Source of the DNA: an uncultured Chloroflexia bacterium
GTDB lineage: Bacteria; Chloroflexota; Chloroflexia; QHBQ01; JADMIH01
NCBI GenBank assembly: GCA_963797095.1
Contig: CAWCNY010000003.1
Location: 896,001-960,000 of the forward strand
Direction: 5' to 3'
Length of the DNA: 64,000 nt
The translations under genes were made by a program, and so were the position numbers. Under the pieces are notes generated by a model. It did no database searches, was not told the origin of the DNA, and worked only from the letters and a program-made list of their open reading frames with translations. This document shows, one piece after another, positions 1-64,000 of the stretch (positions within the stretch are counted from its first letter, which is position 1; each line of letters opens with the position of its first letter).

Positions 1-818
1 TCGTAGGCGTTCGAGTCCTGGCCGCCGTCCGCCTTGGTGCGGTGGACCAGCCGAAGGTAATCGCGTTCCACCAGGCTTGCCTTGAGGCGGTGCAGGTAGG
101 CGGGCGTGTAGCCTGTGAGGGCGGCCATGCGCATGATGCTGGGGTAGGGGAGGGCGGTGTCCCACTGGTAGGAGAAGATGTAGGCCACGAACCACACCTG
201 CTGGGGGGTCATGCCGAGGCCCGCGCTACAGGTAAAGAGGGCGCGAGGCACCGCGGCCACGCCATAGCGCGTGATCACCCTGCCATAGCGCGCCACGAAG
301 CTGGTGTCGCGCTCCGACCTCTCCAGCTCGTTCAGGGATGCCCAGGTGTCCTCGGTCTGGTCGGTGGCTCCCGCCTGTGATGCGTGCTCCCTGGTAACGG
401 GCACGCCTATAGCGGGGTTGCTCATGCCTGCGCTTTGCAGGTCTTTGCGCTGCTCGATGATGCACGCTTCGAGATGGCCGAACAGGGGCGCGAAATCGTA
501 TGCGTTGGATTCCTGCCCGCGCTCCTGCGATACGCGAGGGTAGACCAGGAGGTAGCCCATCTCGCGTAGCTCGTCGCTGTAGCGCTGCAACTGGCGCTTG
601 CTCATGCCTGAGCAGCGGGCCATTACGCCGAGGCTTGGGTAGGGAAGGTCCTCGTCCCACTTGTGAGATAGGATGTAGGAGATGAACCATATGTGCTGAG
701 CATACAGGTCGAGCTTGCTGCCAAAGTGATAGAGCGCCGAGGGGAGGGCCGCGATCCCGTGCTGTAGGATCACCCTCCCGAAGCGGGCAGCGAAGCTGGA
801 TCTTCCTGAATTTGGCAT
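1..818 (-). CDS. Putative replication initiator with two tandem DnaD-N/HTH_36-like winged-helix domains (runs off left edge; absent from ORF track)
   Basis: Hand translation from ATG at 818 (AGGAGG 7 nt upstream) is open to position 1: MPNSGRSSFAARFGRVILQHGIAALPSALYHF...WDEDLPYPSLGVMARCSGMSKRQLQRYSDELREMGYL...GQESNAYDFAPLFGHLE, then a linker, then a second copy SFVARYGRVITRYGVAAVPRALF...WDTALPYPSIMRMAALTGYT...GQDSNAY. The YPS-x-HTH-...-N-x-Y-D-F-x-P-L pattern resembles DnaD N-terminal and phage/plasmid initiator wHTH domains. The ORF is well supported; the function is inferred. Confidence 0.75.
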   Translation of the reverse strand, partial: MPNSGRSSFAARFGRVILQHGIAALPSALYHFGSKLDLYAQHIWFISYILSHKWDEDLPYPSLGVMARCSGMSKRQLQRYSDELREMGYLLVYPRVSQERGQESNAYDFAPLFGHLEACIIEQRKDLQSAGMSNPAIGVPVTREHASQAGATDQTEDTWASLNELERSERDTSFVARYGRVITRYGVAAVPRALFTCSAGLGMTPQQVWFVAYIFSYQWDTALPYPSIMRMAALTGYTPAYLHRLKASLVERDYLRLVHRTKADGGQDSNAY

Positions 819-838
819 AAAACATCCTCCTGTACCTC

Positions 839-867
839 TTGACAGGGGGATGGGCCGGTGCTACAAT
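839..867 (+). promoter_or_regulatory. Sigma70-type promoter antisense to the rep leader
   Basis: TTGACA(839-844)-N17-TACAAT(862-867) with TG at the extended -10 position; no credible plus-strand CDS follows. Confidence 0.8.
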
Positions 868-873
868 GCGTTT

Positions 874-963
874 GAGCCTACATTGTGCAGGTGCTCCTCC
901 CACCAAGAGGGCCACCACTACAGAACCTTCAAGACCTGACTGTTACCAGCAGTCGGGTTTTTT
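874..963 (+). ncRNA. Candidate counter-transcribed antisense RNA (ctRNA), ~90 nt
   Basis: Bounded by the 839-867 promoter and the 931-963 terminator; internal hairpin GGTGCTCCTC-ccaccaa-GAGGGCCACC; 5' end estimated. Confidence 0.6.
931..963 (+). terminator. Intrinsic terminator of the candidate ctRNA
   Basis: AAGACCTGACTG-ttaccag-CAGTCGGGTTTT plus T tract; the non-Watson-Crick pairs are G-U only on the plus strand. Confidence 0.75.
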
Positions 964-1113
964 GTTGGTTCCGCGTCTGCGGTTGTAAAAGGGGAACGGG
1001 GCTATCGCGTCTCCCATTCCTGTAGATTTGCTAAGTCATTGTCTCTCCATGTTGGCTGTTGGCCGCGCAACCTGTTTGCCGAAAAAAAAGTACACGAAAA
1101 ACTCCCATGCCTA

Positions 1114-1143
1114 TTGACAGGGAGCCTGTGACCATGCTATATT
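1114..1143 (+). promoter_or_regulatory. Second sigma70-type promoter antisense to the phd-rep transcript
   Basis: TTGACA(1114-1119)-N18-TATATT with extended TG; the -10 box overlaps the imperfect palindrome TATATTGA-gg-TTGCGCAA-TCAATATA (1138-1163). Confidence 0.6.
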
Positions 1144-1149
1144 GAGGTT

Positions 1150-1242
1150 GCGCAATCAATATACGGCTACAGTGCCCCTGCAAGGGCCCTAGTGGCGGAA
1201 CCGGAAGCCTCTTAGACTGCAATCTTCGAGGTTTCACTATTT
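1150..1242 (+). ncRNA. Possible second small antisense RNA
   Basis: Follows promoter 2; small hairpin CCC-tgcaa-GGG, then GAAGCCTC...GAGGTTTC (1204-1235); layout parallels the first unit but the U tract is weak. Confidence 0.35.
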
Positions 1243-1485
1243 AAGCCGCCCCTTTGTGGGTGCGTGAGGCGCGTTTTCTGCCTCCATCAAGTCTCGTTTG
1301 CTCTCGGTATATCTCCCTCTACCTCCGGCTTCGTGGTACGCACTTGCCGGGCGGTGCCTCTAGTTGCTGCTCAGGTCCGGCTGTTGCCATGCCTTTCTGC
1401 GGGTAGGCCTTCGGGACCTTGTCTTGCCAAACTGCAATTTGACACGACATATCCTTTCGTACAGATCCCCGATTGAGGACGGCAT

Positions 1486-1719
1486 TTAGCCATCAGTGCC
1501 GGTAGCCTGCTGCTCCGGCTCCTGGGGTTGTCCCAGCTTCTCTAGCTGCTCCAGGCGTTCGACTATCGCGTCGTAGTGCTCGGCGTCGAGTACGACGAAC
1601 CTCTGCCTTCCCTTGACCACCAGCACGGGACGGCCTTTGGAAGCCTGTTCCAACTGCGGACCGGGGTTCATTCGGAAGCTCTTGTAATCAACTACGTCTC
1701 TCAACTGTACCTGCGCCAT
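1486..1719 (-). CDS. Phd/YefM-fold antitoxin-like DNA-binding protein (no adjacent toxin)
   Basis: 77 aa; VVDYKSFRMNPGPQLEQASKGRPVLVVKGRQRFVVLDAEHYDAIVERLE follows the Phd/YefM pattern; GGAGG RBS. Confidence 0.75.
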   Translation of the reverse strand: MAQVQLRDVVDYKSFRMNPGPQLEQASKGRPVLVVKGRQRFVVLDAEHYDAIVERLEQLEKLGQPQEPEQQATGTDG

Positions 1720-1784
1720 AGCCGACCTCCGTATGCAGCGAGTATTACCGGGCGGGTTGTTGATCCTATTATCGCACCAGCTAC

Positions 1785-1862
1785 GTAGATATCTCCAACT
1801 TTTGCACGCGTAGAATCTCCAACCTGACCGGATGATAGCGGATGTACAGTAAGCCAGGCAAG
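1785..1862 (-). promoter_or_regulatory. Promoter and operator-like repeats upstream of the Phd-like gene
   Basis: GTAGATATCTCCAAC (1785-1799) and GTAGAATCTCCAAC (1810-1823); minus-strand TTGCCT-N18-TATCAT. Confidence 0.5.
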
Positions 1863-1922
1863 GGGTTTTTGCACATCCTGGGTCCTTTGCCGCCGGATGA
1901 GTTGTGCCTGGAGGGGCCGGGA

Positions 1923-1940
1923 TTTTTGTCGCGACAAAAA
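1923..1940. promoter_or_regulatory. Perfect palindrome TTTTTGTCGCGACAAAAA (parS-like candidate), copy 1
   Basis: Loop-less 18-bp palindrome with an identical copy at 17492-17509. Confidence 0.5.
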
Positions 1941-2018
1941 AAATGTGTACAAAAGAGCCAGGTTGGAGCTATATTCCGAACCCGGCTCTTCAATGCTTTC
2001 CTTGTTGTTGGTATTGTG

Positions 2019-5000
2019 CTAGAAACCCGGCAGGCAGCCCGCGAATGGATGGTGGTTGGTCGCTCCTGTGCCTGTGAACGAGCTGACAGCCAGGTTGCCA
2101 TTGAGTTGCCCGTTAGCGAAGGTGAGCCTTGCCAGGGGTGCCAGCAAGCTCCCCTGCATCCCTATGTTCGCCATTGTGAGCGTGGTGGCTTGTGGGAAGT
2201 TGTACAGCACTTTCTCTCGTGTGGTGCCGTTGATGCTGATGCCGAAGTTCGCCAGAGCCAGGGCAGTACCATCCACGTTCACCAGCACCGTAGAGCCTGC
2301 CGGTGCATTGATCGTCAAACTGGAGGCTCTTGAGAGGTTGGCCCCTGCGATGTTGAAGACATTCAGGTTGGGGCTGGTGCCGGTGAGGGTGTACTGGTTG
2401 TACTGCCAGACGATTGTGCCGTTTGTGGGGAGTGCTGCCCATGAAGTAGAAGCGGAGCGCAGATACTGCCCGGCGGCATCGAAGTCGAGCACGCTACCCT
2501 GGCGCTTGCTGCCATGCGGGAAACCGACGTTGGCGAAGGTGCCTGCACCCTCATACACGGCGTTGCCATTGGCGACCTGCCCGTTAGCGAACGTGATATT
2601 CGCGCCACCAATCAGATCGTCGCGCGTACCCTCGGAGTTCGACAAGGCGCTCCCTATGCTGTAATTGGCAATGGTAATATTGCCTCCGGCGGCCACGCGG
2701 CCCTCTGTCTGTGAGTTGGCGGCGTTGAGAGTGCCAAGCACGAACAGGTTGAAATCGGATGCCAACTCCAGTGGTGTGCAAGCTCCCACCGGGGTGCTTG
2801 TAGGTGTGGGGGTAAGGGTGGGGGTGAGTGTCGGTGTTCTGGTGGCCCTGCCTGTAGCGGTTCGTGTAGGCGTTCTGGTGGTGGTGCTGGTCCGTGTAGG
2901 CGTGAGCGTTCGCGTAAGTGTAGGGGTTCGTGTGCTTGTGGGCGTTCTGGTTGAAGTGGTGACTTGTGTGTTTGTTGGAGTGTAAGTGAGCGTATTAGTG
3001 GGTGCAGTGGTAGGTGTGTTTGTTGGGGTGTTGGTGGGTGAATAGGTGGCCGTGTTGGTGGGTGAATAGGTGGCCGTGTTGGTGGGTGAATAGGTGGCCG
3101 TGTTGGTGGGTGTATTTGTCGGGATGCTGGTGGTAGTGGGAGTACGGCTTGGTGTGGCGGTTGCAGAGGGAGTTGAAGTAGGAGCGGTTGTTGAGGTGAA
3201 GGTCGGTGTTGCAGTATGGCTGGGTGTGTTGGTGGGTATGGCAGTGTTTGTTGCGGTTGATGTGGGCGTGGACGTAGGGGTGCCGGTCGGCTCAGGAACC
3301 TGAGTGTTGGTAAAAGTAAGTGTGGGCGTGGCGGTGGCAGTAGGGGTATCCGTGGGTGCGCTTGTAGATGTGCTTGTGGGTGCAGTTGTAGGCGTGGCCG
3401 TCGCGAGTGGGTCAATGAGGATGATGGGGATCGTCTGGGTGCTGCCGTTATCCAGGAATCCGCTGTCCACAGCGCCGCCCACAAGGCCATCCTGCTGGCC
3501 GTTGAGCATGGCATAGTAGTCCTCGCCACGCCCGGCCAATTGCAGGGTCACAGGCTCCTGTATCGGGCCGAATACCCAGCCTCTGCCGTCAGCGCCCCCG
3601 AACCACACGCTGTTGGGGATCTCGGTCAGCACCTGGGAACCGTCGTAGCCAAGCCTCCGGCCCGCACCATCCACGACCAGCGTATTCACAGGGTCGCTGA
3701 TCGCCGCCCAGATGCTGCCTGCATCGATGCGCGCCAGCCCCTGCGAAATGTCCTCCGGTTGGTAGTTTAGGGTCAGCGTACCCAGGATGGCCTTTTGTAC
3801 GTCCAGGTTGTAGGGGAGGTCTGTGTGGCCGGTCTCACCTTGCGTATTTACGCCTTTGGCGAACGGCCTGAGCGTCACGCGGGAATCGCCCACAAACTGG
3901 TCGCGCGAGGAAACCAGGGGCACCGTGGTGTCGCCTCCGTTGGCGGCGCGCTTGTCTTCGTACCAGACCTCGTTTGAGCCGGGCAGATGCGCGATCGTTT
4001 CATCGAAGCGGACAGGCCAGCAGTTGGCGCAAATGATCGGCCCCGTATGTTGAAGGGTGCTGACCGGCGTATTTCCATCCGTGCCGTAGATATCCGTGAC
4101 CTGAGCCTGGTTGGTGAAGGCGTTGGGGTCGCCGTTAGCACCCGGCAGGTCCAGCCCGTCGTTCAGGTCAAGCAGCAGGTCATTGCGGCTGTCGGGGTCC
4201 TGGTTGACATTCTGGGGGCCTGAGCCTGTATCGAGGAAATCATAGGTTGCCAGGAGGGCGCGTGCGGTCGGCACGTACTGAGTTATGAACTTCTGAGGGT
4301 CGGGGTGGCCCGATCCATCGTCAATGGTAGCAAGCGATATATTGATGTCAGGCCCGGTGACAACCTGGCCCTTGAGGACCTTCTGATAGGCGCTGTTGAC
4401 GATCTTGCTGAGCACAAACTGGAAGGCAGGCTCGACGCCCCAGTTGTTGTGCAGGGGGTTCCAGGCCTTGGAAGCGCCGCGATTGGGCACGCCTATCATG
4501 ACGAAGTTATTGATAGGGGGGAGCCTGTTCGTGCCATCGTACAGGCCGTTGTAGGCGTCGCTCTCCAGGTAGGTGCGCACCACCAGCCCCCCGGTGCTGT
4601 GTGCGATCACATCAACCGAGTCGGGTGGAACTCCGTTGTGGTTGGCTGCCCACGCTTGGGACGCTTGCCGCAGGAAGACGCCCAGGTAGTCGACGCCATA
4701 CCGGTAGTTGCCGCTGCTGATGCCCGCGGCGGTCAGTCCGCTGATCTGCCCATCGGGGGTGCCGTCGGTAGGGCCGGGGGGTAGCCGCCAATCGTAGTTG
4801 ACCACCCACAGGTCCTGCCCCTGCACGTAACCGATGTTCTCGAAGGTCCGGATCAGGTCGTCGTAAACGTGGGAGAGGGGGTCGATCTGCAATTGGGAGG
4901 GCGGCACTCCCCTGTGCATGAGCCAGGGCAGGTCGTTGCTCGTGTCAGCGGCGTAGGTGGCGCCAACACCCGGAACGATCAGCACGGGGTGGCGGTGCGT

Positions 5001-6095
5001 GAGCAGAAAGCCGAATGCGCGACCTCCATCCCGCCTACCAATGCCGACAATCTGGCCCGCATCGTTCAGCCCGACGTAGGGGATACCGGAGCAGCCCAGG
5101 TCTTCCCAACCGAGGTTGGGGTCGATCAGGTCCTTCAAGATCTTTACTTCGCCGTTCGACCAGATAAGATACGAATAGAAGCTTGGGGTACTTGGATTAG
5201 TTACATATCCCGCTATAAGCCCGGAATCGTTGATGCGCAACGATGATGGAAACCCATCTGTGTACATGCCAGGTGGCAATTCCAGAGGGGTCATTACCCC
5301 GTTCTGCCAGTGGAACGGCACTTTATCGGCGGGATCATAGTCTACGGTGGAGGAATATCCAACTATCTCCCCTGCGTTGTTGATGTCGAAAGCATAGGAA
5401 TTTATGCCGCCAAGCGTACCGAGGTTGGTCGCGGAGAGCGAGCCTGCGCTCCAGAGTGTGGCTGCTATATCATCGGGGCCGATGTCATAATAGCTAGCAC
5501 CCGCGATGTCACCCGCATCGTTTATCGCCCAGCCTTCGCTGAGGCAGTAGCCTCCATTCAAACCCGGTAGGTCAATGTATTGGCCGTCGTGAAGCAGGAA
5601 ACCACCACAGCCTACGAGGTCTTCACCTGGCTCCCCCACTATGTCCCCGTCGTCGTTGATCGCTTGCGGGACGAAGAACTGGCCGTCCGGTAGTTCGGGG
5701 AGCTCGCTTAAGGTGCCGTTGTCCCAGAGCATGCCCATATAAGTAGTATCAGGCAAGGTGATGTGACCTACTATCTGGCCGACGTTATTGAAGGCTACAG
5801 GCTCGAAAGTGTGGTCATCCGGATCAAGGTCGATGAATTCGCCGTTGCGCCAGAGGAAGGGGAAATCATCGGCAAGGTATCGATGGTAGACACCGATGAT
5901 CTCACCTTTGTTGTTGATCGCATAAGGGATTACATCTTCTCCGAGGTTAACGATGTCGTAAGGTGCGTTTGATGCCGCGTGCGCTACCGACCGGTCCGGC
6001 CCTGACCAGGGCTTGCTGAGAGAGAGGGGCAGTAGCGCCGACAGCAGCGCTACCAGGAGTGAAACCCTGCGAAAGAGCGAGCGAGACTTTTCCAT
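2019..6095 (-). CDS. Large secreted modular protein: HAF repeats + alpha/beta-hydrolase (lipase/LCAT-like) + Thr/Pro linker + choice-of-anchor A domain
   Basis: Signal peptide [18 protein letters not shown]; repeated A(I/F)N(N/D)xG(E/Q/D)IVG...W; [27 protein letters not shown] motifs; C-terminal FNLFVLG...EGRVAAGGN...YNFPQAT...GSLLAP; start at 6095 follows AAGGAAGG. Confidence 0.85.
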
Positions 6096-6328
6096 TTGAT
6101 CCTTCCTTTGGTGATTGCTTTGGGATAGCACCGGTTACCGGGCCAGCGCCGGTTACTGGTATATAACCTACCAAGCGTTCCCAGATCGTTCCCACGTCGT
6201 TGGGCCCGGGATGTTCTTCACCCCAAATCCCCCTATATAAATAGCGGGGGCATTCGAAGAAAGCCAAAATCGCGGCCAGGCCGCGATTTTGGCTGTTTTA
6301 GGGGCAGATTGCACCCGCCTGGTCCGAA

Positions 6329-7333
6329 CTAAGGCTGGTGCGACCCTCCCAGGATGCTGTCTCCTGCGTTTTGTATATTCCCGGTTGGGATGGTGCCCGG
6401 CTTGCCCTCGTTGGGGTTGTAGTAAATGCGGGTGGTGGGGTAGGCGAAATCGATGTCGTCGTGTTCGGCGAACGCCCCAAGAATGTCCTCCCAGATGGCG
6501 TGCAGGGTGCTGCGGCGCGTCTTCGGCTCGCACAGGTAGCGCAGGGTGAGGAGGATGCCGTACTCCCTGGTGCTGGTGTAGATGGCGGGATCGGTGTCCA
6601 GGTTCTGGATGAAGAGCTTGCGTGCCGCGTCCTGCAACCGCTGCTGCGCCGCTTTCACTATGTGGGCCGAGTGTTTGTCGGCGATGCCTTGAAGGATCTG
6701 TTTGGCCTTAATCCAATCGCTCTCGAAGGTCACGACCACAGGCACTTCATTCCAGATGTAGTGGAAGGTGCGCCCGTAGTTGGCAAGCGGTTCGCGAAAT
6801 ACCCGGCTGTTGGGCACGTAGATGAGCCTGCCTGTGCTCTGGTCGGCGTCAACCCAGTTGCCGATCTCCATGATGAGAAACTGGAAAATCCTGATGTCGG
6901 CAACATCGCCCGCATGGTCGCCTATCTGTATCCTGTCGCCGATGCGGAACGGCCTGCGGGCCACTATGAAGAGCCATGCCGCGAAATCGAGCACCACCTC
7001 GCCGAGCGCCACCACCAAGCCCGCCGCCAGCAGGCCCAGGAAGGTGAGTATCGACTGGAAACCCTCGAACCAGAGTCGAGCCAGGATGAGCAGGCCGAGA
7101 AATACGACTACATAGAGCGAGCCTCGCCGCCACTGGTAGCGCGCCTGCGAGTTCTTGACGCCTCGATCCACTACCAGCAGAAGCATCAGGCGCAGGATAA
7201 GGAGCACCAGGATTACTACCAGTGTGGCGACCAGCTGGCCCTGCACGGTAGCATCTATTCCCAGCGTCTTATCCAACCACGCGCCGAAATCCTGCATCAG
7301 TACCGTAACCTTCGCTATCCTGGAGTGGCCCAA
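6329..7333 (-). CDS. mscS: Small-conductance mechanosensitive channel (MscS family)
   Basis: TM helices then RPFRIGDRIQIGDHAGDVADI...VPNS and DIDFAYPT; start may be the ATG at 7297. Confidence 0.9.
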   Translation of the reverse strand: MGHSRIAKVTVLMQDFGAWLDKTLGIDATVQGQLVATLVVILVLLILRLMLLLVVDRGVKNSQARYQWRRGSLYVVVFLGLLILARLWFEGFQSILTFLGLLAAGLVVALGEVVLDFAAWLFIVARRPFRIGDRIQIGDHAGDVADIRIFQFLIMEIGNWVDADQSTGRLIYVPNSRVFREPLANYGRTFHYIWNEVPVVVTFESDWIKAKQILQGIADKHSAHIVKAAQQRLQDAARKLFIQNLDTDPAIYTSTREYGILLTLRYLCEPKTRRSTLHAIWEDILGAFAEHDDIDFAYPTTRIYYNPNEGKPGTIPTGNIQNAGDSILGGSHQP

Positions 7334-7381
7334 CCGAGACCAGTTTACAGGCTTGAGGATATGATTACAAGCCTGCTAAGC

Positions 7382-8365
7382 TCAGTCGGGGAGCGCGTTG
7401 TCGGAGGCGGGGCGAACGGCTGGGCGTGCAAGCTTTGTCCTCTGCCCAGGGCGGCGGATGATCACCAACCCGGCGAGCACGCAGGCCGCACCCAGCAGCT
7501 TGATGGGGCCGAAATCCTCGCTGAAAAGGAGCGCGGATAGTATGCCGCTCAGGATGGGTACGAGGAGCGAAAAGCTGGTGGCCGTGGCCGCACCGCGCCG
7601 AGCGATGGCCCAGTTCCAGAGCATGTAGGCCACGTAGACGGGCAGCACTACCATGTAGAGGATGCCCACCCAGCCCCAGAACGAGATCGCCCCCCACTGC
7701 TGGTCCAGGGCCGCTGGTGTTGAGACGGCCAGCAGCGGGATCGCGCCCGCCAGGAGGGCGTAGGCGGTGTACGTTTCGGGCGGGTAGTCGCGCACCAGCG
7801 GGCGGTTGACCAGCCCGTAGAGGGCGAAGGAGACCGCAGCGCCGAGGCTGAGGGCGTCGCCAAGCAGCGAGCCTGGGCTGCCCTGCTTATCCGACAGGAA
7901 GAGCACAACCCCCACGATACCCACCGCAAGGCCAATCCAGGCGAGGCGGGGCGGGTACTCGCCGCGCAGGGCGAGGAATACCATCGTGAAGAAGGGCACC
8001 ATCGCGATCAGAAGCGAGCTTGAGAAGGGTGAAGTGCGGTCGAGACCAAGCACAAAGCCCAACTGGTAGAGGGTGTAGCCAGTCAGCCCGGCCATGAGGA
8101 AGCGGGGCAGGTCGGCGCGGCGGATTGGGTGGAAGCGTCCGCGGCGGCGCGCCAACATTACGCCGAACGCCAGGGCGGTCATTAGGGCAAAGCGCACGAA
8201 GGCGAAAGCGAGAGGGGAAACCTCGGTGAAAGCGGCCTTGGTGACCACGAAGGTGGAGGCCCACATGCTGACCACGATGAACTGCGCCACTTCAGGCCCG
8301 AAGGCCGATAGGGAGGCCGGGGGAAGGCGCCTGGCCCCCGGCTTTTGCTCGATCAGGTTCGACAT
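7382..8365 (-). CDS. DMT/EamA family transporter
   Basis: About 10 TM segments; WASTFVVTK...SPLAFAFVRF; GDALSLGAAVSFALY. Confidence 0.92.
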   Translation of the reverse strand: MSNLIEQKPGARRLPPASLSAFGPEVAQFIVVSMWASTFVVTKAAFTEVSPLAFAFVRFALMTALAFGVMLARRRGRFHPIRRADLPRFLMAGLTGYTLYQLGFVLGLDRTSPFSSSLLIAMVPFFTMVFLALRGEYPPRLAWIGLAVGIVGVVLFLSDKQGSPGSLLGDALSLGAAVSFALYGLVNRPLVRDYPPETYTAYALLAGAIPLLAVSTPAALDQQWGAISFWGWVGILYMVVLPVYVAYMLWNWAIARRGAATATSFSLLVPILSGILSALLFSEDFGPIKLLGAACVLAGLVIIRRPGQRTKLARPAVRPASDNALPD

Positions 8366-8586
8366 TGAGTTAACATATCCCCTAAAGAAGAGTAATGAAC
8401 AGCCCTATTCTATTGTATCACGCGAACAGTTCGTGGGGGGCCGAAGTGTGCCAGCGATTTTGCCGGGGCAACTGCGTGCAATTGAGGCAGAACGCGTTTC
8501 TTGCATCCTGTTACGCGATCCGCAATAATCGATAATATCAGCATTTCGCGTTCCCCGTTCCGCAATCGAAAGAGACCCACCCTTTT

Positions 8587-10110
8587 ATGACCGTTCAAAC
8601 GCAGCCGACGCCTCTGGGAGAGAGATCACAGGTACAAGAGGTACAAAGCCCCACAAACGAGCAAGAACGGGCCGGAAAATGGGTTGTACTGGGAATCGTG
8701 GCAATTGGCGTGTTCATGGCAACCCTCAACTCGTCAATCGTCAACATCAGTCTCCCGACTATAGCCCTCTACTTCGGAATACCCCTGAGCGGGGCTATCG
8801 AGTGGGTGGTGATCGCGTACCTGATGGCGACCGCCGCTATCTTATTGACGGCGGGCCGGCTGGCCGATATGGTCGGCAAGAAGGCGGTGTGGGCTGCGGG
8901 GCTGGTGGTCTTCACGGGCGGGTCGGCGCTGTGCGGTGCCGCACCCACGCTCTGGTTCCTCATCGCGGCCCGCGCGGTGCAGGGGCTTGGCGGGGCGCTG
9001 CTGATGGCTGTGGCTCCGGCTATGCTCTCCACGGCGTTCCCGAAGGGGGAGCGTGGGCGCGCCCTCGGCCTCAACGCGGTGATCGTGTCACTCGGAATCT
9101 CGGTCGGGCCGACCCTCGGCGGCTTCATCACCGAATACTTCACGTGGCGCTGGATCTTCTACGTCAACTTGCCCGTTGGCATCGTGGGCCTTGCCCTGAC
9201 GCTGAAAGTACTTACAGAGCCGTTGCGGCGCGACCGGGGGCGCTTCGACCCGCTTGGCGCTGCTCTGCTCGCGGTGGGGCTTGCCTGCCTGACGGGGGCG
9301 CTATCGTTCGGAGAGGAACTGGGCTGGGCTTCGGTGCCGATCATGGTGAGCCTGGCGGTGGGCGTGGTGGCCCTGGCTGTTCTGCCCTTCATAGAGTTGC
9401 GGGTCCCAAACCCGATCATCGTGTTCACCATGCTGAGAAACCGCGTGTTCGCATCGGCCATAGTAAGCCTGGTGCTCAGCTTCCTGGCGCTGTTCGCCGT
9501 GAGCTTTATGATGCCGTTCTACCTGGAGGAACTGCATGGCTTCCAGACCGAGGAAGCGGGGCTGCTGCTCACGCCTCTGCCGATCATGCTGGCGCTGGTG
9601 GCCCCGCTGAGCGGTTTCCTGGCCGACCGCATAGGCACGCGCTGGCTGGCGGCGAGCGGGCTTACCGTCGGCTGCCTTGGGCTGGTGCTGATCAGCACGC
9701 TGGACGCGCATAGCTCTATATGGGACATCGTATGGCGGCTCGCGCTGATAGGAGTGGGGCAGGGGCTATTCCAATCGCCCAACAACAGCGCCCTGCTTGG
9801 CGCGGCCCCGCCCAAGCAGGAGGGGAGCGCATCGGGCTTCCTGGCGACCGCGCGCGTGATGGGACAGAGCCTGAGCATCGCGCTGGCGGGGGCGATCTTC
9901 ACCGGGCTGGGTGGCGCTTCCGCCGGGCAGGCGCTCGTGAGTATGCAGCAGGGAGCATCCACATCTCAAGGTGGGCCGGCAGGCGCGCAAGCCTTGCAAG
10001 ATACGTTCGTGAACAGTTTCCACGTGACTTTCCTGGTGTGCGCGGGAATTGCCGCTATAGGTATCTTCACGGCGCTTGTGCGCGGGCGAGAGAACACAGG
10101 GCGGGGCTAG
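8587..10110 (+). CDS. MFS efflux transporter, DHA2 (EmrB/QacA) family
   Basis: FMATLNSSIVNISLPTI, GRLADMVGKK, RAVQGLGGA, GPTLGG, WRWIFYVNLPVG. Confidence 0.93.
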   Translation: MTVQTQPTPLGERSQVQEVQSPTNEQERAGKWVVLGIVAIGVFMATLNSSIVNISLPTIALYFGIPLSGAIEWVVIAYLMATAAILLTAGRLADMVGKKAVWAAGLVVFTGGSALCGAAPTLWFLIAARAVQGLGGALLMAVAPAMLSTAFPKGERGRALGLNAVIVSLGISVGPTLGGFITEYFTWRWIFYVNLPVGIVGLALTLKVLTEPLRRDRGRFDPLGAALLAVGLACLTGALSFGEELGWASVPIMVSLAVGVVALAVLPFIELRVPNPIIVFTMLRNRVFASAIVSLVLSFLALFAVSFMMPFYLEELHGFQTEEAGLLLTPLPIMLALVAPLSGFLADRIGTRWLAASGLTVGCLGLVLISTLDAHSSIWDIVWRLALIGVGQGLFQSPNNSALLGAAPPKQEGSASGFLATARVMGQSLSIALAGAIFTGLGGASAGQALVSMQQGASTSQGGPAGAQALQDTFVNSFHVTFLVCAGIAAIGIFTALVRGRENTGRG

Positions 10111-11072
10111 CCGAGCCTGGGCAGCAAGTCCTCGGCGTACTGGCGCAGCCCGTCTATATCCTCGGTGTGGTACCACTGGGACATGACCTCTTCCACCCCG
10201 GCCTCGATGTATGGTCTTATCTGGGCCGCGATCTCCTCGCCGTTGCCGATCAGGACGTGGCGTTCATCTCGCCAGAAGGCGATCTTCTCGTCGAACGATT
10301 TGCCCGCCACGCGCGGGCCGTTGAAGGGGGGCTTTTCGAGCCTGGCTTGCAGGGCTTCTCGCGTGCGCCCGAATATCGTCAACATCATGATCGAGCGCTT
10401 GACATCGGCGGGTTGGCGTCCCTCCTGGCGGAGCAAATCGTCCAGGTAGGTTGACATATCCCTGTAATGCTCAGCAGAGGGATTGACCGAGTTCCACTGC
10501 CCCGCGTAGCGGGCTACCAGGGGTAGGGTGCGTTTCGGGCCGCTGCCGCCGATCTGGATGGGCGGGCCACCCCTGCGATGCGGGCGCGGCAGGAGGATGG
10601 CGTCGCGCAATTGGAAGTAGCGGCCTTCGAAGCTGACCGGCTCGTCGCTGTTGAGGAGCAGGCTTGCCACCTGCGCGCCTTCCTCGAAGCGGTCCATGCG
10701 CTCCTTCATGCTCCCCAGGTGGTGGCCGAACACGGTGTGCTCGCGCTCCTGCCAGCCAGCGCCAAGCCCCAGCAGCATGCGCCCGCCGCTGAGGTCATCG
10801 AGGGCCGCAGCCTGGCGGGCCAGCATGGTCGGGTCGCGGAAGGAGAGGGGCGAGACCAGGGGGCCGAAGTGTACGCGCCGGGTGTGGTCGGCGAGATAGG
10901 CGAGCGACACCACCATCTCCAGCGAGTCCTTCTCGGGGGGTGAAGGGTTGGTGTAGTGGTCGGACCTGAAGAGGCCCGCGAAGCCAAGCGCCTCCACTTC
11001 CTCTACCAGCCTCTTCCATATAGGCCAGTTTACGCCGTCCTGCCCCTCGATCATTATTGAAAGCTCTGTCAT
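10107..11072 (-). CDS. LLM-class (probably F420-dependent) oxidoreductase
   Basis: GFAGLFRSDH, RDPTMLARQAAALDDLSGGRMLLGLGAGW, PPIQIGGSGPKRTL; stop overlaps the convergent MFS stop by 4 bp. Confidence 0.9.
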   Translation of the reverse strand: MTELSIMIEGQDGVNWPIWKRLVEEVEALGFAGLFRSDHYTNPSPPEKDSLEMVVSLAYLADHTRRVHFGPLVSPLSFRDPTMLARQAAALDDLSGGRMLLGLGAGWQEREHTVFGHHLGSMKERMDRFEEGAQVASLLLNSDEPVSFEGRYFQLRDAILLPRPHRRGGPPIQIGGSGPKRTLPLVARYAGQWNSVNPSAEHYRDMSTYLDDLLRQEGRQPADVKRSIMMLTIFGRTREALQARLEKPPFNGPRVAGKSFDEKIAFWRDERHVLIGNGEEIAAQIRPYIEAGVEEVMSQWYHTEDIDGLRQYAEDLLPRLG

Positions 11073-11118
11073 GTCAGCTTTTGCCCTCCCGTATCTTCTC
11101 TTGTGCTTTGTCAGATAA

Positions 11119-11185
11119 GTAGAATCTCCAACGGATGATAGCGGATGTGGCGCTGGCCGGGCAAGGCGGGCCGTACATGCCGGGC
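11119..11185 (-). repeat. Copy of the 1810-1880 promoter/operator segment upstream of the LLM gene
   Basis: GTAGAATCTCCAAC + GGATGATAGCGGATGT + GCC(A/G)GGCAAGG shared in the same order. Confidence 0.7.
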
Positions 11186-11235
11186 CTGTTCGTGCGCTTC
11201 CTCAAGTCCAAAACGAGGCGCACAGGCGCAGGGAA

Positions 11236-13215
11236 CTATTTACCCGGATACAGGTCGTTGTACCTGAAGGCGCCAAGCAGCGACAGCAGCACCTCGTTTG
11301 GTGTGCCCTTGTACTCAGGGTGGTACTCGAACACCGCTCGCTGGAAGTACTGTACACTGTACACCTTGCCATCGGTGGCCGACTTCTCCTCAAACTCGTT
11401 GGAGATGGGATAGCCCTGCTGCGCCAGCCCGCCATGCGCCTTCCAGTAATCGAGGAACCCCCCTGCTATCCACTTGCCCGTCTCCGGGAAAAGCATGGCA
11501 CCTGCCGGTGGGCTGTTGTTCTGGTATGGAGCACCTTCCGGTCCAGGGTACTTCTGCTTATAGGTGTAGTAGCCCAGGAGGGAGAGGAGCACGTCGTTGG
11601 GAGGGGCATTCTCAGGGTGGTACTCGAACACGGCTCGCTCGAAGTACTGCACAGTGTACACCTTACCGTTGAGATCGGAAACCTCGCCGAACATGTCGGA
11701 GATGGGATAACCCTGTTGGGCGAGCCCGCCATGGGTGTTCCAGTAGTCGAGGAAGATACCTCTGACGGTCTTGCCTGTTTGGGGGAAGAAGCGGCTATCC
11801 AAGCCAGGGATGTCGGCGGGTGGGTAGATGGGTGCCGAGGTGGGTGCTGAGGTGGGTAGTGGTGGTGAAGTTGCGGTCTGCGTGGCAGGTGGAGTGGTAG
11901 TGGCAGTGTCAGTGGACGCGGTAGTGGGAGTAGAGTTGGCAGTGGGCGTGGGCGTAGGAGTGGCGGGACACGGGTTCAACCGCAACACGAGTTCCTGGAA
12001 CGAAGTATCGCTCCCAGTGTCCCCGACGGCCCACACATCGTTGGCCGAATCGGCTGACACTCCGTACAGCTCGTTTGTATCAGTCCCTCGATTAGGGCTG
12101 GACACCTCACTCCAATGGGAGCCGTCCCAGTGCTCCACAAGTGTCTGGCCCGAGGTGCCGTTATAGTAATAACCCACAGCCCACACGTCGTTAGCCGATA
12201 CTGCCGATACAGCGTAGAGAATCCCCACTGGATCAGGGTTGGGAAAGTCTACGCTCCATTGAGAGCCATCCCAGTGCTCTGTCAGGGCGCTGGCTGAGGT
12301 GCTGCCATAGTAATAACCCACAGCCCACACATCGTTGGCCGATATTGCAGTCACGCCAGTCAGAACGTTCTTACCAGCCTCCAAAGAAAAACTGGGCACT
12401 ATGCTCCATTGAGAGCCATCCCAGTGCTCTATCAACGTCTCAGAGCTCTCAGGCATCCGAGATTCACCCACAGCCCATACGTCGTTGGCCGATGAGGCAG
12501 CTACGCCATAAAGGATATTGTCGTTCGTACCTCTATTGGGGCTGGGCACTATGCTCCATTGAGAGCCATCCCAGTGCTCTAGCAAGGTCTGAAGTGTGGT
12601 GCCGTTATGGTACTGACCCACAGCCCACACATCATCTGCTGATGAGGCAGCTACTCCGGCAAGTTCATTGTCAACGGGTTGCACTGATGTGTCGGCATTA
12701 GGGCTGGGCACTATGCTCCATTGAGAGCCATCCCAGTGCTCTATCAACGTGTGAGGGCCACTAGGCGGCTGGTAATAACCCACAGCCCACACGTCGTTAG
12801 CCGATACAGCCGACACAGCGGACAATTTGATGCCAGTATTAGGGCTGGGCACTATGCTCCATTGAGAGCCATCCCAGTGCTCTATTAGCGTTTGGAACAT
12901 ATCCGACAGGCTATAACCCACAGCCCACACGTCATCAGGAGCGAGTGCCGACAAGGCGTTAAGCTGAGAGTTACCCGGTGGGGCTGATGTATTGAGGATT
13001 TGCCAATCGGGGCTGCATCCTTCCGTGGTTCTCTGGACCGCCGAAGCAGCCGAAACAGCCGAAGCAGCCGAAACAGTTGTGCCAGCGGCGGACATGCTCC
13101 CTTGCTGAGATAGCTCGGCCTCTGCATTGCTTGAGGCAGACGCCGCGAAGAGAATGAGCATTGCCAGTATCGATACCGGTATGAGAGCTATCAATCGTCG
13201 TGAATTAGTTGCCAT
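11236..13215 (-). CDS. Secreted repeat (probable beta-propeller) protein with Thr/Pro linker and Chloroflexota-type C-terminal surface domain, paralog 1
   Basis: Signal peptide; ~7 repeats of SANDVWAVG...TLIEHWDGSQWSIVPSPN; two C-terminal FPxTGK...GGLAQQGYPIS...VQYFERAVFEYHPE units. Confidence 0.88.
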   Translation of the reverse strand: MATNSRRLIALIPVSILAMLILFAASASSNAEAELSQQGSMSAAGTTVSAASAVSAASAVQRTTEGCSPDWQILNTSAPPGNSQLNALSALAPDDVWAVGYSLSDMFQTLIEHWDGSQWSIVPSPNTGIKLSAVSAVSANDVWAVGYYQPPSGPHTLIEHWDGSQWSIVPSPNADTSVQPVDNELAGVAASSADDVWAVGQYHNGTTLQTLLEHWDGSQWSIVPSPNRGTNDNILYGVAASSANDVWAVGESRMPESSETLIEHWDGSQWSIVPSFSLEAGKNVLTGVTAISANDVWAVGYYYGSTSASALTEHWDGSQWSVDFPNPDPVGILYAVSAVSANDVWAVGYYYNGTSGQTLVEHWDGSHWSEVSSPNRGTDTNELYGVSADSANDVWAVGDTGSDTSFQELVLRLNPCPATPTPTPTANSTPTTASTDTATTTPPATQTATSPPLPTSAPTSAPIYPPADIPGLDSRFFPQTGKTVRGIFLDYWNTHGGLAQQGYPISDMFGEVSDLNGKVYTVQYFERAVFEYHPENAPPNDVLLSLLGYYTYKQKYPGPEGAPYQNNSPPAGAMLFPETGKWIAGGFLDYWKAHGGLAQQGYPISNEFEEKSATDGKVYSVQYFQRAVFEYHPEYKGTPNEVLLSLLGAFRYNDLYPGK

Positions 13216-13377
13216 CCCCCATGCTCCTTTCCCTTTTCCATCACCCCATCAAGTTATGTTGGTGTCCAGGGGCGATAAGCGTAGGCTTTCACCGAACCGC
13301 CGTAGTTATGCCTGTACCGGAATAACCCTAACTGCGGCGGACCCTAGCGCGGTGCCGGGCGCAGGTTAGCACTGTCT

Positions 13378-15318
13378 CTATTTACCCGGATACAGGTCGT
13401 TGTACCTGAAGGCGCCAAGCAGCGACAGCAGCACCTCGTTTGGTGTGCCCTTGTACTCAGGGTGGTACTCGAACACCGCTCGCTGGAAGTACTGTACACT
13501 GTACACCTTGCCATCGGTGGCCGACTTCTCCTCAAACTCGTTGGAGATGGGATAGCCCTGCTGCGCCAGCCCGCCATGTGATTTCCAGTAATCGAGGAAC
13601 CCCCCTGCTATCCACTTGCCCGTCTCCGGGAAAAGCATGGCACCTGCCGGTGGGCTGTTGTTCTGGTATGGAGCACCTTCCGGTCCAGGGTACTTCTGCT
13701 TGTAGGTGTAGTAGCCCAGGAGGGAGAGGAGCACGTCATTGGGAGGGGCATTCTCAGGGTGGTACTCGAACACGGCTCGCTCGAAGTACTGCACAGTGTA
13801 CACTTGTCCGTTGAGATCGGAAACCTCGCCGAACATGTCGGAGATGGGATAACCCTGTTGGGCGAGCCCGCCATGGGTGTTCCAGTAGTCGAGGAAGATA
13901 CCTCTGACGGTCTTGCCTGTTTGGGGGAAGAAGCGGCTATCCAAGCCAGGGATGTCGGCGGGTGGGTAGGTGGGTGCCGAGGCCGGTGTCTGTGCCGGTG
14001 CCGGCGGTACGCTCTGCGTGGCGGGTGGGGGGAGAGGGGAGGTGGGGGTGGGAGTGGAAGTGGACGTGGAAGTGGACGCGGAGGTGGGAGTGGAGGTGGG
14101 AGTAGCAGTAGGGACGCAAGGGTTGTATCGCTCCACCAGCGTCAGGTCTGCGGTGCCGTTGGAGTAATAACCAACAGCCCACACACCGTTGGCGGATGTT
14201 GCTGCCACTCCAACGAGGTTGTTGCCATGAGTACTCCCATTGGGGCTATAGACTATGCCCCATGAGTTGCCGTCCCAGTGTTCCACCAGCGTCTGGTATG
14301 AGGTGCCGTTCTCGTAATAACCAACAGCCCACATATCGTTGGCGGATGTTGCTGCCACTCCAGCGAGGTTGTTCCCCCCCGTGCCGGCATTGGGGCTATT
14401 GACCACACTCCATGAGTTGCCGTCCCAATGCTCCACCAGCGTCTGGTGTATGTCGCCGTTGGAGTAATCCCCCACAGCCCACACATCGTTGGCGGATATT
14501 GCTGCTACTCCAACGAGGTTGTTGTCGTGTGTACCCACATTGGGACTATTGGCCACACTCCATGAGTTGCCGTCCCAGTGTTCCACCAGCGTCTGCGATG
14601 TGGTGCCGTTGCCGTTATCGTAATAACCAACAGCCCATACATCGTTGGCCGATATTGCTGCTACTCCATAGAGGTAGTTGTCGTGTGTACCCGTATTGGG
14701 GCTATTGGCCACACTCCATGAGTTGCCGTCCCAGTGTTCCACCAGCGTCAAGAATGCAGGGCCGTTATCGTAAAAGCCCACGGCCCACACATCGTTGGCG
14801 GATATTGCTGCTACTCTAGAGAGGAAGCTACTGTGAGTGCCCACACTAGGGCTATGGACGATAGCCCAAGCAGTGCCGTCCCAGTGTTCCACCAGCGTCT
14901 GGTATGAGGTGCCGTTATCGTAATAACCAACAGCCCACATATCGTTGGCGGATATTGCTGCTACTCCAATAAAGTTGTTCCCCCCCGTGCCGGCATTGGG
15001 GCTATTGACCACACTCCATGAGTTGCCGTCCCAATGCTCCACCAGCGTCTGGTGTATGTCGCCGTTGGAGTAATCCCCCACAGCCCACACATCGTTGGCG
15101 GATATTGCTGCCACTGCAGGGAGCTCGTTATGCTCCGTGTCCGCATTGGGGCTTGAGATCACGCTCCAGTTGGGGCCACAGAGCGGAGCAACTGGAGTAG
15201 TAGCCCCTATGGCAGGCACCGCCACGACCAGTGTCCACACGCCAGTGGCTGCTATACACAGGACAAACAGGGTGATGAAGGCAAGACTTGCATGCTCTGT
15301 CACGGCCTGTGATCTCAT
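13378..15318 (-). CDS. Secreted repeat protein, paralog 2
   Basis: Same architecture (AAISANDVWAVG...TLVEHWDGNSWSVVNSPN); ATG at 15318 with GGAGG; 3' ~600 bp nearly identical to paralog 1. Confidence 0.88.
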   Translation of the reverse strand: MRSQAVTEHASLAFITLFVLCIAATGVWTLVVAVPAIGATTPVAPLCGPNWSVISSPNADTEHNELPAVAAISANDVWAVGDYSNGDIHQTLVEHWDGNSWSVVNSPNAGTGGNNFIGVAAISANDMWAVGYYDNGTSYQTLVEHWDGTAWAIVHSPSVGTHSSFLSRVAAISANDVWAVGFYDNGPAFLTLVEHWDGNSWSVANSPNTGTHDNYLYGVAAISANDVWAVGYYDNGNGTTSQTLVEHWDGNSWSVANSPNVGTHDNNLVGVAAISANDVWAVGDYSNGDIHQTLVEHWDGNSWSVVNSPNAGTGGNNLAGVAATSANDMWAVGYYENGTSYQTLVEHWDGNSWGIVYSPNGSTHGNNLVGVAATSANGVWAVGYYSNGTADLTLVERYNPCVPTATPTSTPTSASTSTSTSTPTPTSPLPPPATQSVPPAPAQTPASAPTYPPADIPGLDSRFFPQTGKTVRGIFLDYWNTHGGLAQQGYPISDMFGEVSDLNGQVYTVQYFERAVFEYHPENAPPNDVLLSLLGYYTYKQKYPGPEGAPYQNNSPPAGAMLFPETGKWIAGGFLDYWKSHGGLAQQGYPISNEFEEKSATDGKVYSVQYFQRAVFEYHPEYKGTPNEVLLSLLGAFRYNDLYPGK

Positions 15319-15377
15319 TTCCGAATCCCTCCCTGTTATTCTTGGCCCTAGCTTCGCATCTCCAGGATCGAAGCGTT

Positions 15378-15446
15378 TCAGCGAACACGATCGCGAGACG
15401 AGGCAAGGCAAGTGAGAGCTATCAATCGTCGTGAATCAGTTGCCAT
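15378..15446 (-). pseudogene. Relic 5' end of paralog 1 (MATDSRRLIAL then unrelated sequence and stop)
   Basis: 15413-15459 nearly identical to 13182-13229, which covers the RBS and first 11 codons of paralog 1. Confidence 0.65.
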
Positions 15447-15624
15447 CCCCATGCTCCTTCCCCGTTTTGGGCCTACATCGATTAAGTTGACACCAGATTC
15501 GATTCGAAATCTCTCTTTTCGAAAGTTTCTGGGCTGGCACAGCCGAGGGCCGGGTGCCTCCACTGTGCATTGTATCACACCTCCACGTATTGAAAGATAG
15601 ACCGGTGACTGTTCCCGCTTCGCC

Positions 15625-15655
15625 AGTAGCGAGTAGCGAGTAGCGAGTAGCGAGT
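15625..15655. repeat. Heptamer tandem repeat (AGTAGCG)x4
   Basis: Read directly. Confidence 0.9.
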
Positions 15656-15809
15656 TGTAAATACCAGTAGTGCATTGAGCCTTGAGATTAGCCCGGCAGC
15701 TGTCCATTACAGTGTTGTGATATTATGACTGAGAGTCAGGGCCGTCCCGTCCTCGCAAGTTAGTTCCCAATGCAGATCATGGGTGCTACATAACAGGAGT
15801 TGCATTGTA

Positions 15810-16760
15810 ATGCCGGAGCCTATCATTCACACAGAACACCTTTCCCGTTTTTTTGGCAAGGTCAAAGCGGTGGATGATCTCACATTGGAGGTGCCTGCCG
15901 GCATAGTGTTTGGGTTCCTGGGACCGAATGGCGCGGGCAAGACAACCACCATCCATTTACTGCTTGGCCTGCTGGAACCAACCAGGGGCAAGGCCAGTGT
16001 GCTCGGCTTTGATACCCGCATCCACGCTGATAACATTCGCGCCCGCTGTGGGACGCTGCTGGAATTCGCGGGACTCTACGAGCGCATGAGCGCCGAGGAC
16101 AATCTCGACTTCTACGGGCGCATCTACCATATGAGCGCTCCTGATCGCCGGGCGCGCATCAAAGAACTGCTCGCCCACCTCGATCTATGGGACCGCCGCA
16201 AGGACCAGGTAGGCAAGTGGAGCCGCGGTATGAAACAGAAGCTCGCCGTTGCGCGGGCGCTCTTTCACCGCCCGCCGTTGATATTCCTGGACGAGCCGAC
16301 AGCAGGGTTTGACCCGGTGGCGGCCGCGGCATTGCGTGATGACCTGGCCGGCCTGGTGGCGCGGGAAGGGGTGACGGTCTTCCTGAACACGCACAATCTG
16401 ACCGAGGCCGAAAAGCTGTGTGCCCAGGTAGGAGTGATACGCCAGGGGAAGCTGCTCGTTGTGGGCAGCCCTGATGAATTGCGGGTGCGGGAGGGCGGCC
16501 CACAGGCAGAGATCGTGGGGTGCGGCTTCAGCGAGCAAATGGTGTCATTGCTGCGCGCGCGACCGGAGGTGGCGAAGGCCGAACTGCATGGAGGTAGCAG
16601 TCATTTGATCATCGAGCTGCGCGGAGAGGAGAAGATCGCCCCTCTGGTCAACTTGATCGTGCAATCGGGCGGGGAGATCGAGGAAATACGCAGGGGCAAG
16701 GCCAGCCTGGAAGATGTTTTCCTGACCCTGATGGAGGAACAGGAGGAAGCAAGTAAATGA
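15810..16760 (+). CDS. ABC exporter ATP-binding subunit
   Basis: GPNGAGKTT, WSRGMKQKL, IFLDEPT. Confidence 0.93.
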   Translation: MPEPIIHTEHLSRFFGKVKAVDDLTLEVPAGIVFGFLGPNGAGKTTTIHLLLGLLEPTRGKASVLGFDTRIHADNIRARCGTLLEFAGLYERMSAEDNLDFYGRIYHMSAPDRRARIKELLAHLDLWDRRKDQVGKWSRGMKQKLAVARALFHRPPLIFLDEPTAGFDPVAAAALRDDLAGLVAREGVTVFLNTHNLTEAEKLCAQVGVIRQGKLLVVGSPDELRVREGGPQAEIVGCGFSEQMVSLLRARPEVAKAELHGGSSHLIIELRGEEKIAPLVNLIVQSGGEIEEIRRGKASLEDVFLTLMEEQEEASK

Positions 16761-17476
16761 GCGACATGTGGACTATGATATGGAAAGAGTGGAAGGAGCA
16801 AATCTTGCAGGCTGGCCGGGCGCAAGCGATACGTGCTCTGATCGTGATCGGCATTGGGGGTGTGGCTCTGCCGCTGCGAGTCGGGCTTCCGTGGCTTGAG
16901 CTTTCGCTTCCCATCATGCTGATACTGGTATGGGTCCCTTATATATACATCATTAGCTTCATTGGCGATGCCGTTGCGGGAGAGCGTGAGCGACATACAT
17001 TGGAAACGTTGCTGGCGAGTCGCATGCCCGATCGTGCCATTCTGCTGGGTAAGGTAATTGTCACTGTCGGATATGCCTGGGGAATGGCCCTTGTCAGCCT
17101 GCTGCTCGGCCCGGTTATGGCAAATCTGTCTGCTGGGAGTGGCGATAGCAGCTGGGTCTTCTACCATCCTTTCGAGTTGTTCCTCGAAGCGCTTGCTTTG
17201 ACGCTTCTGGTCAGCCTGCTGGCAGCGAGTGCCGGAGTGCTCATATCGCTACGAGTAGCAACGGTGCGGCAGGCGCAGCAAGTCTTGATCGTTGGCACCC
17301 TGGTGCTCACATTCGGAGCACTCCTGGTGATAAGCGCCTTGCCTGGGGATCTTTTCTCGTCGTTGAGCTATCCCCAGCTTTTGCTGATTGCTATAGCTGT
17401 ACTTGTCGTACTGGATGCGGTGTTGCTTGGGTTGTCGCTGGTGAGCTTCAGACGCTCGCGCTTGATCTTGAGCTAG
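16757..17476 (+). CDS. ABC-2 type permease
   Basis: IWKEWKE, AGERERHTLETLLAS, ILLGK; overlaps the ATPase stop. Confidence 0.9.
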   Translation: MSDMWTMIWKEWKEQILQAGRAQAIRALIVIGIGGVALPLRVGLPWLELSLPIMLILVWVPYIYIISFIGDAVAGERERHTLETLLASRMPDRAILLGKVIVTVGYAWGMALVSLLLGPVMANLSAGSGDSSWVFYHPFELFLEALALTLLVSLLAASAGVLISLRVATVRQAQQVLIVGTLVLTFGALLVISALPGDLFSSLSYPQLLLIAIAVLVVLDAVLLGLSLVSFRRSRLILS

Positions 17477-17489
17477 CAAAGCATGTAAA

Positions 17490-17511
17490 GATTTTTGTCG
17501 CGACAAAAATC
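17490..17511. promoter_or_regulatory. Perfect 22-bp palindrome GATTTTTGTCGCGACAAAAATC (parS-like candidate), copy 2
   Basis: Read directly; lies between convergent genes. Confidence 0.5.
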
Positions 17512-17518
17512 CTGGGTC

Positions 17519-18079
17519 TCATTTTGTGCCTGTCGAGGCGTAGGCGGCGCTCGCGACGTATGTTGCGGCGAGGAGATCGTACAGGCTCCGGTGCTGGTTC
17601 GTGAGAAAGAGGGTGGCTATATAGATCCCGACGATTACCCACACGGATATCAACCCAACAACGATCAGAGGGGGAATATCCACTACACTCAAGGGCCAGC
17701 CCGGTATGTTCCAGAGGCAGGCGTGAGTCAGTTCCCAGGGGATGAACTTGAGCAACGACCTGGCCAGAGACCGTGGGACGGTCAACCTGCGGCCCTGTGC
17801 GTCTGTCACTTTGAGGCCGAGGCGCTGCTTGCCCCAGGTGCCCTGGCGCTCCGACGCTTCAAACAGTGCAAAGTAGAGAACCACGGGCAGCACGAGGAGG
17901 ACGAACGCGCTCAACTCGGCGCTGAGCGGGTTGGCGAAGAGGCCACCAAAAGGCTCAGCTAGAGGGGTGAGGCGAATCACGAAGGCAAAGGCCACGAGCA
18001 CGACGAGGTAGGCCGAGATGACAAGGTAATCGAGAGCGAAGGCGATAAGCCTGCGCCACGGGCTTGCGCTTGAATTCAT
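17519..18079 (-). CDS. RDD family membrane protein
   Basis: ASPWRRLIAFALD, QGTWGKQRLGLKV, SLYDLLAATYV. Confidence 0.9.
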   Translation of the reverse strand: MNSSASPWRRLIAFALDYLVISAYLVVLVAFAFVIRLTPLAEPFGGLFANPLSAELSAFVLLVLPVVLYFALFEASERQGTWGKQRLGLKVTDAQGRRLTVPRSLARSLLKFIPWELTHACLWNIPGWPLSVVDIPPLIVVGLISVWVIVGIYIATLFLTNQHRSLYDLLAATYVASAAYASTGTK

Positions 18080-18348
18080 ACTGTTTCCGTTTTCTTCAGA
18101 TAGCAGCTTCGGGCCTGTCGATGTAACTCCTCAGTTGGGCGACCGCCGGGGTGGCCCAGGGGGTGGGCCAGCTTGAAAAGGTCCACGCCCAGACGTGGCA
18201 AGCATGAAATTTGCCACCCGTATAATAGAAATGGCGAGCATAATCCGTGCCATAGTGCGCAATGCACAGACGAACTTGACGATGGTTTCGCCGGTGACTT
18301 CAGGCCATTGACCGGTCTCATCTACGTCAACGGCGAGCGCTAAAGAGG

Positions 18349-20334
18349 ATGCCAGCATCTATGGAAAGAGTTGAGCTAAAAGCGAGTAGAGGGCGCGATT
18401 ACCCGGTGAAGCCGGTGCCTTTCACGGCTGTGGAATGCAACGACGCTTTCTGGGCGCCGCGCATCGAGACCAACAGGGCGGTTACTATACCGTTCGCCTT
18501 CGGGCAGTGCGAGAGTGCGGGGCGCGTCGAGTTGTTCAGGCGGGCTGCCGCCTCAATGCGCGGCGACCCGGATGTGGATCGGACTCCACCCGGCTACGTG
18601 TTCGACGACACCGATGTGTATAAGGTTATCGAGGGTGCTGCCTACACTCTGCGGGTGCACGCCGATCCGATGCTTGAGGTGTACGTGGATGGACTGGTGA
18701 AGGTGATCGCCGATGCACAGGAGCCGGATGGCTATCTCTATACGGCGCGCAACGTTGACCCTGAGCACCCGCACCCGGCGGCCAAAGCGCATCGCTGGGA
18801 GGGAGAGCGGGCGCACAGCCACGAACTGTACAACCTGGGGCACCTATACGAAGCGGCGGTGGCCTATGAGCAGGCGACCGGCAAACGAGAGTTGCTGGAC
18901 GTGGCGCTGAGGGCCGCCGACTTGCTTGACCGCACCTTCGGGCCGGGTAAGGAGGTTATCTGGCCGGGCCACCAGATCACCGAACTGGCGCTTGTCAAGC
19001 TGGCACGCGCCACCGGCAATAAAAGATACCTGGAGCTGGCGAGATTCTTACTCGACAGCCGAGGGCCGGACGGTTGGGAGGGGAGCGGCATCGAATACAA
19101 CCAGTCGCATGCGGGGGTGCTTGAGCAGACCGAGGCGGTGGGGCATGCGGTGCGAGCCACGTATATGTATTCGGGGATGGCCGATGTGGCCGCCATGCTG
19201 GACGACCCCAGGTATGTGGAGGCGCTCGACCGTATATGGGAGGATGTGGTCGCGAGGAAGCTATATATCACGGGCGGCATCGGCTCGACCTCGGAGGGAG
19301 AGGCATTCGGCGCCCCGTACGAGTTGCCCAACGTGACCGCTTACAGCGAGACGTGCGCCGCTATCGGTAACGTCTTCTGGAACCAGCGCATGTTCCTGCT
19401 GCACGGTGACTCGCGATATATCGACGTACTTGAGCGGTCGCTGTACAACGCCCTTATGGCTGGGGTGTCGTTGGATGGGATGGCCTTCTTTTACGACAAC
19501 CCGCTGGAGTCGGACGGGCAGCACGAGCGAAGCCCGTGGTTCGGGTGCGCGTGCTGCCCCAGCAACGTGTCGCGATTTCTCCCTTCAATACCGGGCCATG
19601 TCTACGCGCAGCGAGACGATGCGATCTACGTTGATCTTTTTGTGAATAGCACCGCCGAGATCGCGCTTGATGGTGGGGTGGTTGTGAGGGTGGAACAGCA
19701 GACCCGCTACCCATGGGATGGCGCGGTCAGGCTGATGGTCAGTCCCGATAGGCCGCGCACGCTGGCGGTAAAAGTGCGAATCCCCGGCTGGGCGCGGAGC
19801 GAGGTGGTGCCGAGCGATCTTTACAGGTTTGTGGATGGTGAGAATGAGGATATAACGCTCAAGGTCAATGGCGAAGCGGTTGCGCTGGATGTGGAGCAGG
19901 GTTACGCTGCGCTGCAGCGGGAATGGCGTGCGGGTGATGAGGTCGAGTTGGACCTGCCGATGCCGGTGCGTCGCGTGGCGGCTAACGAGCGTGTGGAAGC
20001 TGACGAAGGGAGGGTGGCATTGCAGCGCGGCCCTCTTGTGTATTGCCTGGAATGGGCCGACAATCGTGGCGTGAAATTGCACGAACTTGCGCTTCCAGGC
20101 GATGTGCTGTTGAGTGCCGAATTTGCACCAGAATTGCTGGGCGGGGTGGTTGTGATCAAGGGCCTCGCCACCAGCGTGTCGCAGGATGACGATGGGCTTC
20201 AAATAAAGACCGAACAGCCCTTTACAGCGATACCGTACTACTCGTGGGCGAACCGGGGGTCCGGCGAGATGATGGTTTGGATCCCGACCGGTCAGGCCGC
20301 CGGGGTGAGCGGTGCGGCATCAAAGAAGAACTAA
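18349..20334 (+). CDS. Glycoside hydrolase family 127 (beta-L-arabinofuranosidase-like)
   Basis: FDDTDVYK, SHELYNLGH, GHAVRA, YITGGIG, YSETCA, CACCPSN, IPYYSWANRG. Confidence 0.93.
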   Translation: MPASMERVELKASRGRDYPVKPVPFTAVECNDAFWAPRIETNRAVTIPFAFGQCESAGRVELFRRAAASMRGDPDVDRTPPGYVFDDTDVYKVIEGAAYTLRVHADPMLEVYVDGLVKVIADAQEPDGYLYTARNVDPEHPHPAAKAHRWEGERAHSHELYNLGHLYEAAVAYEQATGKRELLDVALRAADLLDRTFGPGKEVIWPGHQITELALVKLARATGNKRYLELARFLLDSRGPDGWEGSGIEYNQSHAGVLEQTEAVGHAVRATYMYSGMADVAAMLDDPRYVEALDRIWEDVVARKLYITGGIGSTSEGEAFGAPYELPNVTAYSETCAAIGNVFWNQRMFLLHGDSRYIDVLERSLYNALMAGVSLDGMAFFYDNPLESDGQHERSPWFGCACCPSNVSRFLPSIPGHVYAQRDDAIYVDLFVNSTAEIALDGGVVVRVEQQTRYPWDGAVRLMVSPDRPRTLAVKVRIPGWARSEVVPSDLYRFVDGENEDITLKVNGEAVALDVEQGYAALQREWRAGDEVELDLPMPVRRVAANERVEADEGRVALQRGPLVYCLEWADNRGVKLHELALPGDVLLSAEFAPELLGGVVVIKGLATSVSQDDDGLQIKTEQPFTAIPYYSWANRGSGEMMVWIPTGQAAGVSGAASKKN

Positions 20335-20373
20335 ACTACCTTTACGCGCAGACGCAGCAGGGACGACACAGCT

Positions 20374-20447
20374 ATGCAAAGCGCGAAAATCGTGGCAGAC
20401 CCAGACTTCAGGATCGGCACAATCGACCCGCGTCTGTTTGGAACGTC
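20374..20447 (+). pseudogene. abfA: 5' stub of GH51 alpha-L-arabinofuranosidase
   Basis: MQSAKIVADPDFRIGTIDPRLFGT resembles the GH51 N-terminus that normally continues (F)xEHLGR; the frame closes soon after. Confidence 0.7.
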
Positions 20448-20573
20448 GCCGTTTCGGATGCGCCGTGCCGTGGCGAGGCATTTACCTATGTCGGCCCCGC
20501 CGTAATAGACGTGGCTCATCGTCCGGAGTAATTGGGCATCAAACACCGGATCTTCAAATATGATCCTGGTCAT
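20443..20573 (-). pseudogene. 5' stub of an alpha/beta hydrolase (S9/FrsA-like)
   Basis: AAGGAG RBS; MTRIIFEDPVFDAQLLRTMSHVYYGGADIGKCLATARRIRNGD, then reads into the antisense of the abfA stub. Confidence 0.7.
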
Positions 20574-20734
20574 ATTCCGGCTCCTTGAAAGTGCACCGAT
20601 TATGCAAAGTGTCTTCCATCCCCCGCATCCCCCGCATCCCCACGCATCGATCCTCCAGCCTTGCTACCATCTCAAGCCGGCCAGCAAGCAGGTGGCCTGT
20701 CGTCTATCGTCCTATCTCCGCCACTCCTTACGCT

Positions 20735-22168
20735 TCACTCGTAGAGGAGATAGTCGATATCGAGGATCTTGCAAGCCCAGATCAGTTCCTGCGTGTAGTT
20801 TCCGTAAACGCCATGTATATGGTTGCTCGAATAGGTGTCTATGAAGGTGTCGGGGGATACTTTGATGCGGGCGAAGGCGTGGGGCCATTCGGGAGTGGTG
20901 GCCGCGGCCTTGCGTTCGGCTATATCGGACGGCAACTCTATGAACTCGGCGGGAAGGATAGCCATCCAGTATTTGCCGTCTTTACGGGTGAGCCTGCCGA
21001 GTGTAACCTCCCCTGGCCGAGCAATGTGGAATACGCTGGCCCCACCCGCCGGGAAGTAGAAGATCTCAGGCAGGAGCTTGACGTGAGGCATATTGTCGTG
21101 GGGATTGAACGACCTGGCGGCGAAGTAGGTGGCGTGCTGGCCGCTGTTCACCAGATCCCAGAAATTGTACTCGGCATCGTAGTGCCGCACGTCGGCGAAG
21201 AGGACGGGAGTGCCGGCGATGTGCTTGAAGATCTCCATAGTAAGGGCGGCGTCGCTGTCGGCCTCGGTGGCGCAGACGATAGGCTCGTGGGGGCCATCCC
21301 AGTCATAAGGATCGTTCAGGAAGGCTTCGGTTATATCCATGGTGGCGAAGTTGTTGGTCATCTCAGGTTGGCCTTTGATACCGACGAAGTCGAGGTCCCA
21401 CCGGTCGATCAGTTGGCGCACGGCGTAGTAAGAGCGTATCTGCGTCTCCAGCTTCTCCGGAGTGAGAGCCTTGCCGTCGTAGCGCACCTCGCCCGCCATC
21501 TTCTCCAGCCACCGGCGGGCGCGTGTGACTTTATCGGCGGGAATGCCCGCGCTCAGGCGCACGATCTCACCCTGGTCGATATGCTCGATGTCGATGCCGA
21601 ATTGTCTCCGCCATTGTGCGAGGTCGACTGCTGCCGTGTACATACCCATTGAGCGCCCGCCGAATACGCCATAGGTTTCGCCCTTAAGTCGATGGACGGC
21701 GCTTGCCCCTCGTACGAACTTCATGACCCTTTGGAGGGTGGCCTTATCGTCGATGTCGCCGGAGACGCGCGTGTGGAATACTCCCACCTGGTTTAGAGAG
21801 CCTGCCGCGGCCAACATGGCTACCAGGCCGGGGTATTGGGGGTTGATGTTGGAGAAGCAGAGGAAGGGGCCGGGAGCGAACTCGGTGGCAATAGAGGTGA
21901 AGTGTGGGAAGGCCCAGATAGCGTAGTTGAGGATTGTGCATTCGACGTCTGCATCACGCAGTTTTATGCTCTCACTGCGGGCCATCTCGGTGGTCCAGAT
22001 CAATTCGCAGGGCACAGGCTCAATCTCGCCAGTGGCCTCCAGAGCGCGAACCAGGCGGTCCTGGAACTCCATGTTCATGTCGTACTGGAGCTTGTGCGCG
22101 AAATCTCGCCCGTCGGAAAAGGTCAGGATGCCTACTTTGCGCTTGATCATGGTTGTTCCCTGGTACAT
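20735..22168 (-). CDS. L-fucose/D-arabinose isomerase family protein
   Basis: KVGILTFSDGR, WAFP, PGLVAMLAAAG, GGRSMGM, FLNDPYDWDG, CATEADSDAALTM, NSGQ, NHIHGVYG. Confidence 0.88.
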   Translation of the reverse strand: MYQGTTMIKRKVGILTFSDGRDFAHKLQYDMNMEFQDRLVRALEATGEIEPVPCELIWTTEMARSESIKLRDADVECTILNYAIWAFPHFTSIATEFAPGPFLCFSNINPQYPGLVAMLAAAGSLNQVGVFHTRVSGDIDDKATLQRVMKFVRGASAVHRLKGETYGVFGGRSMGMYTAAVDLAQWRRQFGIDIEHIDQGEIVRLSAGIPADKVTRARRWLEKMAGEVRYDGKALTPEKLETQIRSYYAVRQLIDRWDLDFVGIKGQPEMTNNFATMDITEAFLNDPYDWDGPHEPIVCATEADSDAALTMEIFKHIAGTPVLFADVRHYDAEYNFWDLVNSGQHATYFAARSFNPHDNMPHVKLLPEIFYFPAGGASVFHIARPGEVTLGRLTRKDGKYWMAILPAEFIELPSDIAERKAAATTPEWPHAFARIKVSPDTFIDTYSSNHIHGVYGNYTQELIWACKILDIDYLLYE

Positions 22169-22183
22169 GGTTGTTCCCTGGTA
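22148..22183. repeat. 18-bp tandem duplication covering the isomerase start codon
   Basis: CATGGTTGTTCCCTGGTA x2. Confidence 0.9.
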
Positions 22184-22247
22184 GTCGTGGGGTTTGTGAC
22201 GAGTGACGAGTAACAGAGATCGCTTCTCACGACGGGCCCAGCCTGGG

Positions 22248-23142
22248 TTATTCAGGGCGACTTGATGGAGTTGGCGCTGGTTGGGGCGGCAGCGGACCGA
22301 GGAGGAAGCGGAGGGCCGCGGGGAGCCTACGTGCCCAGGCCAATTCGTGGTGCGTGCCGCCGGGCTCGACGATGAAGAGGAGGTCGTCTGCCGGGTAGCC
22401 TTTGGAGCGCAACAAGGCTGCCATGCCGGTAGCGTCGTTCAGATATTCCTCGCGGCGACCGGGTATCTCCGGGTTTTCGTTGTCACCGACATCCATGTAG
22501 ATACGCCCACCGACGAAGGGAGTGGCGGCGACGAAGGGGTCGAAGGTGCCTTCGCTCCACCAGAACGCCGGAACTCATTACCCCCGCGAAGCCGAACATG
22601 TCGGGTCGCGTGAGCATGGCGTAGAGGCTGATCGACCCGCCCATAGACGACCCCATCAGCCCCGTGTGAGGGCGCCCTGGCAGGGTGCGGAACAATTCAT
22701 CAACCAGAGGCTTGACCTTGTTCACCATGAAATCGATGTAGGCGTCGGCCCCGCCCCCACCGTAAAGGCTGTTTATATGTGCCGAGTAGTCGATAGCGCG
22801 CCTGCTGCCGGAACTGGCTATACCCACTACAATCGCCTCGATGCCCTCGCTGCTCAAGGCTTCCATTGTTTCGTCTACCTGCCACTCGCCGGAGTAGCTG
22901 CCCAGGGCATCAAATAGGTTTTGTCCGTCGTGCATATAGAGGATCGGGTAGCGCAGGTTTTGGTGCGCGTAGGAGGGAGGTAGGTAGACCAGCAGACGGC
23001 GGCGCACTCCCTCCTGTGGGCCGTACAAGCGCCGCGAAACTTTGATTGTGCCCACCACAGTATGCCCATCGCCGTGTGGGTAGTCTTGCCACGCTTCATC
23101 GCTCTGTGCGAACGCGCTATCATCCCAACCTGCATGGTCCAA
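22248..23142 (-). pseudogene. Fes/IroE-like esterase split by a +1 frameshift near 22572
   Basis: VYLPPSY, YMHDGQNLFD, GSSMGG; removing one T restores MSPAFWWS...RIYMDVG...HHELAWARR. Confidence 0.85.
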
Positions 23143-23153
23143 AGTGCGACTCC

Positions 23154-25088
23154 TTACTTTAGGCGTCCGCTGCCTGGGGGGTGGAGAGATGAGTCGTAGA
23201 TGTAGGGGACGTTGGATTCAAGTGGGAGGTCGAGCTGGCCGTTGTAGAGGCGAACGCGGATGCCGTCTCCCGATAGATAGGTGAACATGGAGGGTCCGAA
23301 GCTCTCGTTGCCATCGCTGAGATGATCGGCAGCCCCGGCTGCGATTGTCGCGCTGTAGATCGTCTTCGGACGCTCTCTCTGGGTGCCGAAACGGGCGACC
23401 GGGAAGGAAAAGACCGAGGTAGTGGGCTGGCCGGTGCAGCAGAGGAAGGTGCTGAAGAGCAATTGGCCGCCGGTGATGGTGGCGGAGTTGAGGCTCGTAT
23501 GGTAGAAGTCCCAGTCTACGATGAGGTCGGTAATGGTGGGTGGGGTACTGGGGACAAGGGGAACGAATCTTAGCTCGGCATTGAGGATGTGGTTGAGATT
23601 GTCGTCTCCGAAGTAATCCTCGCGGGCCAGCAGCAGGGGTGCTCCATCAACCCCTTGAAAGACGGACCATATAAGGGGATTGCCGCTTGGCACGTCCACG
23701 GCGGCAAGGGTGGCATCGGCACCGGAAGGATCGATCAGGCGCAAGGTGTAGTGGTCTATGGAGCGCTCGGCCACGACTAGGTCGCCTGCATAGCGCCCGT
23801 TGTAGAGGAAGGCGGCGGTAAGCCAGAAGAAGATGGAGAGGTCGTTGGTTGTGCGGGTAGTTGTTTGGGTGATCGTTCGGGGTGGGGAGGTGTTGTCGAG
23901 AGTGATGAGGATGACAGCTTGCTTCTCGGTGCGGTCGTCGAGGGGAGTAAAGGTGCTGAGGAGAGCGTGGCGTCCATCGGGGCTGAACTGCGCTCCCATA
24001 AAACTGCCTCCGGAGATCGCATAGAGTGGGAGGCGGTCGTTGCTGCCTGCGTTCCCCAGGTAGAGCGTGGTGGCGGTGCTGCTTATGACGCCGCCGAGTA
24101 CATCCTCGCCGGACCATGAGGCAATGAGATAGCGGTTGCTGTTGGGGTCGAGGTCCATGATCACTGTTTTGTCTTTGGAGCCGTTGAGTTGGACCGTGGC
24201 GATCTGTGGGCTCTTGTAGCTCTGGTAGGTGACGGTGGTATCCTGGAGGGCTGAGAGGCTGCGGATGGGGGCTCGATTGCTGAGATAGCCCTCGGCGTAG
24301 CTTATCGCCCACACGCCATCGCTGCCCCACAGGAAGTTATCGTAGCTGTATGGGTCGATGGAGATGGCGGCTTGTTGCGAGAGATGGGACAGGTTGACGG
24401 CCATCAGGCGACGCCCCATCAACTGTGGGGAGCCTCGGAACGAGCCTGTGGGGGTGGGGGTCGGCAGGACGACCGAGCGCGAGTCGGGGACGTCATAGAG
24501 AAGCCAGTCGCCTGTGCCTGTGCCCTGCACTCTGCTGGAGGGGTCGCTGTTCGGAAGCAAGGCCCAGCCGCCATCGCCAAAGTGGTAGAGGCCGGGCGGG
24601 GCGGCATCCTGGCGGAGGACCACGCTGCCGGTCAACGTGCCGCGATATATCTGGCCTGTGGCCTCCTCCTCGATCAGGGCGGAATCTCTGTAGGTTGGCT
24701 GTATATAGCGCACCTGACGGATGGTATTGAGGCAAGAGAGCCAGTTGCCGGCATCCTGGTAAGCGAGGGCCGTCTTGTAGAGGGTGTCACGCTGGGCTAT
24801 GGCGGTAGCCGCTTCCTTAGCTCGCGAATCGGCGTCGAGATAGCCGGAAGCCGAGGAGTAGTGAGACAGGGCGGAATCCCAGTCCTGGCTGGCAGCAGAT
24901 TCCGAGCCTGCCTGGTAGTCGCTCTGCTGGCGAACCTGGCCGAGCCACTGCCAGCCGGCGAAACCGAGCACGCCGAGGAGCACCAGCAGGCCAAGCGCGA
25001 CCTCCCAGGCCCGCCGCCCGCCTCCGGGGGAAGGCGGCTCAGGGTCGAGGTCTTCGATGGTTGAGATGGGGCCGTCCGAGTAGGCCAT
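23154..25088 (-). CDS. Membrane-anchored protein with TPR-like helices and probable beta-propeller, function unknown
   Basis: One N-terminal TM; DWDSALSHYSSASGYLDA helical repeats; FSPDGR motif. Confidence 0.8.
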   Translation of the reverse strand: MAYSDGPISTIEDLDPEPPSPGGGRRAWEVALGLLVLLGVLGFAGWQWLGQVRQQSDYQAGSESAASQDWDSALSHYSSASGYLDADSRAKEAATAIAQRDTLYKTALAYQDAGNWLSCLNTIRQVRYIQPTYRDSALIEEEATGQIYRGTLTGSVVLRQDAAPPGLYHFGDGGWALLPNSDPSSRVQGTGTGDWLLYDVPDSRSVVLPTPTPTGSFRGSPQLMGRRLMAVNLSHLSQQAAISIDPYSYDNFLWGSDGVWAISYAEGYLSNRAPIRSLSALQDTTVTYQSYKSPQIATVQLNGSKDKTVIMDLDPNSNRYLIASWSGEDVLGGVISSTATTLYLGNAGSNDRLPLYAISGGSFMGAQFSPDGRHALLSTFTPLDDRTEKQAVILITLDNTSPPRTITQTTTRTTNDLSIFFWLTAAFLYNGRYAGDLVVAERSIDHYTLRLIDPSGADATLAAVDVPSGNPLIWSVFQGVDGAPLLLAREDYFGDDNLNHILNAELRFVPLVPSTPPTITDLIVDWDFYHTSLNSATITGGQLLFSTFLCCTGQPTTSVFSFPVARFGTQRERPKTIYSATIAAGAADHLSDGNESFGPSMFTYLSGDGIRVRLYNGQLDLPLESNVPYIYDSSLHPPGSGRLK

Positions 25089-25500
25089 TCAGGAGCACCT
25101 GGGTCCGGGTTCGCACCGCCAGTACGGTGGGTGCTTTGTCCGGTGGAGTTATCGAGCCTGGGGAGGAGCGTGTTGGTGGGGAGGTTACCGGGGAGGTTAC
25201 AGGGGTTGCAAAGGTAGGTTACATCATGCCCAGGGGTCGCGTCAACTGAATCGTGCTGCAGGGCGCGGCCAATGATACGGTGGTGATGATGCAAGAGGTC
25301 GGGAAAGGGGGATCTACCGGCAAATTTACCCATTTGTTACCGGCGTTTACCAGCGCCTCCACTTTGGCGCGCTAGCATTATGATCAGGACGCGGGCGGCA
25401 AGGCAGGATGCCCGGTAGATGCTATACCGTTATTTGCGGTTCGCCGACCCTTCTGATCAACGTATTGATCAAAATGAACAACGAAGTTCAGCATTACCTC

Positions 25501-25557
25501 TTGACAATAGCAAGCAAAAGTTGTTTACTACAAGGTAAGAGGCTGGGAGCGCTCCCA
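25501..25557 (+). promoter_or_regulatory. Promoter plus CelR/CebR-type operator TGGGAGCGCTCCCA (25544-25557)
   Basis: TTGACA-N17-TTTACT; perfect 14-bp palindrome identical to the actinobacterial CelR/CebR box. Confidence 0.85.
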
Positions 25558-25569
25558 ATGGAGGCATAG

Positions 25570-26568
25570 ATGCCTATAACCCTCGAGGACATTGGCCGTA
25601 TGAGCGGAGTATCACGCTCCACGGTCTCGCGTGTCATAAACGAGGATCCCAATGTCAGTGAGAAAACTCGCAGCAGGGTGCAGGACGTTATTCGAAGCGT
25701 CAACTACCACCCGAATCTTGCGGCACGGGGGCTGGCGGCTGGCCGGACTAAAGTGGTCGGCCTGGTCATCCCACGCGGGGTAACGGCTCTCTTCTCAGAT
25801 CCTTATTTCCCGCTGGTTATACAGGGGGTGGCTTCGGCGTGCGCACCGCTCGACTTTTCGGTAATGCTGTGGCTGTCGGAGCCTGAGCACGAGCGCAAGG
25901 CTATCGGCCAGATCCTCCACAACGGATTGCTCGAAGGCGTGATCATAACCGCAATGCTGATCGATGATCCGCTGATTCAAAGCCTTTCAGAGAGCAAAAG
26001 GCCATTCATTACAATTGGCCGCCACCCCAACGACGAGACGCACAGCTATGTGGACGTCGATAATCGGGCAGGCGCGTACGAAGCGGTGTCGCATATCGTG
26101 CGCACGGGACACCGCAGGGTGGCGGTGATCAACGGCCCGGAAAACACAGCCCACAGTTGGGAGCGCTACCACGGCTATCAGAAAGCGCTGCGCGACCGTG
26201 GCTTGCCGCTGGTGCCTGCGTTGATTGCGGCGGGCGATTTCTCGGAGGCGGGTGGCTACCTGGCGGCGAAGCGCCTTCTTGTGGAAAAGCCGGACGCGGT
26301 GTTTGCTTGCTCAGATGCGATGGCATTTGGCTGCATGCGCGCCATACGGGAAGCTGGCCTGCGTATTCCGGAGGATGTGGCAGTGGTTGGTTTTGACGAT
26401 ATTCCCACCGCGGCCAACAGCAAACCGCCGCTCACCACCGTGAGGCAGCCTATACAGCGCATAGGTAGCCTCGCCGCTGAAATGCTAATCGAAATGATCG
26501 AACACCCAGACCCGCAACCTCGGCGCGTAGTATTGCCTACCGAACTGATTGTTCGCTCTTCTTGTTAA
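25570..26568 (+). CDS. LacI-family repressor (CelR/CebR-like)
   Basis: TLEDIGRMSGVSRSTVSRVIN, IPEDVAVVGFDD, PPLTTVRQP. Confidence 0.95.
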   Translation: MPITLEDIGRMSGVSRSTVSRVINEDPNVSEKTRSRVQDVIRSVNYHPNLAARGLAAGRTKVVGLVIPRGVTALFSDPYFPLVIQGVASACAPLDFSVMLWLSEPEHERKAIGQILHNGLLEGVIITAMLIDDPLIQSLSESKRPFITIGRHPNDETHSYVDVDNRAGAYEAVSHIVRTGHRRVAVINGPENTAHSWERYHGYQKALRDRGLPLVPALIAAGDFSEAGGYLAAKRLLVEKPDAVFACSDAMAFGCMRAIREAGLRIPEDVAVVGFDDIPTAANSKPPLTTVRQPIQRIGSLAAEMLIEMIEHPDPQPRRVVLPTELIVRSSC

Positions 26569-26689
26569 GCCCGTTCTATGTTTGGAAGGAGGTGATGAAG
26601 GATGCAAAAGAAGGTGCATGACAACTGCAAGCAGAAGTCTTGTAGTTGGTTTGCACAGATTGGCCGTTAGATCACCAAGGAGGAAAAGA

Positions 26690-28519
26690 ATGCGTAAGTC
26701 AAAATTAATAACATTGGTCGCGGTCCTAACGATCATGACCATGGTTTTGAGCTCTTGCGGCGAGGGAGCCAGTACAGCGACGCCCGTTCCCCCTGCCGCC
26801 ACGGATACCACGGCTCCGGCTCAGGCCACCGAGGCACCCCAGGCTACTGAAGCCCCCCAGGCCACCGAGGCCGCTGCACCCGATCAGCTTCCACGCAACG
26901 AGACTCTGTATGTGGGTGGCTTCCAGTGGCAGCCGCCAGCCACCTTCAACATATTGAACAACAACCCGGACTGGCCGGCGCAGGGCGGTTTCATGGAACT
27001 CTATGAAGCCCTGTTTGCTTACAACCAGTTGTCCGGCAACCTCGACCCGCTGCTGGCTAAGAGCCTCACGACTTCTGCCGATGGCGCTACCATGGACATC
27101 ACTTTGCAGGATGGCACCATGTGGCAGGACGGCCAGCCGCTAACCACCGATGATGTGATTTACACCTACGAGCTCGCCAAGTCGCAGTCGGACGTCAACT
27201 ACAGCACGCTGTTCAACTACATCAACAGCATCACCGCCACCGGCGACCGCACCCTCGAAATCAAGCTCAATACGGATGCGCTCAACCCCGGCTTCGTGAA
27301 GAACTTCCTGACCACAATCAGGATCCTGCCCAAGCATATCTGGCAGGCACGCGAAGCGAGCGGCAAGCTATCCGGAGTGGTTGACACGTCGCCGGTAGGC
27401 TCCGGGCCTTATAAGGTGCTCGACTTCTCGCCGCAGCGCGTGGCCCTCGTGCGCGATGACAATTACTGGGGCAAGACCGTTTTCGGTGGCCTCCCCGCGC
27501 CCAAGTACATCGTGCACCCTATCTTCAAGAGCAATGACGACGGTAACCTGGCCTTCCAGAACGGCTCCGTAGATGTAATGCAGCAGTTCACCCCTCAGAT
27601 CTGGAAGATGTGGGAAGATGCCGGCGCCCCCGTGGGCACCTGGTTTGACGCCCCGCCGTACTACGTGGCAGGCTCCATCCCGATGCTGATCATCAATACC
27701 ACCAAGAAGGGCCTCGACAACCCGCTGGTGCGACGCGCTCTCGCCTACTCGATCAACTATCCTCTTATCGCCGAGACCGCTATGTCCCAGTACTCGGTGC
27801 CGGCCAACTCCAGCTTGATTATCCCCGGCGGTGGCGAAGACATGTTCTTCAACGCCGACCAGGTCAAATCGGACGGCTGGACGTACGATCCTGCCAAGGC
27901 CAAGGACATCCTTGAGAACCAACTCAAGGCCATCAAAGGCTCCGATGGCGTGTACACTCTGCCCGACGGCACCCGCCTCGGCCCCTGGAGCGCCCGTACC
28001 CCTCAAGGCTGGACTGACTGGCAGACCGCTATCAACATCGTGGTCCAGAGCGCCAAGGAAGCCGGTTTCGACCTGCAGGAAGATTATCCCGATGCACCTG
28101 TCGTGACCAGCAAGATCCAGTCCGGTGACTTCGACCTCAACCTGTGGTACATCGCAGGCCAGAGTCCTTCCACCCCGTGGCAGCGCTTCCGCGATATGCT
28201 CGACAACCGGGGCGTACCTGGCATAGGCGAGAATGCTTTCTGGGATTACAACCGCTTGTCCGAGCCTGATGCCCTGCCTCTTCTTGACAAGGCGGCTGCG
28301 ACCACCGATCCTGCTGAGGCTAAGACGTACTACGATCAGCTCGATGCCCTCTTCATGAAAGACATCCCGGGCATCCCTCTGATGTACCGCCCGAACGAGT
28401 TCTACGAGTTCAACACAAGCGTCTGGAGCGGCTTCCCGACGGCGAAAGCGCCCAATGGCGGCACGCCGCAGTTCGCGCAGGCCGGAATCGAGTGGCTCTA
28501 CAAGATCACGGCCAAGTAA
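26690..28519 (+). CDS. Family 5 (Opp/Dpp-fold) solute-binding lipoprotein, probably oligosaccharide-binding
   Basis: Lipobox LSSC, ATEAP linker, LPRNETLY, WQDGQPLTTDDV, PVGSGPY, GWTDW. Confidence 0.9.
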   Translation: MRKSKLITLVAVLTIMTMVLSSCGEGASTATPVPPAATDTTAPAQATEAPQATEAPQATEAAAPDQLPRNETLYVGGFQWQPPATFNILNNNPDWPAQGGFMELYEALFAYNQLSGNLDPLLAKSLTTSADGATMDITLQDGTMWQDGQPLTTDDVIYTYELAKSQSDVNYSTLFNYINSITATGDRTLEIKLNTDALNPGFVKNFLTTIRILPKHIWQAREASGKLSGVVDTSPVGSGPYKVLDFSPQRVALVRDDNYWGKTVFGGLPAPKYIVHPIFKSNDDGNLAFQNGSVDVMQQFTPQIWKMWEDAGAPVGTWFDAPPYYVAGSIPMLIINTTKKGLDNPLVRRALAYSINYPLIAETAMSQYSVPANSSLIIPGGGEDMFFNADQVKSDGWTYDPAKAKDILENQLKAIKGSDGVYTLPDGTRLGPWSARTPQGWTDWQTAINIVVQSAKEAGFDLQEDYPDAPVVTSKIQSGDFDLNLWYIAGQSPSTPWQRFRDMLDNRGVPGIGENAFWDYNRLSEPDALPLLDKAAATTDPAEAKTYYDQLDALFMKDIPGIPLMYRPNEFYEFNTSVWSGFPTAKAPNGGTPQFAQAGIEWLYKITAK

Positions 28520-28560
28520 AGTAATAGCCCAACACTAGCCGGAGCGACCGGTTAGCTAAT

Positions 28561-28606
28561 GGGGGCAGCCGTTCAAGCAATTATCTGCTTGAACGGCTGC
28601 TCTCCC
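28561..28606 (+). terminator. Strong stem-loop after the SBP gene
   Basis: GCAGCCGTTCAAGCA-attatc-TGCTTGAACGGCTGC. Confidence 0.75.
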
Positions 28607-28795
28607 AACAAAGTGATCCCACATCTGTGCGGTCATAATTAGATGAAAACAGTTGAAACCGCGCATAAAATGCGGTAAAATTGTCTAATTAAGGTATCCT
28701 TCAGAAGCTTGCTCTCTGGTGATAGCTTTCGATGAATGATAACCTTAGGGTTGATGGGTCGCCGGCGACCTTTCAGCCAACAACGGGGTAAGTAT

Positions 28796-29809
28796 ATGAG
28801 CAAGTTTAGCCGCTATTTGCTTAACAAATTCGTCTGGTTCCTTGTCGCATTTGCCCTGGCCCTTATCTTCAATTTTCTGCTGATCCGCCTGATCCCCGGT
28901 AATCCTGTGGATACCATGATGGCCCGGATGAGCGCCGGAGGCTCGGCTGCCGGCCCTCAACAGCAGAAGATCTACATGGATTACATTGCGCAATTCGGGC
29001 TTGACAAACCGCTCTGGGAGCAGTTCTTTGTTTATTTAGGCAATCTCGCGCACGGCGACCTCGGCAAGTCGTTCGCGCAGTATCCAACGCCCGTCACCAC
29101 CCTGATCTCACAGGCCCTCCCGTGGACCATTGCCCTCCAATTGCCTGCCATCCTGATAGGGTGGATTGTAGGCAACGTGCTCGGCGTCCTTACCGCCTAT
29201 CGTAAGGGCGTGCTGGATAAGGTGGGCTTCCCCGTCGCGCTCTTTATCTCCAACATGCCGTTTTATTGCCTCTCTATTTTGCTGCTTTATGTCTTCGCGG
29301 TGGTCTGGCGTCTCCTACCTCCTGTTGGTGGTTACGCCTTCTCGATGAGTCCGAACTGGAGCTGGCAATTTATCGGGAGTGCCGCCCAGCACTACATCCT
29401 GCCCTTCCTGTCGCTTGTACTGGTGTTCATCGGCGGGCAGGCTATCGGTATGCGCTCGATGTCTATTTACGAGTTGGATACCGATTATGTTCGCTATTCG
29501 CGCAGCCTGGGCGTATCGGATAATCGCATCGTCCGCTACATATTCCGCAACGCCATGCTCCCGCAGATTACAGGCCTGGCCCTCTCAATCGGCGGCCTGG
29601 TCAGCGGCGCGCTCATCACCGAAATTGTCTTTTCTTACCCAGGCATCGGCACCCAGCTCTTTTCGTCGATCCGGCAACAGGACTATCCTACTGTACAGGG
29701 GATAACGCTGATAATCATGATCGCGGTCTTAGTGTCGAACTTCGCGGTTGAGATCGCGTACGGCTTTATAGATCCTCGTATTCGCGCTTCGCAAAGCGGC
29801 GACCGCTAG
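28796..29809 (+). CDS. Opp-type ABC permease (OppB/DppB-like)
   Basis: IPGNPV, FGLDKPLWEQF, GDLGKS, ITEIVFSYPGIG, IDPRIR. Confidence 0.93.
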   Translation: MSKFSRYLLNKFVWFLVAFALALIFNFLLIRLIPGNPVDTMMARMSAGGSAAGPQQQKIYMDYIAQFGLDKPLWEQFFVYLGNLAHGDLGKSFAQYPTPVTTLISQALPWTIALQLPAILIGWIVGNVLGVLTAYRKGVLDKVGFPVALFISNMPFYCLSILLLYVFAVVWRLLPPVGGYAFSMSPNWSWQFIGSAAQHYILPFLSLVLVFIGGQAIGMRSMSIYELDTDYVRYSRSLGVSDNRIVRYIFRNAMLPQITGLALSIGGLVSGALITEIVFSYPGIGTQLFSSIRQQDYPTVQGITLIIMIAVLVSNFAVEIAYGFIDPRIRASQSGDR

Positions 29810-29824
29810 CAGAAGGAGGGCACA

Positions 29825-30739
29825 GTGGCAACTATTTCGCAAGCACGAAACGCTGCCGGACCGGGTCCTAATCCGATCCCATTGACCGGAATGAGGCGTA
29901 GCATCGCACGTATCGGTACGGTGCTCAATGGGCGATTCTTGTTCAGCCTGATAGTCATTCTGCTGGTGATCGGTTTTGGCTTCTTGGGGCCGATCGTTTT
30001 CAACAGGCCAAACGCCCTGGTCACGGTCGGCGGTCTCTACGACGCGCCCTCGTCAACGGCCTGGCTTGGCACCGACAACTTTGGTCGCGATGTGTTCACA
30101 CAGTTGATGTACGGCGTGCGTACGTCGCTTACCATAGGGGTTATCGCGGGCGTGGTGGCAATAGCGATCGGGCTGGTGGTCGGCACCATCGCCGGCTATG
30201 TGGGAGGGGTCCTTGAGGAGATCCTGATGGCCTTGACCAACGTGGTGATCACCATCCCCTCCATTGTTATCCTGATCCTCCTGTCGATTGCTATCGGCAC
30301 TCGCTCCATCGAGGTAATGGGCGTGATCATCGGCATCACAAGCTGGCCCTGGACCGCACGCGCCTTGCGCGCACAGGCGAGCAGCCTGCGCAACCGCGAG
30401 CACGTTGATATCGCCCGCCTGTCGGGGGCGGGCACCGCATCGCTCATCTTCTGGGAGATAGTGCCGTTCATGCTTTCGTATGTGGTTATGGCCTTTGTGT
30501 TGCAGCTCAGCAGCGGCATTTTGACCGAGGCAACGCTCAGTATGCTGGGGCTTGGGCCTAGCGGGAGCGTTTCGCTGGGGATCATGTTGCAGTGGGCGCT
30601 GCTCTGGGAATCGGTACGCACGGGGGCGTGGTGGGCATTCGTACCGCCGGCTTTGCTGCTGACGCTGATCGCCTTTTCGCTGTTGCTGCTGCAATCGAGC
30701 ATCGACGAGATATTCAATCCGCGCCTGAGAAAGGTATGA
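29825..30739 (+). CDS. Opp-type ABC permease (OppC/DppC-like)
   Basis: LGTDNFGRDVF, EATLSMLGLG, FNPRLR. Confidence 0.93.
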   Translation: MATISQARNAAGPGPNPIPLTGMRRSIARIGTVLNGRFLFSLIVILLVIGFGFLGPIVFNRPNALVTVGGLYDAPSSTAWLGTDNFGRDVFTQLMYGVRTSLTIGVIAGVVAIAIGLVVGTIAGYVGGVLEEILMALTNVVITIPSIVILILLSIAIGTRSIEVMGVIIGITSWPWTARALRAQASSLRNREHVDIARLSGAGTASLIFWEIVPFMLSYVVMAFVLQLSSGILTEATLSMLGLGPSGSVSLGIMLQWALLWESVRTGAWWAFVPPALLLTLIAFSLLLLQSSIDEIFNPRLRKV

Positions 30740-30746
30740 CGATGGT

Positions 30747-30872
30747 GTCGGTAGTCGGTAGTCGGAGGTCGGAGGTCGGAGGTCGGAGGACGACAACCCA
30801 CAGACAACCAGGAACTTGGAACTTGGAACCAGAAGCTTCCGACTACTGACTACCGACTACTGACTACCGACA
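30747..30872. repeat. Heptamer-built inverted repeat between permease and ATPase genes
   Basis: (GTCGGTA)2(GTCGGAG)4 ... (GGAACTT)2 ... C(C/T)GACTA units complementary to the left arm. Confidence 0.85.
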
Positions 30873-30891
30873 ACTAGAAGGATAAGCCTAG

Positions 30892-31896
30892 ATGAAGATA
30901 AAGAATGTCCGAGCTTATTACGCGGTGGCTCCTGACCCGGATGTCAGGGCAGTAGATGATGTGTCGCTCTCCATTGGCGAGGGGGAGGTGCTCGGCATCG
31001 CGGGGGAGTCGGGGTGCGGCAAATCGACGCTGGCGTCGGTGATCGCGCTGACGGCGCGCCCGCCTCTGTATGTCAAGAGCGGTGAAATGGAGATCGATGG
31101 GGAAATCATTCAATTGACCGATCAGACCAAGGCCCCCGCATACTGGCATGGGATCAAGGTGGCTTTGCTTCCCCAACGCGCTCTCAACTCGCTGAATCCG
31201 ACGGCGCGCGTGCGTGATTTTGTGGTGGATGTGGTGCGCGCCCACGACAACAGCATAAGCCCGAAACAGGCGGTTGAGAGGGCGCGGGAGCGGCTGGAGC
31301 AGCTTTCGCTGCCGCCGAGAGTGCTCGACAGCTATCCCCACCAGTTGAGCGGCGGGATGCGCCAGCGGGTGGTGGCGGTGATTTCCACCCTGCTTGATCC
31401 GAACCTGCTGATCGCGGACGAGCCTACTTCGGCACTGGACGTGTCCTCGCAGAAACAACTGGTGCTGTTGCTGAGGCTGCTTCTGGACCGTGGGTTCATC
31501 AAGCGCGTCGCTTATATCACCCACGACCTGCCGATGTTGAGCAATATCGCCGACAGGATCGCGGTGATGTACGCGGGCAAGCTCGTTGAGATCGGCACCA
31601 CCAAGCAGATGGTCGAAAACCCGCAGCACCCATACACACATGCCTTGATCACGTCCACGTTGGACCCTGAGCCCGAGGTGCGGCACCACAGGCTGGAAGG
31701 GATAGTGGGCGCGCCGCCCGACTTGAGCTTCCCTCCAAGCGGCTGCCGGTTCCACCCGCGATGTCCTCTCGCGATGGACATCTGCTCGGAAGAGGATCCG
31801 CCCATGGTCGGACAGCCCGACCGATTTGCTGTCTGCTGGTGGCTCAAGAAAGAGGCCGGTAGTGGTAATAAGATACTAGAGGAAGCGAATAGATGA
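30892..31896 (+). CDS. Opp-type ABC ATPase (OppD-like)
   Basis: GESGCGKST, YPHQLSGGMRQR, ADEPT, GCRFHPRC. Confidence 0.94.
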   Translation: MKIKNVRAYYAVAPDPDVRAVDDVSLSIGEGEVLGIAGESGCGKSTLASVIALTARPPLYVKSGEMEIDGEIIQLTDQTKAPAYWHGIKVALLPQRALNSLNPTARVRDFVVDVVRAHDNSISPKQAVERARERLEQLSLPPRVLDSYPHQLSGGMRQRVVAVISTLLDPNLLIADEPTSALDVSSQKQLVLLLRLLLDRGFIKRVAYITHDLPMLSNIADRIAVMYAGKLVEIGTTKQMVENPQHPYTHALITSTLDPEPEVRHHRLEGIVGAPPDLSFPPSGCRFHPRCPLAMDICSEEDPPMVGQPDRFAVCWWLKKEAGSGNKILEEANR

Positions 31897-32867
31897 GCGT
31901 ACAACCGACTCCGACGACCAAAGATGGGATCGAGAAGCCAGTAAGCCTGAATGCGAAGCATAACAGCCACAAGGAGGATGCTTCTCAATCCCCGATGCCC
32001 CTGCTCGAGACGGTAGACCTCGTACGTACCTTCGGGCATGGTGACAACCTGGTGCGCGCCTGTTCCGTATCGTTCGGCGTGCAGCCCGGCGAGATCGTTT
32101 CTATTGTGGGCGAGAGCGGCAGCGGCAAAACCACCCTGAGTAGATTGCTGTTGAGACTGCTGGAGCCTACCAGCGGCAAAATCCTGTTCCGCGGCAAGGA
32201 TATAACTCAGCTGCACAGCGGACGCGACCTCAAGAGGTACTGGCAGAAGGTGCAGGCTGTGTTCCAGGATCCCTACGCTGCTTTCAACCAGTTCTACACG
32301 ATACGCCACGTTCTCTCTAACTCTGTGAACGTGTTGGACCGCCGCCCATCCGATAGTGAAAGGGTGGAGATGGTCAAAAACTCGCTTGTAGAAGTGGGGC
32401 TGGATCCGACGGATGTGCTGGACAAGTGGCCGCACCAGCTTTCAGGAGGGCAGGTGCAGCGTGTGATGATCGCGCGGGCCCTGATGGCGGGACCGGAGGT
32501 GCTCGTCGCAGACGAGCCTACCAGCATGCTTGACGCGTCGCTGCGTGTGACGGTGCTCAATCTGCTGATGGATCTTCGCAAGAAGCGCAACATGACCATC
32601 CTGTTCATCACCCACGACCTGGGGCAGGCCTATTATGTAAGCGATAGGATCCTGGTGATGTATCGGGGAGACCTGGTCGAGCAAGGGCCTGTTGAGAAGG
32701 TGCTTGGGGATCCCCAGCATGAGTATACAAAGCGATTGATGAGCGATGTGCCGCTGCTTCACGGGCGAGAGAGCATATTGACGCAAGCAGACGGCGAGGA
32801 GCATAAGGAAAAAGACCACCATCTCATGCGAGTGATGGTATACGATTCCGACGAACGTTTATCCTGA
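31893..32867 (+). CDS. Opp-type ABC ATPase (OppF-like)
   Basis: GESGSGKTT, PHQLSGGQ, ADEPTSMLD. Confidence 0.94.
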   Translation: MSVQPTPTTKDGIEKPVSLNAKHNSHKEDASQSPMPLLETVDLVRTFGHGDNLVRACSVSFGVQPGEIVSIVGESGSGKTTLSRLLLRLLEPTSGKILFRGKDITQLHSGRDLKRYWQKVQAVFQDPYAAFNQFYTIRHVLSNSVNVLDRRPSDSERVEMVKNSLVEVGLDPTDVLDKWPHQLSGGQVQRVMIARALMAGPEVLVADEPTSMLDASLRVTVLNLLMDLRKKRNMTILFITHDLGQAYYVSDRILVMYRGDLVEQGPVEKVLGDPQHEYTKRLMSDVPLLHGRESILTQADGEEHKEKDHHLMRVMVYDSDERLS

Positions 32868-32968
32868 TCAGGTGAATATCTCAGACAAGCAGGGGCGGGT
32901 GTCAAACCCGCCTCTATAGCGGACGCTGCCATAAAGGCGTGTCCAGGAAGCATTGTAGGAGCGCGATT

Positions 32969-35455
<2,487 letters not shown>

Positions 35456-35477
35456 CGAGAAAGAGTAGGAACAAACA

Positions 35478-37757
35478 ATGCCTGATATCCAATCGATAAT
35501 TGAAGGAATGACGCTTGAGGAAAAGGCGGCACTCTGCACGGGGGCCAGCGCCTGGACGACCACGCCTGTAGAGCATGTGGGCGTGCCTGAGATGACGGTA
35601 TCCGACGGGCCGCACGGATTGCGCCGGGTCGCCGATATGCACGCGCTTGTCAGTGAGGCTCTACCGGCCACCTGCTTCCCAACGGCATCGTGCATGGCCT
35701 CCACCTGGGATAAAGACCTGCTGTACAAGGTGGGGGAGGCGCTGGGTGAGGAGTGCATCGCGCTGAAAGTGGATGTGGTGCTTGGTCCCGGCGTCAACAT
35801 GAAGCGCACGCCTCTGTGCGGGCGCAACTTCGAGTACTATTCAGAGGATCCCTACCTTGCGGGCGAGATGGCCGTCAACTTCATCAACGGCGTGCAGAGC
35901 AAGGGGGTCGGCACATCGCTGAAGCACTTCGCCGCCAACAACCAGGAGTTCGAGCGCTTCACCATCAGCGCCGAGGTTGACGAGCGCACCCTGCGCGAGG
36001 TCTACCTGCCCGCGTTCGAGGCCGCCGTCACGAAGGCCAAGCCCTGGACGGTGATGTGCTCCTACAACAAGATCAACGGCACTTACGGCTCCGAGCACCA
36101 CCAGCTCCTTACCGACATCCTGAAGAATGAGTGGGGTTTCGAGGGCTTTGTAGTGTCCGACTGGGGCGCGGTACACGACCGGGTGGCCTCGCTGAAAGGT
36201 GGGTTGGACCTTGAGATGCCGGGTCCCAAGAATCGGCGTGTGCAAGCCGTCATAGACGCTGTGCGCTCAGGCGACCTCGATGAAGCCTTGCTGGATGAAT
36301 CGGTCCGGCGCATCCTCGGCATCGTTTTCAAGGCCGCCAAAACCCGCAAGGGTGGTGAGATCGACGTGGAGGCCCATCACGCTCTCGCCAGGGAAGTGGC
36401 GGCGGCAGGCATGGTGCTGCTCAAAAACAACGGCGTGCTCCCCTTGAAAAATGTGCAGCGCGTCGCCTTGATCGGGCGTGCGGCCAAAGAGCCATATTTC
36501 CAGGGCGGTGGAAGCTCGCACATCAACCCCACGAAGGTGGCTATCCCCTTCGATGAGGTGCAGAAGCTGGCCCCGGAGGCCACCCTCACCTACGCCGATG
36601 GCTATCCCGCCGACGACAGTATGCAGCAGGGGCTGATCGATGAAGCGGTGGGAGCCGCCCGCGCCGCCGAAGTGGCGCTCCTCTTCATCGCCCTGCCGTC
36701 CTACAAGGAGTCGGAGGGCTACGACCGCGTAGACCTCGACCTGACGGGCCAGCAGGTGGCCTTGATCAAGGCGGTCAGCGCAGCCCAGCCCAACACGGTG
36801 GTGATCCTCAACAACGGCTCCGCCATAACTATGAGCGACTGGATCGACGGCCCGGCAGCCGTGCTCGAAGCCTGGATGATGGGACAGGCGGGCGGCGGGG
36901 CGATAGCCGACATCCTCTTTGGGGAAATCAATCCATCGGGCAAGCTGGCCGAGACATTCCCCCTGAAATTGAGCGACACCCCCGCCTACATCAACTATCC
37001 AGGCGAGAATGGCGAAGTGCGCTACGGCGAGGGGATGTTCATCGGCTACCGCTACTACGACGCCAGGGAAGTGCCTGTGCTCTTCCCATTCGGCTATGGC
37101 GGCAGCTACACCACTTTCGCCTACAACTCCCCCACTGTCTCCGCAACTACCTTCAAGGACACAGACGGGCTGACCGTATCGGTCGATGTGACCAACACCG
37201 GGCAGGTGGCGGGGAAAGAGGTCGTGCAGGTGTACGTGCACGACCACAAATCGAAGCTGGTGCGTCCGCAGAAGGAACTAAAGGGCTTCGCCACAGTCGC
37301 GCTCCAGCCGGGCGAAACCAAAACCGTCAATATCCCGCTCAACTTCCGCTCGTTTGCCTGCTGGCACCCACTCCACAAGCAGTGGGTCACGGAGGACGGC
37401 GAGTTCGACATCTTGATCGGCGCTTCCTCCGCCGACATCCGCTTCACCGAGACCGTCACGTTGCAATCGACGATGGAGTTACCTCCTACGCTCAACCGCG
37501 AGTCGACCGTGCGCGACTGGCTGGACGACACGCGGGGCAAGGCGATGGTCGAGCCGATATTCCGCGAGATAGCAGCCCAGTGGGAGAGGATGATCGGCTC
37601 CCTAGACGACGGAGGCAAAGAGGCTAGAGACTCCATGATGGGTATGCTCGACATGCCTCTGCTCAGCATCCTGCATTTCCAGGAAGACAACCTGCCCATG
37701 CCCGCCGACGATATGGTGGAGGCCCTGCTTGTGCAGGTGAGCGCGTCGGGGGAGTAG
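35478..37757 (+). CDS. GH3 beta-glucosidase
   Basis: SDGPHGLR, GRNFEYYSEDP, KHFAAN, VVSDWG, C-terminal Fn3-like EVVQVY...ELKGF. Confidence 0.95.
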   Translation: MPDIQSIIEGMTLEEKAALCTGASAWTTTPVEHVGVPEMTVSDGPHGLRRVADMHALVSEALPATCFPTASCMASTWDKDLLYKVGEALGEECIALKVDVVLGPGVNMKRTPLCGRNFEYYSEDPYLAGEMAVNFINGVQSKGVGTSLKHFAANNQEFERFTISAEVDERTLREVYLPAFEAAVTKAKPWTVMCSYNKINGTYGSEHHQLLTDILKNEWGFEGFVVSDWGAVHDRVASLKGGLDLEMPGPKNRRVQAVIDAVRSGDLDEALLDESVRRILGIVFKAAKTRKGGEIDVEAHHALAREVAAAGMVLLKNNGVLPLKNVQRVALIGRAAKEPYFQGGGSSHINPTKVAIPFDEVQKLAPEATLTYADGYPADDSMQQGLIDEAVGAARAAEVALLFIALPSYKESEGYDRVDLDLTGQQVALIKAVSAAQPNTVVILNNGSAITMSDWIDGPAAVLEAWMMGQAGGGAIADILFGEINPSGKLAETFPLKLSDTPAYINYPGENGEVRYGEGMFIGYRYYDAREVPVLFPFGYGGSYTTFAYNSPTVSATTFKDTDGLTVSVDVTNTGQVAGKEVVQVYVHDHKSKLVRPQKELKGFATVALQPGETKTVNIPLNFRSFACWHPLHKQWVTEDGEFDILIGASSADIRFTETVTLQSTMELPPTLNRESTVRDWLDDTRGKAMVEPIFREIAAQWERMIGSLDDGGKEARDSMMGMLDMPLLSILHFQEDNLPMPADDMVEALLVQVSASGE

Positions 37758-37857
37758 GTTAGAGCACAAAGGTGTAGGAAAGGATACAAAGGGCCGGGCA
37801 CGCATACCCGGCCCCTAAATCGCTACGCTATACGAACCACATCTTGAGGAGAACGCC

Positions 37858-38769
37858 ATGCAAGCAGAACTCAAGCACAAAATAGAGTTCGGCTGGTTCA
37901 TGCCCGCCGGGGCATTGACCGAGGACAGGCAAATACCTGTGGCCGTGCAGGAAGATGGCGAGATCCTGGCGACCGTGGCCGAGTATTTCGATTCTGTGTG
38001 GGTGCCAGACCACTTTTATGCCTTCCGCGCCCCCGCCGACGCCTATATAGAGTGCTGGACCACCATGGCCTGGGTCGCTGCCCGCTACCCCAGCCTGAAG
38101 GTCGGGCCTACCGTGCTCGGCGTCGGCTACCGCAACCCGGCCATGCTTGCGAAGATGGCCTCCACTCTCCAGGCGCTGAGCCACGGGCGATACATCATGG
38201 GCATCGGCGCGGGCTGGCGCGGCCCCGAATACACCGCCTACGGCTATCCTTTCCCGGCCGCTCACGTGCGCATACAGCAGCTTGACGAAGCGGTGCAGAT
38301 CATGCGCCTCATGTGGACCCAGCCCGCCCCCTCATTCCAGGGCAAGCACTTCCAGATCGAAAACGCCTATTGCGAGCCGCGCCCCAACCCCGCTATCCCG
38401 ATCATGATCGGCGGTGGCGGTGAAAAGCTGATGCTGCCGCTGGTAGCGCGACTGGCCGACATGTGGGACCGATACCACGGCGGCTCGCTCGAGGAGATAA
38501 ATCTTGAGGATTACAAACAAAAGCTGGAGATCGTGCAGCGACACGCCTCGGAAGCGGGCCGCGACCCGTCGGAAATAGCGCAGAGCTACACCATCGAGAG
38601 CGGTGAGTTGCCCGGATCAAGCGCGGAGTCGGCCAATTGGGTGAGGCACCTGCAACCGCTGGTCGAACTGGGCGTGCGCCAGTTTATAGTGGGCTTCGGG
38701 GATGTCAGCGACCCTGACCTGGTTAAGCGCTTTGCTGACGAGGTAATAGCGCCAGTACGGCAAGGATAG
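37858..38769 (+). CDS. LLM-class flavin/F420-dependent oxidoreductase
   Basis: DSVWVPDH, YRNPAMLAKMASTL, GIGAGW. Confidence 0.9.
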   Translation: MQAELKHKIEFGWFMPAGALTEDRQIPVAVQEDGEILATVAEYFDSVWVPDHFYAFRAPADAYIECWTTMAWVAARYPSLKVGPTVLGVGYRNPAMLAKMASTLQALSHGRYIMGIGAGWRGPEYTAYGYPFPAAHVRIQQLDEAVQIMRLMWTQPAPSFQGKHFQIENAYCEPRPNPAIPIMIGGGGEKLMLPLVARLADMWDRYHGGSLEEINLEDYKQKLEIVQRHASEAGRDPSEIAQSYTIESGELPGSSAESANWVRHLQPLVELGVRQFIVGFGDVSDPDLVKRFADEVIAPVRQG

Positions 38770-38789
38770 AAGCAGAAGGAGGTAGAGGG

Positions 38790-39761
38790 ATGCGGTATCG
38801 AACTTTTGGCCGCCTGGGCTGGCAGGTGAGCGAGATCGGGTATGGCATGTGGGGCATGGGCGGTTGGAGCGGCGCTGACGACGATGTGTCGCGCCAGTCG
38901 CTGCAAAAGGCGGTGGACCTGGGCTGCAACTTCTACGATACAGCCTGGGGGTATGGAGCTGGGCATAGTGAGGGGCTGCTGGGCGAGATTGTGAAGGCGA
39001 ACCCCGACAAGCGCCTGTACACGGCGACCAAGATCCCTCCCAAGAACTGGCAGTGGCCTTCGCGGCGAGGCGACCCGGTGAGTGAAGCCTTCCCACCCGA
39101 TCACATCCGCGAATATGCAGAGAAGAGCCTCGAAAACCTGGGGTTGCCGAGCGTGGACCTGATCCAGTTCCATGTCTGGGAGGACGCGTGGGCAGACGAC
39201 CCAGGGTGGCAGCGAGCCATAGACGAACTGAAGCGCGAAGGGCTTGTGAAGGGCGTCGGGATCAGCATCAACAGGTGGGAGCCGTGGAACGCTATTCGTA
39301 CAGTCAACACCGGCTTCATCGACAGCGTGCAGGTGATCTACAACATCTTCGACCAGGCCCCGGAGGACGAGCTATTTCCAGCTTGTCGCGCCCAAAACGT
39401 GGCGGTGATCGCCCGCGTGCCCTTTGATGAAGGCACGCTGACCGGTACGCTGACCAGGGAGAGCAAATGGCCCGAGGGCGACTGGCGCAACAGCTACTTT
39501 GTGCCCGAAAACCTGAACTCCAGCGTCGAGCATGCGGATGCGCTGAAGCCTTTGGTGCCCCGGGGCATGACGATGGCGGAGATGGCGTTGCGGTTCATCC
39601 TGTCGGACACCGACGTTAGCACAACCATCCCAGGGATGCGCTCGCCCGCACGAGTTGAGCAGAACTTCAAGGCGGGCGATGAGGGACCGCTGCCGGAGGA
39701 ATTGCGCGCACAGTTGCGCGCCCACCGCTGGGACCGGGAACCGACCGAGTGGTCGCAATAG
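38790..39761 (+). CDS. Aldo/keto reductase
   Basis: VSEIGYGMW, YDTAWGYG, ATK, DLIQFH. Confidence 0.92.
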   Translation: MRYRTFGRLGWQVSEIGYGMWGMGGWSGADDDVSRQSLQKAVDLGCNFYDTAWGYGAGHSEGLLGEIVKANPDKRLYTATKIPPKNWQWPSRRGDPVSEAFPPDHIREYAEKSLENLGLPSVDLIQFHVWEDAWADDPGWQRAIDELKREGLVKGVGISINRWEPWNAIRTVNTGFIDSVQVIYNIFDQAPEDELFPACRAQNVAVIARVPFDEGTLTGTLTRESKWPEGDWRNSYFVPENLNSSVEHADALKPLVPRGMTMAEMALRFILSDTDVSTTIPGMRSPARVEQNFKAGDEGPLPEELRAQLRAHRWDREPTEWSQ

Positions 39762-40261
39762 GGCGCAACAGGAGTTGTGTTGGCTGAATAGCTGAATAGC
39801 GGTGTAGGGCCTTCCCGATTGGGAGCAGTGCGTAGCTCCACTATTTGCGCCCGGGGGTGACGGCGGCTGTTGCCGTTGTGCTCCGGCTCATATTGCCTGG
39901 TGCGTGGCTCGCTGCGGGCGAGGCTGACGCGCCGGATTGCCGAGCCAACATCCGGTAGTGTCGATCCCAGGGCGCCGGCCTATTTGTACAAGGCCATGCA
40001 TACCGGGCACTTTGCCCTGGATTGCAACCGATCTTTTACCTTCTTACACTCAAATATCCACTGTTGAGAGCTACACTTTAGAGTGGAGGAGTACGCCCCG
40101 CGACCGGGCCACTGTGCAACTCCCATAGGAGAGAGCGTCTACACAACAGCCCAATTCATGGCACGATCCTCAGATAAGCGGGGCGTCGCCACTGCCTGAC
40201 AATAGCGATCATGATCGATCATGAGCTTCAGCAGTGCGTACGAAGCAAAAGGAGGAAAGAG

Positions 40262-42931
40262 ATGAACGTGCCTGGTGGAGTAAAACGCGCAGCGACTGTC
40301 CTGTTGGGATTGGTTTTGCTCCTGATGCCCGCGATGGGCTCCCTCACCTATGACGTAAGGAGCGTGAGCGCCCACGATACGTTCGCCGACCCGGCTTTCC
40401 AGCGAGTTTGGAACCATTGCGACATGCCGGTCGAAGCGGAGATGGCTGCGCGCTCATGGATGTGGGGACCTGAGGACTTCTACACCGCCTACGAGGCTTA
40501 CGCGGAGGGCCAGGGCGGCCAGCACCTGGTCAGCTATTTTGATAAGAGCCGTATGGAGATCAACGATCCTGATGGCGACCGCAACTCCGAATGGTTCGTG
40601 ACCAACGGGTTGCTGGTGGTCGATATGATTTCAGGAAGAATACAGGTGGGCGATAACATGTTTGTTCAGGCAACTCCTGCCAAGATACCGGTGGCGGGCG
40701 ATCAGTTGCCCGGCAACAAAGCACCCACTTATGCTAGCCTGGCAGGGGTGGCCTCTCTCAAGAACGACAATCGAGCGCCCGACCGCACAGGCCAGTACGT
40801 GCGAGAGGGCCTGGGCGGTGCAGGCAATGTCGGGATGGTAAACGATACCCTCTCGACGCTCACCCGTTATGCGGTGTATGAGCCAACCCTGGGCCACAAC
40901 ATTCCCGATGTCTTCTGGACTTTCATGAACCAGAAGGGCATCACCTATCACGATAGCGGCTATGTGTATGATGATATGGTGGTTGACTGGCACTTCGCCA
41001 TGGGCTACCCGATCACAGAGCCATACTGGATTCAGATCGGGGTTGACGGCGGGCAGCGATGGGTGCTGATGCAGGCGTTCCAGCGCCGCACCCTCACTTA
41101 CTCTCCCTACAACCCCGACCCCTGGAAAGTGGAGATGGCTAACGTGGGGCGCGCTTACTACGACTGGCGCTATATGCAGGCCGGGCAGGTCACCCCTACG
41201 CCGGTGCCCGTTCCAACCTTCACGCCCGGCCTCACCGATACGCCGGTGCCCGCGCCCTATATCGCCGTTAGCCCGACTCAAGGCAACATCAATACCCAGA
41301 TAACCGTCGTGGGACGCAACTTCCCTCCCTACTCCACAGTCACAATCGGGGTAGAGAAGTCGGGCACGCGATACGCACATACTATAACGGTGCTGAACGC
41401 CAAACCTGACGGCACCTTTCAGGCGCAGTTCAAGCTGCCAAACGACGCTGCCCAACTGGGCAGCCTCACCATCACTGCCACCGCCAACGCCGGCGGCATA
41501 CGGGTTACCGCAGGCTTCACGCTGGTATACAACCCGGCGATCACTGTCACTCCACGCGAGGTGATCGCCGACCACAGCATCCGCATACGTGGCGAGGGCT
41601 TCCCGGCCCAGACCGAGATCAGGTTGAGCATGGTCCTGGTTGGCAGCGGTGAAAGCCTCGCGGTCAGGAACACCGACAAGGATGGCGCTTTTGATACCAC
41701 AATAGCGATACATAAGGCGGCAGGTACTCAGTTCCGGGTGGCAGCCGCCACCGCCGACGGCAATTTCAAGATTACTACCGACTACACGATCACGGTTATC
41801 CGACAGCCGAGCGTAACGGCCAGCCCCGATAGAGGGCCTGTCGGCGCTTATGTTACATTTACGGGCTCAGCCTGGCCTCCCAATCGCGCCATACATGTTG
41901 GCACGAAGGCGCTGAATAGCACATCGGACGCCTGGCTTCCCAACCCTATCTACAGCGATGCAAACGGCAACTTCTCGACCTCCATGTGGGTCGGTCGCGA
42001 ATACGCTCCCTATACCGAAGTGCGCTTGATAGCATCCGATCCGATCAGCACGGTCCGCATGGAGGCTTCGTATTATGTTGTTCCATCCGGCCCCATACCG
42101 ACGCCAACCCCCGGCATCCCAGCGATCACCATAAGTCCGAACGCCGCAGTTGTCGGGCAGGTTGTGACGGCCACGGGCAGCGGCTGGCCTGCTGGCGCCC
42201 AGGTGTGGCTCGGTCTTGGCCGTGCTTCGGTGGAGGAAGCGGTCGGTGTAGCGCAGGCGGACGCCAACGGGGCCTTCAGCCACAGCTTCATACTCAGCAG
42301 CCGGTGGTACGGTGCGGGCCAGATAACGCTCACCGCTTACACAACCAGCGGCAGCGCCACCGCTCCGCTCTGGGTGCTTTCGGGTGGGAGGGTGGCGCCC
42401 GCCGGGATGCCTATGAAAGTGTGGACTTACCAGCTCAAGGATAACGCCACCTATATCTCCGCGAAGGGTGATGGCTGGCGGCCAAACAGCCAGGTGGAGG
42501 CGCGCATAATCTCGGCTGATGGTACGATGAACGTACTTTTGGCCGCAGCTACCACCAATTCGAACGGCTGCTTCTCGGTAGGTGGTTACGAGGCTGCCGA
42601 GTGGGGGGGCAGGACCGATCTCGGCCTTCAGGTGAGCACACCGGACGGCCAGCAGTATTCGATACGCTACCTGCCTCTTACCCAAATGAGCAAGATTCAG
42701 GGTACAGGCAACACGTACCAGGCGACGGGCAGCAACTGGCCTGCGTCAACAAGCATAGAAGTGGTGCTCCACCTGGCGAACGAGCCTGAAGAGGTAATGG
42801 GCACTGCCGTTAGCGACGCCGGCGGGCAGTTCAGCTTGCAGGTAACCTTACCCAGGATCCCGGACAACAACAAGAATGATGTCGAGATCAGGGCTGTCGA
42901 TCAGCCTTATTGCGCGACCATCGACTTCTAG
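40262..42931 (+). CDS. Secreted/surface protein: Chloroflexota-type N-terminal domain plus repeated Ig-like modules
   Basis: GGAGG RBS, signal peptide, FADPAFQRVW...RSWMWGP...YFDKSRMEI...GYPITEPYW...QAFQRR; repeated G-x-x-(F/W)P...A(D/N)xxGxF units. Confidence 0.85.
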   Translation: MNVPGGVKRAATVLLGLVLLLMPAMGSLTYDVRSVSAHDTFADPAFQRVWNHCDMPVEAEMAARSWMWGPEDFYTAYEAYAEGQGGQHLVSYFDKSRMEINDPDGDRNSEWFVTNGLLVVDMISGRIQVGDNMFVQATPAKIPVAGDQLPGNKAPTYASLAGVASLKNDNRAPDRTGQYVREGLGGAGNVGMVNDTLSTLTRYAVYEPTLGHNIPDVFWTFMNQKGITYHDSGYVYDDMVVDWHFAMGYPITEPYWIQIGVDGGQRWVLMQAFQRRTLTYSPYNPDPWKVEMANVGRAYYDWRYMQAGQVTPTPVPVPTFTPGLTDTPVPAPYIAVSPTQGNINTQITVVGRNFPPYSTVTIGVEKSGTRYAHTITVLNAKPDGTFQAQFKLPNDAAQLGSLTITATANAGGIRVTAGFTLVYNPAITVTPREVIADHSIRIRGEGFPAQTEIRLSMVLVGSGESLAVRNTDKDGAFDTTIAIHKAAGTQFRVAAATADGNFKITTDYTITVIRQPSVTASPDRGPVGAYVTFTGSAWPPNRAIHVGTKALNSTSDAWLPNPIYSDANGNFSTSMWVGREYAPYTEVRLIASDPISTVRMEASYYVVPSGPIPTPTPGIPAITISPNAAVVGQVVTATGSGWPAGAQVWLGLGRASVEEAVGVAQADANGAFSHSFILSSRWYGAGQITLTAYTTSGSATAPLWVLSGGRVAPAGMPMKVWTYQLKDNATYISAKGDGWRPNSQVEARIISADGTMNVLLAAATTNSNGCFSVGGYEAAEWGGRTDLGLQVSTPDGQQYSIRYLPLTQMSKIQGTGNTYQATGSNWPASTSIEVVLHLANEPEEVMGTAVSDAGGQFSLQVTLPRIPDNNKNDVEIRAVDQPYCATIDF

Positions 42932-43052
42932 CAGACCTGCGGCTTCCGTACAGGATGGAGTGGGCCATAGTCCGCGGTGGGACCTTGGCCCTTGAGGGTG
43001 CCAAGATTGGCGATCCTGGGAATTACATGATGATCGATAGAAGGGCATGCGC

Positions 43053-43520
43053 ATGGTTTCCACCACTGATTATGAGAAGATTATCGACATAGCAGTGATT
43101 GTTATAGCTAACCTGACAAATCTGCTGCTGGCGGGCATGTTCCTGGCTCGCGCTGTTGGGCAGGAAGGGGTTGGGCGCGTGCTGGGCACGGGAGTTGTGG
43201 CTCTAGCCGTGCCGCTAGTTGTGGCCGTGGTGCTGAATGCCTTACGCGGGCGGGATCTGTGGTTGGTTGTGCTGCCGGGGCCTCTTATTGCGTATTGCGC
43301 CGTCGAGCTTGTTCTGGATTACGTACTGAGGAGTGATTTCCGGCAGACCTTTTTGCTTGGACCTTACCTGCTGCTCTACTATGCAGGCTTGATGGCGATG
43401 ATCGGATACGCATTCCTGGTCGATAAGCGTGCCGGATTCGTCACTCTCGCTACCTATTTCGTGAGTTTGGGGGCCACTTTCTATTCATTCGCGCGGGTGG
43501 GTCACGGCCCGCTTGTGTAG
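43053..43520 (+). CDS. Small multi-pass membrane protein, function unknown
   Basis: About five hydrophobic segments. Confidence 0.7.
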   Translation: MVSTTDYEKIIDIAVIVIANLTNLLLAGMFLARAVGQEGVGRVLGTGVVALAVPLVVAVVLNALRGRDLWLVVLPGPLIAYCAVELVLDYVLRSDFRQTFLLGPYLLLYYAGLMAMIGYAFLVDKRAGFVTLATYFVSLGATFYSFARVGHGPLV

Positions 43521-43556
43521 CTCTACTCAGTAGAGAAGGCGGTGGCTCAGGTGAGG

Positions 43557-44006
43557 TTATTTGTTTTGGCCCAACCACTGCGGGGCCGTTGCCGTCGATG
43601 CAAGTCCCGGGTCCGGTACATATGGCTTGATGTCGAGGACAGGCGTGCCGTCGAGGGCGTCCAGCCCCTTCACCGTCAGCACGTTACCCGCTATACCGAG
43701 TAGCTGCGCGGTCGTGATGCCGAGCGGGCATGGCCGGAACTGCGTGCGAGTGGCGAATACGCCTGTCAGCGGCCAGTCCATGCGGTCGCGCGGGTGGCGC
43801 ACCAGGTCCTTGGCGGGATCGAAGTGGGCGCGGTCCAGATAGAAGACCACCACGATGTGCGAGTAGTCGGAAAGGCCGCGCAGGCCAGGGACCAGCGCAT
43901 CTTCGAGCGTGATCTCGGACACCACGCCGGCCCAACCGGTAAAGGCTATTTCCGTGACCGGCGACCCGACCACACCGATTGCTTGCAAAGTCATTTCGAG
44001 TTTCAT
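43557..44006 (-). CDS. trmO: TrmO/TsaA (YaeB)-like SAM-binding protein, single domain
   Basis: GVFATRTQFRP, GLDALDGTPVLDIKPY; GGAGG before the ATG at 44006. Confidence 0.85.
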   Translation of the reverse strand: MKLEMTLQAIGVVGSPVTEIAFTGWAGVVSEITLEDALVPGLRGLSDYSHIVVVFYLDRAHFDPAKDLVRHPRDRMDWPLTGVFATRTQFRPCPLGITTAQLLGIAGNVLTVKGLDALDGTPVLDIKPYVPDPGLASTATAPQWLGQNK

Positions 44007-44161
44007 CTTACCTCCTATTCGGGGCTGGACCTCTTCCCCTCTATTCTTCACCATATTGTCACCGACATCCACTCGATACTCTACCTTTGACCGCTATTCT
44101 TAGACTGGAAGCGTGTTTTATCGCGCACCTGGACCCTTTGCATCGGTTCAAGGAGGAACAG

Positions 44162-45478
44162 ATGTTAAAGCAAAAGCATTCGACCGGGCGCTCTCACGCC
44201 GAGGACGCTCATTCTCACCAACGCAGCCGCGAGCACCCCGCAGCACACCCTGAGAGCCTGATGATGGGCTATGGATACCATCCCGAGTGGTCCGAGGGGG
44301 CGATCAAGTGCCCGATCTTTCAGACGTCTACTTTCGTATTCAGGACGGCCGAGGAAGGGAAGGCGTTCTTCGAGGTGGCCTACGGGCTGCGCAAGAAGGA
44401 GCCGAGGGAGAAGATCGGCCTGATCTACAGTCGCCTCAACAATCCCGACCTGGAGATACTGGAAGACCGCCTTACCGTGTGGGATGGGGCCGAGGCCGCC
44501 GCGGTATTCGGCAGCGGCATGGCCGCAATTACGACTACGCTGCTCACGTTTCTGAATCCGGGCGATGTGATCCTGCATAGCGACCCGGTGTACGGCGGCA
44601 CCGACTATCTTCTCAAACATATATTGCCGAGGTTTGGCGTGAGGTCTATCGGCTTCATGGCCAGCAGAGGCCATGTCGAAGTGCAGGAGATCCTCAACGA
44701 CCCTGAGGTCGCGAGCCGCCTGAGGATGATATACATCGAGACGCCAGCCAACCCGACCAACTCGATGGTGGATATCGAGGCGTGTGCCAGGCTGGCCCAC
44801 CGCCACTCCACCCCGGAACGCGGAGTGCTCACAGCCGTGGACAACACCTTTCTAGGCCCGTTGTGGCAGCACCCGCTAAAGCTGGGGGCGGACCTGGTGC
44901 TCTACTCGGCCACCAAGTATATCGGCGGGCACAGCGACCTGATTGCCGGGGTGTGTCTTGGCTCAAGGGAATTGTTAGGCCAGGTACGGACCATGAGGAC
45001 CATCATGGGCACAGCGTCCGATGCCTGGACCGGGTGGCTCCTCATGCGCAGCCTGGAGACGCTGAAAGTGAGGGTGACCTCGGGGATGAAGAACGCCCGC
45101 ATCGTGGCCGACTTCCTGGCCGACCACCCGAAAGTGGAGCGAGTCTACTATCCTGGGCATCTTCAAGAGGATGACCCTCAGTACTGCATTTACCACAAGC
45201 AGTGCCTGGCACCGGGGGCGATGATCTCCTTCGATATCATCGGCGGCGAGGAGCAGGCGTTCAGGTTTCTCAACGCCCTGCGGCTTATCAAGCTGGCGGT
45301 CAGCCTGGGCGGGACCGAATCGCTGGCGGAGCACCCGGCCAGCATGACTCACGCCGACGTGGACCCGGTGGAGCGGATCAAAATGGGCGTCGGTGAGCAA
45401 CTTGTGCGGCTATCGATAGGCATCGAACACCCCGACGACCTGATAGCCGACCTGGAGCAGGCACTGGAGGCCGTATAG
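44162..45478 (+). CDS. Methionine gamma-lyase / cystathionine gamma-synthase family PLP enzyme
   Basis: PIFQTSTF, YSRLNNP, SGMAAI, ETPANP, YSATKYIGGHSD, AVSLGGTESL. Confidence 0.92.
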   Translation: MLKQKHSTGRSHAEDAHSHQRSREHPAAHPESLMMGYGYHPEWSEGAIKCPIFQTSTFVFRTAEEGKAFFEVAYGLRKKEPREKIGLIYSRLNNPDLEILEDRLTVWDGAEAAAVFGSGMAAITTTLLTFLNPGDVILHSDPVYGGTDYLLKHILPRFGVRSIGFMASRGHVEVQEILNDPEVASRLRMIYIETPANPTNSMVDIEACARLAHRHSTPERGVLTAVDNTFLGPLWQHPLKLGADLVLYSATKYIGGHSDLIAGVCLGSRELLGQVRTMRTIMGTASDAWTGWLLMRSLETLKVRVTSGMKNARIVADFLADHPKVERVYYPGHLQEDDPQYCIYHKQCLAPGAMISFDIIGGEEQAFRFLNALRLIKLAVSLGGTESLAEHPASMTHADVDPVERIKMGVGEQLVRLSIGIEHPDDLIADLEQALEAV

Positions 45479-45528
45479 GCTTCTGTGGAGTATGTGAGCG
45501 ACTGGAGAACAGGCATTGGAGGGGAAAA

Positions 45529-45837
45529 GTGGACGATCAAAAAGACAATGGCATGAGCGAAGACCTTTTCCTGGAGAAGCTCTATCGCGCCTCGGCGGAA
45601 ATGAAGGCGCGGATCTCAGGCACAGGAGTGCGGGGCAGGCCGGGACCGGCAAGGCCGGTGAGGGAAGGCCGCTTCGGCGATTTTGACGCGACAAATACCG
45701 GCGCCGATCTGACGCTCGAATGGGACAGCAACGACCCGGACCTTCACACGTGTGTGGAGGTGGGCGACCAATCGATTCAGGATGAGGCTGCGGCCTCCGA
45801 GTGGGAAGTCGAAGAATCGGGCCTGCCGGTTGCTTGA
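45529..45837 (+). CDS. Small acidic hypothetical protein
   Basis: GGAGG upstream of GTG; no recognisable motif. Confidence 0.45.
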   Translation: MDDQKDNGMSEDLFLEKLYRASAEMKARISGTGVRGRPGPARPVREGRFGDFDATNTGADLTLEWDSNDPDLHTCVEVGDQSIQDEAAASEWEVEESGLPVA

Positions 45838-46149
45838 CCGGTTTCGGCCCTTCGCGACGACGGCTCTATATCAGGAATTGGCGGCGTGCAGTAGAGGACC
45901 TGGGGCGGCCTTGATCCCCTTGGTGGTATGGCCGTTGTAGGGCGATTGGCCGCCTCTCCTGACTTATCTCCTGACTTTATTTGCCCACCCTTGCATGAGG
46001 ACCGGCTCTGAGGTCCTGGCCGAAGGTGGTCAAGGGCGAGCTGTATCCACTTTGGGGATCGGGGGGTGATACTGTATCATATAAGCGCATCCTGCTGAGC
46101 GTACGCTGCTTGGTGGTGAATCGAGGGAGAGAGAGAAGGATGAGCGATC

Positions 46150-47184
46150 GTGCTTGAGCCTGAAACCCAACAGCGTTCTGAGCTGCGCCAGGACCCTACC
46201 ACGCGGAACTGGGTAGTGATCGCACCACGGCGCAGCGAGCGTCCGGACGATTTCAAGCCAAGCCCAGGTCCGAATTCATCTTCTGCATCTACTCCACCGG
46301 TCGCGTCATGCCCGTTCTGTGCAGGCCGGGAGGCCGAGACCCCGCCTGAGATTTTTCGGCTGAGCGACCCTGAGGGCAACTGGCGCGTGCGGGTGGTCCC
46401 GAACAGGTTCCCTATGCTGAGCGAGGATGGCCCCGCCCGGCGGCAAGTGAGCGCGGAAGGCTTCGTTTCGATGCCGGGTGTCGGGCACCATGAGGTTATC
46501 ATCGAGACCCCGGACCACAACGCCGACCTCGCAACTAGCGGCGATGCGATGGTGCGTGGCGTGCTGGAGGCGTACCGCGCTCGCTATCGAACATTGGCGG
46601 CTGACGGCGCGGCGATGATCGTGATTTTCCGCAACCACGGCCAATCGGCCGGTACATCGCTGGCTCACCCGCACTCCCAGATCGTGTCAACACCGGTCGT
46701 GCCGGTGGAGGTGCGGCACCGCTTCGAGGTCGCGCAGCAGCACTATGACGACCTGGGCACCTGCCTCTACCTGGACATCCTGCAGCGCGAACTGAGCGAT
46801 GGGAGGCGGATCGTGCTGGAGACCGAGCACTTCGTCGCCTTCCAGCCGTTCGCTTCGGCCTTCCCGTTCGAGACGTGGCTCATGCCCCGCGGCCAGCAGG
46901 CTTCTTTTGGGAGCACAAGCGACCGCCAGTTGGACGACCTGGCAGGGGCGCTACGGCGGGTGCTTTCGGCCCTGAGGCACGAGCTAAACGATCCCGACTA
47001 CAACTATGTAATTGAGAGCGCGCCGCCCGGTGACGAAGAGGGCGAATATTTCGTGTGGCACCTGCGGATCGCACCCAGGCTTGGCACGCCCGCAGGCTTC
47101 GAGCTAGGCTCCGGGATGCGCGTCAATCCTTACAGGCCGGAAGAGGCCGCGCACGCGCTACGGCAGGCAGACGAGCGGAGCTGA
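46150..47184 (+). CDS. galT: GalT-family nucleotidyltransferase (second, divergent copy)
   Basis: RSERP, CPFC, VVPNRFP, HEVIIE, AGTSLAHPHSQ, GFELGSG. Confidence 0.85.
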   Translation: MLEPETQQRSELRQDPTTRNWVVIAPRRSERPDDFKPSPGPNSSSASTPPVASCPFCAGREAETPPEIFRLSDPEGNWRVRVVPNRFPMLSEDGPARRQVSAEGFVSMPGVGHHEVIIETPDHNADLATSGDAMVRGVLEAYRARYRTLAADGAAMIVIFRNHGQSAGTSLAHPHSQIVSTPVVPVEVRHRFEVAQQHYDDLGTCLYLDILQRELSDGRRIVLETEHFVAFQPFASAFPFETWLMPRGQQASFGSTSDRQLDDLAGALRRVLSALRHELNDPDYNYVIESAPPGDEEGEYFVWHLRIAPRLGTPAGFELGSGMRVNPYRPEEAAHALRQADERS

Positions 47185-47789
47185 CCTGGCTACTTCACGC
47201 ATCCGTACTCGGACGGCAGGCTAGAGAGCCTGCTGATGTAGTCCGGTTTCTCACTGGCTCCTCTGTTTGCCCTACCTTACATTGCAGTATGACCGGGTAT
47301 CATGCGCCTCTTGTACCCTTTTATCACTTCCGTTACTTATTAGTTACTGTTGATTATGCGCCCCCACCTGAGCTATAGTCCCGATTATGTATATTCAACT
47401 CTCCGATGATTACAAGCAGGTTCTTGCAACCCTCAAAGAGCGGATTACCCAGGACCAATACCAGGCACTCAAAGCCGTAAACCGTGAACTCGTCAAGCTC
47501 TACTGGGACATAAGCCGCATGTAGCCATCACAGCTGGCAACGCTGATGTAAAGGCTTGTGTGGTTGTAGCCTCGGCACCATTAGTAGCATTAGCAATATC
47601 GACACCCGCGTTACTCATGTTCAGAAGTAGCCGGGGTAGGAGCTGGTGGCAATCTCCGGGTAACGCTCGCCACGACGGCGCATTCCACCCTTACTTTCTT
47701 CGATGATAGAAGCATAGGCGATCCAGGAAGCACCGGCAAGGGCTTCCTGGGCCGATCCTGCGGTTATGAGTCCTATTCTGCCCAAAATA

Positions 47790-47824
47790 TGCCTGTTGAC
47801 AACAGGCAAGTTATGCTTTATGCT
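47790..47824 (+). promoter_or_regulatory. Promoter of the ROK gene with a palindrome over the -35 box
   Basis: TTGACA(47796)-N17-TATGCT; TGCCTGTTG-a-CAACAGGCA at 47790-47808. Confidence 0.7.
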
Positions 47825-47875
47825 AGGCTTGCTTCATTCACAGAAATTTCTTTTTGAGAGAGGGCTACAGAACCC

Positions 47876-49081
47876 GTGCAATTACGCTCCGGCAACCGGC
47901 AATTGATCCGGGAGATCAACAAGTCACTGGTGCTGAATATCGTGCGCGACCACGGCCCTGTTTCGCGCACCGATATAGCCCATGCTGCTCACCTGAGCCT
48001 GGCGACGGTGTCGGGGATCACGAACGAGTTGATCGAGCAGGGTTTGATCTACGAGCACGAAGAAGGCACGTCGACGGGGGGCAGGCGTCCGATCATGCTG
48101 GCTCTCAACTCCCATGCCGGGCTGGTGGCGGGAGCCAAGCTCACCGAAGCCCAGGTGATCGTGGCCCTCACCGACCTGAACGCCGACGTTGTCGAGCGGC
48201 GTATGGTGCCACTAGGCGACGACAAAAGCCCTGACGCGGTAGTGTCGGTGCTGGCTACCGCCCTCGCCGAGCTTCGAGAAGCCCACCCCAACAGGCCGGT
48301 GCTTGGCATAGGCGTGGGGATGGCGGGCGGGATAGACCGCCGTTCGGGGGAGTGCCGCTTCTCTCCGTTCCTGGGCTGGCGTGACGTGCCCCTGCGCCAG
48401 TTGCTCGAAAGACGCCTCGGCCTGCCGGTGGTGATAGAGAACGACGTCAATACCCTCACGATGGCCGAAAAGTGGTTCGGATCGGGGGTTGGCGTCACCG
48501 ATTTCCTTGTGGTTACCATGGGGCGTGGTATCGGTATGGGCATGGTGCTCAACGGCCAATTGTACAGGGGTGGGTGCGGCGGAGGCGGCGAGTTCGGCCA
48601 TATAACGGTAGCGCCCGATGGGCCACAGTGCGATTGCGGCAAGAGGGGCTGCCTGGAAGCGTTCGTGTCGGACCCGGCCCTGCTCAAGCGTATGTGGGCC
48701 GCCATAGGCCAATCGCTCACTATGGAGGAGGCGGTCACGCTGGCACGCCAGGGCGACGCGACGGCTCACGGCATCTTCTCGGCGGCGGGCCGCACGCTTG
48801 GCACAGCCATCGCCGACCTGATCAATATCTTCAACCCTCCGCTGCTGGTGGTCGGCGGTGAAGGGGCCAGGGCGCTCGACCTCATGCTCGAACCGCTCCA
48901 GGAATCGTTGCGGGCCAACTGCTTCGATGGCTTCTTCAACGACCTGCGCCTGGTGGTGGAGCCGTGGGGCGATGACGCCTGGGCGCGAGGCGCGGCCAGC
49001 CTTATGCTGGAAGAGCTATTCCGCCCAACGCTGTACCACGGCGATGAAGCTCGCGCTTCGCTGATCCTTCCTTACGACTGA
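47876..49081 (+). CDS. ROK-family transcriptional repressor (NagC/XylR-like)
   Basis: N-terminal HTH, GGRRP, IENDVN, GEFGH, CDCGKRGCLE. Confidence 0.94.
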   Translation: MQLRSGNRQLIREINKSLVLNIVRDHGPVSRTDIAHAAHLSLATVSGITNELIEQGLIYEHEEGTSTGGRRPIMLALNSHAGLVAGAKLTEAQVIVALTDLNADVVERRMVPLGDDKSPDAVVSVLATALAELREAHPNRPVLGIGVGMAGGIDRRSGECRFSPFLGWRDVPLRQLLERRLGLPVVIENDVNTLTMAEKWFGSGVGVTDFLVVTMGRGIGMGMVLNGQLYRGGCGGGGEFGHITVAPDGPQCDCGKRGCLEAFVSDPALLKRMWAAIGQSLTMEEAVTLARQGDATAHGIFSAAGRTLGTAIADLINIFNPPLLVVGGEGARALDLMLEPLQESLRANCFDGFFNDLRLVVEPWGDDAWARGAASLMLEELFRPTLYHGDEARASLILPYD

Positions 49082-49300
49082 TAGCGGGTCGTACCCATCA
49101 CATTCTCCGGTCTCCGCATGGTAGTTTTGTCGCCAAAACTAATTTCATTCATCAAATCAAGTTCAGGAGGAAAAACAACAAGCCTACGAGGCCCGGCTAG
49201 CCAGACTATTTTCCGGTTGTATTACAAAGCCGATCGGTCACATGGTTAGAACGCAGCGACTATCCCCAAGGTTGACAAGTTCTCATGAAAGGATACGAAG

Positions 49301-50731
49301 ATGTTCCGACGAAAATCGCTTGTAGCCCCCACGCTCCTGACGATCCTTGCACTGTCATTGAGCGCTTGCGGTGGCGACACCCCCACGGCCACCCCGGTAG
49401 CCGCGCCTCCCACGGCCACCACGGCTCCGGTCGAGCAGCCCACCGCCACCACGGCTCCGGTCGAGCAGCCCACCGCCACCACGGCGATGGCAGAGCCTAC
49501 CGCCACTATGGCGATGGCGGAACCTACTGCTACCACTGCCTCCTCTTCATCCGGCGATAACCTCTCAGGCACGGTCAATTATTGGACGGCTTACAACACC
49601 GTTTCGCCTGAGATGGATACGCTCAACAAGACGATCATCCCGGCTTTTGAGAAGCTGCACCCGAATGTCACGGTCAATGCGCAGGCGCTACCCTATGACG
49701 ACCTGCGCCAGAAGATCCTGACAAGTATAGCGGGTGGCGAGGCCCCCGACCTGGTGCGCGCCGATATCATCTGGGTGCCCGAGTTCGCCGAACTGGGCGC
49801 GCTGGCGGCTCTCGACACCGAAATGCCCAACTTCTCCGATCTGAAGGATGCCGTATACCCTGGCCCCTTGCAGACCAATTACTATAAAGGGCACTACTAT
49901 GGCCTGCCTCTTGATACCAACACCCGCGTGCTGATCTATAACGAGGACGTTTTCAATGAGGCGGGGATCACCGACGCACCCAAGACCTTCGATGACTTCA
50001 AGGCCGATTGCGACAAGATCAAGGCGCTCGGAAAGGCCGACACTTACTGCTACGCCGAGGGCGGCACGGGTGCGTGGAGCGTGCTCCCATGGATCTGGAG
50101 CGCAGGCGGAGATATAACCGACCCTGAGTTTACGAAGGCCACAGGTTACCTGAACAGCGCGGCTACCGTATCGGCTGTCACTATGCTCAACGATATGCTG
50201 AAGGACGGCACCCTTTCGCCCGGTATCCTGGGCAACGGCATAGCCACCAGCGACGCGATCGGTAAGGGGCAGGCCGGGACGATCCTGGACGGTCCCTGGA
50301 TGCCTCCTATCTTCCAGCAGCAGTATCCCGACCTGAAGTACAAGATGGTGCCGGTGCCCACCGGACCGGGCGGGAGCGTGTCGGTGGTAGGCGGAGAGGA
50401 TATCGTGATGTTGGAGAGCAGCCAGAACAAGGAAGCGGCAGAGGCGTTCATGACCTATGTGTTGACCGAGGACCCGCAGATCGCCCTGGGCAAAGTGGGC
50501 CAGATGCCCGTGCTCAAGAGCCTGAACGGCAATAGCGAGCTACCCGATTACTACTCGGTGTTCCAGACGCAGTTGCTGACGGCCAAGCCGCGCACCCCAA
50601 ACCCCAACTGGCAGAAGATCGACGATGCGATCAACGGCGCGGTGCTCTCCGTGCTCAGGGGTGAGAAAGAGCCTCAGGCCGCCATGGATGAAGCCGCCGC
50701 GACGGTGGACGGCTTGCTGGCGAGCAAGTAG
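49301..50731 (+). CDS. Sugar ABC solute-binding lipoprotein (CUT1, family 1)
   Basis: Lipobox LSAC, PTATTAPVEQ linker repeats, GHYYGLP, YNEDVF, GPW. Confidence 0.92.
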   Translation: MFRRKSLVAPTLLTILALSLSACGGDTPTATPVAAPPTATTAPVEQPTATTAPVEQPTATTAMAEPTATMAMAEPTATTASSSSGDNLSGTVNYWTAYNTVSPEMDTLNKTIIPAFEKLHPNVTVNAQALPYDDLRQKILTSIAGGEAPDLVRADIIWVPEFAELGALAALDTEMPNFSDLKDAVYPGPLQTNYYKGHYYGLPLDTNTRVLIYNEDVFNEAGITDAPKTFDDFKADCDKIKALGKADTYCYAEGGTGAWSVLPWIWSAGGDITDPEFTKATGYLNSAATVSAVTMLNDMLKDGTLSPGILGNGIATSDAIGKGQAGTILDGPWMPPIFQQQYPDLKYKMVPVPTGPGGSVSVVGGEDIVMLESSQNKEAAEAFMTYVLTEDPQIALGKVGQMPVLKSLNGNSELPDYYSVFQTQLLTAKPRTPNPNWQKIDDAINGAVLSVLRGEKEPQAAMDEAAATVDGLLASK

Positions 50732-50738
50732 GTTTGAG

Positions 50739-50905
50739 GACGAGTGACGAGTGACGAGTGACGAGTGACGAGTGACGAGTGACGAGTGACGAGTGACGAG
50801 TGACGAGTGACGAGTGACGAGTGAATGTGGGTGGATGGCTGCGAGTAGAATGTAATCAGTCGTTTGCTTTCTAATCCTAACGTCGTTCGTCGTTCGTCCT
50901 TCGTC
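50739..50905. repeat. Heptamer tandem repeat (GACGAGT)x12, followed by partly complementary (CGTCGTT)n
   Basis: 84 bp perfect array at 50739-50822; second arm at 50881-50905. Confidence 0.92.
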
Positions 50906-50919
50906 CCACACAACACGCT

Positions 50920-51879
50920 ATGTCTTCGCTTCAATTCCCTACAGTGCCCGGCACGGCTGCAACTAAGGCCCAGGTGGTGCCTGCGCAGGGGGCGACGCTC
51001 CGCTCCCGCATGCGCAAGGCCCTGCCTGCCTACCTCTTCATCCTGCCGGGCATGATCCTCTTCCTGGTGTGGACGGTCTACCCGCTCGCCTATTCGTTCA
51101 TCATGAGTTTCGCCAAGTGGAACCTGATCAAGCCGAGCGAGTATATAGGGCTGGACAACTACACACGAGCCTTCAAGGACCCCATCTTCTGGTCGTCGCT
51201 TGGCAACACCCTCATGTACGTGGTGATCACGGTGCCGGGCCAAATGATACTGGGATTGGGGATCGCCCTGTTGTTGGATGCGCCGTTGCGCGGTCGGGCC
51301 TTCTTCCGCACGATCTACTACATCCCCGTGGTGACATCGTGGGTGGTGGTGTCTCTGTTGTTCAGCTACCTGTACAACGGGCAGGCGGGGCTTATCAACT
51401 GGTTCCTACACGATTTCCTGCGCATCATCCCCAAGGATATCAACTGGCTGGGCGAGCCGCTGATGGCTAACCTTGCCATAGCCAGCCTGGGCATCTACAA
51501 GGGCCTGGGTTGGACGGCGGTGATCTACCTGGCGGGGCTGCAATCGGTGCCAACCGAACTGTACGAGGCCGCCGCCCTGGACGGCGCTACCGCCTGGTCT
51601 CGGCTGCGTTATATAACGCTTCCTCTTATCCGCCAGACCATCCTGTTCCTGTTGGTGATCCTCACTATAGGCGGGTTCCAGGTCTTTATCTCGGTCTATG
51701 TGATGACGGGAGGTAATCCGTTGCACCGCACCGACGTGCTGCTCACTTATATGTACAGCAACGCTTTCGACACGCTCGACCTGGGCTACGGCGCGGCTCT
51801 TTCTTACCTTTTTGCCCTCATGGTGTTTGTTTTGAGCATAATGCAAATACGCTTCTTGCGGCGTCCGGTGCAGTATTGA
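50920..51879 (+). CDS. Sugar ABC permease
   Basis: YIGLDNY, ELYEAAALDGA. Confidence 0.94.
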   Translation: MSSLQFPTVPGTAATKAQVVPAQGATLRSRMRKALPAYLFILPGMILFLVWTVYPLAYSFIMSFAKWNLIKPSEYIGLDNYTRAFKDPIFWSSLGNTLMYVVITVPGQMILGLGIALLLDAPLRGRAFFRTIYYIPVVTSWVVVSLLFSYLYNGQAGLINWFLHDFLRIIPKDINWLGEPLMANLAIASLGIYKGLGWTAVIYLAGLQSVPTELYEAAALDGATAWSRLRYITLPLIRQTILFLLVILTIGGFQVFISVYVMTGGNPLHRTDVLLTYMYSNAFDTLDLGYGAALSYLFALMVFVLSIMQIRFLRRPVQY

Positions 51880-51958
51880 TGGGATGGTGGACGGAGGTTC
51901 CAAGTTCCTAGTAGTCGGTAGTCGGTAGTTGGGGACAATTAGAAAGTAGTGGGAATAG

Positions 51959-52792
51959 ATGGTAAATCGATTATCTTTGCGGACTAGCTTAATTTACTAT
52001 TTGCTGCTTGGGTTTGGGGCGGCAGTGATGATGATCCCTTTCATCTACATGGTCAGCACCTCGTTCAAGTCGCAGACTTTCGTGCTTGAACTGCCGCCCC
52101 AATTCATCCCGACCCAGCCCACCACGGCTAACTACACCGAGGCGTTCACCACCGATAAGTTCGGGCAGTACTTCCTCAACAGCCTGATTGTTGCCATCTC
52201 CTCCACGGTTATCAACGTGGTCCTTTCGTCGATGCTTGCTTATGCTTTTGCTCGCTGGGAGTTTCCGGGCAAGCAGTTTTTGTTTTACACGATGTTGGGC
52301 ACAATGATGATCCCTACCCTTGTGCTCATTATTCCGCAGTTCGTGCTGGCGAAGAACCTTCACGTGATCAACAGCCTGTGGGGGTTGGTGCTTGTCTATT
52401 CGGCCGGCACGGCTTTCAATATGTTCCTTCTGAGAGGCTTCTTCGAGGAGTTGCCCCAGGAGCTTATCGACTCGGCGCTCATAGATGGCGCGGGGCCGTT
52501 CGCCACCTTCTGGCGGGTGGCGTTGCCGCTGGCCCGCCCAGCGCTGGCGGCGGTTGCCATCTTCTCGTTCCTGGGGGCCTGGGACGAGTTCACGTGGGCC
52601 AACACCGCCATCTTCGACCCTGATTTACGAACGCTGCCTATCGCCCTCCGCCTGTTCCAGCAGCAGCATGGCACCGAGTGGGGTCTGGTGTTCGCGGCAT
52701 CCATAATCGCGCTGCTGCCGACCGTGATCATCTTCATCATCTTCCAGCGCAACTTCATCAAAGGCGTGATGTCGGGCGCGGTAAAGGGGTAG
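51959..52792 (+). CDS. Sugar ABC permease
   Basis: YFLNS, ELIDSALIDGA, FQRNFIKG. Confidence 0.94.
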   Translation: MVNRLSLRTSLIYYLLLGFGAAVMMIPFIYMVSTSFKSQTFVLELPPQFIPTQPTTANYTEAFTTDKFGQYFLNSLIVAISSTVINVVLSSMLAYAFARWEFPGKQFLFYTMLGTMMIPTLVLIIPQFVLAKNLHVINSLWGLVLVYSAGTAFNMFLLRGFFEELPQELIDSALIDGAGPFATFWRVALPLARPALAAVAIFSFLGAWDEFTWANTAIFDPDLRTLPIALRLFQQQHGTEWGLVFAASIIALLPTVIIFIIFQRNFIKGVMSGAVKG

Positions 52793-52793
52793 A

Positions 52794-53915
52794 ATGAACG
52801 ACCTCTTTACACGAAGCATCGAGATCATCAAAGCTAATCAGACACCCGGCGGGGCTTATCTAGCCAGTCCCAACTTCGCCCAGTATCACTACTGCTGGTT
52901 CCGCGATGGGGCCTACACCGCCTACGCGATGGACCTGGCGGGGGAGCACGAAAGCGCCTTCCGCTTCTATGATTGGGCGGCAAACATAATCGCGGGGCGG
53001 GCCTCCCAGGTCGAGCGGGCGGTAGAGGCTGCCTTAGCGGGAAGAGTGCCAGCTCCCGACGATATCCTGCACACCCGGTATACGGTCGAGGGTGGTATGA
53101 GCGATGAGGAGTGGCCTAACTTCCAGCTTGACGGCTTTGGAACGCTTCTATGGGGTATGTCGAGGCACCTGGCCCTCACTGGGCGCTCTCTCGCTAATAC
53201 GCCTACTGGCTGGCGTGATGCCGTGGTGCTGCTGGTGCGCTACCTGGGCGCTCTCTGGACTATGCCCTGCTACGATTGTTGGGAGGAGTTCAGCGACAAG
53301 ATTCACACGTACACCCTGGCCGCCCTCTATGGCGGACTTGAGGCCGCCGACGGAATGTTGAGCGGGTTGGTGCTGGACCCCATGTATGGATCGTCGATCT
53401 CGGCTTATGCTTTCGCCGCCTCCGACTCGGCCATGCTCATCAAGCTGTTCGTGCTGCGCAACTGCGTCGACCAGGGTACGTTGTGCAAGTTTGTCGGGAA
53501 TAACGCTGTTGACGGCAATCTGATCAACGTGTCCACTCCCTACAATTTGCTCGGTCCCCATGACCCGGTTATGGCTGCTACCGCAGATCGGGTCGAAGCT
53601 GAACTACGCCGAGAAGGCGACGGCGTGCACAGATATGGAGAGGATAGCTATTACGGTGGGGGTGAATGGCTTCTCCTCACGGCATACCTGGGCTGGCACT
53701 ATGTAGAGCGCGGGGAGAAAGAGCGCGCGCGGGAATTGCTAAGCTGGATCGAGCGGCAAGCACACGGCGATGGCGCGCTGCCGGAGCAGGTGGCATGCCA
53801 CCTGAACTACCCCGATATGCTGCCGGTGTGGGAAGAGAGATGGGGCAAGATCGCCACCCCCCTCCTGTGGTCCCACGCCGCCTATATCACTCTGTTCGCA
53901 CACTTGCAAGGATAG
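52794..53915 (+). CDS. GH15-like glucoamylase/glucodextranase, catalytic domain only
   Basis: YCWFRDG, QLDG, DCWEE, RYGEDSYYGG, LPEQ, PLLWSHA. Confidence 0.88.
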   Translation: MNDLFTRSIEIIKANQTPGGAYLASPNFAQYHYCWFRDGAYTAYAMDLAGEHESAFRFYDWAANIIAGRASQVERAVEAALAGRVPAPDDILHTRYTVEGGMSDEEWPNFQLDGFGTLLWGMSRHLALTGRSLANTPTGWRDAVVLLVRYLGALWTMPCYDCWEEFSDKIHTYTLAALYGGLEAADGMLSGLVLDPMYGSSISAYAFAASDSAMLIKLFVLRNCVDQGTLCKFVGNNAVDGNLINVSTPYNLLGPHDPVMAATADRVEAELRREGDGVHRYGEDSYYGGGEWLLLTAYLGWHYVERGEKERARELLSWIERQAHGDGALPEQVACHLNYPDMLPVWEERWGKIATPLLWSHAAYITLFAHLQG

Positions 53916-53917
53916 AG

Positions 53918-55645
53918 ATGCAGAAGCCGGAAATTAGAGATCAGAAGCCAGAGGAGAGCAACCAGGACGCAGAGGCATCACCTGTTTCGGTGGATGTTGT
54001 GCCTGACAAGGCTTTTTACCGGCCCGGAGAGGAAGCGCGGATCAGCGTAACGGTAAGCAGCGCTGACGACCGGCCGGTGAGAGGTCGCATTGAGCTGGAA
54101 CTGGTCCACCTGGTCGATGTGTTGGAGATGCATGAGCAGGAGATAGAGCTGGCGCCACGTGCGGTTGAAACGGTGTTGTTTGCGGTCAGGCCGCCCTCGG
54201 CCCCTCTGCATGGCTACGGGTTGGACGTGACGATCTATAGCGAAGATGGTGGGGTGCTGGGCGGGGGGAGTGGGGCGTTGGACGTGCTGGAGCGCTGGTC
54301 TCAAGCCCCACGCTACGGCTTCCTCTCAGATTTCGCGCCCGACCAGCAATCGAGCGTGGAGGCGCGCGTGGCCTCGCTACGCCTCTACCATCTCAACGTG
54401 GTGCAGTTTTACGACTGGATGTGGCGACATTACCGCCTATTGCCGCCTGCGGAGGAGTTTACGGACGCGCTTGGGCGCAGGCTCTCCCTGCGCACAGTGC
54501 GCTCAGCGATTGAAGGAGTGCAGGCGATGGGCGGGGCGGCGATGGCCTACGGGGCGGTATATGGAGCGGAGCCTGAGTACGCCGATGCTCACCAGGAGTT
54601 GCGCCTGTACGACGAGCAGGGCCAGCCGATCAGTTTGGCCGAGCTATTCTATATCATGAATATCTCGCCAGGCTCGCCCTGGGTTGACCTGATAGTTGGA
54701 GAGTTTGCCGAAACCGTCCGCGAGCTTGGTTTTGACGGCATCCATCTCGACCAGTATGGCTTTCCCAAGACCGCCTATTCAGCCGAGGGCGAGTTGGTGG
54801 ACCTGTCCGTTTGCTTTCCTCCACTGATAGATAGGTCGCGTGCGGCGGTGGTAGCGGAGCGGGCGGAGGCGGGAGTGATCTTCAACGCGGTTGAGAACTG
54901 GCCTATCGAAACGGTCGCCTCAACTACACAGGACGCCGTTTACATAGAGGTGTGGCCTCCCTACACTTCGTACAACGATCTGCGCGCGTTGATCCGCGAG
55001 GGGAAACGGCTCGGCGTGGACAAACAGGTGATCCTGGCTGCGTACCTTTCGCCTTTCCTGGGAAACGCGGAAGAGGCAGCGCCCGGTGCGGAGGCGGCGG
55101 CGCTCCTGGCGACCGCGACTATAGCGGCCAGTGGGGGCTTCCACCTGTTGTTGGGCGAACGTGATGGGGTGCTCTGCGATCCTTATTACCCTAAATACGG
55201 GACTTTGCGCCCCTCTTTTGCTCCTACCATGCGGGCTTACTACGATTTCCTGGTGCGCTACGAAGAGCTTTTTATCGCGCCCGACGTAGCGGATTGGACA
55301 CCCGGAACGATTAAATCGCCGGGCGTACCTGTGAGTCGCGAGGCGGAGGTAGGCTCGATCTGGGCGATTCCGCGCGCCAGGCCCGGCTATCGCATACTCC
55401 ATCTCATCAACCTGTCGGATCAAGCTGATATTGCCTGGAACGAGCCGCGCACCGCCCCCAGGCTGCGGGAAGATTTCGACCTGGTTGTGAGCGATCTACC
55501 TCATGTGAAGGAGGTGCTGTTGCTCGCCCCAGAAGCGGCTGCCGCTTTGCCTTTGCGGTGGAGTCAGGAGGGAGATAGGGTGCATCTTCGCCTGCCCCGT
55601 TGCTATGTATGGGCTGTGGTCGTATATGTGCTGGCGGATGGATAG
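53918..55645 (+). CDS. GH66 dextranase/cycloisomaltooligosaccharide glucanotransferase-like protein, no signal peptide
   Basis: PDKAFYRPGE, GYGLDV, PRYGFLSDF, QFYDWMWRH, GFDGIHLDQYG, YIEVW, YYDFLVRYE, HLINL. Confidence 0.87.
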   Translation: MQKPEIRDQKPEESNQDAEASPVSVDVVPDKAFYRPGEEARISVTVSSADDRPVRGRIELELVHLVDVLEMHEQEIELAPRAVETVLFAVRPPSAPLHGYGLDVTIYSEDGGVLGGGSGALDVLERWSQAPRYGFLSDFAPDQQSSVEARVASLRLYHLNVVQFYDWMWRHYRLLPPAEEFTDALGRRLSLRTVRSAIEGVQAMGGAAMAYGAVYGAEPEYADAHQELRLYDEQGQPISLAELFYIMNISPGSPWVDLIVGEFAETVRELGFDGIHLDQYGFPKTAYSAEGELVDLSVCFPPLIDRSRAAVVAERAEAGVIFNAVENWPIETVASTTQDAVYIEVWPPYTSYNDLRALIREGKRLGVDKQVILAAYLSPFLGNAEEAAPGAEAAALLATATIAASGGFHLLLGERDGVLCDPYYPKYGTLRPSFAPTMRAYYDFLVRYEELFIAPDVADWTPGTIKSPGVPVSREAEVGSIWAIPRARPGYRILHLINLSDQADIAWNEPRTAPRLREDFDLVVSDLPHVKEVLLLAPEAAAALPLRWSQEGDRVHLRLPRCYVWAVVVYVLADG

Positions 55646-55665
55646 CTACCTGGGCCAGGTATACC

Positions 55666-56973
55666 TCAGAGGGGACCAACGCCGTCCACTGCCTGGCAGA
55701 CATACATGGGCGCGACAAGCCCCGTCTCGGCCATATAGCGCTCCACTACCTCGCGGTTGAATGTGCTGACTGCTTCCGTTTTCACAAGATGCACGGTCGA
55801 GCCGCCGAAACCCCCGCCCGTCATGCGCGTGCCGAGCACGCCGGGCATACGCCGTGCCAGCTCGATCAGGCGGTCTATGGGAGGGACGGTGATCTGGTAA
55901 TCGTCTCGCATGCTCACATGCGACCTGTACATAAGCTGGCCGAACCGGTCCAGGTCGCCGGCCTGCAAAGCCTCTACGCTTAACAATACTCTTTCGTTTT
56001 CTGTAACGACATGGCGCACTCGCCTGCGAACGATTTCGGGCAATGCCGCGCTGTGTCGTTCAAAATCCTCGATAGTGATGTCGCGGAGCGAATTGATATT
56101 GCGACCCGGCATGAGTGCCTGGAGCAGCCTCACTCCTTCCAGGCACTCGCGCTTGCGAGTGTTGTACTCGCTATCTACAAGACCGCGCTGCACACCCGAT
56201 TCCACCACTACCACCGATACTCCGTGCTGCTCCGCAGGGAGCACTCCGCGCTGCTCCGCAGGGAGCACTCCGCGCTGCTCCGCAGGGAGCACTCCGTGCT
56301 GCTCCGCAGGGAGCACTCCGTGCTGCTCCGCAGGGAGCACTCCGTGCTGCTCAAGGCCGAGCGGTACCACTTGGTAGGTGAGATCGCGGCAGTCTATACA
56401 CAAAGCCGCGTCACGCTGCCCGAGTGCTGAAATGAACTGGTCCATGATACCCGTCTGCACGCCTACAAAGCGGTTTTCGGCCTCCTGGCCCCATAGAGCA
56501 AGCTGAACTTTATCGATCTGCTCTCCGGATAGCGAGGCAAAAGTATAACCAACAGCAATTTCCAGGGCGGCCGAGGAAGACAGGCCCGCACCCCTGGGCA
56601 CATCGCCTGCTATAGCGATATCCGCGCCTACGAGCGGCTGCCCGTGGTCGCGCAAGGCCGCGGCTACTCCGCGCACGTAGTTACTCCACCCGGCGTCCTG
56701 GGAAGGGGTTATGTCGTCAACGTCAAAAGTGGAAAGCTGGCTGTAATCTTGCGAGTAAAGACAAATCAGGCGAGAGCCGGAGGGTGCTGCCAGCGTGATC
56801 ACCTGCCGGTCGATAGCTATTGGCAGCACGAAGCCGCCGTTGTAATCTGTGTGCTCGCCTATCAGGTTGACCCTGCCCGGCGCACGCACCGCTAAAGTAG
56901 GCTCCCGCCCGAAGGTTTGTTTGAATTGAGCGTAAAGTTCCTCGATCATTGGCAACTCATTTCGTGGCTGCAT
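55666..56973 (-). CDS. galK: Galactokinase with an in-frame 40-aa repeat insertion
   Basis: APGRVNLIGEHTDYNGG, PRGAGLSSSAA, GIMDQ, RMTGGGFGG. Confidence 0.95.
   Translation of the reverse strand: MQPRNELPMIEELYAQFKQTFGREPTLAVRAPGRVNLIGEHTDYNGGFVLPIAIDRQVITLAAPSGSRLICLYSQDYSQLSTFDVDDITPSQDAGWSNYVRGVAAALRDHGQPLVGADIAIAGDVPRGAGLSSSAALEIAVGYTFASLSGEQIDKVQLALWGQEAENRFVGVQTGIMDQFISALGQRDAALCIDCRDLTYQVVPLGLEQHGVLPAEQHGVLPAEQHGVLPAEQRGVLPAEQRGVLPAEQHGVSVVVVESGVQRGLVDSEYNTRKRECLEGVRLLQALMPGRNINSLRDITIEDFERHSAALPEIVRRRVRHVVTENERVLLSVEALQAGDLDRFGQLMYRSHVSMRDDYQITVPPIDRLIELARRMPGVLGTRMTGGGFGGSTVHLVKTEAVSTFNREVVERYMAETGLVAPMYVCQAVDGVGPL
56219..56352. repeat. 24-bp tandem repeat (5 copies + 14 bp) encoding EQ(H/R)GVLPA
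   Basis: Minus strand GAGCAGC(A/G)CGGAGTGCTCCCTGCG repeated. Confidence 0.95.
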
Positions 56974-57026
56974 CTCCTCGATACCTTCGGGAAGATGTCT
57001 CGCCGGCCGGGGTAACTCAAAACCGT

Positions 57027-58076
57027 TTACTCCTCGGAGCTGCTGCGGAGCTGTTCCGCAGCACTTTCTGCGGTGACATCTCGTTGCGGCTGGCCCAGCA
57101 TTTCATAACCGACCATGAACTTGCGTATAGTAGCCGAGCGCAGTAGAGGCGGGTAAAAGTGGGCGTGCAGGTGCCACTCCTGGTGGTTCGCATCGTCGGT
57201 AGGGCTCTGGTGAAAGCCCATACTGTAAGGGAAGCTAATCTCGAACAGCTTATCGTATCGACGCGTTACACTTCGCAGGATGCCCGCTAAACCGTCGCGC
57301 TCTGCCGGTGAAAGGGTGGGTAGGGCACCGTGGTGCTTACGAGGCAAGACTAACGTCTCAAAAGGCCATACCGCCCAGAACGGCACCAGCGCCACGAAGT
57401 GTTCGTTGGAGCAAATGACGCGCTGCTCGTGCTGCAACTCCAACCGCAGGTAATCACATAGAAGGCAGTTACCGGACGCCGACGCATAAGCCCCCTGCTC
57501 GCGCAATTCTTTGGCCGGTTCGTTAGGTATTCGTTCGTTTGCCCAGATCTGCCCGTGCGGGTGCGGGTTGCTCGCGCCCATCATCTCGCCCCGGTTTTCA
57601 AAAATCTGTACATGTTGCACCCAGGCTAAGTCCCCCAATTTTACGTACTGGTCAACCCAGGTGTCCACAACCCGCCGGAGGTCGGGGATATCCATGCCGG
57701 ACAGGGTAAGGTCGTGGCGTGGGGAGAAACAGACAACCCGGCAGATGCCGCGCTCGCTGTTGGCCTCTATCAGGGATGGCCGGGTGTCATCCACGCTGTA
57801 GGCAAGATCGGCGGGTGCAGTGTTGGGACGCAGGGCGGCAAAGTCGTTCTCAAAGACGAAGGTACCTGTGTAATCGGGATTGCGCACGCCGCCTGCGCGC
57901 ACGTTGCCGGGGCAGAGATAGCAGGTGGGATCGTAAGTGGGCCGCTGTTCTGATACGACCCGCTCCATCTGGCCTTGCCATGGCCGAGCCGTGCGTTGCG
58001 GCGACACCAGCAGCCACTCGCCGGTGAGTGCATTCCGCCTGCGGTGAGGTGCCGAGAACAGGGTGGTGTCATCCAT
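57027..58076 (-). CDS. galT: Galactose-1-phosphate uridylyltransferase
   Basis: [51 protein letters not shown]. Confidence 0.96.
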
Positions 58077-58146
58077 TGGTCGTGTCTCCTCCTGTGCTCA
58101 ACAGATGTGAGAGGTGAGCCGGGACTTCTTCGGACCAGGGCCGAAT

Positions 58147-59118
58147 CTACCAGGCGTAGGCTTCCGGTGCCTCGCCGCCCGGCCCCGGCCAGATCTCGTC
58201 AAGGCGCGCCAGGCTTTCGGCGCTGAGATGCAATTCCAGCGCCCGCAGCGACGCTTGCAGTTGGTCTACCGTGCGCGGCCCTATGATCGGCCCCGTCACT
58301 ACAGGGTTATGCAACAGCCATGCCAGTGCCACATCTGCCTGCTGCTCCCCAAGCTCCCGGCAGAACGCCTGGTATGTATCCAGTTGCGGCCCGTACTTCT
58401 CCACCTCTTTTTGCATCCCCTCACCGGCCCGGCGGCCTTCGCTTGTCGTTCCTGCCGGGCCTGCGAGCAGACCGCCCGCGAGAGGGCCCCACGGGATGAT
58501 GCCCAGGCCGTATTCTCGGCAGGCGGGAATTACCTCCAGCTCGATGGTGCGGTCGCGCAGGCTGTAGCGACTTTGCTCGGCAACCAGGCCCATGAAATGT
58601 CGCGCCTGTGCAGCGCAGTTGGCCTGGACTATGTGCCACCCGGCGAAGTTGCTGCTACCGACGTAGATGACCTTACCCTCGCGCACCAACTGCTCCATCG
58701 CCTGCCAGATCTCCTCCCAGGGCGTGGTCCGGTCAACGTGGTGCATCTGGTACAGGTCTATATGGTCGGTTTGCAAACGCCGCAGGCTCTCCTCGCAGGC
58801 CCGGCGAATGTGATAGGCCGACAAGCCCCGGTCGTTGGGGCCTTCACCCATTTTCTGGTACACCTTGGTCGACAGCACGATCTGTTCCCGGCGGGCGGGG
58901 TTCTGGGCCAGCCAGCGCCCGATTATCTGCTCTGATTGGCCTTCGCCAAGCCTGGTGCTGTACACGTTAGCCGTGTCAAAGAAGTTGATGCCCACTTCCA
59001 GCGCTCTGTCCATAATCGCGAAACTGCCCGCTTCATCGGCCTGCGAGCCGAAGTTCATGGTGCCGAGACAGAAACGGCTGACGCTCAGGCCGGTGCGGCC
59101 AAGATGCGCATATTGCAT
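58147..59118 (-). CDS. Aldo/keto reductase
   Basis: LGTMNFG, FFDTANVY, SLRRLQTDHIDLYQMH. Confidence 0.93.
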   Translation of the reverse strand: MQYAHLGRTGLSVSRFCLGTMNFGSQADEAGSFAIMDRALEVGINFFDTANVYSTRLGEGQSEQIIGRWLAQNPARREQIVLSTKVYQKMGEGPNDRGLSAYHIRRACEESLRRLQTDHIDLYQMHHVDRTTPWEEIWQAMEQLVREGKVIYVGSSNFAGWHIVQANCAAQARHFMGLVAEQSRYSLRDRTIELEVIPACREYGLGIIPWGPLAGGLLAGPAGTTSEGRRAGEGMQKEVEKYGPQLDTYQAFCRELGEQQADVALAWLLHNPVVTGPIIGPRTVDQLQASLRALELHLSAESLARLDEIWPGPGGEAPEAYAW

Positions 59119-59137
59119 AGCGTCCTCTCTTGAATAC

Positions 59138-61210
59138 CTATCCTTCCAGGATGGCTACTTCGTGTGCGGGTAGCGCGAGCACACCCTCGTGCGTTTTGCC
59201 CGTAAGGAGGTCGCGCATGGGGGATGGTAGAGACACATGCGCCTCAAACGTGTTGTGGTTGAGTACGAAGGTGTAGCCCCGGCCTTCCGCCTCTCGACGG
59301 CTCACCTCCACGCCCTCCGGCGCTTCCAGGGGCGAGGCTATCCCCAGGTCGTCCAGCGCCATTCCCACCACGTTCGCTACCAATTCCGGCGTGGGGCGGG
59401 TAGCCACGTATATAGCGCGGCCCTCTCCAAACCGGTGTTGAGTAATCGCGGGCTGCCCCGCATAGAAATCTTCCTCGAAAGTTGCCAGCGCTTCAGCGCC
59501 TTCCAGGTGCACTATATCGCACCACAAATCGCAACCGTAACTGCCGCCCGGCAACTTGCCCTCTCCGGGCACCAGCAGCCGGGTGCTCATATCCGGCTCC
59601 AGCGGGTCGAACTCTTCTACCCAGATGCCAAGCGTCTTGCGTAGCGGGCCGGGCGAGCCGCCCAACCAGGCGCGGTCGCTCTCGTCTACCACCCCGCTGA
59701 AGAAGGTCGTCAAGAAGGTGCCGCCCCCCTGCACATAGCGCTCGATAGCGGCACCTTGCCCGGCGCTCACCATATTCAGTAAAGGCGCGATAACGAGGGC
59801 GTATCCGCTCAGGTCGCGGTCCGGAGGTACGACGTCCACCGCGATGTTGCGGTCCCACAGAGGGCGATAATAGCGCTGTACCTCCTCGACGTAGGAGAGA
59901 GCGCTGCTTGGACCGGGAGTGTACTCGACATTCCACCAGTTGGGCCAGCTAAAGACCAGGGCGATGCGAGCCGGCAGGCGCGTGCCCAGGACGCTATCGC
60001 CCAGGGCCCGTAGCTCTGCCCCCAGCGTGGCGACATCGTTGAACACGCGAGTGTGCTCGTGCCCCGCCTGGCTTACGACCGCACCATGATATTTCTCCGC
60101 CGAGCCGCGTGATTGCCGCCACTGGAAGTACATCACCGCGTCCGAGCCGCGGGCCACCGCCTGGTAGCTGAGCAAGCGCATAATATGCGGGCGCTTGAGA
60201 GGGTTGTGCGAGCGCCACTGTACCTGGCTGGGCGTCTGCTCTATCAGCAGCCACGGCAGGCCTGCTTTGAGGCCGCGCATCAGGTCGTGGCGCAGGGCTA
60301 CTGCGCTCGGGTGGTCGCTTCTCTGCGGATATGAGTCCCAGGAGACTACATCAAGATAAGGTGCCCAGGCAAAGTAGTCGAGGGGTTTGTACCACTCCAT
60401 CAGGTTGGTGGTTACGGGCACATGGGGAGTTATCTCGTGCAGAATATCCGCCTCGCCCCTGTAGCATTCCAGGTTCATATCGGACATGAATCTGCGGTAG
60501 TCAAGTACGAGGCCCTGGATGCTGTGCTCCCCTCGCCCGCCCGGAGGCTCGATCTGCTCCCAGGTTGTGTATGTATGGCCCCAGAAGGGTGTTACCCAGT
60601 GCTTATTGACCTCATCGAGCGGGCCGTAGCGAGCCTGTAGCCACACGCGGAAGCGGGCCGCGCAACGCTCGCAATAGCAAGTCGGCCCGTACTCGTTGCT
60701 CACATGCCACAGCAAGAGAGCCGGATGTTGGCGATAACGTTCGGCCAGGCGCTTTGCGAGGTTTTGGGCGAGCCTGCGGAAATCAGGGCTGGTGGGACAA
60801 TAGTTTTGCCGGTGGCCGTGCTTCTTGCGTATACCCTGGTCGTCTACCGGCAACACATCCGGGTATGCCTCCGAGAGCCAGGCCGGTTGGGCTGCGGTTG
60901 CCGTTGCCAGGGAGGCGAACACTCCGTTTTCCGCCAGCAAATCGAGCACCCGGTCCAGCCACTCGAAAGTGAATGTATGCTCGTCGGGCTGCAACGAAAC
61001 CCAGCTAAAAACGCCTACGGTAGCGACGTTCACCCCCGCCAGGCGCATCAGGCGCATATCTTCCTGCCAGATAGCTTCGCCCTCGTAACCGAACCTGGGC
61101 GTCCACTGTTCGGGATTGTAGTCGCCTCCATAGGCTATCTGTTTTAGACGCCCATACAGCCACTTCATCCGGCCCGCCCCGTCGGGCGCTATTGTGTTGT
61201 CAGGGTCCAT
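59138..61210 (-). CDS. GH42 beta-galactosidase
   Basis: YGGDYNPEQW, GVFSW, WHVSNEY, SWDSYP, YFQWRQSRGSAEKYHGA; start uncertain (61210 or 61168). Confidence 0.93.
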   Translation of the reverse strand: MDPDNTIAPDGAGRMKWLYGRLKQIAYGGDYNPEQWTPRFGYEGEAIWQEDMRLMRLAGVNVATVGVFSWVSLQPDEHTFTFEWLDRVLDLLAENGVFASLATATAAQPAWLSEAYPDVLPVDDQGIRKKHGHRQNYCPTSPDFRRLAQNLAKRLAERYRQHPALLLWHVSNEYGPTCYCERCAARFRVWLQARYGPLDEVNKHWVTPFWGHTYTTWEQIEPPGGRGEHSIQGLVLDYRRFMSDMNLECYRGEADILHEITPHVPVTTNLMEWYKPLDYFAWAPYLDVVSWDSYPQRSDHPSAVALRHDLMRGLKAGLPWLLIEQTPSQVQWRSHNPLKRPHIMRLLSYQAVARGSDAVMYFQWRQSRGSAEKYHGAVVSQAGHEHTRVFNDVATLGAELRALGDSVLGTRLPARIALVFSWPNWWNVEYTPGPSSALSYVEEVQRYYRPLWDRNIAVDVVPPDRDLSGYALVIAPLLNMVSAGQGAAIERYVQGGGTFLTTFFSGVVDESDRAWLGGSPGPLRKTLGIWVEEFDPLEPDMSTRLLVPGEGKLPGGSYGCDLWCDIVHLEGAEALATFEEDFYAGQPAITQHRFGEGRAIYVATRPTPELVANVVGMALDDLGIASPLEAPEGVEVSRREAEGRGYTFVLNHNTFEAHVSLPSPMRDLLTGKTHEGVLALPAHEVAILEG

Positions 61211-61305
61211 TTTGGCCTTTCTTTGAGTGACGAGTTTTGCGTATGGTCCGCGCCGTGCCAATACCTCTGGTACGGTGGGCCAGTGCACCGTTGCGGGGAA
61301 ATACA

Positions 61306-61337
61306 GGAGGGCTGGACGCGGTGGCTCAGCCCTCCTA
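61306..61337 (-). terminator. Stem-loop after the SBP gene
   Basis: AGGAGGGCTG...CAGCCCTCCT. Confidence 0.65.
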
Positions 61338-61354
61338 CTTCCGTCTTGAGTGTC

Positions 61355-62701
61355 TTATTTCATCTTGGCAAGTGCGGATGTAGCCGCTTGCTGGGAGGCC
61401 GTCATGATAGATTGCGGGTCGTCACTACCCGTCCACAGCGCTGTCCACGCTTTGGCAGCGGGATCCCACAAGGCTCCCATGAATGGGGTGTTGGGCAAGG
61501 GCACGCCATCTTGCGCCTGGGCGTTGAACGCCGACACGATTGGGTCGCTGCTCAAGTCGCTGGCTGCTGCTGAGTTGGCAGGCACTTCGCCGGTCTTCTT
61601 GACCATAGCCTCCTGCTGCTCTTTGGACGTATAGAACTTCATGATGTCCACAGCTACATCGGGGTTCTTGCTGCCGTGCGCCAGCATAAGCACCTTCACC
61701 CCAACGAACGGCTTGGCCGGGCCGCCATCGCCGAAATCTACAGCCGGCAGTTTGCCAAGTCCGAAGTTCATATTGGCTTTTTGCAGGTCCGCAACGCGCC
61801 AGGGGCCGGTAAGCTCAATAGCGGCTTTACCGTCGTTGAACAAAGCGTCGGCTACGTTCGTATCAATGTCGGTGGGCATCAGACCTTGCAAGCCGCGAAT
61901 CCATTGTGCGGCGGCAAGAGCCTGGGGCGTGTCCAGGTGCGCTACCCCCTGGTCGTCCACATATTGAGCGCCCGCACCATAGAACCATGGCGCATTAAAG
62001 TAGGCATCCGTCGGGTTCCACACCGCGAAGTACTTGCCTGGGTTGGCCTTGGTGTAGTCCGTCATCATCTGCTTTAGCTCGGTAGTGGTCTTGGGCAGCT
62101 TATCCTCGGTAATCAGATCCTTGTTGTAGAAGAAGGTGATGGCTTCCAGAGTCTCAGGCAGGCCATAAATCTTTCCATCATAAGTCACGGCCGAAGTTGC
62201 CACGTCTCCAAAGTTCTGCTTCAGATAGTTTTGGTCAATGCCGCCCTGGCCATCAAGGGGGTCAATGACGCCTGTAAGAGCGTTCTGACCTATATTGTCG
62301 TCAACCCACGCCACAATATCGGGGCCAACACCAGCAGGTACGGCATTCTGAACTTTGGGGCCGATATCGGACACATTCAGAAGCTTGATAGCAACATCGG
62401 GGTGTTCCTTGACGTACTCGGCGAAAACAGCTTGCTTGGCGGTCAGATAGTCGCCGCCCCAACCATGCCAGATGGTGATCGTCGTCTTGGCGTCCGCGCT
62501 GCCCAGCGCGACCGCTGTCGGCTCGACTGTGGCTGTTGCCTCGGTCATCGCACCGCTGTTATCGGCTACCGCGGTATCGGTGGGTGCCGCGGTTGGCGAC
62601 TGGGCGGTGCCTGTGGTAGGGGTCGCAGAGTCACCGCAGGCGGTGAGTACGAAGGCCAGTATAACCACGGTTACGAGCCAGATATGTTTGAAAGACTTCA
62701 T
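61355..62701 (-). CDS. Malto-/galacto-oligosaccharide-type ABC solute-binding lipoprotein (MalE/GanS-like)
   Basis: Lipobox LTAC, GPDI, GKIYGLP, YNKDL, TGPW, KPFVGV, PNTPFMGALW. Confidence 0.9.
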   Translation of the reverse strand: MKSFKHIWLVTVVILAFVLTACGDSATPTTGTAQSPTAAPTDTAVADNSGAMTEATATVEPTAVALGSADAKTTITIWHGWGGDYLTAKQAVFAEYVKEHPDVAIKLLNVSDIGPKVQNAVPAGVGPDIVAWVDDNIGQNALTGVIDPLDGQGGIDQNYLKQNFGDVATSAVTYDGKIYGLPETLEAITFFYNKDLITEDKLPKTTTELKQMMTDYTKANPGKYFAVWNPTDAYFNAPWFYGAGAQYVDDQGVAHLDTPQALAAAQWIRGLQGLMPTDIDTNVADALFNDGKAAIELTGPWRVADLQKANMNFGLGKLPAVDFGDGGPAKPFVGVKVLMLAHGSKNPDVAVDIMKFYTSKEQQEAMVKKTGEVPANSAAASDLSSDPIVSAFNAQAQDGVPLPNTPFMGALWDPAAKAWTALWTGSDDPQSIMTASQQAATSALAKMK

Positions 62702-62768
62702 GGACTATCCTCCTAATTCGCTTCCCGGTTAATCTCAATCGCTATGATGCCCAGATCGTACTTTTGCA

Positions 62769-62843
62769 GCACGTAGTGCTCCCTGCGCAAGCGGCACGTA
62801 GTGCTCCCTGCGCAAGCGGCACGTAGTGCTCCCTGCGCAAGCA
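62769..62843. repeat. 25-bp tandem repeat x3 related to the galK repeat
   Basis: GCACGTAGTGCTCCCTGCGCAAGC(G/A) x3. Confidence 0.93.
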
Positions 62844-62986
62844 GTTATGTGTGGGGCCAGGCGCGGGGACCCCAACGATGTACGGGCCGCCATTGCCTGA
62901 AATACCTCCCTTCCTCTACTCTGAGACCGGGGCACCGGCCAGAGATGTCATAATAGGCCGCGTACACGGCCTCCAACCGCCTCTGT

Positions 62987-62998
62987 TTAACCGGTTAA
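62987..62998. promoter_or_regulatory. LacI-type operator candidate TTAACCGGTTAA
   Basis: Perfect CG-centred palindrome between the divergent SBP and LacI genes. Confidence 0.6.
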
Positions 62999-63203
62999 CT
63001 CGCCGCACAAAACAAACCACGAATTGTAAGTAAAGAGTGGCCGGTGTAGGTAGCATAGCCTGGACAGGAGGCGTTGTTGCTGCGTATTATACAGGAGTGA
63101 ACCTATCAGTACAACCCCATTAACAGCAACTCCAAGTAAAGAGCCGCTCGCTACTCAAAGGGGTATTGCCTGGTGATATAGCGTGAGCGAAAAAGGTGCG
63201 CCA

Positions 63204-64000
63204 ATGACTACACTGGCAGACGTGGCACGGTTGGCCGGAGTCACCAAAGCAACAGTGTCTTACGTGATCAACAACACCAAGAGTGTAAGTGAAACGACCC
63301 GCAAACGAGTGGAGGAGGCAATCCAGGCGCTGGATTACCACCCCAATCTACTTGCGCGTGGACTGTCTCGTGGGCATACTCGCATTCTCGCGCTTGCGCT
63401 CAACGCGATCACCAACCCCTTTTACGCCGAGTTCGCCGAGGAGGTGCAGCTTGCCGCCCGGCGGTATGACTACTACCTGTTGCTCTACAGCACCGGGCAA
63501 AGGGATGTGAAGGCTCCCAAACAGGCCCTCAAGCATATTTATTCGTTGATTGACGGCCTGTTGGTGACCAAGTCTGCGGTGCCTAGCTCCGAAGTGCAGA
63601 GGGCAGCGCAGCTTGGGATCCCGGTGGTGCTCTGTCTGGGCTGGACAGGAGTCGAGCAGGAGGGGCTTTTCCCGCTTGTGTATTACGATCACTTTCAGGC
63701 GGGCAGGCTCGCCGCCGAGCACCTGCTACAACTAGGTCACCGGCGATGTGCCGTCATAGTACCGGCCCCCCACCATTCGCCCCGCTTCAACGGGTTTCGC
63801 ACTTTGCTTGCCGAGGCCGGTGCCGACCTTGCGCCTGAGTTCATACAGGTCTGCTCCGAGGATACAATAGCGAGCGGGTATGAATCGGCACAAGCTCTGC
63901 TCTCCCTGCCCCAGAGACCTACAGCCATTTTCGCGACCAACGATTTGTTGGCTCTTGGAGCTATGGACGCAGTCCTTGATCGCGGCCTGCGCGTGCCGGA
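63204..64000 (+). CDS. LacI-family repressor (partial, runs off right edge; absent from ORF track)
   Basis: Hand translation MTTLADVARLAGVTKATVSYVINNTKSVSETTRKRVEEAIQALDYHPNLLARGL... Confidence 0.92.
   Translation, partial: MTTLADVARLAGVTKATVSYVINNTKSVSETTRKRVEEAIQALDYHPNLLARGLSRGHTRILALALNAITNPFYAEFAEEVQLAARRYDYYLLLYSTGQRDVKAPKQALKHIYSLIDGLLVTKSAVPSSEVQRAAQLGIPVVLCLGWTGVEQEGLFPLVYYDHFQAGRLAAEHLLQLGHRRCAVIVPAPHHSPRFNGFRTLLAEAGADLAPEFIQVCSEDTIASGYESAQALLSLPQRPTAIFATNDLLALGAMDAVLDRGLRVP

What the first reader, a model, noticed from the sequence alone, without database searches (positions are those of the whole stretch)
1..1940. Candidate undescribed replicon module: Phd-fold repressor + antisense RNA(s) + tandem-wHTH initiator + parS-like palindrome
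Seen: on the minus strand a Phd/YefM-like gene with operator-like repeats lies upstream of a ~670-bp mostly non-coding leader and an unannotated gene with duplicated DnaD-N-like wHTH domains. The leader carries two plus-strand promoters making short structured RNAs, and a perfect palindrome lies just upstream. Known: small repressor + ctRNA + rep is the copy-control logic of pMV158 (CopG/RNAII), Inc18 (CopR/RNAIII) and R1 (CopB/CopA), and repABC replicons use a ctRNA with nearby parS sites. Inference: this is the replication region of a plasmid, chromid or integrated element, built from parts I do not know in this combination. The lack of core housekeeping genes in 64 kb is consistent with a secondary replicon.
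Basis: partly seen in the sequence, partly recalled or inferred. Interest (0 to 1): 0.85.

Follow-up and report, generated by a model that had tools for sequence, protein, structure and literature searches.

The report
Plasmid-type replication-partition module with countertranscript RNA
This stretch looks like the control region of a plasmid-style replication and partition unit in a soil Chloroflexia genome, built around an uncharacterised DnaD-like initiator family whose synthesis seems to be throttled by a conserved small antisense RNA.

Summary
The minus-strand ORF at the window edge is a 554-aa protein: two DnaD_N/HTH_36 winged-helix modules, a disordered linker and a 4-helix C-terminal domain. 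It continues left of the window and is followed by parA (N-terminal HTH), a P22_AR_N/ORF6C gene and parB.

Homologues occur almost only in Chloroflexia MAGs. Most sit beside parA-parB, and some carry a C-terminal DnaA_N domain.

Directly upstream of rep, on the opposite strand, a near-consensus promoter drives a ~90-nt RNA ending in a terminator. It recurs in 27 distinct versions with compensatory changes and CGCCAA-type loops. The rep Shine-Dalgarno lies in a hairpin followed by a U-tract in 23 of 23 leaders. A diverged second copy of the RNA gene lies 275 bp further up.

The 16-bp palindrome has six exact genome copies, five on this contig and densest around the locus. Relatives with other ParB types carry other palindromes.

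Best reading: a rep-parABS module under pT181/pSK41-like antisense control. Whether it drives a separate megabase replicon or sits integrated is unresolved. No RNA or replication data exist.

The parts
3..818 (-). First 272 codons of rep (554 aa in full; the rest, then parA, a P22_AR_N/ORF6C gene and parB, lie left of the window at C3:891679-896000)
   Evidence: ORF; HTH_36; AlphaFold model with two wHTH modules and a 4-helix C-terminal domain; DnaD N-domain is the best fold hit; PHROG replication-initiator families at E 2e-8 to 8e-3; neighbours
819..852 (-). U-tract (819-822) and hairpin (823-852) holding the rep Shine-Dalgarno in its 3' arm; the -35 box of the antisense promoter lies in its loop
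   Evidence: Terminator-like site on the minus strand; the SD is paired in the MFE fold of 23 of 23 leaders from different loci
839..867 (+). Promoter of countertranscript RNA 1 (TTGACA-17-TACAAT with TG)
   Evidence: found upstream of the rep start in the window, in the paralogue and in 26 of 35 public loci
868..963 (+). Countertranscript RNA 1 (about 90 nt; start near 873-875 is inferred), antisense to the rep leader; central hairpin with loop CCACCAA, terminator hairpin 931-961
   Evidence: 88% nucleotide identity in two loci where Rep is 57-58% identical; covariance model hits in 45 places, 27 distinct; 11 of 17 pairs with changes on both sides, 0 of 500 shuffles as high; folds
1114..1143 (+). 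Second plus-strand promoter (TTGACA-18-TATATT with TG), inside a copy of the same inverted-repeat-around-the--35 architecture
   Evidence: direct repeat 827-847 / 1102-1122 at 81%
1144..1257 (+). Second, diverged countertranscript-like element (paralogue of RNA 1); no clear terminator
   Evidence: 84-88% identical over about 154 nt in L029/L030 while flanks are not alignable; full-length but weak match to the RNA 1 model, 15.6 bits, E 0.0023; fold z-score -2.2
1486..1719 (-). phd/yefM-like gene (77 aa) with no toxin gene downstream; candidate Cop-like repressor
   Evidence: a homologue lies upstream of rep in 4 of 10 and 7 of 35 loci
1785..1823 (.). Two direct repeats GTAGA(T)ATCTCCAAC, 25 bp apart, at about +2 to +40 of the phd promoter; candidate operator
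   Evidence: Sequence; invariant block in the alignment with L029 and L030; an inverted third copy at 1959-1972 is in the window only
1832..1861 (-). Promoter-like site for phd (and probably rep): TTGCCT-18-TATCAT
   Evidence: both hexamers lie in conserved columns. No other minus-strand promoter-like site lies between it and rep, apart from 1797-1768
1923..1940 (.). Perfect 18-bp palindrome TTTTTGTCGCGACAAAAA, parS-like
   Evidence: Six exact copies of the 16-bp core in the genome, five on this contig; present at the same place in L029 and, with one change, in L030
17493..17508 (.). Another exact copy of the 16-bp palindrome (C3:913493)

Best explanation
This is the control end of a plasmid-type maintenance module with gene order phd-like, long leader, rep, parA, (P22_AR_N gene), parB.

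Rep is a DNA-binding replication initiator of an uncharacterised family. It has two DnaD_N/HTH_36 winged helices for DNA, a flexible linker, and a 4-helix C-terminal domain that probably recruits host replication proteins.

Rep synthesis is limited at two levels.
- The Phd-like protein probably represses the phd-rep promoter through the two direct repeats at its transcription start (inferred).
- A ~90-nt countertranscript made from a strong promoter inside the leader pairs with the rep mRNA, probably starting by loop-loop contact (CGCCAA-type loops against UUGGCG-type loops). This favours the hairpin-plus-U-tract that buries the rep Shine-Dalgarno directly before the AUG, so that translation is blocked and/or transcription stops.

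The logic matches pT181 RNAI with stem-loop IV, pIP501 RNAIII and pSK41 RNAI.

A second, diverged copy of the RNA gene further up the leader may add to this or be a relic.

ParB, with a type-Ia-like ParA that carries an N-terminal HTH, acts on 16-bp palindromic parS-like sites. These flank the module and thin out over several hundred kb of the contig.

Shown: the sequence features, their conservation, RNA covariation, gene linkage and site distribution. Inferred: all molecular activities, the transcript ends, and that replication starts here.
For: Rep as an initiator:
- HTH_36 at 37-40 bits, above the cut-off of 25.
- DnaD_N at E 4e-14 in the paralogue and in most homologues.
- Best fold hit is the DnaD N-domain 2v79.
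- PHROG 'replication initiation' and 'O-like' families match at E 2e-8 to 8e-3.
- 10 of the 120 listed homologues carry DnaA_N. It was verified at the C-terminus in 4 of 4 tested, E 1e-12 to 9e-16.
- HTH_36-containing Rep proteins are described for Paracoccus plasmids (PMC3832669, one passage read).

Linkage:
- parA, a P22_AR_N gene and parB lie directly downstream.
- ParA is found beside rep in 9 of 10 loci of relatives and in 25 of 35 public loci. The two sets overlap in contigs. Gene order varies between loci.

Countertranscript:
- Near-consensus promoter and terminator.
- 88% nucleotide identity where Rep is 57-58% identical.
- 27 distinct versions.
- 93.4% of cells paired, and 11 of 17 pairs changed on both sides. 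No shuffle of 500 reaches this, and slid controls give 36-62% paired.
- Many U-G pairs fit only the plus-strand RNA.
- The central loop holds CCAA in 21 of 27 sequences. The terminator loop is CGCCAA in 11 of 27.

SD hairpin:
- 23 of 23 leaders, z-scores -1.1 to -4.6.
- With the RNA's target masked, the SD is paired with probability about 1 in 22 of 23.

parS:
- 6 exact copies, 5 on C3: 632105, 803610, 891629, 897924 and 913493.
- With one outer mismatch allowed, 7 of 12 are on C3, which is 19% of the genome.
- One copy lies just 3' of parB and one just upstream of phd.
- Relatives with other ParB types carry other palindromes in repeated copies.

Context:
- The global minimum of cumulative G-C on the contig is a plateau at 880-896 kb, which includes the locus.
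- 20 large ORFs in the window are sugar hydrolases, transporters or an adhesin, or have no Pfam match. None is a phage or transfer gene.
- The contig has 2 of the 71 tRNA genes.
Against: - No expression data; no RNA run holds the stretch.
- No Rfam family matches.
- Rep has no NCBIfam model, no RepA_N or other curated Rep-family hit, and no iterons were found in or near it.
- The C-terminal domain has no recognisable relative.
- Equilibrium folding predicts the SD hairpin even without the antisense RNA. The median probability that the SD is unpaired is 0.21, and it rises by more than 0.2 over the masked state in only 11 of 23 leaders. In the window's own leader it is 0.27 against 0.25. The switch part of the model is therefore weakly supported.
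- The alignment used for covariation was fitted to the structure.
- The contig also carries dnaK, dnaJ and the canonical parAB at 183-193 kb.
- dnaA on C2 is not at a skew switch, and every contig has its own skew extremes, so skew is weak evidence here.
- My rough ORF-strand count shows a weak excess of plus-strand ORFs across roughly 100-950 kb of the contig. That is the opposite of what an origin at 890 kb predicts.
- Five of the 12 palindromes lie on other contigs.
- Flanking synteny is not conserved in two same-genus relatives.
- A paralogous rep with the same RNA sits in an ICE-like region, so the family also serves mobile elements.
Confidence: 0.68

Rival explanations
1. The module is a plasmid or ICE remnant integrated in the main chromosome. 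Its genes and RNA may still regulate one another, but it no longer starts replication of anything, or only does so after excision.
For: It lies 896 kb into a 1.15-Mb contig that also carries dnaK, dnaJ and the canonical parAB. The family is multi-copy in relatives, for example at least 5 loci in G004 and many in G035. The paralogue at C3:70 kb lies beside Replic_Relax and VirD4/TraG genes, with integrases at 82-101 kb. Synteny outside the module is not kept in G014 and G015. An IS66-family element lies 2 kb from parB.
Against: No tyrosine integrase lies between 256 kb and 1106 kb of the contig. No transfer or phage genes appear among the 10 left-flank ORFs or the 20 large window ORFs that were scanned. 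All genes are intact, and the regulatory RNA and hairpin are under clear purifying selection. Palindromes extend 528 kb to the left and 18 kb to the right, with density rising towards the locus, which a small recent insert would not produce. The cumulative skew minimum is here. All 4 IS copies have intact 8-bp target duplications, so no IS-mediated fusion is visible.
Confidence: 0.25
2. The 554-aa protein is a transcription factor or nucleoid protein of a partition/regulatory cassette, not an initiator. The small RNA is an ordinary divergent sRNA or only a promoter-terminator pair.
For: wHTH domains of this kind also occur in regulators: MarR-type structures fill the Foldseek list after DnaD. 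Public annotations read 'helix-turn-helix domain-containing protein' or 'AraC-like'. No origin, iterons or DnaA boxes were identified. Distant single-wHTH relatives in 6 loci of other Chloroflexota have no ParA/ParB nearby with these queries.
Against: DnaA_N fusions, DnaD_N and PHROG initiator matches, and constant linkage to parAB. The copy-control-type leader architecture is conserved in 23 of 23 leaders. These are hard to explain for an ordinary regulator.
Confidence: 0.07

Closest known systems
pT181 (RNAI / stem-loop IV / pre-emptor) and pIP501 (CopR + RNAIII) antisense attenuation systems
   Same: A short countertranscript (87 nt in pT181) is complementary to the rep leader. A stem-loop directly before the rep start codon contains the RBS and looks like a terminator. 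pIP501 and pMV158 add a small repressor gene upstream of rep (PMC5703833, passages read). Here there is a ~90-nt RNA, a hairpin plus U-tract holding the SD in 23 of 23 leaders, and a Phd-like gene upstream.
   Different: Rep is unrelated to them (not Rep_trans or PriCT_1). The repressor has a Phd/YefM fold rather than RHH or XRE-HTH. The antisense promoter's -35 box sits in the loop of the SD hairpin. A pre-emptor is not clearly predicted. There are two tandem RNA genes. The host is Chloroflexia, and the replicon may be of megabase size.
RepA_N plasmids of staphylococci (pSK41)
   Same: The pSK41 initiator's N- and C-terminal domains resemble DnaD. An ~83-nt antisense RNAI with two stem-loops binds the leader about 100 nt upstream of the translation start and causes RBS sequestration (PMC5703833, passages read). 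Here there is a DnaD_N-like fold, and the RNA target lies about 55-150 nt upstream of the AUG.
   Different: No Pfam RepA_N match. The wHTH is duplicated in tandem. There is a long disordered linker. The 4-helix C-terminal domain has no detectable likeness to solved structures. No Rep boxes were found inside rep, only a single conserved 10-bp palindrome.
IncI-alpha/IncB control (ColIb-P9 Inc RNA)
   Same: The loop hexamer named in the title of Asano et al. 1998 (5'-rUUGGCG-3') is the exact complement of the CGCCAA loops found here. I saw that title only in two reference lists. A stretch of the target (CCUCUUGG-type) is also complementary to the loop of the SD hairpin in most loci. [quoted passage not shown]
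   Different: The papers themselves were not available, so I did not check which RNA carries the motif there. No conserved leader peptide is evident: reading, the window has AUG-UAG where L029 has a longer frame. The own-versus-cross-locus test of the long-range pairing is marginal (195 of 5000 permutations).
HTH_36-type Rep modules of alphaproteobacterial plasmids (Paracoccus pAES1, pAES7, pMARC3, pMOS2)
   Same: Replication initiators defined by a PF13730 HTH_36 domain (PMC3832669, one passage read). The window's Rep passes the PF13730 cut-off. It weakly matches HTH proteins on 56 PLSDB plasmids, some only 5-7 kb long.
   Different: Identity is only 25-38% over one wHTH, and no plasmid record covers 80% of the protein. 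The tandem wHTH, the linker and the C-terminal domain are specific to the Chloroflexia family.
repABC replicons
   Same: Partition genes and the initiator form one module, with a countertranscript RNA and palindromic parS sites, on large secondary replicons.
   Different: The gene order is rep-parA-parB. The RNA lies upstream of rep rather than between repB and repC. Rep is not RepC. ParA matches TIGR03453 partition_RepA far below its cut-off (94 against 348 bits).

Membership tests
Countertranscript-controlled rep leaders (pT181 / pIP501 / pSK41 type) | Small RNA gene transcribed against the rep leader, with its own promoter and terminator | tested here: met
   Promoter 839-867 and terminator 931-961; conserved in 27 distinct versions with covariation. 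That the RNA is actually made could not be tested.
Countertranscript-controlled rep leaders (pT181 / pIP501 / pSK41 type) | Stem-loop at the rep start that sequesters the RBS and/or terminates | tested here: met
   SD in the 3' arm of a hairpin followed by a U-tract and the AUG in 23 of 23 leaders; flagged as terminator-like.
Countertranscript-controlled rep leaders (pT181 / pIP501 / pSK41 type) | Alternative (pre-emptor) pairing that frees the RBS when the antisense RNA is absent | tested here: inconclusive
   Inverted repeat 835-850 / 895-910. By my hand pairing it gives 15 of 16 pairs in mRNA sense, G-U pairs included. Equilibrium folding frees the SD by more than 0.2 in only 11 of 23 leaders, and not in the window's own.
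RepA_N plasmid initiators (PF06970) | Match to the RepA_N family model | tested here: not met
   No PF06970 hit at E up to 1 or 0.01; only HTH_36, with DnaD_N in relatives.
RepA_N plasmid initiators (PF06970) | DnaD-like N-terminal DNA-binding domain | tested here: met
   Foldseek best hits are 2v79 and 9a5c, both DnaD; Pfam DnaD_N in the paralogue and in homologues.
HTH_36-type plasmid Rep proteins | PF13730 domain above the curated cut-off | tested here: met
   39.9 and 37 bits against a cut-off of 25.
HTH_36-type plasmid Rep proteins | Supports replication of its own origin | not testable with these tools
   Needs a mini-replicon assay.
ParABS partition system (type I, large ParA) | Walker-type ParA with an N-terminal HTH, and a ParB with ParB_N and HTH_ParB domains | tested here: met
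   ParA has AAA_31 at E 8e-47 plus HTH_17 at E 8.5e-13. ParB has ParB_N at E 1.6e-20 plus HTH_ParB at E 3.7e-12. TIGR00180 scores 126 bits against a cut-off of 58.
ParABS partition system (type I, large ParA) | Repeated palindromic centromere sites near the par genes | tested here: met
   Six exact 16-bp palindromes, with two flanking the module. ParB-type-specific palindromes occur in relatives. Binding by ParB was not testable.
Phd/YefM antitoxins | Family model match | tested here: inconclusive
   TIGR01552 at 25.5 bits is above its cut-off of 20.8. Pfam PF02604 at 24.1 bits is below its 29.8. No PDB sequence match at E up to 1.
Phd/YefM antitoxins | Cognate toxin gene directly downstream | tested here: not met
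   Only 40-43-aa ORFs follow, and that stretch is not conserved in the orthologous loci.
repABC replicons | repA-repB-repC operon with RepC as initiator | tested here: not met
   The order is rep-parA-X-parB. ParA and ParB fall far below the RepA/RepB equivalog cut-offs, and Rep has no NCBIfam match.

The most novel reading that the evidence does not exclude
This tandem-wHTH protein family is the missing replication initiator of chromid-like secondary replicons and large plasmids in an order of Chloroflexia. Its control circuit evolved independently of, but converged on, the enterobacterial and Gram-positive plasmid solutions:
- a countertranscript with CGCCAA loops;
- an SD-burying terminator-like hairpin whose loop carries the antisense promoter;
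- possibly a competing long-range pairing;
- a Phd-fold protein recruited as the Cop repressor.

On this reading contig C3, or most of it, is replicated from this module.
Probability: 0.3. Interest if true: 0.75.

Novelty: new variant of a known kind. Interest (0 to 1): 0.6.

Why it matters
Secondary replicons of Chloroflexota are only now being described. A 2026 study of Ktedonobacteria reported that Pfam searches found no canonical Rep-family initiator on the chromid-like contigs (PMC13289182, passages read).

This locus offers a concrete, testable candidate Rep family for a neighbouring class, together with its centromere sites and a complete copy-control circuit. It could supply the first replicon parts (origin region, Rep, par system, copy-control RNA) for genetic tools in Chloroflexia.

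It would also show that antisense-RNA copy control with CGCCAA/UUGGCG-type loops reaches far beyond Proteobacteria and Firmicutes.

The family is narrow. It was found in 18 of 24 and 7 of 9 genomes of two families of one order, and in 0 of 5 of a third. Across the rest of the phylum only partial single-wHTH relatives appeared, in 16 of 300 other genomes sampled. Its reach is therefore limited.

Tried and rejected
Rfam: nothing at gathering level. Two sub-threshold chance-level rows appeared, sar at 21 bits against 43 and ArcZ at 20 against 66.

Prophage or ICE context for this copy: rejected for the stretches scanned.

IS-mediated cointegrate as the cause of the two skew switches: rejected. 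All 4 copies of the 1.47-kb IS have intact 8-bp target duplications.

Coding-strand composition as the cause of the skew: mean coding-strand skew is 0.000 over 3015 long ORFs.

Conserved synteny beyond the module: not found. The flanks in G014:C44 and G015:C57 map to scattered places.

Circularity: no contig end overlaps its own start. The C3 left end is a 3-kb repeat also present in C1.

Distant single-wHTH relatives in other Chloroflexota: 6 loci fetched, none with ParA/ParB by tblastn.

C-terminal domain:
- Pfam gave only chance-level rows.
- The PDB profile search gave nothing below E 0.08.
- Foldseek gave nothing below E 7.
- The Atlas gave only unnamed clusters, plus a 0.88 lead to L_lactis_RepB_C, which is below the level the tool calls meaningful.

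Iterons in rep: none convincing.

Leader peptide: none conserved, by reading.

Pre-emptor: weak.

Long-range pairing of the target with the SD-hairpin loop: mean duplex energy is -10.9 for own pairs against -10.1 for cross-locus pairs, with 195 of 5000 permutations as low. This is marginal, and the sequences are related.

RNA evidence: no RNA holder listed for window 1-2100. Three soil-metagenome DNA runs from one study hold 9-30% of the words.

Supplementary files of papers were not opened. Those of PMC13289182 might list Rep or Par genes of Ktedonobacteria contigs that bear on the novelty claim.

Novelty in print rests on searches only.

Unpublished genomes: G021, G022 and G032 are counted in the tallies, and G242. 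Locus L020 from G032 was among the sources and gave no hit. No other claim rests on these genomes.

Full report
WHERE IT IS

The window is G000:C3:896001-960000 (+) of a 6.02-Mb, 8-contig assembly with 58% G+C, 93% completeness and 0.6% contamination. Public homologues carry names such as 'Chloroflexia bacterium' MAG. The finding sits at the left edge of the window, so I fetched the 15 kb to its left.

OBSERVATION

- The minus-strand ORF that runs off the window (3-818) is a 554-aa protein at C3:895157-896818.
- A 77-aa Phd/YefM-like ORF lies at 1486-1719 (-). TIGR01552 scores above its cut-off and Pfam PF02604 below it.
- Between them lie 667 bp without conserved coding potential.
- Two near-consensus plus-strand promoters lie at 839-867 and 1114-1143, each 11 of 12 matches with an extended -10. 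The region has 5 promoter-like sites against 0.5 +/- 0.6 in shuffles.
- The first promoter is followed by a 14-pair terminator at 931-961.
- Two direct repeats GTAGA(T)ATCTCCAAC (1785-1799 and 1810-1823) lie just downstream of a minus-strand promoter-like site (1861-1832). The block is almost invariant in two orthologous loci.
- The palindrome TTTTTGTCGCGACAAAAA occupies 1923-1940.

THE PROTEIN

Pfam finds only HTH_36, and NCBIfam finds nothing.

An AlphaFold model built on 47 homologues has mean pLDDT 69. It shows:
- two confident winged-helix modules, residues 9-129 and 156-285;
- a disordered stretch at about 290-470;
- a confident 4-helix domain at 475-553.

Foldseek's best solved matches are DnaD, with the N-terminal domain 2v79 at E 9e-3 and target TM 0.66-0.68. 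MarR-type wHTH proteins follow, and no row reaches E 0.001. The paralogue and most homologues hit Pfam DnaD_N. PHROG families annotated 'replication initiation protein' or 'O-like' match at E 2e-8 to 8e-3.

Ten of the 120 listed homologues carry DnaA_N. In the four I rescanned it lies at the very C-terminus, E 1e-12 to 9e-16.

The C-terminal 4-helix domain, modelled alone at pLDDT 88, has no recognisable relative by Pfam, PDB profile, Foldseek or the Atlas.

The full-length family is narrow.
- Among 41 relatives' genomes, 26 have a match (this count includes G000). That covers 18 of 24 and 7 of 9 genomes in two families of the order, and 0 of 5 in a third.
- Among 301 genomes sampled across the phylum, 17 match at E 1e-10 (including G000). 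The others match only partially, with one wHTH with or without the C-terminal domain.
- These tallies include the unpublished genomes G021, G022, G032 and G242.

NEIGHBOURS

Directly downstream of rep on the minus strand lie:
- a 366-aa ParA with an N-terminal HTH_17/MerR-type HTH;
- a 328-aa P22_AR_N/ORF6C protein;
- a 386-aa ParB with ParB_N and HTH_ParB;
- a 130-aa ORF with no match;
- a Uma2 nuclease;
- an IS66-family transposase;
- an ABC sugar transporter.

tblastn with the window's own proteins finds ParA beside rep in 9 of 10 loci fetched from relatives, with ParB in 8. It finds ParA in 25 of 35 public loci. Several of the 10 misses are contigs of a few kb, and the two sets share contigs. 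Gene order varies: phd-rep-parA-parB, parA-parB-rep, or divergent.

A Phd-like gene precedes rep in 4 of 10 and 7 of 35 loci.

In the whole assembly there are only two ParA/ParB pairs: this one, and a canonical Soj/Spo0J-type pair at C3:191-193 kb next to dnaK and dnaJ.

THE COUNTERTRANSCRIPT

The stretch 830-975 is 88% identical in the two closest loci, where Rep itself is only 57-58% identical. It is 72% identical at the paralogue.

A simple pattern search looked for the rep start, a TTGAC-type -35, a -10 and a T-run on the opposite strand. It finds the element in the window, in the paralogue and in 26 of 35 public loci. Three of the nine misses have fewer than 150 bp upstream.

Each of 23 versions folds into a terminator hairpin. 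All but one also form a central hairpin whose loop holds CCAA, GCCA or CCCA. RNAalifold on a plain MAFFT alignment recovers the terminator, with 4 of 12 pairs changed on both sides.

A covariance model of the central helix plus terminator finds 45 places in 64 sources, which are 27 distinct sequences. On that alignment:
- 93.4% of cells pair;
- 11 of 17 pairs show changes on both sides;
- no shuffle of 500 reaches the observed values;
- sliding the partners by 1-3 columns drops pairing to 36-62%.

The alignment is fitted to the model, which favours the structure, so I weigh the plain-alignment result as well.

Frequent U-G pairs, such as 18 at one terminator position, fit only the plus-strand transcript.

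The central loop is CCGCCAA in 10 of 27 sequences and holds CCAA in 21. The terminator loop is CGCCAA in 11. The complement, UUGGCG, is the hexamer named in the title of Asano et al. 1998 on ColIb-P9 Inc RNA. I saw that title only in two reference lists. The related EMBO J paper is not held.

THE REP START

In mRNA sense, the 40 nt before the AUG form a hairpin with the Shine-Dalgarno in its 3' arm and the complement of the antisense -35 box in its loop. Four to six U residues and the start codon follow.

This holds in 23 of 23 leaders. The arm sequences differ widely, for example CCUCCUGU/ACAGGAGG, CCCUCCAC/GUGGAGGG and GCACCUCC/GGAGGUGC. The scan flags it as terminator-like.

This is the arrangement described for pT181 stem-loop IV, and, as translational sequestration, for pSK41 (PMC5703833, passages read).

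The switch itself is less clear. An inverted repeat (835-850 against 895-910) would let the antisense target pair with the 5' arm and loop of the SD hairpin. By hand this gives 15 of 16 pairs if G-U pairs are counted. Equilibrium folding, however, frees the SD appreciably in only 11 of 23 leaders, and not in the window's own. Masking the target gives a fully paired SD in 22 of 23.

Complementarity between the target and the SD-hairpin loop is present in most loci. It is only marginally better within loci than between them.

THE SECOND RNA

The stretch 1105-1257 is 84-88% identical in the same two loci, while the rest of the leader is not alignable. Its promoter lies in a copy of the same inverted-repeat-around-the--35 arrangement (repeat D1). 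The RNA 1 model matches 1144-1237 end to end but weakly, at 15.6 bits and E 0.0023 in a 1.3-kb search.

Two other loci, L049 and L060, also have a second, weaker model hit upstream of the first.

I read this as a diverged tandem duplicate. With only three near-identical sequences there is no covariation test. It has no clear terminator.

THE PALINDROME

The 16-bp core occurs exactly six times in the genome: C3:632105, 803610, 891629, 897924, 913493 and C1:7919.

Allowing one mismatch, which in 5 of the 6 extra sites is the outermost base, gives 12 sites. Seven of them are on C3, which is 19% of the genome.

On C3 the seven sites lie at about -528, -263, -149, -91, -3.5, +3 and +18 kb from the module, measured roughly from 895 kb. 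One site lies just beyond the parB stop and one just upstream of phd.

In relatives the same position types carry other palindromes in repeated copies, and these go with the ParB type:
- GTTGTCATGACAAC in six loci;
- GTTTTCGCGAAAAC in two;
- TCTGTATATACAGA in one;
- TTTGTCGCGACAAA in the closest locus.

This is what specific centromere sites would look like. Binding is not shown.

WHAT REPLICON?

For an origin here:
- The global minimum of cumulative G-C on C3 is a plateau at 880-896 kb, with the maximum at 208 kb.
- Coding-strand composition does not explain the skew.
- C3 has 2 of the 71 tRNA genes and no rRNA gene.
- The 20 large window ORFs scanned encode glycoside hydrolases, sugar and other transporters, a kinase, a PLP enzyme or an adhesin, or have no Pfam match.
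- No tyrosine integrase lies within 600 kb to the left or 200 kb to the right.

Against, or unclear:
- C3 carries dnaK, dnaJ and the canonical parAB.
- dnaA on C2 is not at a skew switch, and every contig has its own extremes.
- My rough ORF-strand count shows a weak excess of plus-strand ORFs across roughly 100-950 kb, the opposite of what an origin at 890 kb predicts.
- Flanks are not syntenic in two same-genus relatives.
- The contig is not visibly circular, and its left end is a repeat.
- The paralogous rep at C3:69.7-71.4 kb carries the same RNA and hairpin but lies in an ICE-like setting with Replic_Relax, VirD4/TraG and an excisionase-like HTH. Integrases lie at 82-101 kb.

I therefore leave open whether this is a chromid-like replicon or a large integrated or co-integrated plasmid, and lean slightly to the former.

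COMPARISON AND NOVELTY

In logic this is a classical low-copy plasmid module: a repressor, countertranscript control of rep, and type-I ParABS.

The parts differ from every described system I could check:
- a tandem DnaD_N/HTH_36 initiator with an orphan C-terminal domain;
- a Phd-fold candidate repressor;
- an antisense promoter embedded in the loop of the SD hairpin;
- duplicated RNA genes;
- a Chloroflexia host.

It fails membership tests for RepA_N and repABC. It meets the HTH_36 domain criterion shared with Paracoccus plasmid Reps.

A 2026 paper on Ktedonobacteria reported that Pfam searches found no canonical Rep-family initiator on chromid-like contigs (PMC13289182, passages read). So candidate initiators for Chloroflexota secondary replicons are an open matter. 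My searches found no description of this family.

I rate it a new variant of a known kind with moderate-to-high interest. All functional statements await experiments.

TOOLS NOT AVAILABLE

Paper supplements were not opened.

Noticed in passing
Left of the window: rep codons about 452-456 (C3:~895.45 kb); also L039-L068 inside rep: In the disordered linker of Rep, the motif Asp-Ser-Asn is encoded by GATTCGAAT in 23 of 23 genes that have it (26 examined). Elsewhere in the same genes GAT, TCG and AAT make up only 0.42, 0.17 and 0.34 of their codon families. Two genes have GACTCGAGTC, with both arms changed and the palindrome kept. The window's own gene has a degenerate GATTTGAGTC. This points to nucleotide-level selection for a 10-14-bp palindrome inside rep, possibly a cis site such as a Rep box or origin element. 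The motif is not enriched genome-wide: 7 copies against about 3.7 expected.
   Followed up: partly
G000:C3:64001-80000 (L005): A paralogous rep (575 aa, 40% identical) has the same antisense RNA and SD hairpin but no parAB. It lies beside Replic_Relax, a VirD4/TraG coupling protein and an excisionase-like HTH, with tyrosine integrases at 82-101 kb. It looks like an ICE that uses the same initiator family.
   Followed up: partly
G000:C3:888098-889567, C3:193297-194763, C3:1100251-1101720, C1:529839-531307: Four 99.6-100% identical copies of a 1.47-kb IS66-family element, each with an intact 8-bp target duplication. One lies 2 kb from the plasmid-type parB and one about 50 bp from the canonical parA.
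   Followed up: yes
G000:C2:85442-85488 versus C3:191-193 kb: The only canonical parS sequences (two, 31 bp apart) are on contig C2, while the canonical parAB genes are on C3 and dnaA is at C2:768.7 kb. The chromosome's origin-region genes are unusually scattered, or the contigs join there.
   Followed up: no
Homologues P0024, P0032, P0081, P0096: Longer family members (667-747 aa) end in a DnaA N-terminal domain (PF11638) appended after the 4-helix domain.
   Followed up: partly
L041, L042, L046, L047, L048, L051, L054, L058, L061: Other rep-parAB modules carry their own repeated 14-bp palindromes (GTTGTCATGACAAC, GTTTTCGCGAAAAC, TCTGTATATACAGA). All are variants of a GTTnTC..GAnAAC theme close to the canonical parS.
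   Followed up: partly
window 2019-6131 (-): A 1370-aa secreted protein with a C-terminal pAdhesive_15 (ice-binding-like adhesive) domain, a lipase-like middle part, and a long Thr/Pro-rich repeat tract containing 'TNTATYSP'-type repeats.
   Followed up: no
G000:C3:1-3000 and C1:518921-521920: The left end of contig C3 is 99.9% identical to an internal stretch of C1. A 640-bp element at the very end has about 10 further copies. The contig therefore breaks in repeats.
   Followed up: no

Follow-up and report, generated by a model that had tools for sequence, protein, structure and literature searches.

The gene analyzed here, rep, lies at the left edge of the window, by which we mean the whole stretch of 64,000 nt under study (G000:C3:896001-960000; a window position is the contig position minus 896000). 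It starts with an ATG at window position 818, preceded by an AGGAGG site, and the minus-strand frame 818..3 stays open up to the window's left edge. On the genome contig the frame continues to a stop at C3:895154, about 850 bases past the left edge of the window, which bears out the original prediction, made from the window alone, of an ORF without a stop inside it. The gene, the parts of its protein and the DNA elements embedded in it are as follows:

G000:C3:895154-896818, minus strand: whole rep gene, 554 aa
Window 1..818, minus strand: 5' part of the rep ORF (aa 1-272), from sequence
Window 453..800, minus strand: unit 1 (aa 7-122), a winged helix of the DnaD-N type, from sequence and model
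Window 1..305, minus strand: unit 2 (aa 172-287), a second winged helix, its last 15 residues outside the window
aa 74-86: recognition helix of unit 1, SKRQLQRYSDEL, with R75, Q76 and R79, from the AlphaFold2 model
aa 239-251: recognition helix of unit 2, TPAYLHRLKASL, with A240, Y241 and R244, from the AlphaFold2 model
C3:895157-895402: DnaD-C-like C-terminal domain of the protein (aa 473-554)
C3:895571-895732: seven 18-bp sites xxTGAC-N6-TATAxx with an exact spacing of 24 bp, weaker sites continuing to 895500
C3:895450-895507: A-rich tract and degenerate palindrome GATTTGAGTC, past the array

The two units (aa 7-122 and 172-287) align without gaps, with 48 of 107 residues identical (45%, E 5e-35) and a local score of 252, while the maximum in 1000 shuffles was 50. 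The gapless duplication claimed for this ORF was thereby confirmed, and every one of the motif pairs quoted for it was found in the protein. The claim that the duplicated element is a winged helix of about 100 aa holds for the fold, according to the AlphaFold2 model and the DnaD matches, but not for the length, which is about 115 aa. AlphaFold2, run with an alignment of 114 rows, gave confident models of both units, which show identical secondary structure, and of residues 473-554, whereas the linker between unit 2 and the C-terminal domain was modelled with low confidence and is predicted to be disordered. The best structural matches are DnaD N-terminal domains, 8ojj for model residues 186-288 (Z 11.1, rmsd 2.7, 101 aligned) and 2vn2 for residues 6-130 (Z 10.3, rmsd 4.6, 110 aligned), and the C-terminal domain resembles that of DnaD with a moderate Z of 7.3. 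Foldseek with the whole rep model returned zero matches at E<=0.001, with DnaD ranked at the top. A profile of 39 units retrieved DnaD chains (N-terminal structures) from the PDB at E 1.4e-10 to 1e-7, and DnaD_N and HTH_36 each match 32 of the 39 units (E<=0.01). The focal protein itself has no DnaD_N match at E 0.1 and matched no NCBIfam model, while its paralogue in the same genome reaches 53 bits against a cut-off of 27. Two of the checks that had been proposed turned out in favour of the prediction: the HMM search did so at the level of the family, and structure prediction gave a winged helix-turn-helix fold for both units. From the resemblance of the units to DnaD N-terminal domains and the moderate one of the last domain to a DnaD C-terminal domain, the architecture of the protein is DDBH1-DDBH1-linker-DDBH2.

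Two units are present in 118 of the 120 homologues listed (of 155, query included), and the other two seem truncated; the named two-unit homologues among those listed are from Chloroflexia or Chloroflexota. The original prediction had allowed that tandem copies might be a common and already described family. They are indeed shared by nearly all listed homologues, yet neither a tandem DnaD-N initiator nor this rep family turned up in the literature searched, mostly open-access main texts. A wider library added 132 newly listed proteins, 24 with two units, 106 with one and two without units; three-unit proteins, suggested by a first unit scan, proved to have two units on re-examination. Class-wide, matches occur in 36 of 401 genomes, but single frames with two units are confined to the order to which the window belongs; in the genus the family is present in 13 of 25 genomes. 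Elsewhere in the phylum, 27 of 400 genomes gave matches, and none of their frames has more than one unit. Single bins carry up to five or six divergent members. In a tree built without the recognition helix, from few columns and with no outgroup, all unit-1 sequences are on one side of a branch with a support of 95, a grouping consistent with one old duplication. Several one- and two-unit members (P0025, P0033, P0047, P0082, L057 and L105) carry a DnaA_N or DnaA N-terminal tail, suggesting borrowed helicase or DnaA contacts. As candidate plasmid relatives, 56 PLSDB records matched weakly and were rejected, none covering 80%; in each of five records inspected, one annotated HTH gene of 143-381 aa lies under the match. 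The protein looks like a plasmid- or chromid-type initiator from a family found across one Chloroflexia order, not a one-off.

Some loci of the family show peculiarities of their own. The second two-unit rep gene of the same genome, at about 70 kb on the contig (L006, G000:C3:69688-77199), has its own array AGAA-N6-TTTA and is surrounded by genes for a VirD4-like coupling protein, two Replic_Relax proteins and large helicase-like proteins, with no parAB nearby; this locus looks like a conjugative element. At L022 / L120 and at L045 two different rep genes are divergently oriented about 7 kb apart, the second type having a spacing of 22-24 bp, no matching antisense promoter and a YdjM-like gene upstream. 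A gene with RecG-C/HATPase_c_4 domains adjoins most of the one-unit reps of family f15 (L087-L112). At L021 / L117 both units are encoded in one frame and the C-terminal domain in another, due to a frameshift or a long-read error.

The repeat array is located in the linker-coding DNA of rep. The lag-24 score of this region is 43 of 72, compared with a maximum of 39 in 100 codon shuffles, and among the genes with enough linker the linker motif exceeded three shuffles each in 39 of the 41 that have two units and in 21 of the 29 that have one. Clusters of TGAC-N6-TATA are found nowhere else in the genome, and the different motif of the paralogue clusters only in its own gene. Two automatic repeat phasings failed or were inconsistent, and a joint alignment was used instead; it set the site phase without protein data (60 of 70 arrays; consensus GGTGAC-N6-TTCACC). 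Four loci with a visibly wrong phase (L057, L092, L107 and L122) were left out of the co-variation scan and of the unit tree. The sites use more than one codon frame in 34 of 56 arrays, which points to DNA rather than protein repeats, and spacings of 22, 23, 25, 47, 71 and 95 occur. Throughout the family, the array end beside the A-rich tract often has its final site, or its final two, displaced by -1 bp, which gives gaps of 47, 71 and 95.

Past the A-rich tract the family has a palindrome, GATTCGAATC, which is fixed down to third codon positions: its serine codon is TCG in 31 of 37 cases (102 of 558 in the units) and its asparagine codon AAT in 29 of 29 (42 of 156 in the units). Two close relatives have a compensated palindrome, GACTCGAGTC, and the focal copy is degenerate. 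The A-rich tract itself repeats AGAA-N-CA, possibly as single-strand binding motifs. On the basis of these sequence features, the array and the A-rich tract are likely a putative origin inside the rep gene.

Upstream of rep and beyond its 3' end the following elements were detected:

Window 839-867, plus strand: near-consensus antisense promoter TTGACA-17-TACAAT
Window 931-965, plus strand: hairpin with intrinsic terminator
Window 839..965, plus strand: candidate countertranscript RNA of ~90 nt over the rep leader (promoter, terminator, folding z -2.75)
Window 1114..1143, plus strand: second consensus promoter
Window 1486..1719, minus strand: Phd/YefM-like antitoxin gene, below the Pfam cut-off, recurring upstream of some family members
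Window 1924..1939: perfect palindrome of 16 bp, TTTTGTCGCGACAAAA, a candidate parS for the ParB of this module
Window 17493..17508: further copy of this palindrome
C3:893876-894976: parA
C3:892884-893816: P22_AR_N/ORF6C gene (antirepressor-like)
C3:891676-892812: parB
C3:891629-891644: parS-like palindrome

The antisense promoter is present in 39 of 44 two-unit loci, where shuffles gave a mean of 2.1 and a maximum of 6, and in 10 of 29 one-unit loci. In 26 aligned sequences (of 39), 5 of the 12 pairs in the terminator stem have undergone compensatory changes, and the fold of this alignment recovered the terminator stem alone; Rfam gave nothing at family thresholds for the candidate antisense RNA. 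The region of the second promoter (window 1114-1285, plus strand) may specify a structured transcript (z -1.8). The gene order at the focal locus is rep-parA-X-parB, while parA-parB-rep is common in relatives and other orders exist. Among 45 two-unit loci, parA was found within 8 kb in 33 and parB in 31, several of the misses being short contigs. The perfect 16-bp palindrome occurs on both sides of the module and related palindromes flank the relatives; it may act as parS.

Three further observations concern the surroundings. IS66 transposase copies are located near both parAB loci of C3 (L001:8105-9556 and L135:8301-9752). The palindrome CGAGGCATGCCTCG, with 16 copies genome-wide on six contigs, is probably a mobile-element end or a regulator site. 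The minus strand at window 2019-6131 encodes a 1370-aa, probably secreted protein; it combines a stalk rich in Thr and Pro with an ice-binding-like adhesive domain at its C-terminus.

Is there a correspondence between the two units and the two halves of the 18-bp site? In a scan of 110 alignment columns, residue 75 was the best predictor of base 4 (adjusted R2 0.72, next 0.34), residue 79 of base 6 (0.53, next 0.23) and residue 76, narrowly, of base 5. All three are in the recognition helix, although positions 75 and 79 had been spotted by eye before this unbiased scan. The signal was seen only in the matched pairing, in which unit 1 is set against the upstream half-site and unit 2 against the downstream one: the between-class rho was 0.32 for matched and 0.06 for crossed pairing, and the matched value was above all 500 permutations. 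Of 29 units with Arg75, 28 have G in the site, compared with none of the 27 with another residue; for Arg79 and C the corresponding values are 18 of 24 and none of 32. In 38 two-unit genes, the agreement between Arg75 and G4 was complete for unit 1 with the upstream half (38/38) and for unit 2 with the downstream half (38/38), compared with 20/38 for the crossed pairing. One of these 38 rows is the same DNA as a locus of G097, and with this row dropped and L122 restored the values are 38, 38 and 21 of 38; the other pooled co-variation counts contain the shared row. The rule for residue 79 and base 6 holds in 35 of 38 genes. Focal unit 2 breaks it (Arg244 with A, not C), as do the two closest relatives. 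Arg75 and Arg79 go with TGAC again in the phylum-wide one-unit members L147 and L148, while in distant one-unit relatives Lys75 and Asn75 are also found with G4, so that the rule "non-Arg never G" fails outside the core family. A hold-out test with a family matrix was biased toward TGAC and hence was not counted as support. Taken together, the co-variation suggests that DNA is read by both units: the helix of unit 1 (R75, Q76, R79) is predicted to read the upstream half-site TGAC, and that of unit 2 (A240, Y241, R244) the downstream half-site TATA. The proposal that a pseudo-dimer may read two different sites is therefore retained as far as two different sequences are concerned, but these would be the unlike halves of one 18-bp repeat and not two separate sites.

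The symmetry of the sites differs between one-unit and two-unit genes. The palindrome score, a first version of which was noisy, is 11.8 for 29 one-unit genes and 10.4, near the shuffle level, for 41 two-unit genes (p 1e-5, with no correction for kinship). With identical helices collapsed, the two halves agree at three or more of four bases in 8 of 10 one-unit genes vs. 3 of 23 two-unit genes. Further, 12 of 25 phylum-wide one-unit genes have palindromic arrays with scores of at least 25/30, above all five shuffles. In these sequence comparisons, the repeats of one-unit relatives tend toward palindromes and those of two-unit members are asymmetric.

When units 1 and 2 were folded as separate chains, the complex scored 0.79, compared with 0.00 for the best of three controls; of 157 solved pairs 116 attain the mark of this test, and of 215 mismatched pairs only 2 do. 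At least 92% of the contacts were common to the runs, with a partner pLDDT of at least 80. The contacts pair equivalent residues of the two units (23-190, 25-188, 44-209), and the helices 74-86 and 239-251 are absent from the listed interface residues. Thus, the units are predicted to pack via the beta1/alpha1 dimer face known from DnaD, and the fused pseudo-dimer proposed originally gains support from this modelled packing. The score may be due to the predictor having learned solved DnaD dimers, so that the result should be taken as likeness, not binding.

Based on these observations we consider it quite probable that the gene encodes an initiator of the plasmid or chromid type and that this protein arose by fusion of an ancestral DnaD-type homodimer into one chain, its units being predicted to read unlike halves of an intragenic repeat. 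Unit 1 would sit on the upstream half TGAC and unit 2 on the downstream half TATA of the repeated asymmetric site. By analogy to RepA_N and repABC, Rep protomers would coat the array and then melt the A-rich tract, the C-terminal domain would recruit the host primase or helicase, and the antisense RNA would limit Rep synthesis. If the two helices change independently, more compatible replicons would become available. It is tempting to extend this scheme: a homodimer on palindromic iterons was fused once, the helix code (residues 75, 76 and 79 to bases 4, 5 and 6) gave rise to combinatorial compatible replicons, and one of these drives a megabase-scale chromid here. This extended version we hold tentatively, its likelihood being somewhat short of even.

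The setting of the focal gene leads to a different reading of this one copy, which is compatible with the mechanism at the family level: protein and code are the same, but the copy is a dormant relic of an integrated replicon. At one hand, rep resides on a 1.15-Mb contig that also has core genes, a class I tRNA synthetase at 377 kb and GTPase matches at 645 and 1125 kb, and another parAB, of the chromosome type, is found at 192 kb of C3. The focal copy has a degenerate version of the family palindrome, and in G106 the skew minima are not on rep (145 kb vs. 170 kb; 190 kb vs. 145.5 kb). Given the degenerate palindrome and the core-gene contig, the focal copy may not fire. On the other hand, rep, parA, parB, the antisense unit and the array are all intact, and the cumulative GC-skew minimum of C3 (883-890 kb) is about 6-12 kb from the array, though seven comparable minima exist genome-wide. 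Moreover, dnaA and two canonical parS sites are on C2, while C3, C1 and C8 together have 10 of the 12 copies of the module's parS-like palindrome and 4 of 71 tRNAs. We regard a dormant relic as possible but rather unlikely.

In related genomes, five large rep-bearing contigs of three relatives have 0 of 14, 17 and 17 GTPase matches, and the genes of two rep-bearing G106 contigs map mostly to C3 and C1 (86 of 111 and 31 of 54). The neighbours of rep are genes for sugar transport, regulators and secreted proteins; integrase or conjugation genes were not detected at E<=1e-8 among 33 larger ORFs sampled from ~55 kb downstream to 30 kb upstream. The setting of rep on C3 is possibly that of a chromid, a cointegrate or a dormant insert. 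Separately, C2 carries 25 tRNA genes on one strand within 11 kb (G000:C2:1272514-1283690), typical of an acquired tRNA array.

The preferred reading, an initiator with two DNA-reading units, also has to be weighed against a protein in which one unit contacts DNA specifically and the other is a spacer, the match of helix and half-site being due to shared ancestry within one gene. Helix and array are indeed inherited together, and few changes are both independent and well supported: there are four to five coincident changes per unit on the best tree, and the well-supported independent pairs (three plus four; two plus three in a rerun) are all concordant, neither unit being significant alone. However, the crossed pairing has equal ancestry and fails, and the residue-base match recurs in unit 1, unit 2 and one-unit proteins, each of them a separate group of the tree; we consider this explanation improbable.

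We judge it very unlikely that the initiator is instead a transcription regulator with the array as intragenic operator or roadblock and no origin. HTH_36 is generic, the source labels of the homologues are helix-turn-helix proteins, and short one-unit HTH genes exist on proteobacterial plasmids, one of them beside a separately annotated rep. Against a regulator, the DnaD-like N- and C-terminal domains, the A-rich tract past the array, the DnaA_N tails of some members, the parAB linkage and the antisense RNA match RepA_N and repABC replicons. A host chromosomal helicase loader like DnaD or DnaB, suggested by DnaD being the closest fold, is hardly credible in view of the patchy distribution in genus and class, the presence in one genome of several divergent copies, all of which have an array and most a parAB of their own, and the location of dnaA on another contig.

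This candidate initiator family of Chloroflexota is of interest for several reasons. The relevant passages of a survey of Ktedonobacteria (PMC13289182) describe chromid-like contigs without a canonical Rep; here a candidate initiator, origin, antisense control RNA and centromere are named for secondary replicons of Chloroflexota. The family offers dozens of natural protein-site pairs whose specificity is readable from sequence, with the symmetric one-unit and the fused asymmetric states both alive. Thus, the route from a homodimer to a two-domain initiator and a recognition code of DnaD-type winged helices become directly testable. Last but not least, mutually compatible replicons could serve as vectors for Chloroflexota.

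Several known systems share parts of this organization. DnaD is encoded by the host in one copy, and its gene is not known to contain a cognate array, in contrast to the present family, which occurs in about half of the genus genomes with several copies per bin. Bacillus DnaD / DnaB and the family have in common the fold of both units and the predicted dimer face, and probably the fold of the C-terminal domain. The relevant passages of PMC2978336 mention tandem DDBH2 and not tandem DDBH1. In Rep_3-type initiators (RepE, pi, TrfA and RepA of pPS10), as outlined in PMC10602881, each chain has two winged helices, both of which insert a helix into the major groove of one iteron. On this outline the working principle, two winged helices on one iteron, would be shared with our family. 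Ours is a different family, however: its origin-like region is intragenic, 45% identity is retained between its units, there are still one-unit relatives whose sites are palindromic, and the Rep_3 profile matched neither the focal protein nor the 39 units.

Phage O-like initiators have origins inside their gene. Phage replication-initiation families (PHROG) match the units weakly, at E 3e-8 and weaker, while our family is tied to parAB, not to phage genes. As a phage origin or replisome organiser, 41 IMG/VR pattern matches were considered, none of which was confirmed, and the INPHARED search returned no relative; the comparison with phage replisome organisers made in the original prediction thus found no viral match.

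The closest parallels are in the layout of the replicon. In repABC replicons, as summarized in the relevant part of PMC3155836, the origin is in repC, an antisense RNA is encoded just upstream and parS is nearby. As far as that part goes, an intragenic origin-like region, an upstream antisense RNA, an often codirectional upstream parA-parB and a nearby parS are common to both, the RNA and parS of our family being candidates, whereas the p42d repC is described there as lacking iterons and our family has clear arrays and a varying gene order. RP-C and RP-C_C did not match the focal protein, and RP-C matched 3 of the 39 units with a best E of 0.0011. For RepA_N plasmids, the passages on pSK41 in PMC5703833 place Rep boxes in linker-coding DNA. 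For the Rep of pSK41 and for pPR9 with its HTH_36 variant, they describe an antisense RNA of ~83 nt over the leader and a protein that resembles DnaD in both its N-terminal and its C-terminal domain. By that account the winged-helix N-terminal and helical C-terminal domains, the boxes in linker DNA and the antisense RNA over the leader are shared. In contrast to RepA_N, the family has two N-terminal units per chain, asymmetric 18-bp sites with a period of 24 bp, ParA/ParB with 16-bp palindromes and a Chloroflexia host, and RepA_N (PF06970) was found neither in the focal protein (E<=0.1) nor among the 25 families listed for the 39 units. The rep locus resembles a RepA_N or repABC replicon in layout but fails both profile tests, and what is new here is that DnaD-type units occur in tandem, that the symmetric state survives and that the code is readable.
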